Origin: Promethearchaeota archaeon
Lineage (GTDB): Archaea > Asgardarchaeota > Lokiarchaeia > Sigyniarchaeales > SOKP01
Direction of reading: 5' to 3'
Assembly (NCBI GenBank): GCA_016839745.1
Contig: JAEOTS010000189.1
Span: 1 to 30,435 of the forward strand
Length of the DNA: 30,435 bases
The notes below the pieces were generated by a model. It did not search any database, was not told the DNA's origin, and was given only the letters and a program-made list of their open reading frames with translations. Each line of letters starts with the position of its first letter. The stretch's first letter is position 1. Made by a program: the position numbers and the translations under genes. Shown in pieces: positions 1 to 30,435 of this stretch.

Positions 1-1
1 G

Positions 2-514
2 TGCACAGCAGCAGCTGATAAAAATGATGATGCTAAAATCACTCATAAAATTCTTAGTGGGGTTATCGATAAATTCTTAGAAAGGTATGGAAACCTAATG
101 GAGAGCTGGTCAGGAGATGTTAGGATGTTCAAAGGATTTGAAAATGTTATGGATGTTATGCTAAAGGACGGTCATGTAGCAGAAGTTCCAATCAAAATTC
201 CTATATTGAAGATATTCGAAAAAGATTTTATAAAATCCCAGAAGCAACTTGAGAAGAAGGGTTTGATTCTTTCCGAGGAGGATCTACGGAGCGTTAGGAA
301 CCAGAAACCGGCATGGACTTCGAAGCGCCTTCCCACCCAGGTGATTATCCAAGGCTTTTTAAACAAGGAACAGTATAGAATTGCGCATTTGGCGGATGGT
401 TTTCACACAGTAGCAGAAATAGCCGAGGAAGCGGGCGTGCCAAAGGCGGAGATCGATGTAATGATTGACGATTTAGACGATCTTGGTTTATTGAAATTTA
501 TTGACATAAAGTAG
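2..514 (+). CDS. 5'-truncated longin-like domain protein with C-terminal winged HTH
   Basis: Frame is open from nt 2 (CTAAADKNDDAKITHKILSGVIDKFLERYGNLMESWSGDVRMFKGF), upstream of the ATG at 98. The F..Y...L..W.G....F..F pattern resembles the end of Asgard longin-like domains. C-terminal TVAEIAEEAGVPKAEIDVMIDDLDDLGLL looks like a wHTH. Confidence 0.55.
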   Translation, partial: CTAAADKNDDAKITHKILSGVIDKFLERYGNLMESWSGDVRMFKGFENVMDVMLKDGHVAEVPIKIPILKIFEKDFIKSQKQLEKKGLILSEEDLRSVRNQKPAWTSKRLPTQVIIQGFLNKEQYRIAHLADGFHTVAEIAEEAGVPKAEIDVMIDDLDDLGLLKFIDIK

Positions 515-716
515 CGAGTTTTAGCCTTAACAAACCTTTTTTTATTTATTCATAAAAATCCATCTTACTTAGTGTTTTTAGATGGATGTTTTATATATAT
601 TCATTATTCAAGACTTAATTATAAAAATGTGATTTTTTTTGAAAAAAAATTATTAAAATAGTGTTAAGACCATTAATCATAAGATTTATGAAAATGATAT
701 CACTATTACAGATAGT

Positions 717-2189
717 ATGAATGTGAAAAAAATTGATGACAACATCTATGAGATTCAGCAGAAAGCATTGATGGCTCGTGTAGAGGGGAAAATTGAGAAA
801 TTTCAGATGAAAGTGCCAGTACGTATTTATGCAAACGAATACATCTTGGAAAAGATTAAAAGTGACAGGACTCTTGACCAAATTTGTAATGTTGCTTGTC
901 TTCCAGGCATACAGAAGCATGCTATTGCTCTTTCTGACGCTCATCAAGGTTATGGTTTTTGTATAGGGGGGGTTGCTGGGACAGACGCTGCGACAGGTAT
1001 GATTTCGCCTGGAGGAGTAGGTTATGATATTAATTGCGGTGTAAGATTGTTAAGAACTAATCTTCACCAAAAGGATGTAATGAAATCGATTCCTAATTTA
1101 TTAAACACGATTTTTCACAATATTCCATCAGGTTTAGGAAGTAAGGGAAAATTAAACATAAATTATTCGGATTTAGATGAAGTTTTGGATAATGGTTTAA
1201 ATTGGGCGTTAGATAATGGTTATGCAACTGAAGACGATATAGAACATTGTGAAGAAAACGGTTTTTTGAAAAACGCAGATTCAACATTAATTTCCCAAAA
1301 AGCTAAGCAAAGAGCGATAAAGCAACTTGGCTCATTGGGAAGTGGTAATCATTTTCTTGAAATTCAGAAGGTAGAAACAATTTATAACGAGACTATAGCT
1401 AAACGGCTAGGAATTTTTAATAAAAACCAAATAACCGTCATGGTTCATACTGGCTCGCGAGCTCTTGGCCATCAAGTATGCACTGATTCTTTGCGAAATG
1501 TCGAACAGGCAATGAAAAAATACAATATTAAAGTTCCAGATCGCGAATTAGCTTGTGTACCAGCTGATACACCAGAAGCAGCAAAATATTTGCAAAGTAT
1601 GGCTTGTGCAGCAAATTTTGGTTTTAATAATCGCCAATTAATTACGCATTGGCTGAGAGAATCTTTCCAAAAGCATTTTAAAAGGAGTTTAGACGATCTT
1701 GATTTTAATTTGATTTATGGTGTTTGTCATAATATTTTAAAAATAGAAGAGCATGAAGTAGACGGAAAAAAAATGAAATTAAATGTTCACAGAAAAGGAG
1801 CGACTAGAGCTTTTCCACCAGGGCACCCAGATCTGCCTACTGATTATAAAATTATTGGTCAACCTGCTTTAATTCCTGGTACTATGGGATCGGCTTCCTA
1901 CCTATGCGTTGGAAGGCCAAAAGCGATGGATCTTTCTTTTGGATCTACCGCTCATGGAGCTGGTAGAGTAATGTCAAGGTCTAAAGCTACAAAAAAATAT
2001 TGGGGTTCGAAGATCAAAGAAGATTTAAAAGATAGAGGGATTGTCATAAAAGCCGCTTCTCCTAAAATAATTGCTGAAGAAGCACCAGGGGCATACAAAG
2101 ATATAGATCAAGTAGTACAGGTAAGTCACGATCTTGGAATCGTAGAAAAAGTTGTAAGGTTAGTTCCAATAGGGGTTGTAAAAGGTTAA
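717..2189 (+). CDS. rtcB: tRNA-splicing ligase RtcB
   Basis: Motifs DAHQGYGF, GYDINCG, GSGNHF, HTGSR, HRKGAT, STAHGAGR, EEAPGAYK. Confidence 0.98.
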   Translation: MNVKKIDDNIYEIQQKALMARVEGKIEKFQMKVPVRIYANEYILEKIKSDRTLDQICNVACLPGIQKHAIALSDAHQGYGFCIGGVAGTDAATGMISPGGVGYDINCGVRLLRTNLHQKDVMKSIPNLLNTIFHNIPSGLGSKGKLNINYSDLDEVLDNGLNWALDNGYATEDDIEHCEENGFLKNADSTLISQKAKQRAIKQLGSLGSGNHFLEIQKVETIYNETIAKRLGIFNKNQITVMVHTGSRALGHQVCTDSLRNVEQAMKKYNIKVPDRELACVPADTPEAAKYLQSMACAANFGFNNRQLITHWLRESFQKHFKRSLDDLDFNLIYGVCHNILKIEEHEVDGKKMKLNVHRKGATRAFPPGHPDLPTDYKIIGQPALIPGTMGSASYLCVGRPKAMDLSFGSTAHGAGRVMSRSKATKKYWGSKIKEDLKDRGIVIKAASPKIIAEEAPGAYKDIDQVVQVSHDLGIVEKVVRLVPIGVVKG

Positions 2190-2337
2190 ATTTTATATTT
2201 TTTATTTTATAAAAAATGAAACTTAAATATTTCTAAATGACGTATATAAACTCAACTAAATTAGAAAAAGGAATATTTTATTAATATGAATATAGTAAAA
2301 TTTTGAATGACATCATTATTTAAAAATTATTTTAAAG

Positions 2338-2775
2338 TTAAATATCATATACTATATCTATTATAGTTCTTTTGTGCTTTTCTTCAATATTTAGGAAGGA
2401 ATAAGTTATAGCTTTAACTTCAATCCCTATTTCGTGCTTAGCCAAATCGAATTTTTCACCTTTTAGAGTGGCCTGGAGCTTATAATTATCGTTGATTTTT
2501 TCAATTTTACTTACATATATTTGACCAAAAACAAGCTCATCTACATCAAAAATATACAAAAATTCAGAGAGAAAATCAAATAAGAGGGCTTCTTTATCCT
2601 CAGCCTCAACGGTTATTTTTTTTTCGATTTTAAGTGATATTTTTTTTAAGTCTGGCGTTATAGTCGTCATTAAACTATATGCAGCTTGCGAAAAAGCCTC
2701 TTTTAATGACGATCCCCAACTTCTTACCTGAACATCTGCAGTATGCTCTCTAAACTCAAATCCGGCTTTCTTCAT
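2338..2775 (-). CDS. Archease (RtcB cofactor)
   Basis: EHTADV N-terminus, EVKAITY, C-terminal VYDI; 145 aa; adjacent to rtcB. Confidence 0.95.
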   Translation of the reverse strand: MKKAGFEFREHTADVQVRSWGSSLKEAFSQAAYSLMTTITPDLKKISLKIEKKITVEAEDKEALLFDFLSEFLYIFDVDELVFGQIYVSKIEKINDNYKLQATLKGEKFDLAKHEIGIEVKAITYSFLNIEEKHKRTIIDIVYDI

Positions 2776-2891
2776 ACGAATCGTATTATTTTCAGTAAAG
2801 ATTTACTATAAATAGTCTCGTTTAAAATTAAACCTTTTGTTGTTCAATTTAATTTTCTTAGGAGTTTAAAATAATAGGTCTGAAATCTTTA

Positions 2892-3410
2892 TTGATGTTG
2901 AGTACAACTCATAACTCATTTATTGATGATTTGCTTTTTTATCAGAAATTATCCGTAATAAAGAAATTCTCAAATAAAGAGCTATTGCTCTTTCACTTCT
3001 TCTACGATTCAACTAAAATTTTTCCGAGAAATATTATAATTGTTAAAGATATTGTGTTTTTCTTTCTTGATAATGAAAAGTATTTTGAAGCGAAATCAAA
3101 ATTGCCGTATCTAAGAAAAAAATTTCAAAACAGGAGAATTGTGCTTGTTCGGGAAGAAGGAGTTTTAGTTAATTTAGTTTTTGGTTTTTTTCCAGATCCA
3201 TATATTCACAGAATAAGAATAGAAAGAAATACTAATACTGGACAGATCATAATAATTGTAGGGTTTCTCTCCTATGAAGAACGAGGAATAGCAGTAGGTT
3301 GTAATGGTGATTATATAAAAGCTATCAATAGAATCTTCGAAAACTATGTTAAATTTGCAGATTACCAAGGGTTTCAAATAAAAATTAAGTGTGAAGTTGT
3401 TAATTTATGA
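2892..3410 (+). CDS. Divergent archaeal NusA-like KH-domain protein
   Basis: ERGIAVGCNGDYIK matches the KGxAIGxxGxNI motif of the second KH domain of archaeal NusA; first KH degenerate; start uncertain. Confidence 0.6.
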   Translation: MMLSTTHNSFIDDLLFYQKLSVIKKFSNKELLLFHFFYDSTKIFPRNIIIVKDIVFFFLDNEKYFEAKSKLPYLRKKFQNRRIVLVREEGVLVNLVFGFFPDPYIHRIRIERNTNTGQIIIIVGFLSYEERGIAVGCNGDYIKAINRIFENYVKFADYQGFQIKIKCEVVNL

Positions 3411-3416
3411 AAAATC

Positions 3417-4253
3417 CTACCAAGGAACTTCTTTCAAGTTAACTAGATAAGCAATTGTATTAGCAATAAGACTAACAGATGGAGTTAGAATTAGAAGAAA
3501 AATTATAATATTGACATCAGGGATCAAATAAAATCCCGGAAAAAATATTGCGGGAATTATCGCAAAAATTATAGCACCAACAGCAAAATCTAGCTGATCT
3601 ACAACCCAAAAAGGTGCTCCACTTTTTATGTTAAATCTTCTTTTAAGAAACGATCCTGCTAAATCTCCAAATGCGGCGCCGTATGAACAAAATACGATTC
3701 TAAACACTATCATCAAGATTCCAATCGGTATTGGCCCACCTATAAAATAATATCGATAATAAAAAATCTCAGAGTATAATTCGTATACTCCAATTGAAGC
3801 TCCTTCTATTGGAATCTGTTGTATAGCGGGCCATAATAATAAAAACAATAAAAATAACCCGCAACTTAATGGAATACCTATATATAATGGTCCTTTTACA
3901 AGTCCGGAAATAGTTTTGTGATCTCCTAATATTCTTCGTCCATCTCGCCAAAGTTTCCCCTTATCTAAAGGTTTACCACCACCAACAATAACCATTCCAG
4001 CGTTTGAAAAATACGCGGGAACGATAAAAAGCACGCTAAAAATAAGTGTTGCTAGCCAATCAGCCCATGTAAATACGATAGAGATAACCAGAAAGTTAAA
4101 GAAGAGCAGACTAATGAAGATAATCGTTAAAAATATCGAAAGATTTATGTCTTTTCTGTCAATATCTCCTTTATTATTATGTGGTGGCATAATAGTCCCT
4201 ATTCTCATAAAGATTAGTTTGGTTAATTTTTGATTGAAATTAAATTTTGGCAA
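3417..4253 (-). CDS. carS: CDP-archaeol synthase (CarS/DUF46 family)
   Basis: PAYFSN, GGGKPLD, DGRRILGDHKT, GDLAGSFLKRR, DQLDF, C-terminal LKEVPW; start uncertain. Confidence 0.93.
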   Translation of the reverse strand: MPKFNFNQKLTKLIFMRIGTIMPPHNNKGDIDRKDINLSIFLTIIFISLLFFNFLVISIVFTWADWLATLIFSVLFIVPAYFSNAGMVIVGGGKPLDKGKLWRDGRRILGDHKTISGLVKGPLYIGIPLSCGLFLLFLLLWPAIQQIPIEGASIGVYELYSEIFYYRYYFIGGPIPIGILMIVFRIVFCSYGAAFGDLAGSFLKRRFNIKSGAPFWVVDQLDFAVGAIIFAIIPAIFFPGFYLIPDVNIIIFLLILTPSVSLIANTIAYLVNLKEVPW

Positions 4254-4464
4254 ATATAATTAGTTCTACTAAACCCTTAATAATATTGCTTCCTAAATAA
4301 TTATCTTTTAAAGTTCCGACAATAATATTATAAATTATCGATCTAATCGATGCAAATCTGCTAAAATGAGAATAACATATTAAAGCTTTAACAAGTTATC
4401 ATTAATTTTTCGATTAATAATCAAGTTTAAATAGCGCGGAATTGAAATATTATTCTAGTGATCA

Positions 4465-4480
4465 TTTCGAGTGGAAATAA
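4465..4480 (+). promoter_or_regulatory. Putative mini-ORB (Orc1/Cdc6 binding box)
   Basis: TTTCGAGTGGAAATAA resembles the archaeal ORB core TTCCAGTGGAAA (one mismatch), ~20 nt upstream of the cdc6 start. Confidence 0.5.
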
Positions 4481-4498
4481 TACACATGGTGGGATTAA

Positions 4499-5821
4499 GT
4501 GTTGACGAATCAAAATGATAAAGGCATGTATTCATTTAATATTGATAAATTTTACCAAAACTATTTAACGGGTCCAAAACTTTTTAAAAAAAGGGAAGCA
4601 CTCGAACCATCATTTATTCCTGAAGAATTACCACACCGAAACTATGAGATAGAAAAAATTGCTGGCATAACTGCGTGTGCATTAAAAGGAGATGTACCTC
4701 CTAATTTCTTATGCTACGGGATGACGGGTACAGGGAAAACAGCAACTGTCCGTTACATTTCGCAAAAATTGGCTCAACACTGCACTAATAATCCACCTTG
4801 GTGGGTATATATCAATTGCACAGTAGTGTCGACCCCATACCGAATTTTGGCTCATATTTATAACACAATTGTGGGAAAAGAGAAAATACCTGCAACAGGT
4901 TTGCCGAAAGATATTATCCTAAAAAAATTGCTTGGATTGTTTGACCAATTAGTCAAAAATAGCGTCTGTTTTCTCGTATTAGATGAAATCGATATTTTAA
5001 TAGAGAAGAAAGGAGGAAATGAAATACTTTATAATTTAACGAGACTTAATGAAAACTTAGACGTATGTAGAACAAGTGTTATTGGAATATCAAATAAGTT
5101 GAAATTTATGGAATACCTAGATGCGAGAGTTACCTCTAATTTAGCAGAGGAAGAACCTATAGTTTTTCATCCTTATGACGCAAATCAATTGGCAGATATT
5201 CTCCAACTAAGAGCAGAAATTGCATTTAAGGAGGATGTTATTGATAATGGCGTAGTAAAGTTGTGTGCAGGTTTCGCTGCTAAGGAACACGGAGATGCAA
5301 GAAAAGCTCTTCAATTACTAAGAAAAGCAGGAGAAATTGCCGAAAGAAATCAAAGTAAGAAAATTACGGAAAATCACGTAGAAAAAGCTCAAAAGGATAT
5401 AGATAAGGACCACATTGTTGAATATATCTTTTCAATGCCCCTTCAAACCCAATTAACTTTAACAGCAATTTACTTATTATCTAGATTTACAAAAGAACAC
5501 ATAATCACTTCGGGAGATATTTACGAAGTTCACTCAGAACTTTCAAATAAAATTCCGGGCTTGAAGCAATTAACCCGTCGAAGAATTAGTGATTATATTA
5601 ACGAGTTAACTTTATCAGGATTAATTACTGCAAATACAAGATCAATGGGGCATTACGGGCGCACTAAAATTATAAGACTTGATATAGAACTTGGGCTAGT
5701 AGAACGAGTATTATCTCAAATTAAGAAAATTCAAGACCATAGATTGTTAGATTATAAGCCCATAATTCTCCAAACCGATAAAGTTAAGATAAAGAATATT
5801 GTTTTTAGAAAGTTAATTTAG
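4499..5821 (+). CDS. cdc6: Orc1/Cdc6 replication initiator
   Basis: LPHR, Walker A GMTGTGKT, YINC, Walker B LVLDEID, HGDARKAL, C-terminal wH with GHYGRT. Confidence 0.97.
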   Translation: MLTNQNDKGMYSFNIDKFYQNYLTGPKLFKKREALEPSFIPEELPHRNYEIEKIAGITACALKGDVPPNFLCYGMTGTGKTATVRYISQKLAQHCTNNPPWWVYINCTVVSTPYRILAHIYNTIVGKEKIPATGLPKDIILKKLLGLFDQLVKNSVCFLVLDEIDILIEKKGGNEILYNLTRLNENLDVCRTSVIGISNKLKFMEYLDARVTSNLAEEEPIVFHPYDANQLADILQLRAEIAFKEDVIDNGVVKLCAGFAAKEHGDARKALQLLRKAGEIAERNQSKKITENHVEKAQKDIDKDHIVEYIFSMPLQTQLTLTAIYLLSRFTKEHIITSGDIYEVHSELSNKIPGLKQLTRRRISDYINELTLSGLITANTRSMGHYGRTKIIRLDIELGLVERVLSQIKKIQDHRLLDYKPIILQTDKVKIKNIVFRKLI

Positions 5822-6465
5822 ATGACAAAATCCCATTTATTAACATCTTTAGTAATATTTTCGAGAAATAAAGTTGCTCCTTCTTCATCCTTTTCTTTAA
5901 GTAGTAGAAATAATTTAGCTAAGTGTTTACAGAATTTTTTATTTTGGGCTCTTTTGGTTTGAAAATCGTGACAATCATGTTTTAAGATCTTTTCATTAGT
6001 GGATATTTCAATAATATAAGGAGTTTTTTGAGAACCTTGAACTTCGGCTTTAATAATTTTACTTTGAGGATCGAATGTATTGATACTGATCGCACTATCT
6101 GATACGAGTACGGCTCTATTTATAGTCCCTGTATCTAAAAATGCTTTTAATAAAATATTAAACTTATTCGAGCCATTTATATTAAAATTATCTGTATTTT
6201 GGGCTATACTCGTAGAATTATTGACTTTTTTTAAAATTTCTACTTTTCTTTTTTTATGCCAATTCTTTAATTCAAGAGCTAAATCATCTGATAAGCTAAG
6301 CTTGTTATCGTTATCTTTTATTAAAAAACCGTTGTGAACTGCCTTTTTAATGAATTCTTTTGCATCTTTAGGAGAGAAGAGAAATAATTCGAAAGATATT
6401 TTGTATATTAAGTCATATATATATATATATGGAAGTTCAATAATTTTCCAGATATATAAAGTCAT
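5818..6465 (-). CDS. SWIM-type zinc-finger protein
   Basis: VQGSQKTPYII then HDCHDF...KKFCKHL (SWIM variant); start may lie further upstream. Confidence 0.75.
   Translation of the reverse strand: MTLYIWKIIELPYIYIYDLIYKISFELFLFSPKDAKEFIKKAVHNGFLIKDNDNKLSLSDDLALELKNWHKKRKVEILKKVNNSTSIAQNTDNFNINGSNKFNILLKAFLDTGTINRAVLVSDSAISINTFDPQSKIIKAEVQGSQKTPYIIEISTNEKILKHDCHDFQTKRAQNKKFCKHLAKLFLLLKEKDEEGATLFLENITKDVNKWDFVI
6414..6431. repeat. (AT)8 microsatellite inside the SWIM gene
   Basis: catatatatatatatatg, read directly from the sequence. Confidence 0.8.
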
Positions 6466-6536
6466 CTGTGAAAAGTTGTTTCGTGGGATTGGGAAATTTA
6501 TTTAAATACACCTATTATCTTGTAAGTTAGACAAAA

Positions 6537-8300
6537 TTAATTGATTTTTTTAAAATCTAATTGGAAATAGTTCAATGAATCAAGTTCTATTATTGGTACA
6601 ATACCAGGAGTAGGATTTATCCCAAAACTTCTCATAAAATCGGTTTGAGCTTGAAAACATCCAGAATTAATAAGAGTCACATTCCGATATTTTCCCATTC
6701 CATTAATGTGAATATGACCTGTATGAAAAATATCTGGAATTTTATTTAATACAAGCAGGTCGTTATTAATAGGTGCTAGTTGTGTCTTTTCACCAAAGAC
6801 TGGAGCAAGATGCCTACAAATAAGAAATTCTTTCATAGTTTCAATAGGTTTGTTAATATCTAAATCGTGAATTAATCTATTTATGTCATGCATACTTTCT
6901 CCATGATATATCAGTGTATTAACATTATGCGTTTTTATCAGAGAAGGATTACCTAAACATTTAATCCCTAAATTAATTAAATCTTCACAATATTTTTTTG
7001 GTACAGCGGGTCGAGGTATTGCGTTTCTGACGGGTTCGTGATTGCCCGATACATAAAACACCTTAATATAATCTGGAATTTCTGATAATAATTCTGAAGC
7101 TTTTTCGAACTGTTTAAATATATCTGATATAAGTAAATCTTCTTTTTGGTTTGGGTAAATTCCTATACCATCAATTAAATCACCATTAATGACGAGATAT
7201 TTTATTTTACCTGCGTATTCTTTTAAAATCTTATTACTACTTTTCCCGTTCAAAAATTTTAGAAACTTTTTAAATAATTCTTCTTCAAATTCTTTACTAC
7301 CGATGTGAGTGTCAGAGATTAATGCAATAGACAATGGATCGGGAGAAGTATTTGGCTTAAAGTCGGTGGGGATATCGATTTTTGAAATATAATTAGCAAA
7401 AATTATTCCTTTTCTTCCGTTTTCACCAGGGTTATATAATCCCTTGACAAAAAGCATCTGATCGTTGAAAGTTCTCTCAATAATATTGATATATTCCAAA
7501 TTTTTAGAATTATTTTGAATCAAAACGCTAATTTTTCCAGTTAAATCCTCTAAACTCAACAAAAAATTCCCTTTTTTTGTTTGATGCACCTTTTCAACCA
7601 GACCTACTGTAGAGATCTCAATGCTATTTGATAATCTATAGATGTTATTAATATTCGTTGCTGAACTTGCTTCGGGTCTTTTTCTCATGAGATTTCTAAG
7701 CTTATTGTATTTATCGAGTGTTAGTTCGTAAAAATCTTCATATCCACCGTTAGTATATAATTTCCCAGTAGGGTCACTTATTATCTCAAAATGAAAATCA
7801 TGATCCTTCGCGACAGGTTTAAATGTAAAAACAGACTTCGTCGATTCATGGATTTTAACTTTTTTTTTTATCGATAGTGTTTTTTTTATTAGCGATGAAT
7901 TAGGAACAACTTGGTTCATTTCTTCAGGCATAGAGGTTTCGATAATTTGTTCAACTTTTATTGGATCAACTTCTTGTTTGAAATTTTCTGTAATTGATTC
8001 ATTTAGAGTAACTGTGACTTTACTTTTAGCTCCTTTTTTTAGAGGGAGAGAAAGGGATTTGGATAATGCTCGCTTCAGAGTCTTTTGTAATTCTTCGTTT
8101 GATATTTCATGAACAATGGTTTCCGTTAAATGGCTTTTAAATGAGGGAATAAAACTAGTTTCCTTAATAAGCTTGTTTATGTTTTTCATCGGATTTTCGA
8201 GATTTAGCACGCACTCTAACATTTTGGGACTAATGTTAATACCAGAATTAACTAATTTTTTTAGAATTACATGTTCCTGTTCAGATATTTCGGTCTTCAA
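6537..8300 (-). CDS. polB: DNA polymerase D small (proofreading) subunit DP1
   Basis: OB fold (LEDLTG) and calcineurin-like motifs SDTHIGS, GDLIDG, GNHE, YHG, HLAP, GHIH. Confidence 0.96.
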   Translation of the reverse strand: MKTEISEQEHVILKKLVNSGINISPKMLECVLNLENPMKNINKLIKETSFIPSFKSHLTETIVHEISNEELQKTLKRALSKSLSLPLKKGAKSKVTVTLNESITENFKQEVDPIKVEQIIETSMPEEMNQVVPNSSLIKKTLSIKKKVKIHESTKSVFTFKPVAKDHDFHFEIISDPTGKLYTNGGYEDFYELTLDKYNKLRNLMRKRPEASSATNINNIYRLSNSIEISTVGLVEKVHQTKKGNFLLSLEDLTGKISVLIQNNSKNLEYINIIERTFNDQMLFVKGLYNPGENGRKGIIFANYISKIDIPTDFKPNTSPDPLSIALISDTHIGSKEFEEELFKKFLKFLNGKSSNKILKEYAGKIKYLVINGDLIDGIGIYPNQKEDLLISDIFKQFEKASELLSEIPDYIKVFYVSGNHEPVRNAIPRPAVPKKYCEDLINLGIKCLGNPSLIKTHNVNTLIYHGESMHDINRLIHDLDINKPIETMKEFLICRHLAPVFGEKTQLAPINNDLLVLNKIPDIFHTGHIHINGMGKYRNVTLINSGCFQAQTDFMRSFGINPTPGIVPIIELDSLNYFQLDFKKIN

Positions 8301-8556
8301 ATCACTTTTATCCAGAATAGAATTAATTTATTTATAAAATGATATAGTTAAATTGTTTGTTATTAAAGAACAAACAAATTTTTTTAAGTATTAGGAGTGT
8401 GTATCAATTCTCATACTTTCATTATAAACTGTAAATCTCCTCAAATTCTTATAATAATATTCAACTAACCTATTAATAACATATTTTATTTTAAAAGCCT
8501 GAATTAAAAACTATATATTTAGTTTTCTACGTTAAGAGTAGTATTGTAATTCTAGA

Positions 8557-11500
8557 GTGCGTTGTATTATGGTCGAAATGAGCAAAGAAACAGAAGAATA
8601 TTTTTCAAACCTGCAAAAAGATGTAGATGAATGCTACGAAATTGCTGAAAATGCCCGCCAAAAAGGTTTAGATCCTGAAATCTTCGTAGAGTCTCCTCAA
8701 GCTAAAGATCTGGCGGGAAGGGTTGAAAAACTCGTGGGTCCTCAAGGAGTAGCTGAAATAATAAGGAATTTAAAGAATCAGGGTAAATCTGAAGATGAGA
8801 TTGTATTTCAAGTAGTTTCCGACATACTTGGAGAAAAAATTGGAATTATTGATTCACTTGAAGAAAGAGTTGAGCGAGCAATACGAGTCGGACTTGCTAT
8901 AAAAAGTGGGGCAGTTGTTAGTGCCCCACTTGAAGGGATATCAAAAATTTTAATACGAGAGGATCGTAACAACAATAAATATTTATCGTTGTACTTTGCT
9001 GGACCTATAAGAGCCGCAGGAGGGACAACACAAGCTTTATGTGTTTTGATAGCGGACTATGTGAGGAGAAAGTCAAATATACCAAAATACGAAGCGACTG
9101 AAGGTGAAATCGGGAGATACGTTGAAGAAGTTAAACTTTACGACAGAAGAGTTCATTTACAGTACCCCTCTTCAAACGACGAAATTCGATTTGCTGTGGA
9201 ACATTTACCCGTAGAAATTAACGGAGATTCCACTGAAGACGAAGAGGTTTCTGCCTTTAGGAACCTTCCGAGAATTGAAACGAATAAGATAAGAGGTGGT
9301 GCTTGCTTAGTTCTAAACGATGGCATCCTCCTTAAGGCTCCCAAACTTCTAAAGATTGCTAAAAGTATGAACCTTGAAGGTTGGGATTGGTTAGGGAAAC
9401 TGAAAGACATATCACAGAAAAGCGAAAAGAAAGTAGATTTAGATGCAACGGATAAAAACGGTAAAGTAATGATTCCCCCTAATTCAAAATTCGTTGCTGA
9501 TGTTATAGCCGGGAGACCTGTTTTTAGCCATCCTTCGGAAGTTGGTGGACATAGAATTCGATACGGAAGATCCCGAAACACAGGATTAGCAGCAGCTGGT
9601 TTAAATCCTATAACAATGACACTATTGGATGATTTTGTTGCTATTGGTACCCAATTAAGAATTGAAAGACCGGGAAAAAGTGCTAGTATCTGTCCGGTTA
9701 GTTCAATTGAACCCCCTATTGTAAAGTTAAAAGATGGGAGCGTTAAAAGAATTTCAACTATTAAAATGGCAAAAGAATGTTTTCAAGACATAGAAAAAAT
9801 TTTGTTTTTAGGTGATATCCTCTTTGGGTTTGGAGAATTTTCTGAAAACAATCATAAACTAGTTCCTTCGGGTTACGTCGAGGAGTGGTGGGCTCTAGAA
9901 TTAGAGGAAGCAATACAACATCAGCAAATTTCAGACTCAGAGTTGACTAAGTATATAGAAAATCCCTTTAATAATATACCTTCTGTTAAAGAAGCTTTAG
10001 ACATAGCGAAAAAATACGGTATTCCCCTTCATCCAATATATACTGACTTTTGGGGAAATATAACGGGCGGAGAATTATTAATTCTAAGGAATGCTTTAAT
10101 TTCCGGATACAATAATCATAAGAACAGAATCAACTTAAACTATTCTGAAGAATTGAAGGAAATTTTAGAAAAAGCGTTTATTTCTCATACGATTAATGAT
10201 ACTGATATATTATTAGATGATACAAAGAGTGAAATTTTTACAGCGATATTTAATTTAAAAAATAAAGATGATCTCAATTTCCCTAAAGATGGTGATGTTT
10301 TTGCACTTTTTTCGATGTTCTCCCCTATAGAGATAAGAAATAAGGCTCCATTTTTCATGGGCACTCGCATGGGACGACCAGAGAAGTCCGAAAGAAAAAG
10401 TATGAAAGGTGTCCAGAGTTTATTTCCTCTTAGTGGCAAGGTAGGGAACACAAGATCCGTAGAGAAAGCAGTAGAACTTGGAAAAGTGAAGATTGATATT
10501 TGTAGAAAGAAGTGTCCTAAATGTGATACAATTACTCCCTTTAACCGATGTCCCAAATGTGGAACACACACAATATTTCAGAAGATCTGTCTTAAGTGTA
10601 ATAAGTATTATCCTAAAAACGAAGAAAAATGTCAGCAATGCGGGGGTTTGTTAGAATTTTCTAAAGAAGCTTCCTTTAATATTAAAAATTATGCCAAATC
10701 TATGTCGAGCTCGTTAAATATAGTATTACCTAACAAATTTAAGGGAATTCTTGGTTTAACCAATAAGTTTAAAGTTCCAGAACCATTAATTAAAGGAATT
10801 CTTAGAGCTAAAAACAGATTGATGGTTTATAAGACTGCTGAAATACGCTACGATGCAACTGATATCCCATTGACTCATTTCAAACCAAAAGAAATTAAAA
10901 CACCTGTAAACAAATTATTACAATTGGGATATAAAAAAGATTACGAGAATAATGATTTAACCAATTCTGATCAAATATTAGAACTTCAAGTACAAGATGT
11001 CTTATTATCTGATGATTGCGCTGACTACTTCGTTAAGATTGCTAACTTCATAGACGATGAACTAGAATATTTTTATAAGATGGACAGATTTTATCAAATC
11101 TCGAAAAGGGAGGATTTAATTGGCCACTTAGCAGTAGGTTTAGCACCTCATACTAGTGCCGGAATAATAGGGAGAATTATTGGTTTTAGCCCTGCTCGAT
11201 CGATCTACGCTCACCCGTTTTGGCATGCTGCCAAACGTCGTAATTGCGATGGAGACGAAGATGGGATTATGCTTCTTTTAGATCCCCTATTGAATTTCTC
11301 TAGATACTATTTACCTAGCAAAATAGGGGGGAGAATGGACGCTACCCTCGTTATTTCTTCTGTGTTAGATCCTAATGAAATAGATAGTGAAGCTCATAAT
11401 ATTGACACCCTATTTAAATACCCTTTAGAGTTTTATGAGGCAACTCAGAATTATGTTATGCCGGTAGAAATTGAAGAAAAAATGAATTTAGTAAAAAAAC

Positions 11501-12003
11501 GATTAGGAACTTCCGATCAATACATAAATCTTGGTTTTAATATCCCAACTAGAGATATTAACGAAGGTCCTTTAACCACAGCTTATAAAACTTATATAAC
11601 TATGGATGAAAAAGTCGACGCTCAATTGCATCTTGCAAAGATTATTAAAGCTGTCAACGAGAAAAAGGTTGCTGAAAAAATTTTAGCTACTCATTTCAAC
11701 CCTGATATCTTAGGAAATTTAAGGAAATTTGCTGTGCAGAATTTTAGATGTGTAAAATGTAATGAAAAATTTGCCCGTCCACCCCTTTCAAACGCGGGAA
11801 AGTGTCCAAAATGTGGTAATAAAGTTATATTGACAGTTAATCGAGGAGGCATCGAAAAATACATCCCTAGAGCTATACAACTATGTAAAAATTTTAACTT
11901 AGACAAGTATACAATTCAGAGAATGGAATTAATAGAAGAATATGTTGCAAGTCTTGCTAATAATCCTAAAATAAAGCAACAGAAGTTATCTAATTTCTTT
12001 TGA
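8557..12003 (+). CDS. polC: DNA polymerase D large subunit DP2
   Basis: AGPIRAAGGT, RYGRSRNTG, RMGRPEK, catalytic RRNCDGDED, Zn fingers, C-terminal PIP box QQKLSNFF; ATG at 8569 is a likely alternative start; no intein seen. Confidence 0.98.
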   Translation: MRCIMVEMSKETEEYFSNLQKDVDECYEIAENARQKGLDPEIFVESPQAKDLAGRVEKLVGPQGVAEIIRNLKNQGKSEDEIVFQVVSDILGEKIGIIDSLEERVERAIRVGLAIKSGAVVSAPLEGISKILIREDRNNNKYLSLYFAGPIRAAGGTTQALCVLIADYVRRKSNIPKYEATEGEIGRYVEEVKLYDRRVHLQYPSSNDEIRFAVEHLPVEINGDSTEDEEVSAFRNLPRIETNKIRGGACLVLNDGILLKAPKLLKIAKSMNLEGWDWLGKLKDISQKSEKKVDLDATDKNGKVMIPPNSKFVADVIAGRPVFSHPSEVGGHRIRYGRSRNTGLAAAGLNPITMTLLDDFVAIGTQLRIERPGKSASICPVSSIEPPIVKLKDGSVKRISTIKMAKECFQDIEKILFLGDILFGFGEFSENNHKLVPSGYVEEWWALELEEAIQHQQISDSELTKYIENPFNNIPSVKEALDIAKKYGIPLHPIYTDFWGNITGGELLILRNALISGYNNHKNRINLNYSEELKEILEKAFISHTINDTDILLDDTKSEIFTAIFNLKNKDDLNFPKDGDVFALFSMFSPIEIRNKAPFFMGTRMGRPEKSERKSMKGVQSLFPLSGKVGNTRSVEKAVELGKVKIDICRKKCPKCDTITPFNRCPKCGTHTIFQKICLKCNKYYPKNEEKCQQCGGLLEFSKEASFNIKNYAKSMSSSLNIVLPNKFKGILGLTNKFKVPEPLIKGILRAKNRLMVYKTAEIRYDATDIPLTHFKPKEIKTPVNKLLQLGYKKDYENNDLTNSDQILELQVQDVLLSDDCADYFVKIANFIDDELEYFYKMDRFYQISKREDLIGHLAVGLAPHTSAGIIGRIIGFSPARSIYAHPFWHAAKRRNCDGDEDGIMLLLDPLLNFSRYYLPSKIGGRMDATLVISSVLDPNEIDSEAHNIDTLFKYPLEFYEATQNYVMPVEIEEKMNLVKKRLGTSDQYINLGFNIPTRDINEGPLTTAYKTYITMDEKVDAQLHLAKIIKAVNEKKVAEKILATHFNPDILGNLRKFAVQNFRCVKCNEKFARPPLSNAGKCPKCGNKVILTVNRGGIEKYIPRAIQLCKNFNLDKYTIQRMELIEEYVASLANNPKIKQQKLSNFF

Positions 12004-12102
12004 AGAAAAATTCATTGAATTAATAGGTCTTAAATATATGTTTTAAATTTTATTTTTCTGTTATAATTTAGACTCTATGTAGCTTACAAATATAATTAAA
12101 AA

Positions 12103-12187
12103 TGCAGGAGGAGGGATTCGAACCCTCGAACTCCTATGAGACTAGAGCCTCGGTCTAGCACCGTTGACCAGGCTTGGCAACTCCTGC
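12103..12187 (-). tRNA. tRNA-Leu (GAG)
   Basis: Acceptor GCAGGAG/CTCCTGC, discriminator A, anticodon arm CTAGA-CCGAGGC-TCTAG, long variable arm, T-arm GAGGG-TTCGAAT-CCCTC. Confidence 0.93.
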
Positions 12188-12450
12188 AAATATTCTAAAT
12201 AAAATCAGATATTTTTTTATTAATTTTCTTGAACTTAATAGCATTAAAGAATAGAAGCATTTAAAAATTTTTTTTTTGTTTTCTATGATTAGATAATAGT
12301 GAAATGAAGTAGATACTGACTTTAATAGGAGAAATTTACACATATCTTATAGGTATGTATTTAACAAAATTTTTATTCATAAGTTTTAAATAATTATATA
12401 ATTGGTTTGTTTAGAATTTGATTTAATAAGAAAAACGAAGTTGAGAAAGG

Positions 12451-13467
12451 ATGCCGGTTGATACAAAGAAATTAACGGCCTTACTCCAATGGTATAAACA
12501 GAGTTTGGGTGAGGATTTAGTTGCGGTGCTTGTCGTAAATAGAGATGGTTTAATTATGGATTCTTTAATTGGTTCTTCAGAAAAAACACTTGACGAAGAA
12601 ATTATTGGGGGAGTAAGCGCTTTAGTTGAACCGGTATTAACTAGAATCACGGAAGAATTTAGTTCAGGATCGTTTGGAACGGGAACTTTTGATACTGAAG
12701 AATATCGATTCATATTTTGCGAGTCCGGACCGGAAGCTGTTCTAGTTACCGTTTTGAATTCTTTATCTGGAGTAGACGCGGTTTTTCCATACGCTTATTT
12801 GGCAGCCGAAAAGATTGCAAGAATATTTGATGGAAGAACTGTGAGTCCCGTGATCCCAAAATTAGTTTTAGGACCTAGGGGAAACCAAATTCAGCGAAAA
12901 GTAGATAAAGTTCAAAAGGTTAGAATAAAATCCAAGGAATACGCTTTTAAATTAATTCTTGGAGGAGACGGAGCTGTAGGTAAGACGAGTATGGTGCATA
13001 GATATGTCGAAAATGTTTTTGCTAAAGATTACAAATCTACAATAGGAACATCAATTATGAAAAAAGAGTGCTCCTTTAAAGAGCTTGACAGCACCGTTAG
13101 GTTCATAATATGGGATTTAGCGGGGCAAGCTCAGTTCAAACGGGTTAGATTGTCGTATTTAGCTAATGCAGAAGCAGGAATTTTAGTTTATGACGTAACT
13201 AATCGAGCTAGTTTTGAAAATATAGATAAAAATTGGTACCAGGAGATTAAAAAAGTTTCTCCTAATATCGCACTTATTTTAGTTGGTAATAAGATAGATT
13301 TAAAGGAAGAAAGAGTTGTATCAAGCGAAGAGGGAGAATCGTTATCGAACAAATTAAAGATAACATATATTGAAACATCTGCTAAGACGGGAGAGAACAT
13401 AAATGATGCTTTCAAAATACTTGCTCTACAAATTATTAAAAAGTATATAGAAACGCAGGATGTATAA
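12451..13467 (+). CDS. Roadblock/LAMTOR-like domain fused to Rab-like small GTPase
   Basis: N-terminal VLVVNRDGLIM roadblock-type pattern; G1 GDGAVGKT, G2 STIG, G3 WDLAGQ, G4 NKID, G5 ETSAK. Confidence 0.92.
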   Translation: MPVDTKKLTALLQWYKQSLGEDLVAVLVVNRDGLIMDSLIGSSEKTLDEEIIGGVSALVEPVLTRITEEFSSGSFGTGTFDTEEYRFIFCESGPEAVLVTVLNSLSGVDAVFPYAYLAAEKIARIFDGRTVSPVIPKLVLGPRGNQIQRKVDKVQKVRIKSKEYAFKLILGGDGAVGKTSMVHRYVENVFAKDYKSTIGTSIMKKECSFKELDSTVRFIIWDLAGQAQFKRVRLSYLANAEAGILVYDVTNRASFENIDKNWYQEIKKVSPNIALILVGNKIDLKEERVVSSEEGESLSNKLKITYIETSAKTGENINDAFKILALQIIKKYIETQDV

Positions 13468-13468
13468 A

Positions 13469-13562
13469 TGGAGCCTTTGGGGGGAGTTGAACCCCCGATC
13501 TACTGATGATTCGAATCAATTAATATTACGAATCAGTTGCTCTACGACTAAGCCACAAAGGC
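13469..13562 (-). tRNA. tRNA-Thr (CGT) with 19-nt canonical 37/38 intron (13508-13526); CCA encoded
   Basis: Acceptor GCCTTTG/CAAAGGC followed by TCCA; ACTGA-TTCGTA^intron^A-TCAGT; BHB central helix TTCG/CGAA with bulges TA^A and TC^A. Confidence 0.93.
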
Positions 13563-13613
13563 TAGTAATTGAATATATTAAATATAAATTTTAAAAAATT
13601 ATAAAATTTTCTA

Positions 13614-14630
13614 ATGAAAAAAAACGATATCATTAGTGCAATCGGAGAAGTAAAGCTAATCCGTATTATTGAAGATATAATTCTTAAAAAAACAGGTAAA
13701 GAATTAATTAGGGACGATTCCTTTTTTTTTGAAATTGATAATAGGAAAGATAAAGATAATCTTGTTCTTAACTCGGATATGTTTAATGCTACAACTGACG
13801 CTCCTACACAAATGAATTTTTATCAGATGGGAAGGAAATCTGTTCTCATGAATATTAGTGATCTCGTTGTTAAGGGTGTAAAACCTGAAGGATTAATTGT
13901 TTCTTTAGGGCTCCCGGAAGATTTGAAAGTCCTAGATTTTAAAAGTTTAATTGAGGGCATTGTTGATTATTCTAAAGCATGGAATTTAAATTATCTTGGG
14001 GGAGATATTAATTCTTCACTCGAGCTTATTATAAATCCAACTGTATTTGGTTTTAAGAAGAGTAATAAAATAATTTACCGAAAAGGCGTAAAATCTGGTA
14101 ATATAGTAGCGATTAACAACAAATTTGGTCTGACAGGTGTAGGATTTGATATAATTTTAAACAGGAGTGGGAGGCTAGAAGATTTTTCTAAATATAAAAG
14201 AGCAATAAAAAGTGTGTTAGAGCCAAACGAATTGGGAATAGAAGGAATTATGTTGGCTGATAACGATTTAGCAACAGCTAGTATTGATTCTTCAGATGGT
14301 TTATCTAAATCTTTAAAAGATTTATTGTTGTCAATTCCTAATTTGGGTTTTGAGATCGAATTCAATGAAAATTTAATTCATCCAGATGCTTTACAATATT
14401 CTAAAGAATTTCAGATTTCACTTGAAAAATTAGTCTTTAGTGCGGGAGAAGAATTCATTCATCTTTTCACAATTGATAGAAAAGACTTTGAAACAGCCCG
14501 AAAGTTAGCTACTTCCGCAGGGGGGAAATTATTTAAAGTTGGTAAAGTAATTCCTGAGGAAAAAATCTATTATTTAAAAGAAGGTAAAAGGATTGAACTA
14601 AATTATCAAGGATATGAACATTTTCGGTGA
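13614..14630 (+). CDS. thiL: Thiamine-monophosphate kinase
   Basis: IGEVKLI, DD, NISDL, GGD, IDSSDGL, GEEF, C-terminal GYEHF. Confidence 0.88.
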   Translation: MKKNDIISAIGEVKLIRIIEDIILKKTGKELIRDDSFFFEIDNRKDKDNLVLNSDMFNATTDAPTQMNFYQMGRKSVLMNISDLVVKGVKPEGLIVSLGLPEDLKVLDFKSLIEGIVDYSKAWNLNYLGGDINSSLELIINPTVFGFKKSNKIIYRKGVKSGNIVAINNKFGLTGVGFDIILNRSGRLEDFSKYKRAIKSVLEPNELGIEGIMLADNDLATASIDSSDGLSKSLKDLLLSIPNLGFEIEFNENLIHPDALQYSKEFQISLEKLVFSAGEEFIHLFTIDRKDFETARKLATSAGGKLFKVGKVIPEEKIYYLKEGKRIELNYQGYEHFR

Positions 14631-14780
14631 ATCGCCCTAAGGATATAACTCTATATATGCAGAACATACATACTCACAGAAAAAGTTATAAATTATTCTA
14701 GATTTAATCTATTACAATTTTACCTAAGCATTATTTTCATAAATAGCTAGCATTTTGTCTTAGGAAAAATTCAAATTAAA

Positions 14781-14885
14781 GGGCCATTAGCGCAGAAAAT
14801 GTGCGCGATTAGCGCCTTTTGTGTAAGCAGGTAGCGCAGCAGGCTTTTAACCTGAAGGTCGTGGGTTCGATTCCCACATGGCCCG
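14781..14885 (+). tRNA. tRNA-Lys (TTT) with 31-nt non-canonical D-loop intron (14796-14826, position 15/16)
   Basis: Acceptor GGGCCAT/ATGGCCC-G; removing the intron gives D-arm GCGC-AGGCAGGTA-GCGC; anticodon arm GCAGG-CTTTTAA-CCTGA; T-arm GTGGG-TTCGATT-CCCAC; 74 nt mature. Confidence 0.9.
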
Positions 14886-14886
14886 T

Positions 14887-15780
14887 TTAATCTTTTTTTC
14901 CAAAATTTTTTGAAATGAAACTAGGTATTGGAGCATAACTCTTTTTTAGAATTATGTTTGTCTTTTGCTTAAATTGATTTATAATTTCATCTTGAATTGA
15001 ACTCAGATTATATCTATCAAATCCATTTATCTCTTTTATAATTATTAGAATAATTTCATTTTTTTCTGATATTATTCTCTTCTTCTTATCTCGAGCTTGC
15101 TGTATAAGAAATCGGTTTAAATTATCTCCATGAACTTGATTTGGGAATTTATCATGTTGAATTCCATCGTATTCAAAAGCAATTTTATAGGTTTTGTTGT
15201 TCAGAATAAGTTTATCATTAAAGCCATCAAACTTCAATCTACCTCCCAGATCTCCATGAGTACCCAAAGCTTTTTTTAATGTTGTTTCTGGAAATTTAAG
15301 TTTAAATAATCTTTCCATATAATACCGAGTTACTCTTTCACATAATTTTGATTGACACTTTGGGCACCATCTATTGTTATAGAGAATATCATTAACTCTA
15401 ACTCTAAACTTATGATATCTATCACAAGATAAGTTAATATTTCTCAGAGTTGGTGATTGTTCTTGGGTATTAAATTCTTCTTCTGTAGTAATAATCTCAC
15501 CTCTTCTTTCTAAAATCTTAATTTTAATATCTTTATATGCTATAGAATTAATTTGACGAGATCTTGAATTCCAAATAATATAAAACAGATTTTCAGCAGA
15601 CTCTTCACCATATTTTTTTATTAGAAATTCTCGGATCCATCTATTTACTGATGTTCGAGCTAATCCTAGTGATTTTGCAATACTTCGAATGCTCTTAATT
15701 TGTGAAATATCAGGATAATGCTGCAATTCCAATTCTAATTCATTAAATAATAAGGTTTTTTTTAAATCAATTGATTTCAT
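14887..15780 (-). CDS. Putative endonuclease: HTH + zinc ribbon + PD-(D/E)XK/Vsr-like domain
   Basis: SIRSIAKSLGLARTSVNRWI (HTH); CDRYHKF...WCPKC (Zn ribbon); E..LKFDGF...AFEYDGIQH...QQARDKKK (DUF559/Vsr-like nuclease). Confidence 0.8.
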   Translation of the reverse strand: MKSIDLKKTLLFNELELELQHYPDISQIKSIRSIAKSLGLARTSVNRWIREFLIKKYGEESAENLFYIIWNSRSRQINSIAYKDIKIKILERRGEIITTEEEFNTQEQSPTLRNINLSCDRYHKFRVRVNDILYNNRWCPKCQSKLCERVTRYYMERLFKLKFPETTLKKALGTHGDLGGRLKFDGFNDKLILNNKTYKIAFEYDGIQHDKFPNQVHGDNLNRFLIQQARDKKKRIISEKNEIILIIIKEINGFDRYNLSSIQDEIINQFKQKTNIILKKSYAPIPSFISKNFGKKD

Positions 15781-15865
15781 ATATTTTCAATATCTTATTC
15801 TATAATTATATGTAAAGGGAGTATAGATTTATCAATTAGGTTTGCAGGATTATAACGAACATTAA

Positions 15866-15938
15866 GCTTTTAACCTGAGGGTCATGGGTTCGATACACTC
15901 TTTCGTTAAGAATCGATGCGAAAATTCCACATGGCCCG
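15866..15938 (+). pseudogene. tRNA-Lys 3'-half fragment carrying a 30-nt T-loop (59/60) BHB intron (15895-15924)
   Basis: GCTTTTAACCTGAGGGTCATGGGTTCGAT[ACACTCTTTCGTTAAGAATCGATGCGAAAA]TTCCACATGGCCCG; no convincing 5' half; T-stem weakened by two substitutions. Confidence 0.8.
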
Positions 15939-16082
15939 TATTTTTCTATAATGAATATAGACTTTGAGTTCAGAGCTTAAAGACTATTCGAATACTTTCT
16001 AGATTTTTAAAAAACGATAACGATAATAATTAATTTCGCTGAAAATTAACAATTATATAAAACTCTTTTCAAATTAAATTGT

Positions 16083-17093
16083 ATGCCCAATTCAGAATTT
16101 AAATTACCCTCTGACGAATCAGAGCAATTATTAGTGAAGTCTCAAGATACAACAAATATAGATTATGGGTGCGACCCTTATAATAGAGATATAGAAGATC
16201 TCTTAAAGTATGGAATTGTAAACTTAGACAAACCTAGTGGACCAACGAGTCACGAAGTAGTTTCTTGGGCGCGTAAAATATTAGAAATTGATAACGCAGG
16301 ACACGGGGGAACACTAGATCCAAAGGTAACGGGAATATTGCCTTGCGCTCTCGGTAAAGCTACTCGAGTTTTGTCTGCATTATTATATGCAGGTAAAGAA
16401 TATGTTGGGGTTATGTATTTACACGAACCCATGATGTTGAAAAAAATAGAAAAGGCATTTAAAATATTTACGGGCAAGATCTATCAAACTCCTCCTATAA
16501 AATCATCAGTAGTAAGAAAACTAAGAATAAGGGAGATATACTACGCTAGCGTGCTTGAAGTGAATAACAACCACGTGTTGTTTAAGGTTGGATGCGAAGC
16601 AGGAACCTACATTCGAAAATTATGTTTTGATATAGGAGAAGCGTTGTGTTCAGGAGCTCATATGTTGGAACTAAGGAGAACTAGAGTTGGGCATTTTAAA
16701 GAAGATGAAAGCTTAAACAGCCTTCAAAATCTAAAAGATTCTTACTCTCTATACAAAGATGAGGGTGAGGAGTTTTATTTAAGAAAAGTGGTTTCACCTA
16801 TGGAAAAAATTGTTTCCCACTTGCCTAAAATTTATGTGAGAGATACTGCTGTTGATGCGCTATGCCATGGTGCCGATTTAGCTTCTGCGGGAGTTTGTTA
16901 TATTGATGCAAGAATTAAATCAGATCTACAGGTTGTATATATGACTCTTAAAAAAGAATTGATTGGTTTTGGTGTGGCAAAAATGGATGCAATGAAGATT
17001 TACAAAGCAAAGTCGGGTATTGTAGCTAATACTAATAAGGTGTTTATGGAACGAGGAATATATCCCAGGTGGAATGAAATCAAAAACAATTAA
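16083..17093 (+). CDS. cbf5: H/ACA pseudouridine synthase Cbf5 (TruB family)
   Basis: LDKPSGPTSHEV, GHGGTLDPKVTG, CEAGTYIR, LRRTR, PUA domain. Confidence 0.97.
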   Translation: MPNSEFKLPSDESEQLLVKSQDTTNIDYGCDPYNRDIEDLLKYGIVNLDKPSGPTSHEVVSWARKILEIDNAGHGGTLDPKVTGILPCALGKATRVLSALLYAGKEYVGVMYLHEPMMLKKIEKAFKIFTGKIYQTPPIKSSVVRKLRIREIYYASVLEVNNNHVLFKVGCEAGTYIRKLCFDIGEALCSGAHMLELRRTRVGHFKEDESLNSLQNLKDSYSLYKDEGEEFYLRKVVSPMEKIVSHLPKIYVRDTAVDALCHGADLASAGVCYIDARIKSDLQVVYMTLKKELIGFGVAKMDAMKIYKAKSGIVANTNKVFMERGIYPRWNEIKNN

Positions 17094-17110
17094 GAAGAAG
17101 CTCAGCAAAT

Positions 17111-17749
17111 ATGGATAAAAAGACCCAACATTATTCAACTCAATTTCCTGATGTCAGAGTTAAAGTATATTCCGTTTCTGAAAGTCTGAAACGTCACTTA
17201 TATCTCTTTAAAACGGTTACAGGAGTATTCTCGTTCAAACAACTGGATTTAGGAACTAAAGTTTTTATAGAACACATGAAAATTCCAGAAAAACAGGGTG
17301 TTTTACTTGATCTGGGATGTGGATATGGTGCGATTGGGATTGTATTAGCACATTTGGCATCTCAGAGTACCGTGTATTTAACCGATATTAATAAAAGAGC
17401 GCTTTGGTGCGCAAGAGAAAATATAAAATATAATTTAACAGAGAGATCAGGTAAAGTAATAGTTTTACCAGGAAGTTATTTTGAACCTTTTAAGAATAAG
17501 AACGTCAAATTTGATGGGATATATATGAATCCCCCCTTGCGTAATGGTAGGCGAGAATTTCTCACTTTGTGTGAGGACATACCTCGATATTTAAAATCCA
17601 AGGGGCTATTTCAATTCGTCATAAAAAAGAAAATGGGAGCAGAATATGTACATAACTATTTGAACAAACATCATTCAGAATTGTTTGAAATAATTGAGGT
17701 GATTTTTAAGAGATCGGGATACTGGATTTTCTGTTTGATGTCATTCTAA
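17111..17749 (+). CDS. Class I SAM-dependent methyltransferase (RsmC-like)
   Basis: GVFS, LLDLGCGYGAIG, DIN, MNPP, C-terminal GYW. Confidence 0.88.
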   Translation: MDKKTQHYSTQFPDVRVKVYSVSESLKRHLYLFKTVTGVFSFKQLDLGTKVFIEHMKIPEKQGVLLDLGCGYGAIGIVLAHLASQSTVYLTDINKRALWCARENIKYNLTERSGKVIVLPGSYFEPFKNKNVKFDGIYMNPPLRNGRREFLTLCEDIPRYLKSKGLFQFVIKKKMGAEYVHNYLNKHHSELFEIIEVIFKRSGYWIFCLMSF

Positions 17750-17891
17750 CTATTTTGCAGTGAAATCGAATTTATAAGCAATTTTCTATTTTCCAACTAG
17801 AAAAACCAAAGAGATTTTAAATTAAAAAGGAAAAATTTTTTAGAAATCGAATATTTTTTGAAATAATTAGCGAGGAAAGAGGCTTTTTTTT

Positions 17892-18149
17892 TTGACTAAG
17901 AAAAGGAAAATAGATGTTTTACTTCATGAACTAGTCCCTAAACATTACCTTCTAACAAAAGAAGAATCACTAAATTTGTTAGAGAAATATCAGATAAATA
18001 TTTCCGATTTACCTCAAATGTCTGAAAAGGACCCAGTTTCAATAGCAATTGGCGCAAAAGAGGGAGATATTGTAAAAATTGTTCGGGAATCCCATACGAC
18101 TGTGAAGAATATAAACTATTATCGTTACGTTAAAAAAGAAAAAGTATAG
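17892..18149 (+). CDS. rpoH: RNA polymerase subunit H (Rpo5)
   Basis: HELVPKH, LP..DPV, GDIVKIVRES, YRYV; TTG start. Confidence 0.96.
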   Translation: MTKKRKIDVLLHELVPKHYLLTKEESLNLLEKYQINISDLPQMSEKDPVSIAIGAKEGDIVKIVRESHTTVKNINYYRYVKKEKV

Positions 18150-18194
18150 TAAATCTCTTTTATTAAAACTAATAAACCAATAGGTTAATTAAAA

Positions 18195-21100
18195 TTGAGC
18201 TCTGAAAAATTATCTAATAGCGATAAATGGATTGTGCTAAAAAGCTTATTTGATGAAAAAGGTTTAGTACGCCAACATCTCGATTCTTATAATAATTTTA
18301 TAGAAGAGGAGATGCAAAGTATAGTTGATGAGTCGGGTGAAGTAATACCTGATATTCCCGGTTTTAAAATTACTTTCGGTAAAATTAAAGTTGGGGTTCC
18401 AAAAGTGAGAGAAGCAGATGGTGCTACAATGGAAATTACTCCCATTGAAGCTAGGATACGGGAATTAAGTTATGCTGCGGATATTACTTTAGAAATGACA
18501 CCTATAACTATTGATGAACGAACTCAAAGGGAAGAAGCAGAAGAAACGCTCGACATTTATATTGGTAAAATACCAATCATGTTAAAAAGTTGTCGTTGCC
18601 CTTTGGAAGGTTTATCCGAACAAGAATTAATTAATAGAGGAGAAGACCCGCTTGATCCTGGCGGATATTTTATAATCAATGGAACAGAACGGGTACTAGT
18701 AACACAAGAGGATTTAGCTCCTAATAGAATTCTAGCAGAAGAAGCTAGCCGAAGTTCCAGTGCTACACACCAAGCAAAGGTATTTTCCACAAGAAGTGGT
18801 TTTCGAGCACCAGTTACAATAGAGAGAAAGAAAGATGGAAACCTAAGAGTATCTTTTCCTTCTGTTCCTGGCAAAATTCCGTTGGCAATCTTAATGCGTG
18901 CCTTAGGATTACACTCGGATAGAGAAATCTTTGAAGCCATCTCCGAAAATGATGATATCCAAAAAGAGTTAATCCCTGTCATTGATGTTGCTTCTGAAAT
19001 CCAGGTTTTAAAAGATCCGGAGAAATCTCAACAAAACTCTTTAGACTATATAGGAAAGAGGGTGGCAATAGGACAAACAAAAGATTATCGTATTAGAAGA
19101 GCACTTCAAGTCTTAGATCGATACCTATTACCTCACGTTGGAAATTCGGAGGAGGACCGTATTAAAAAAGCTTATTATTTAGGGCAGATGGCTCAGAAGG
19201 TTATGGAACTTGCTTTAATATTTCGTGAGCCCGATGATAAAGATCATTACGCTAACAAAAGATTGAAATTAGCTGGTGAATTATTTACATCCCTTTTTAG
19301 AGTTGCCTTTTTAAATCTTGTAAAAGACATAAAATACCAACTAGAACGTACTGCCGTTCGAGGAAGAGCTCCTAATATTAAAACTGCTGTGAGAGCAGAC
19401 GTAATAACTGAAAGAATAAGACACGCTTTAGCAACTGGTAATTGGGTTGGTGGTAAAGCAGGCGTCAGTCAATTATTAAATCGAACAAATCATGTAGGAA
19501 CATTGAGCCATTTAAGGAGAGTTATATCTCCATTAAGTAGAAGTCAACCTCATTTTGAGGCAAGAGATTTGCATCCTACTCAGTGGGGTAAGATATGTCC
19601 CGCAGAAACTCCAGAAGGACCAAATTGTGGGTTAGTTAAAAATTTAGGACTAGCCTCTATTATCTCTGTAGGTACAGACGAGAGAGTTATCGAGAACATT
19701 TTAATCGATCTAGGAGTAATCCCTATTAACGAAGTGAAAAATGTAAAGGGGGAAAAAGTAAATATCTTTCTTAACGGTAAATTAGTTGGTATTCATCAAA
19801 AATACAATCCCTTCACGAATCAGCTTCGAGAGAAGAGGCGTAGAGGTGAAATTGGTCAACACGTTAATGTTGGTTATTATCACGATTCAAGAGAAATTCA
19901 AATAAATTGCGATGCTGGAAGAGCAACTAGACCTCTATTTATAATCAAAAACAAGCAATTACTTATCACAAACGAAGATATAGAAAAACTAAAGCATGGC
20001 AAGTATACATGGTCCGATTTAATTCAAAAAGGTGTTATAGAATATCTAGATGCTGAAGAAGAAGAAAACGCGTTTATTGCGATGTTTGAAGAAGATATTA
20101 CAGCTGAACACACCCATTTAGAAATTTCCCCAGCAGCTATTCTAGGCATTTGTGCTTCCATTATTCCATTTCCTGAGCATAATCAATCTCCACGAAATAC
20201 CTATGAAGCAGGAATGGTTAAGCAAGCGCTAGGATTGTTTGCTGCAAACATGCATTTAAGACTCGATACACGCGGTCATACTCTTCATTATCCTCAACAG
20301 CCTTTAGTAAAAACAAGCCCAATGGAAATAATTGGGATTAATCGCCGTCCAGCAGGTCAAAATTTCGTGGTCGGAATGATGAGCTTTGAAGGATATAATA
20401 TTGAGGATGCGATTATTATAAACAAAGCCTCAATAGAGCGCGGGTTAGCTCGTAGTCACTTCTTTAGAACTTACGATGCTGAAGAGAGGAAATACCCTGG
20501 AGGAGAATTAGATAAATTCGAGATTCCAGAGAGAGGAGTTAGAGGATTCAAATCTGCTGAATCTTATAGACTGTTATCTGAAGAAGATGGAATTATCGAA
20601 CCAGAAACAGCTGTTAACGGTGGTGATGTTCTTATAGGTCGAACATCTCCCCCACGATTTATTAAATCTTACGAAGAATTTGAGTTGATGCAACCAAATA
20701 GAAGGGAAACTTCGAAAAACATGCGTCACAATGAAAAAGGGATAGTAGACACAGTAATCATCTCTGAAACTGTCGATGGAAATAAATTAGTTAAGATTAA
20801 AGTTAGAGATTTACGAATTCCAGAGTTGGGAGATAAATTTTCTTCTCGACATGGTCAGAAGGGAGTACTTGGACTTGTTCAACCCGCAGAAGATATGCCT
20901 TTCACGTCAAATGGTGTAATTCCAGATATTATTGTAAATCCTCACGCCATGCCATCAAGAATGACTTTAGGACAATTATTTGAGGGTATTAGCGGTAAAA
21001 TCGCATGTGTAACTGGAAAATTAGGTGATGCAACAGCATTCGAGTGGAAAAATATCACGAAACTTCAAGAGCAATTAGTAGAAGCTGGTTTTGAATTTAA

Positions 21101-21566
21101 TGGCAGAGAAGTGATGTATAACGGTATTACTGGGATGAAATACGAAGCCGGGATTTATTGCGCTCCGATTTATTATCAGAAATTATATCATCTCGTTGCA
21201 GATAAACTTCACGCACGGGCGAGAGGACCGGTTCAAATCTTAACGAGACAACCAACAGAAGGTAGAGCAAGAGAAGGGGGATTACGGTTTGGTGAGATGG
21301 AAAGAGATTGTTTAGTTGGTCATGGATCGGCTCTATTATTAAAGGAGAGATTACTTGACGAATCTGATCGAACAGTAATACTAGTATGTGAGAAATGTGG
21401 GCTTTTAGCAGTATATGATCGAAACAGAGATAAGAGATATTGCCCAGTATGTGGAGAAGGAACTGTGATATCTAAAGTAGTATGTTCTTACGCCTTTAAA
21501 CTTTTACTTCAAGAAATGATGTCTCTTGGATTAGCTCCTAGACTTAAATTAAAAGAGAAAATATGA
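18195..21566 (+). CDS. rpoB: RNA polymerase subunit B (Rpo2), unsplit
   Basis: DPGGYFIINGTE, CPAETPEGPNCGL, GDKFSSRHGQKG, RFGEMERD, C-terminal Zn finger; TTG start. Confidence 0.99.
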   Translation: MSSEKLSNSDKWIVLKSLFDEKGLVRQHLDSYNNFIEEEMQSIVDESGEVIPDIPGFKITFGKIKVGVPKVREADGATMEITPIEARIRELSYAADITLEMTPITIDERTQREEAEETLDIYIGKIPIMLKSCRCPLEGLSEQELINRGEDPLDPGGYFIINGTERVLVTQEDLAPNRILAEEASRSSSATHQAKVFSTRSGFRAPVTIERKKDGNLRVSFPSVPGKIPLAILMRALGLHSDREIFEAISENDDIQKELIPVIDVASEIQVLKDPEKSQQNSLDYIGKRVAIGQTKDYRIRRALQVLDRYLLPHVGNSEEDRIKKAYYLGQMAQKVMELALIFREPDDKDHYANKRLKLAGELFTSLFRVAFLNLVKDIKYQLERTAVRGRAPNIKTAVRADVITERIRHALATGNWVGGKAGVSQLLNRTNHVGTLSHLRRVISPLSRSQPHFEARDLHPTQWGKICPAETPEGPNCGLVKNLGLASIISVGTDERVIENILIDLGVIPINEVKNVKGEKVNIFLNGKLVGIHQKYNPFTNQLREKRRRGEIGQHVNVGYYHDSREIQINCDAGRATRPLFIIKNKQLLITNEDIEKLKHGKYTWSDLIQKGVIEYLDAEEEENAFIAMFEEDITAEHTHLEISPAAILGICASIIPFPEHNQSPRNTYEAGMVKQALGLFAANMHLRLDTRGHTLHYPQQPLVKTSPMEIIGINRRPAGQNFVVGMMSFEGYNIEDAIIINKASIERGLARSHFFRTYDAEERKYPGGELDKFEIPERGVRGFKSAESYRLLSEEDGIIEPETAVNGGDVLIGRTSPPRFIKSYEEFELMQPNRRETSKNMRHNEKGIVDTVIISETVDGNKLVKIKVRDLRIPELGDKFSSRHGQKGVLGLVQPAEDMPFTSNGVIPDIIVNPHAMPSRMTLGQLFEGISGKIACVTGKLGDATAFEWKNITKLQEQLVEAGFEFNGREVMYNGITGMKYEAGIYCAPIYYQKLYHLVADKLHARARGPVQILTRQPTEGRAREGGLRFGEMERDCLVGHGSALLLKERLLDESDRTVILVCEKCGLLAVYDRNRDKRYCPVCGEGTVISKVVCSYAFKLLLQEMMSLGLAPRLKLKEKI

Positions 21567-21592
21567 GTTCTTTTTTTTATAATTTTATTTTT
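21567..21592 (+). terminator. Probable oligo-T terminator after rpoB
   Basis: T-rich tract gttcttttttttataattttattttt directly after the stop codon. Confidence 0.4.
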
Positions 21593-21648
21593 GAATAACT
21601 GTAAGATAGCTATAATAAAAAGAAAAAAAATTTTAGTTTAACTTTGGA

Positions 21649-22086
21649 TCAACCAAATTGAACAAAGTTATACAATTCTGGAATTAGAGAATATATAATG
21701 TACAAGATAAATAGCGTCAAAAGCGAAACCCATAGTGCGTGTTCCCATGAAATACCTATTAAAAATTTAGTAAAAGCTAATAGCAAAAGAAAGAATATAA
21801 TTGGTGCAAAATTTCCTAGAAAGTTCTGACCTCCACCATCAATGGCTGATCTTAAAGATGCCAACGCATTACCTAATAAATTCAGAACCAGCATGATAGC
21901 ATTTACGATTATGGGAAGGACTAAAACCGATATAAAAGCCGTGATAAGGATTAAAACCCATTTGTCTGAAGCTTTAGTTTTAGAAACAACTAAACGAACG
22001 GCTATGTACATAATTAAAAATACTATTACTGTCGCTAAGATTAACCACAAGATGAAAAATAGAGTACTTTCAAATTGAAATAACAT
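21649..22086 (-). CDS. Hypothetical membrane protein (~4 TM)
   Basis: Four hydrophobic stretches; GGAGAAG upstream. Confidence 0.75.
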   Translation of the reverse strand: MLFQFESTLFFILWLILATVIVFLIMYIAVRLVVSKTKASDKWVLILITAFISVLVLPIIVNAIMLVLNLLGNALASLRSAIDGGGQNFLGNFAPIIFFLLLLAFTKFLIGISWEHALWVSLLTLFILYIIYSLIPELYNFVQFG

Positions 22087-22273
22087 TTTTCTTCTCCTTC
22101 TTACTGATTTTAATTTTTATTTAAATTTTAAATTAAGAGAAAAATAGTCTCCTTCTTTTATAAATATTTTTTATATTTTTTAATGATTTTTAAGAGATAG
22201 AATTTAATTCGTGAAGATATTTAGAACTGTATCATATTAGGAGCAATTTTGAGTACAAATATAACTATCAGAT

Positions 22274-22504
22274 TTATATTCCAAAGGTAATAAGGAAGAA
22301 ATGGAACGCAAACGCTAATAAGATTGCCGAAATGCTAATTGATAGAATTGAGAGTTTAATTGATATTTCTCTTCCATATCTTGTATAGACAATTAAGATT
22401 GTTAAAGAAAAGAATCCAATGAAGAGAAAAACCCACGCTAAGACCCAGATAGGTATTGAAGGAACTTGAAACTCATCAATTTGTAAGTTTAAAAATAACA
22501 TCAA
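22274..22504 (-). CDS. Small 2-TM protein, OST5/TMEM258-like
   Basis: 76 aa, two TM helices; LFIGFF...VYTRYGREI...FHFFLITFGI parallels the TMEM258 pattern as I recall it. Confidence 0.55.
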   Translation of the reverse strand: MMLFLNLQIDEFQVPSIPIWVLAWVFLFIGFFSLTILIVYTRYGREISIKLSILSISISAILLAFAFHFFLITFGI

Positions 22505-22617
22505 AAATCGTTACTTGTTTTTATGGTTTAAGTTATATCTTATCTTTTATTTTTTTTTAACTTTATTAATCTGATTTCATAAGTGTCGCCATGAGAAAAA
22601 ATTGTAAGTAATTTTTA

Positions 22618-23502
22618 TTAAATTTTAGAAGAATTATAGATTTTTTTTGCAGTTTTTATGTACCTTGTGAGATATGGTAAACCATTGAACTTTTTCTCAA
22701 GGTAATTTACCAATTCTTGAAATTCTAATTTTCTATGAAGAGCTCCGTTTCTAAGCAAAGAAAAAATAAATAGGATAAAATTTTTTCTTAAAATTTTAAA
22801 ATCCGTAGAAAATTTATCAGTTCTCCTAAAAATCTTAGATTCTTCCATAAAATGTAGCATATTTTTTTTTATTTTGTCTTCTATTTGTAAATTCTTTATA
22901 TGTATTGATATATTAAGAACAGAGGTTAAATAGTAGCTTTTATCGAAATATTTACATAAATAGAATCCGAATTTGAACACAGCCTTAGTAAATTCTCTCT
23001 TGGAAACTAAAGTCTTTCCAGAAGATTTACTTTCTTTTAGGCTTTTATCTAGATGATAAAGACATCTCACAAAAATATCATCAAAATCATATTTAAGAGC
23101 AGAAATCTTAGGAAGTTGATTTCTTATATCTTTACCATATAAGAGTTGAGAGTTCCCTTGACATTTCAAGTCCAAGAGGCTCCACTCGTAATTAGCAAAT
23201 GACTCTTTGGCAAATACTTCTTTTTCTTTTAATCCTTGTAATGTATTGTATCCCAACCAAACATTAAAATTTTCGATATTTTTAGTTTCGTATCGAACTT
23301 GTGTCCATTCGAGTTTAGGGATTTTATCGAAGGAGTTTACTATGACAATTACATCAATATCAGTGTTTTTCCAATCAGAGGGTAGTGTTTTATCAAAATA
23401 ACTCCCTATACCGTACACGCTGATGATATTATCTCTAAAACTATCCTCTAAATAGTTGATAATGTTTGAAATTATACTATCTTTTGTTTTAATTTTATTC
23501 AC
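22618..23502 (-). CDS. Pol-beta superfamily nucleotidyltransferase with helical C-terminal domain
   Basis: VYGIGSYF...TDIDVIVIV (GS..DxD), LLYGKDI. Confidence 0.78.
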   Translation of the reverse strand: MNKIKTKDSIISNIINYLEDSFRDNIISVYGIGSYFDKTLPSDWKNTDIDVIVIVNSFDKIPKLEWTQVRYETKNIENFNVWLGYNTLQGLKEKEVFAKESFANYEWSLLDLKCQGNSQLLYGKDIRNQLPKISALKYDFDDIFVRCLYHLDKSLKESKSSGKTLVSKREFTKAVFKFGFYLCKYFDKSYYLTSVLNISIHIKNLQIEDKIKKNMLHFMEESKIFRRTDKFSTDFKILRKNFILFIFSLLRNGALHRKLEFQELVNYLEKKFNGLPYLTRYIKTAKKIYNSSKI

Positions 23503-23596
23503 TACTTATTGCTTAAATTAAAATTTAAAGTTATGTTCTATTTATAATATCATTATTTAGATATTTATTATTAAAGAAATAATTTAACGAGTTAAA

Positions 23597-24379
23597 ATGC
23601 ATTTTTTAAGCAAGTTAATCGAAACGCCAAATTTAGATGATCCAGCAAAAAAACACATGGCCATTCATAGACATTTCTATAGATATTCTAAAGGAGATTT
23701 TATTGGTCCTGCCCTAAAAATCTCTAAAACAAGTGGAAAAATAACCCTTAAAGGAGCTCATGAGTATGAAGATTTAATCTTAGAGCTTGTTGTGAGATCA
23801 CTATCAAATTCCCAACCTGATTTTGAGATTAAAGGGAAGTTGATTACAGGAAGCGATTTACAAGAGACAATATCAAATCTAGGCTTAAACTGGGTTTTGA
23901 AAAGATCCACAGGCCAAACGAAAAATTACAAAGCTGATATTATTGACCAAGTCAATAAGAGCTTGTTATTACAAGCAATAAATAAATTTAGAGAAAATAG
24001 CTACTTACTACTATCTTTTGTTATTAATCCAAATTGCAAAGTTACAACAAAAAAAAACATACCCCAACCATCCAAAAAAAAAGTTGAAGACGACGAAGTG
24101 GGTAAAAGAATTCAATTTTGTACCGGTGTACTAAGTAATACAGATGCGAATCTTAAGATGGTGTTAGATTTAGCTGTTCCTGATTTTACATCTGAGATCC
24201 CAAAAAATTGGAAATCCCTTACTATATTTAATAATTACAAAATTAAAGAGATGGAGATTCCTACGAATATCAAGGACTCTCGCTTATTAAGAATCATGGC
24301 TATACGAAAAGGAACAATGTTTCGATCAATTGATATTAACGGTGAATTAATAGAAAAGCAATACTCAATTATAGTTTAA
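23597..24379 (+). CDS. Hypothetical protein upstream of tfe
   Basis: 260-aa ORF with ATG start; no motif recognised. Confidence 0.75.
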   Translation: MHFLSKLIETPNLDDPAKKHMAIHRHFYRYSKGDFIGPALKISKTSGKITLKGAHEYEDLILELVVRSLSNSQPDFEIKGKLITGSDLQETISNLGLNWVLKRSTGQTKNYKADIIDQVNKSLLLQAINKFRENSYLLLSFVINPNCKVTTKKNIPQPSKKKVEDDEVGKRIQFCTGVLSNTDANLKMVLDLAVPDFTSEIPKNWKSLTIFNNYKIKEMEIPTNIKDSRLLRIMAIRKGTMFRSIDINGELIEKQYSIIV

Positions 24380-24464
24380 AATTCAGCAAACCAAATTCTA
24401 ATATTTTGAAATTCAAAAAATTTAATTTTAATGAACATTTTACTAGTCCAACGAATAGAAAAGA

Positions 24465-25067
24465 TTGAGAAGATCAAGGATTATGAAGGAATTAAACCCT
24501 CTGTTAAGATCTTTTTTGTATATAATAGGTGGCGATATAGCTATAGAAGTCGGAATTGAATTATTAAATTCAGAAGAAGAAGATATAACTGATGAGGGTA
24601 TTACTGAAAATATTAAAGCTCGCCTTAAAGGCGAAAATCCCGATATGAGTTTTGAAGATAACACTGAAGAATTTTTAAAATTAAATACTGTACGAAAGAC
24701 ATTATATAAATTATATAGTGGAAAATTAGCTCAATTTAGAAGAATTCGTGATAAATCTACAGGCTGGTTTATATATTATTGGTGGCATGAATTTGACTTG
24801 TTTGAAGAAATATTAATGGAAAAAAGGAGATTAATGGAGAGTAAGTTAAGAGATAGGTTAAAATTCGAAGAAAATAACTATTTCTTTGTTTGTAAAGATT
24901 GTCAAGATTCAAATAACAAATTCAATTTTGATAGAGCGTTTGAATTGAATTTCAGATGCCCGGATTGCGGGGGTCAATTAGAAGCTCAAGACAATAAGGA
25001 TTTAATTCATTTCCTAAAAAAGAAAATAGTACTTATTGAAAATCTGGATTTATCTATTAGTTCTTAA
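24465..25067 (+). CDS. tfe: Transcription factor E alpha (TFE)
   Basis: TDE, LNTVRKTLYKL, GWFIYYW, CKDC...FRCPDCG; ATG at 24483 is a likely start. Confidence 0.95.
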   Translation: MRRSRIMKELNPLLRSFLYIIGGDIAIEVGIELLNSEEEDITDEGITENIKARLKGENPDMSFEDNTEEFLKLNTVRKTLYKLYSGKLAQFRRIRDKSTGWFIYYWWHEFDLFEEILMEKRRLMESKLRDRLKFEENNYFFVCKDCQDSNNKFNFDRAFELNFRCPDCGGQLEAQDNKDLIHFLKKKIVLIENLDLSISS

Positions 25068-25600
25068 TTCTTTTTCTTTTTAACATAGGCAATATCACCT
25101 AAAGAAGATCCGCTAGATTTCTTCATATACTGGCTTTGCTTAGCGGAAGGCTCAATTTCATCTACTTGTTTAAGAAGTTTAATTTTATAGACTTCTTCTA
25201 TTTTCTTCGCTAACTTTATTGTAGGTTCAACTTTCCCAGCTTCAATTCTTCTTAATAAAGAAGGTTTTTCGTTTAGTTTTTGAGCAAACTGATCTTGATT
25301 AAGTCCACGAGCATTACGAGCGTTTCTTATTCTCACGACATAATCGCTAACAATTTCTACGCTCTCTTCGATTCCTCTCGGACGTACTACTTTTTTCACG
25401 GAAAATTTAGGTTTAGGATATAATTCTTTGGATTTAACGGTTATTTTAGGCTTTGATTTGATTCTAACACCAAATTGGGCACAACTTTGACACACAGTGA
25501 TTTTTGCCCCCTCAATTAATACTTTTTCTCCTCTACCCCATATTTTTCCACCACATATGGGACATTCCTTCTCATATTCGTTCTCGATTTTTTTCGACAT
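25064..25600 (-). CDS. mbf1: Archaeal multiprotein bridging factor 1
   Basis: CPICG...VCQSC Zn ribbon, HTH (IRNARNARGLNQ..IEAG), SLGD. Confidence 0.93.
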   Translation of the reverse strand: MSKKIENEYEKECPICGGKIWGRGEKVLIEGAKITVCQSCAQFGVRIKSKPKITVKSKELYPKPKFSVKKVVRPRGIEESVEIVSDYVVRIRNARNARGLNQDQFAQKLNEKPSLLRRIEAGKVEPTIKLAKKIEEVYKIKLLKQVDEIEPSAKQSQYMKKSSGSSLGDIAYVKKKKN

Positions 25601-25841
25601 AAAATAACTTAATACTCATTAAATTCCAAGGAAAGGATTATATATAAGATCGGGATAAAGAACTCTTATAATTTTTGGTTTATAACCAAAACTCGTTATA
25701 AAATATAATCCAAAAATTTTTTAAAACTCAACTTCTTTCTGATAATAGCGTATTACCTTAAGTTTAAATGATTATATTGTTATTATTAAATTAATTTATT
25801 ATCTTAAAATTGAAATAAGTAAAAGATGGGGAATTTAATAT

Positions 25842-27053
25842 TTGACAACGACTAAGGAAAAGAGAAAAGAGAAAGAAAGTAGTAAAGATGAAGAGTATTT
25901 AATCACTTACACAAGGCATTTAGAAAAAAGATTAAGAAATCTAGAAACTGAAAAGCAACTATTAGATGCTGAGCGTTTAAGACTAGAGCAAGAATTAAAC
26001 AGTTTAAGAAATGAAATTGATAGATTAAGAGAACCTCCATTAGTTTCGGCTACTGTAATTGATATGTTAGAAGACACGGGGAAAGTTATAGTAAAAAGTT
26101 CCACTGGCCCTAGTTTTGTTGTTAACCCCAGTAGAAAAGTTAAAAATGAAAATTTAACTCCAGGAATGCGAGTCGCTTTAAATCAAAGAACTTTCGCAAT
26201 AATGGAAATTTTACCGACTAAATTAGATCCATTTGTGAAAGGTATGGAAGTAATAGATGAAATCCCAGATCTCTCTTACGAGGATGTAGGTGGATTAGAT
26301 GACCAGATAGTAGAGGTAAGAGAAACTGTGGAATTACCTTTGTTAAAGCCAGAATTGTTTAAAAAAATAGGAATTGATCCTCCTAAAGGAGTTTTACTAT
26401 ACGGCCCCCCAGGTACAGGTAAAACGTTAGTAGCAAAAGCAGTTGCGCATGAAACTGAAGCTACATTTATTAGAATAATTGGTTCAGAGTTAGTTCAAAA
26501 GTTTATTGGAGAAGGCGCTCGTTTAGTAAGAGAAATATTCAATTTAGCAAAACAAAAAGCCCCTACTATCTTATTTATTGATGAATTAGACGCAATTGGA
26601 TCTCAAAGATTAAAAATCGCAACATCTGGAGACAGAGAAGTTCAGAGGACTTTAATGCAATTATTAAGCGAATTAGACGGATTCGAACAAAGGGGAGACG
26701 TAAAAATAATTGGTGCGACTAATCGAATTGATATATTAGATCCTGCTTTGTTAAGACCTGGTAGGTTTGACCGAATGATTGATTTTCCAATCCCAGATGA
26801 GGAAGCAAGAAACTCGATCTTTAAAATCCACACAAGAGGTTTAACTGTCGAGGGAGAAGTTAATTTTAAAAAACTAGTTGAATTAACTGAGGGAGCAACT
26901 GGAGCAGATATTAAAGCAATTTGTACTGAAGCTGGAATGTTTGCAATAAGGAAAGAAGCAGACCAGATAGTTAAAGATGATTTTATTGAAGCTGTTAATA
27001 AAGTTATGAACAAAATAAAAGATAAGGCTATTCAATCAAGGATGTATACTTAA
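25842..27053 (+). CDS. pan: Proteasome-activating nucleotidase
   Basis: Coiled coil + [29 protein letters not shown]-terminal HbYX (MYT). Confidence 0.98.
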
Positions 27054-27109
27054 CCATCTTCTTTGCAATAATCCATTTTTATTTCAATGTTAATTGTACA
27101 GAAACCAAT

Positions 27110-27601
27110 ATGGAAACTAAACTAATATTTGCTTTAAGAAAAGCAAAGGCTATTTCTGATTACCAATTTGGCCAATCGATAACTGATATTCTGTTTGAAG
27201 ATGAAGATGAAATTCATTTTGAATTTTCTAAAAACACCGGCAAAATGAAGCATGTGTATTATAAAGACAAAATTCTGCTAAATTTAAGACCAACTAATGG
27301 ATTTTTTACATTGAGTTTATTCTCCGCTGATAAAATAATTAAAAACATTCCACCGCCAAAATTGAGAGCAATAGTAATGAATGAGATATCTGAATTCATT
27401 AGAATAGGTCGTAATGTCTTTTGTAAACATGTTATAGAGATAGATGATAATTTAAGAGCCTCTGACGAGATTATTGTTGTTAATCAAGAAAATGAAATTT
27501 TAGCGATTGGAAAGTTAATGATCCCAGTCCCGTATGTTCGAAGTTTTAAAACGGGAGTTGCGATAAAAGTTCGGAAAGGCATGGTTACATCAAAATTATA
27601 A
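27110..27601 (+). CDS. PUA-domain protein resembling the C-terminal C2/PUA part of archaeosine tRNA-guanine transglycosylase
   Basis: DYQFG, SKNTGK, GRNVFCKHV, GVAIKVRKG. Confidence 0.8.
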   Translation: METKLIFALRKAKAISDYQFGQSITDILFEDEDEIHFEFSKNTGKMKHVYYKDKILLNLRPTNGFFTLSLFSADKIIKNIPPPKLRAIVMNEISEFIRIGRNVFCKHVIEIDDNLRASDEIIVVNQENEILAIGKLMIPVPYVRSFKTGVAIKVRKGMVTSKL

Positions 27602-27631
27602 AATTTAATAGATAATTATAATATACATAGT

Positions 27632-28129
27632 TTGGAGTTGTTGAAAAAAATGGTTAAATTACCTAAAGAGATGCAAAAAAAGGAAAAGAGCAAACCAACG
27701 CGTCCACAAGCAACAAAAAAGAGAGAAGGACAGCAGTTTGCATCAAGACAGATGCGTCGTCGAATGCAACAACAAGGAATTGATATGGAACAAATTAACG
27801 CTACACGAGTAATAATAGAAAGTCATGAAAATACTCTCGTAATCGATCAACCTGAAGTCGTTTTAATGAAACAAATGGGACAAGAGATTTATCAAGTAAT
27901 AGGTGAAGCAGAGGAATATTCTGCAGGGGAAGTTCAAATTGGAGAAAAGGAAGAAGGAGAAGAAGGAGATGTTATCGAAGATTCTGGAGCTAAACTGGTT
28001 ATTACCGAAAATGATATAATGTTAGTGGCAGCTCAAGCAAATGTAGATAAAGAAGAAGCGAATGCTGCGTTAATTGATAGTGAAGGAGATATTGCGAAGG
28101 CTATTTTATTTTTGAAAAATAAACCTTAA
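27632..28129 (+). CDS. nac: Nascent polypeptide-associated complex protein
   Basis: RQMRRRMQQQGI, YQVIG, UBA-like ITENDIMLVA...GDIAKAI; ATG at 27650 is a likely start. Confidence 0.93.
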   Translation: MELLKKMVKLPKEMQKKEKSKPTRPQATKKREGQQFASRQMRRRMQQQGIDMEQINATRVIIESHENTLVIDQPEVVLMKQMGQEIYQVIGEAEEYSAGEVQIGEKEEGEEGDVIEDSGAKLVITENDIMLVAAQANVDKEEANAALIDSEGDIAKAILFLKNKP

Positions 28130-28213
28130 TATCTTGAATTGTATTTATAGAAAAAATAAGAATTAAGAATCATTAACCATTCAATTTTTTATAATTAGTG
28201 TGGTAAGAAAGAT

Positions 28214-28567
28214 ATGTCAAAAGTAAAGAAAAAACCTACGAGGTTACCAGGAGGATTATCCCAAGAGGAAATCGTATTAGAGAAAGTAATATATTTTTCA
28301 GGTTGGATTTTTTTAATTGCTTTGATGCTATTATTAAGTGCGTTTTTTATTTTTGACTCGCTACTAGATTTAATTGAATTAGAGTTAAATGCGTCGACAT
28401 TTACATTAATAATTTTCACTGGAACAAATTCAGCAATTAGCTTTGCGCTAGCGACACGAGTTAAAAAAAATAGAGATCAAAAAAAGAAATTGTTCATTGA
28501 TTGGCTACTGGGCGAATTTATATTTTGTATGATTGCAATTTTTGTTGTTGCTGCTTACCAGTGGTAA
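28214..28567 (+). CDS. Hypothetical membrane protein (~3 TM)
   Basis: Three hydrophobic segments. Confidence 0.7.
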   Translation: MSKVKKKPTRLPGGLSQEEIVLEKVIYFSGWIFLIALMLLLSAFFIFDSLLDLIELELNASTFTLIIFTGTNSAISFALATRVKKNRDQKKKLFIDWLLGEFIFCMIAIFVVAAYQW

Positions 28568-28600
28568 TTGTTTTTTATTTCCATTTATAATTGCACAAAT

Positions 28601-28939
28601 TTATTTATAATCCTCTCTTGAAGGACTAAACACATCTATTACTTCCGAATCTTCCAATATTTTAGCCCCATGTTTTTCGTTTGATTCAAAAACATAACTA
28701 TCTCCTTCTTCAGCCAAAAATTCTTTATTTTCGGTAAAAAATTGTAATTTTCCTTTAATAATGTATCCGATTTGATGTTCCTTATGTGAATGGAGGGGGA
28801 CATTAGAATTTTTATCGAGAATAAAATGGCATAACATCATGTTATCGTTATAAATTAGAGTTTTTCGATAAATTCCTGGCAAAGCTTCTATGGAATTGAC
28901 AGAGCTTTTATTTACGGGATTTTTTTTCATTTCAGACAC
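28601..28939 (-). CDS. Cupin-domain protein
   Basis: PLHSH.EHQIGY..KG, GDSY..SNEKH, DVFSP.REDY. Confidence 0.92.
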   Translation of the reverse strand: MSEMKKNPVNKSSVNSIEALPGIYRKTLIYNDNMMLCHFILDKNSNVPLHSHKEHQIGYIIKGKLQFFTENKEFLAEEGDSYVFESNEKHGAKILEDSEVIDVFSPSREDYK

Positions 28940-29347
28940 TTAAATAACTTGATTTCATCTGTTTTTTCTTTAAATATTCTCGTAGTTGATAATTTTTAAA
29001 TTTTACATTAATCGTTTGAAAATTACAAAACCAGTAAAGACGACAATTTTAAGTTTACGAGTAAAATAACGAGATTAAAGGTAACACAACCGGACTTATA
29101 GGTGAAACTATGGAATTTTCTGTGGATTTCTTAACTGGTTTATTAGATTATGAATAGAAAGTTAATAGATTAAGTTTATATTGGAAAAAAAAAATACATT
29201 TTTATATCAAAAGAGGCAAAGTATTAACGAGAATATATATTATTTAAAGCTATTATTTCGGTCAATTAAACCGACAAAAATCTTTGGATTTTATAATAGT
29301 AATATGCCGTTATCACTTCGGTAGAAGTTGCAAATTAAAATAATTGA

Positions 29348-30435
29348 ATGATTAAAATGGTTTTAACTCCAGAGTCTGAAATAACTAAAGAAAAAAATAT
29401 GTTAGAAAGTGGATTTTTAAAAAATTTACTACCAAGAGTTTCACGAACAGAGGGCGATGTAGTACCCTTTGACCCAATAAAAATAAAGGAAAGTATTATT
29501 GGCGAAACGGGGTTAGATTTAGAATCTGCTGACAGAATTACTCGGTTAGTTGTGAGAAGAATTATTTCTTCCAATATTACCTTTCTTTCAGGACCACATA
29601 TTAGGGAAATTGTGTGCTCGATATTATCAGAAGAACACTACGAAGACGAGCGTAAGCTATATACAAGAATAGGTATGCCGTTAATGGATTATGAAGCGAT
29701 ATTAGAGAGAGGTGTTAATGAAAACGCTAACCAAGATTTAAACCCCGAAAGCATTCACCATTGGGCTGCAAATAGAATTTCTGATGAATACGCCCTCTTA
29801 AGGATTTTAGACTCAGAAGAAGCGCACGCTCATTTATATGGGGATATCCACGTACATATGCTAAGATACTTCGATTTAAGGCCTTTTTGTCAGGAATGGG
29901 ATCCCCGCATGGTCCTCGAGCACGGACTTCCTCCCGTGAATAGCTGGGCACATTGTAGTCGATCGGGTCCAGCTGGAAGCTTAAGGGTAGCTGTAACGCA
30001 TCTAGCCAAATGGTTAGGGACCATACAAGGCGAATTTTCAGGAGGTCAGGGGTATGATTATATTACTACATTCCTCGCTCCTTATGCAAAAGGACTTTCC
30101 GCAAGAGAAATTGAACAATCTATGCAATGTTTAATATTTGAGACAAACCAGATTTTTGCAGCGAGAGGGGGTCAGGTACCTTTCACTTCAATTTCGTGCA
30201 CCCCCACGGTGCCTGAAGGATTGTTAACCATTGCTGCTATTGGGCCCCACGGTAAAATCATTGGTAAATATGGTGATTATAAAGACGAGTGCCTAAAACT
30301 TTTTGACGCTCTCACCGATGTTTATATTCATGGAGACTACGACGGAAAGTTGTTTGCGTTTCCAAAACACGAAATAAAGATTAAAAAGGAGTGGCTTAAA
30401 GAGTTCGAACCGTCTTACATTAAATTAATGGAAGA
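29348..30435 (+). CDS. nrdD: Anaerobic (class III) ribonucleoside-triphosphate reductase with N-terminal ATP cone; 3'-truncated by the window
   Basis: Not in the ORF track. Translation from ATG 29348/29357 gives VSRTEGDVVPFD..KI, LSGPHIREIV, YTRIG, ENAN, HLYGDIHVH, FSGGQG. Confidence 0.92.
   Translation, partial: MIKMVLTPESEITKEKNMLESGFLKNLLPRVSRTEGDVVPFDPIKIKESIIGETGLDLESADRITRLVVRRIISSNITFLSGPHIREIVCSILSEEHYEDERKLYTRIGMPLMDYEAILERGVNENANQDLNPESIHHWAANRISDEYALLRILDSEEAHAHLYGDIHVHMLRYFDLRPFCQEWDPRMVLEHGLPPVNSWAHCSRSGPAGSLRVAVTHLAKWLGTIQGEFSGGQGYDYITTFLAPYAKGLSAREIEQSMQCLIFETNQIFAARGGQVPFTSISCTPTVPEGLLTIAAIGPHGKIIGKYGDYKDECLKLFDALTDVYIHGDYDGKLFAFPKHEIKIKKEWLKEFEPSYIKLME

Follow-up and report, generated by a model that had tools for sequence, protein, structure and literature searches.

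The region described here belongs to a metagenome-assembled genome (MAG; G000; 89% complete, 5.8% contamination) and lies in a window of 30,435 nucleotides, by which we mean the whole stretch of contig JAEOTS010000189.1 that was analysed; for comparison we used 41 congeneric genomes (Promethearchaeia, Asgard). The gene order thiL, tRNA-Lys, cbf5 is syntenic across these genomes. At this place G000 carries a complete tRNA-Lys(UUU) gene, a single nuclease gene on the opposite strand and, beyond it, a second, decaying copy of the tRNA 3′ half. The features are:

13614..14630, + strand: thiL (AIR-synthase-related; Pfam AIRS, E 1.2e-16), left host flank, syntenic in the genus
13929..17884: window equivalent of a tract of divergence between genomes G014 and G015
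14781..14885, + strand: working tRNA-Lys(UUU), exons 14781-14795 and 14827-14885, without a T-loop intron
14796..14826, + strand: D-loop intron, 31 nt, relaxed BHB form as read from the sequence
14843..14886, + strand: first (left) of the two direct-repeat copies, spanning the anticodon loop through the tRNA 3′ end and 1 nt beyond
14872..15865: 994-nt block which, by BLAST, has no counterpart in empty-site relatives (made up of a copy of the tRNA 3′ exon, the nuclease gene and the spacer)
14887..15780, − strand: nuclease ORF, 297 aa
15781..15865: spacer, 85 nt, ending at the junction with the displaced fragment
15866..15938, + strand: what is left of the host’s original tRNA-Lys 3′ half (positions 31-73), displaced and decaying, T-loop intron included
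15895..15924, + strand: remnant of the T-loop (59/60) intron, 30 nt, whose homologs in G015 and G025 are live introns
16083..17093, + strand: cbf5 (pseudouridine synthase; Pfam TruB_N, DKCLD, PUA), right host flank, syntenic

The tRNA-Lys gene begins at 14781, where GGGCCAT pairs with ATGGCCC. Both ARAGORN and Rfam place its start at 14812, with acceptor-stem mismatches, because the 31-nt insertion in the D-loop confuses both programs; when 14796-14826 is excised, the D-loop (AGGCAGGTA) and the 5′ sequence become those of the commonest tRNA-Lys allele among the 39 other genomes of the genus. As this gene is the sole full match to tRNA-Lys(UUU) in the 89%-complete assembly, the insertion would have to be removed to give a working tRNA. 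Inspection, with three sequences available, suggests how: the G000 insertion can be read as a GCGC/GUGU central helix with bulges AG^A and AA^G, plus an AAA/UUU inner helix and a GCGC hairpin, with the outer helix absent, as in the relaxed form of BHB. The nuclease gene is the only ORF between the two repeat copies and its stop codon lies one base (14886) from the end of the tRNA (14885). The spacer probably holds the predicted nuclease promoter, with a TATA-like TATAATTATA at 15801-15810; it is approximately 80% conserved in G014, where the junction with the fragment is identical.

A displaced tRNA 3′ half

The sequence 14843-14871 recurs at 15866-15894 (29 nt, 2 substitutions) and 14874-14886 recurs exactly at 15927-15939 (13 nt), the spacing of the repeated parts being off by 30 nt; the downstream copy therefore contains a 30-nt insertion (15895-15924), placed between tRNA positions 59 and 60. 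With one base different between the 3′ exon remnant (15925-15938) and 14872-14885, the substitutions total three. Identity begins at G31, at the edge of the anticodon loop. An earlier note on this DNA had described the same arrangement, and our comparison bears it out: a 3′ half (14843-14885) repeated at 15866-15938 with three substitutions, an intron in the downstream copy only, a lone nuclease gene between the copies and continuous identity from the anticodon-loop edge.

BLAST alignments to G015 and other relatives break off at 14871 and pick up again at 15866, the two segments sharing 29 nt of the relative’s sequence. In relatives, the orthologs of the downstream copy and its right flank are the single tRNA-Lys gene and its 3′ flank. 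In G015 and G025, the closest empty-site relatives, the intact tRNA-Lys has a T-loop intron and a right flank homologous to those of the downstream copy. By this homology the downstream piece is the host’s original 3′ half, as the earlier note had supposed. It had also supposed that a T-loop intron does not block insertion, and this holds here: the displaced half carries the intron, which did not prevent the event.

The same architecture is found in G014, which was independently assembled (NCBI contig JAHQWP010000036.1). On L055, a distant ENA metagenome contig, the nuclease abuts tRNA-Lys at the same thiL-cbf5 locus, with no recognisable displaced tRNA fragment beside the pair, and on Logan contig L056 the nuclease is accompanied by the 3′ part of the tRNA. 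Judged by these recurrences and by the orthology with relatives, the duplication is neither chance nor an assembly artefact. The Lys junctions themselves fit both an integrase crossover and double-strand-break repair as their putative origin.

Exchange of introns at tRNA-Lys

A perfect hBHBh′ intron with compensatory changes interrupts tRNA-Lys at 59/60 in at least 18 genomes of the genus, having two 3-nt bulges, a 4-bp helix between them and flanking helices at the exon-intron borders; the majority of relatives have a T-loop intron of this kind. Neither the central helix (UUCG/CGAA) nor the T stem varies among 17 relatives. Pairing in the 7-bp inner helix stands at 87.6%, with three pairs changed on both sides, and overall it reaches 94% of cells, against 25-48% with the partners slid. 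In the G000 fragment the central helix survives and the 3′ exon is mutated.

The D-loop intron is distributed quite differently: it is present in all three carriers of the Lys-linked nuclease (G000, G014 and L055) and in none of the 39 genus genomes lacking that gene (0/39). The G014 intron has one mismatch to that of G000; the L055 intron is different in sequence, keeping the central helix (GCGC/GCGU) and an inner hairpin, which differs. From this distribution it follows that the D-loop intron formed part of the incoming haplotype and that the event was an intron swap by allele replacement. On the genomes compared, the D-loop intron travels with the nuclease at tRNA-Lys, and the insertion, as reconstructed from the displaced half, took the T-loop intron out of the working gene. 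The tRNA-Lys exons are identical among all the closer relatives, so exon differences cannot place the left boundary of the imported DNA.

This distribution goes against one proposal of the earlier note, that the ancestral tRNA-Lys carried both introns. Its proposed alignment of the thiL-tRNA-Lys-cbf5 locus across relatives does recover a syntenic locus and empty-site genes with 59/60 introns, but none with both. Its idea of intron loss through insertion stands in part: the T-loop intron was removed, but as half of an exchange in which a D-loop intron was gained. In approximately 10 relatives the T-loop intron was lost without any cassette, and the cassette is thus one route to its loss and others exist. 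Our finding of a nuclease beside tRNA-Lys, joined to an allele with a different intron, suggests one way in which tRNA introns are both lost and gained.

As a separate observation, the sequence just downstream of the G000 tRNA resembles the tRNA-Lys 3′ flank of G001, G023 and G006; we considered this similarity as a cassette remnant and rejected it, because G016, which bears the T-loop intron, has the same flank.

The nuclease

The protein comprises a wHTH region (approximately aa 1-75), a CHCC zinc knuckle (C119, H123, C139, C142) and a Vsr/EDxHD-like nuclease domain (aa 142-276). D185, E203, D205, H209, D210 and the zinc ligands are invariant across 14 homologs; K234 is likewise listed among the invariant residues of the aa 142-276 domain. 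The acidic/His motif reads E-x-D-x3-H-D, a spacing unlike the E-D-x-H-D of the EDxHD family.

In the AF2 model (pLDDT 83) the catalytic domain adopts a predicted Vsr-like nuclease fold: its best structural match (VIA-align) is the catalytic domain of the homing endonuclease I-Bth0305I (3r3p_B, Z 9.2, 98/98 residues, rmsd 3.5), with further matches to Vsr (1cw0_A, Z 7.8) and NGO0050 (3hrl_A, Z 7.6). An N-terminal DNA-binding module is indicated by structural alignment of aa 1-75 to winged-helix DNA-binding domains (Z 5.5-6.6) and by HTH matches over aa 26-54, which were the only Pfam matches and were sub-threshold. PHROGs gave a weak match to phrog_9084, ‘homing endonuclease’ (E 1.6e-4). Nothing meaningful came from NCBIfam and nothing from PDB sequence searches with the single sequence or a profile; Foldseek found no PDB match at E<=0.001, with weak PD-(D/E)XK matches only, so that the fold was recognised solely by the exhaustive structural aligner. 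There was no integrase signature in Pfam, NCBIfam or PHROGs. We regard the protein as homing-endonuclease-like by its modelled fold, and DNA cleavage as its predicted activity. Its domain belongs to a large wider family, with 7559 representatives at E<=1e-3; the tRNA-linked family is confined to Asgard MAGs within the collections searched, and our literature searches found no description of this family or of the arrangement.

Selection, transfer and distribution

The nuclease gene is maintained under purifying selection (dN/dS 0.25 for G000 versus G014, and also versus L055). Its dS between G000 and G014 is 0.244, while thiL, cbf5, methyltransferase and GTPase genes give 0.45-0.60, and in the ThiL tree the carrier G014 is sister to the empty G015 (100/99) and not to G000; on these sequences the history of the nuclease is incongruent with the host phylogeny. 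The same haplotype is seen in the carriers 45 nt upstream of the tRNA, as is the same 8-nt indel on the right-hand side of the fragment.

G014 and its cassette-free, near-identical sister G015 are 96-99% identical, falling to 79-95% over approximately 4 kb centred on the cassette. This tract could reflect plain homologous recombination or a strain-chimeric MAG contig. Across the longer distance to L055, whose ThiL is only 58% identical, the nuclease dS from G000 is 1.3, about as deep as that of the hosts, and this divergence may be compatible with old vertical descent.

The distribution is patchy: 14 of the 42 genus genomes have any homolog of the nuclease, two of the 42 have it linked to tRNA-Lys, and broken copies occur at G017:C31 and G007:C54.

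Paralogs at other tRNA genes

Paralogs of the nuclease adjoin tRNA-Asp, Ser, Val and Thr genes, in other Asgard MAGs further homologs are found at distances of 4-300 nt from tRNA genes, and approximately 20 of the 22 homolog loci inspected are tRNA-adjacent, different paralog clades being matched to different tRNAs; the tRNA association of nuclease homologs, which the earlier note had suggested checking, is thus borne out. Orientation relative to the tRNA varies within the family. ARAGORN and Rfam miss or shorten intron-rich tRNAs, and several neighbouring tRNAs were found by a T-arm regular expression alone, some of those calls being provisional.

Three paralog cases were compared; all three have a changed tRNA allele and one has a displaced 3′ remnant. 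That one is the tRNA-Asp gene of G035, with a convergent nuclease 21 nt away, a D-loop intron, no T-loop intron, and the displaced 3′ exon remnant beyond the nuclease. As far as the very edge of the tRNA, its native flanks share 96-98% identity with G011, with no co-conversion tract outside the tRNA at this cassette, so conversion there was restricted to the tRNA gene. At tRNA-Ser, in G017 and G029, a 1.95-kb block (nuclease plus a tRNA allele with a different acceptor stem) stands in place of the resident gene of the sister G005; that gene was replaced whole, and no displaced tRNA-Ser fragment was seen in either genome.

The linkage of intron to nuclease is not universal, since tRNA-Asp has a D-loop intron without a nuclease in G019, G018, G010, G020 and G000 itself. 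In G000 the tRNA-Asp intron agrees at 31/32 positions with the intron in the nuclease-linked allele of the distant G035, and it sits in native flanks.

Discussion

We propose that the locus harbours a free-standing, homing-like mobile cassette of Vsr/EDxHD type, self-contained in a single gene and linked to its own tRNA-Lys allele, which has the D-loop intron and not the T-loop intron; we put the probability of this at roughly 0.52. The earlier note had offered a remnant or a nuclease-driven homing-like cassette, and it is the latter that our results favour, the remnant being less well supported. The nuclease would cut cassette-free tRNA-Lys genes, and the left break end would invade the conserved tRNA sequence of a cassette-bearing donor, from which the D-loop-intron allele, the intron-less 3′ part and the nuclease gene would be copied. 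The copied strand would then be rejoined to the right break end, leaving the recipient’s old 3′ half and T-loop intron as a dead fragment that may record the site of the cut by its start (position 30/31). The entire block could then pass between close relatives through homologous recombination in the flanks. The net outcome would be a replaced tRNA allele, with the T-loop intron out and the D-loop intron in. In this scheme we infer the DNA cleavage, target site, immunity of the linked allele and repair pathway; the patchy distribution, the nuclease dS at half that of the flanks and the divergence tract would be indirect signs of homing. As a counterpoint, a direct repeat from the anticodon loop to the 3′ end is also a classic integrase scar.

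A related but somewhat unlikely possibility is collaborative homing of a protein-spliced intron. Here the D-loop BHB intron would lie in or near the recognition site, making the linked allele immune, and the external Vsr-like nuclease would cut intron-free D-loops (or T-intron alleles), with repair spreading the D-loop intron, with or without the nuclease gene, and erasing the T-loop intron. The G000 tRNA-Asp intron, in its nuclease-free flanks, would then be the footprint of conversion without nuclease co-transfer. If this were true, the tRNA-linked nuclease family would drive rapid gain and loss of Asgard tRNA introns.

Alternatively, the block could be the relic of a larger tyrosine-recombinase element whose attP was an intron-less tRNA-Lys 3′ half; crossover would have occurred between the anticodon loop and the T-loop intron, all but a passenger nuclease would have been deleted, and descent with ordinary recombination would account for the distribution. 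For archaeal elements that target tRNA genes, the textbook attL/attR geometry is a repeat that starts in the anticodon loop and extends to the 3′ end of the tRNA, and the 29+14-nt direct repeat has that geometry. Asgard elements and viruses that integrate beside tRNA genes are, moreover, documented (PMC8813620). We nevertheless consider a relic unlikely. The neighbours scanned at G000, G014, L055 and the paralog loci include neither an integrase nor any other element gene, in keeping with the earlier note, which had seen no integrase. The one-gene content recurs at tRNA-Lys (in hosts with 58% identical ThiL), tRNA-Asp and tRNA-Ser, which would need repeated identical decay, and purifying selection on the nuclease also counts against it. 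A 3′-half crossover would leave the exclusive linkage to the D-loop intron unexplained, as well as the tRNA-Ser allele, which was replaced whole, acceptor stem included.

It is improbable, to a greater degree, that the nuclease is a host or addiction-type gene (e.g. Vsr-like repair or defence) with no role in its own spread, sitting at tRNA rearrangement hotspots while ordinary homologous recombination shuffles alleles among related Asgard populations. The Vsr-like fold is common to repair enzymes, the wider domain family is large, the G014/G015 tract can be explained without the nuclease and the T-loop intron has been lost elsewhere cassette-free. Against this, the patchiness, the broken copies, the tRNA adjacency with clades matched to different tRNAs and a LAGLIDADG neighbour (an ORF between nuclease and tRNA-Asp in G036) are features typical of selfish homing genes.

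Could the downstream 3′ half still be functional, as an alternative 3′ exon or a split-tRNA half joined in trans? The UUCG/CGAA central helix of its BHB is intact in G000 and a TATA-like box lies upstream. However, G49A and C61U weaken the T stem in G000, the fragment in G014 shows a different and larger set of changes together with loss of the CGAA strand, no copy can be recognised in L055, folding gives a modest z-score of -1.6 to -1.9, and the adjoining tRNA-Lys gene is already complete; we regard a function as highly improbable. An assembly or binning artefact or strain chimera, to which the 5.8% contamination of the G000 MAG might point, is scarcely credible, with the arrangement or parts of it recurring in G014, L055 and L056 and with nucleases that share 59-88% identity and are not identical copies.

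Few known tRNA genes are as heavily interrupted as those of Asgard archaea. A 2026 census reported many recent Asgard tRNA intron gains, missed D-arm introns and no association of introns with mobile elements, and called the arrival route of introns ‘the central open problem’ (bioRxiv 10.64898/2026.10.13.758758). The tRNA-Lys locus offers a concrete, datable case in which a selfish-looking cassette alters intron content in one step, and the donor-type as well as the recipient-type allele can still be seen, in sister genomes of 96-99% identity. Because Pfam has no family for the nuclease, it would escape mobile-element screens that depend on hallmarks. If it does cut tRNA genes, it would supply a testable mechanism for BHB intron turnover, would test the idea that introns shield tRNA genes from mobile DNA and would add an archaeal, tRNA-directed branch to the Vsr/EDxHD homing endonucleases.

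Among known systems, the nuclease is closest in fold to the EDxHD/Vsr-like family, whose prototype is I-Bth0305I and which includes free-standing phage members of the Hef type (PMC3239194). The C-terminal nuclease domain has its best structural match there (3r3p_B, as above), in both proteins an HTH-type DNA-binding region at the N-terminus precedes a Vsr-like catalytic domain, and both have a conserved acidic/His motif, differently spaced and putatively equivalent. However, there is no detectable sequence match; the CHCC zinc site, kept here as in Vsr, is absent from I-Bth0305I; and I-Bth0305I lies inside a phage group I intron/intein, whereas our nuclease, with its predicted activity, is free-standing beside an archaeal chromosomal tRNA gene.

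Integrative elements of the SSV and pNOB8 types likewise give a tRNA 3′ direct repeat from the anticodon loop, supplying a 3′ half and displacing that of the host. In contrast to these, the cargo here is one nuclease gene (994 nt) with no integrase or other element genes, a 5′-side intron is co-inherited and the whole tRNA is replaced at tRNA-Ser. A displaced tRNA half is, to our knowledge, not a feature of phage homing systems. In other respects those systems are similar: free-standing phage homing endonucleases act on neighbouring genes, including tRNA clusters, as with T4 SegB and in ‘intronless’ and ‘collaborative’ homing by mobE/I-TevIII and F-CphI (PMC13096335, PMC2790892, PMC6083498). 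In both cases the nuclease gene is outside the intron and adjoins a conserved, presumed target gene; spread by break repair with co-conversion of flanking markers is what we propose here, and an intron or polymorphism of the linked allele could confer immunity. The phage enzymes are GIY-YIG, HNH or EndoVII types associated with group I introns, whereas here a Vsr-like protein, a cellular Asgard genome and a putative protein-spliced BHB intron are involved.

Archaeal rRNA BHB introns carry LAGLIDADG homing endonucleases (I-DmoI, I-PorI), the ORF lying inside the intron. They share with our proposal a BHB-spliced intron and a homing endonuclease that together give intron mobility at the DNA level, and differ in that here the introns are ORF-less (30-31 nt), the nuclease is external and the enzyme family is another; yet the G036 LAGLIDADG ORF occupies the equivalent place at tRNA-Asp.

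The tRNA-Lys locus and its cassette-free relatives

The window corresponds to contig C181 of G000, a 3.5-Mb MAG that is 89% complete and in whose assembly no second full tRNA-Lys(UUU) gene was found. Sequence reading and a repeat finder both bear out the earlier note's layout of tRNA-Lys, nuclease and displaced tRNA 3′ half: a direct repeat (14843-14871 and 15866-15894, 2 mismatches) is followed by an exact one (14874-14886 and 15927-15939), the 30-nt difference in spacing between the two parts being due to an insertion in the downstream copy's T loop (15895-15924). ARAGORN and Rfam start tRNA-Lys at 14812, with acceptor mismatches; its true start is 14781, and once its D-loop insertion is taken out, the gene matches the commonest tRNA-Lys allele of the genus in D loop and 5′ sequence. 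The nuclease stop codon is one base off the tRNA-Lys end.

14796-14826, 31-nt D-loop insertion of tRNA-Lys, seen in the sequence
14887..15780, minus strand, nuclease ORF of 297 aa, the sole ORF between the repeat copies

The gene order thiL-tRNA-Lys-cbf5 is syntenic throughout the genus, and the closest relatives with a cassette-free locus are G015 and G025. Alignments to these stop at 14871 and restart at 15866, with a 29-nt overlap in the relative; G000 therefore carries a 994-nt insertion (14872-15865) with the 3′ part of the tRNA duplicated. The T-loop intron of G015 and G025 is homologous to that of the displaced G000 fragment, and their tRNA-Lys 3′ flank to the G000 sequence right of 15938. 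Base changes indicate that the displaced copy is decaying: G49A and C61U in G000, and different changes in the second carrier, G014, where the CGAA strand is gone. No displaced copy is recognisable in the third carrier, the distant metagenome contig L055.

Presence of an intron at 59/60 in relatives' tRNA-Lys had been set beforehand as a test, and a 29-30-nt intron was seen there in at least 18 genomes. Across the 17 of these that were aligned, neither the exons nor the central helix (UUCG/CGAA) vary; pairing in the 7-bp inner helix is 87.6%, and three of its pairs have changed on both sides; by these features the insertion is a genuine hBHBh′ intron. Ten relatives (G001, G023, G006, G026, G033, G019, G013, G020, G022 and G030; loci L027-L036) have an intron-free tRNA-Lys with neither cassette nor fragment. 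The first three of these share flanks with the T-intron-bearing G016, so the T-loop intron has also been lost by some other route. A third intron state occurs at G024:C26:17513-17596 and G007:C15:28172-28255, where the interruption of tRNA-Lys(UUU) lies close to the variable region (~position 44), not in the T loop.

In a pattern scan 39 other genomes of the genus gave a match, and in none of them does tRNA-Lys have a D-loop insertion; all three carriers of the Lys-linked nuclease have one. The G014 nuclease is 88% identical to that of G000; L055 is far more distant (nuclease 59%, ThiL 58%, Cbf5 75.5%) and its D-loop insertion is of other sequence, with central helix and inner hairpin kept. 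As the insertion is confined to nuclease carriers, the two-intron ancestor earlier proposed is not supported. By this distribution the event is a swap of one intron configuration for another, and the D-loop intron moves together with the nuclease.

The nuclease

Neither Pfam, NCBIfam nor PDB sequence searches recognised the nuclease domain, and PHROGs gave a weak ‘homing endonuclease’ match. Structurally, the best match, the homing endonuclease I-Bth0305I, is followed by the RAP domain, Vsr (Z 7.8, zinc region included) and NGO0050, and residues 1-75 resemble winged-helix DNA binders, an architecture described for the EDxHD family (PMC3239194). A CHCC zinc knuckle, D185, E203, D205, H209, D210 and K234 are invariant in 14 homologs. 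With dN/dS at 0.25 for G000 against both G014 and L055, the gene has been maintained. The wider domain family is large, its distant members carrying DUF4379 zinc-finger repeats; the full architecture appeared only in Asgard MAGs in the searches made.

The same design at other tRNA genes

Paralogs adjoin other tRNA genes:

G035, tRNA-Asp(GUC): 384 aa, convergent, ends 21 nt from the tRNA
G017 and G029, tRNA-Ser(GCU): 450 aa, ends 48 nt from the tRNA

The G035 tRNA-Asp carries an intron in the D loop but none in the T loop. Past the start of the nuclease, a piece of the former 3′ exon is still present, preceded by bases that look like the last of a T-loop intron, and then comes native flank. Identity to the flanks of G011 stays at 96-98% as far as the edge of the tRNA, so only the tRNA-Asp gene itself has changed. 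This D-loop intron also exists without a nuclease. At G000:C174:2458-2524 (L059, outside the window) a tRNA-Asp(GUC) with native flanks, no T-loop intron and no nuclease has a D-loop intron 31/32 identical to that of the nuclease-linked G035 allele, although ThiL of the two genomes is only ~70% identical; close kin of G000 have a T-loop intron only (G015, G025) or none (G014). The G000 allele looks converted or horizontally acquired.

The tRNA-Ser allele of G017 and G029 differs in its acceptor stem, contains a 5′ intron of ~50 nt and lacks a T-loop intron, and a 1.95-kb block stands in place of 0.42 kb; in the sister genome G005 the allele is the standard one, with T-loop intron and without nuclease. 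Judged by this comparison, the allele demonstrably travels with the nuclease. G029 also has an extra ~1.35-kb block immediately upstream of tRNA-Ser, beside the cassette (L143, G029:C94), which is absent from G017.

Further homologs, found in the genus and elsewhere among Asgard MAGs, are located at distances of 4-300 nt from a tRNA gene (Val, Thr, probably Ile, and others). Of 22 loci inspected, ~20 are tRNA-adjacent (some tRNA calls by T-arm matching only); G035 keeps a 3′ exon remnant, and in G017 and G029 the tRNA-Ser gene was replaced whole. Two loci have a further ORF:

L010:2473-3345 (G036:C66), plus strand, LAGLIDADG_3 ORF, 290 aa (Pfam E 2.9e-9), between tRNA-Asp and a paralog of the Vsr-like nuclease, with 8 nt separating its stop codon from the 3′ end of the tRNA
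L102:2530-3033 (G035:C19), plus strand, ORF without Pfam match, 167 aa, in the same layout, flanked by a nuclease paralog of 670 aa and a tRNA-like sequence in convergent orientation

The G036 tRNA-Asp has both D-loop and T-loop introns.

Probable exchange between lineages and a proposed homing model

In the ThiL tree the carrier G014 is sister to cassette-free G015 (support 100/99), with G000 outside this pair and L055 a separate deep branch. G014 and G015 are 96-99% identical over ~12 kb outside one tract (window ~13929 to ~17884), centred on the cassette, where identity is 79-95%; their synonymous divergence ranges from 0.136 (GTPase) up to 0.429 (cbf5). Inside the tract G000 and G014 have a haplotype in common that sets them against G015 and G025: 45 nt upstream of the tRNA, plus, to the right of the fragment, an 8-nt indel. 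Between G000 and G014 dS is 0.244 for the nuclease, roughly one half of the 0.45-0.60 obtained for four genes flanking it. Together these observations indicate that the cassette was exchanged among lineages after their divergence. The G014 tract might instead be a strain-chimeric contig, since the genomes are MAGs, or could reflect ordinary homologous recombination.

The most economical reading of these sequences is a free-standing homing-type endonuclease gene, of predicted activity, linked to its own tRNA allele. The nuclease would cut the cassette-free tRNA gene; one broken end would invade the donor via conserved tRNA sequence, and donor allele and nuclease gene would be copied; the product would be rejoined to the other end, leaving the recipient's tRNA 3′ part stranded. 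Later spread between close kin could proceed through flank homology. It is also possible that the founding event was an integrase crossover, which would yield the same tRNA-Lys junctions but does not explain why the one-gene content recurs at three tRNAs, why the D-loop intron is linked to the nuclease, why the whole gene is replaced at tRNA-Ser or why the nuclease is under selection. The homologs have housekeeping genes as neighbours, among which no integrase turned up at the loci examined.

According to a 2026 preprint (bioRxiv 10.64898/2026.10.13.758758), Asgard tRNA genes have repeatedly and recently gained introns and contain D-arm introns that annotation missed, with no link to mobile elements and the arrival route unknown; the tRNA-Lys locus bears directly on how such introns arrive. 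The Asgard mobile-element literature searched does not describe this nuclease family.

Just upstream of tRNA-Lys in the window lie tRNA-Leu(GAG) (12102-12188, minus strand) and tRNA-Tyr(GUA) (13469-13562, minus strand), the latter with ~21 nt inserted at the canonical site in the anticodon loop; no nuclease lies beside either gene. A 338-aa protein (12451-13467, plus strand) has an N-terminal region without Pfam match and, in its C-terminal half, a Ras-family small GTPase domain (Pfam E 1.3e-50), which fits an Asgard origin.
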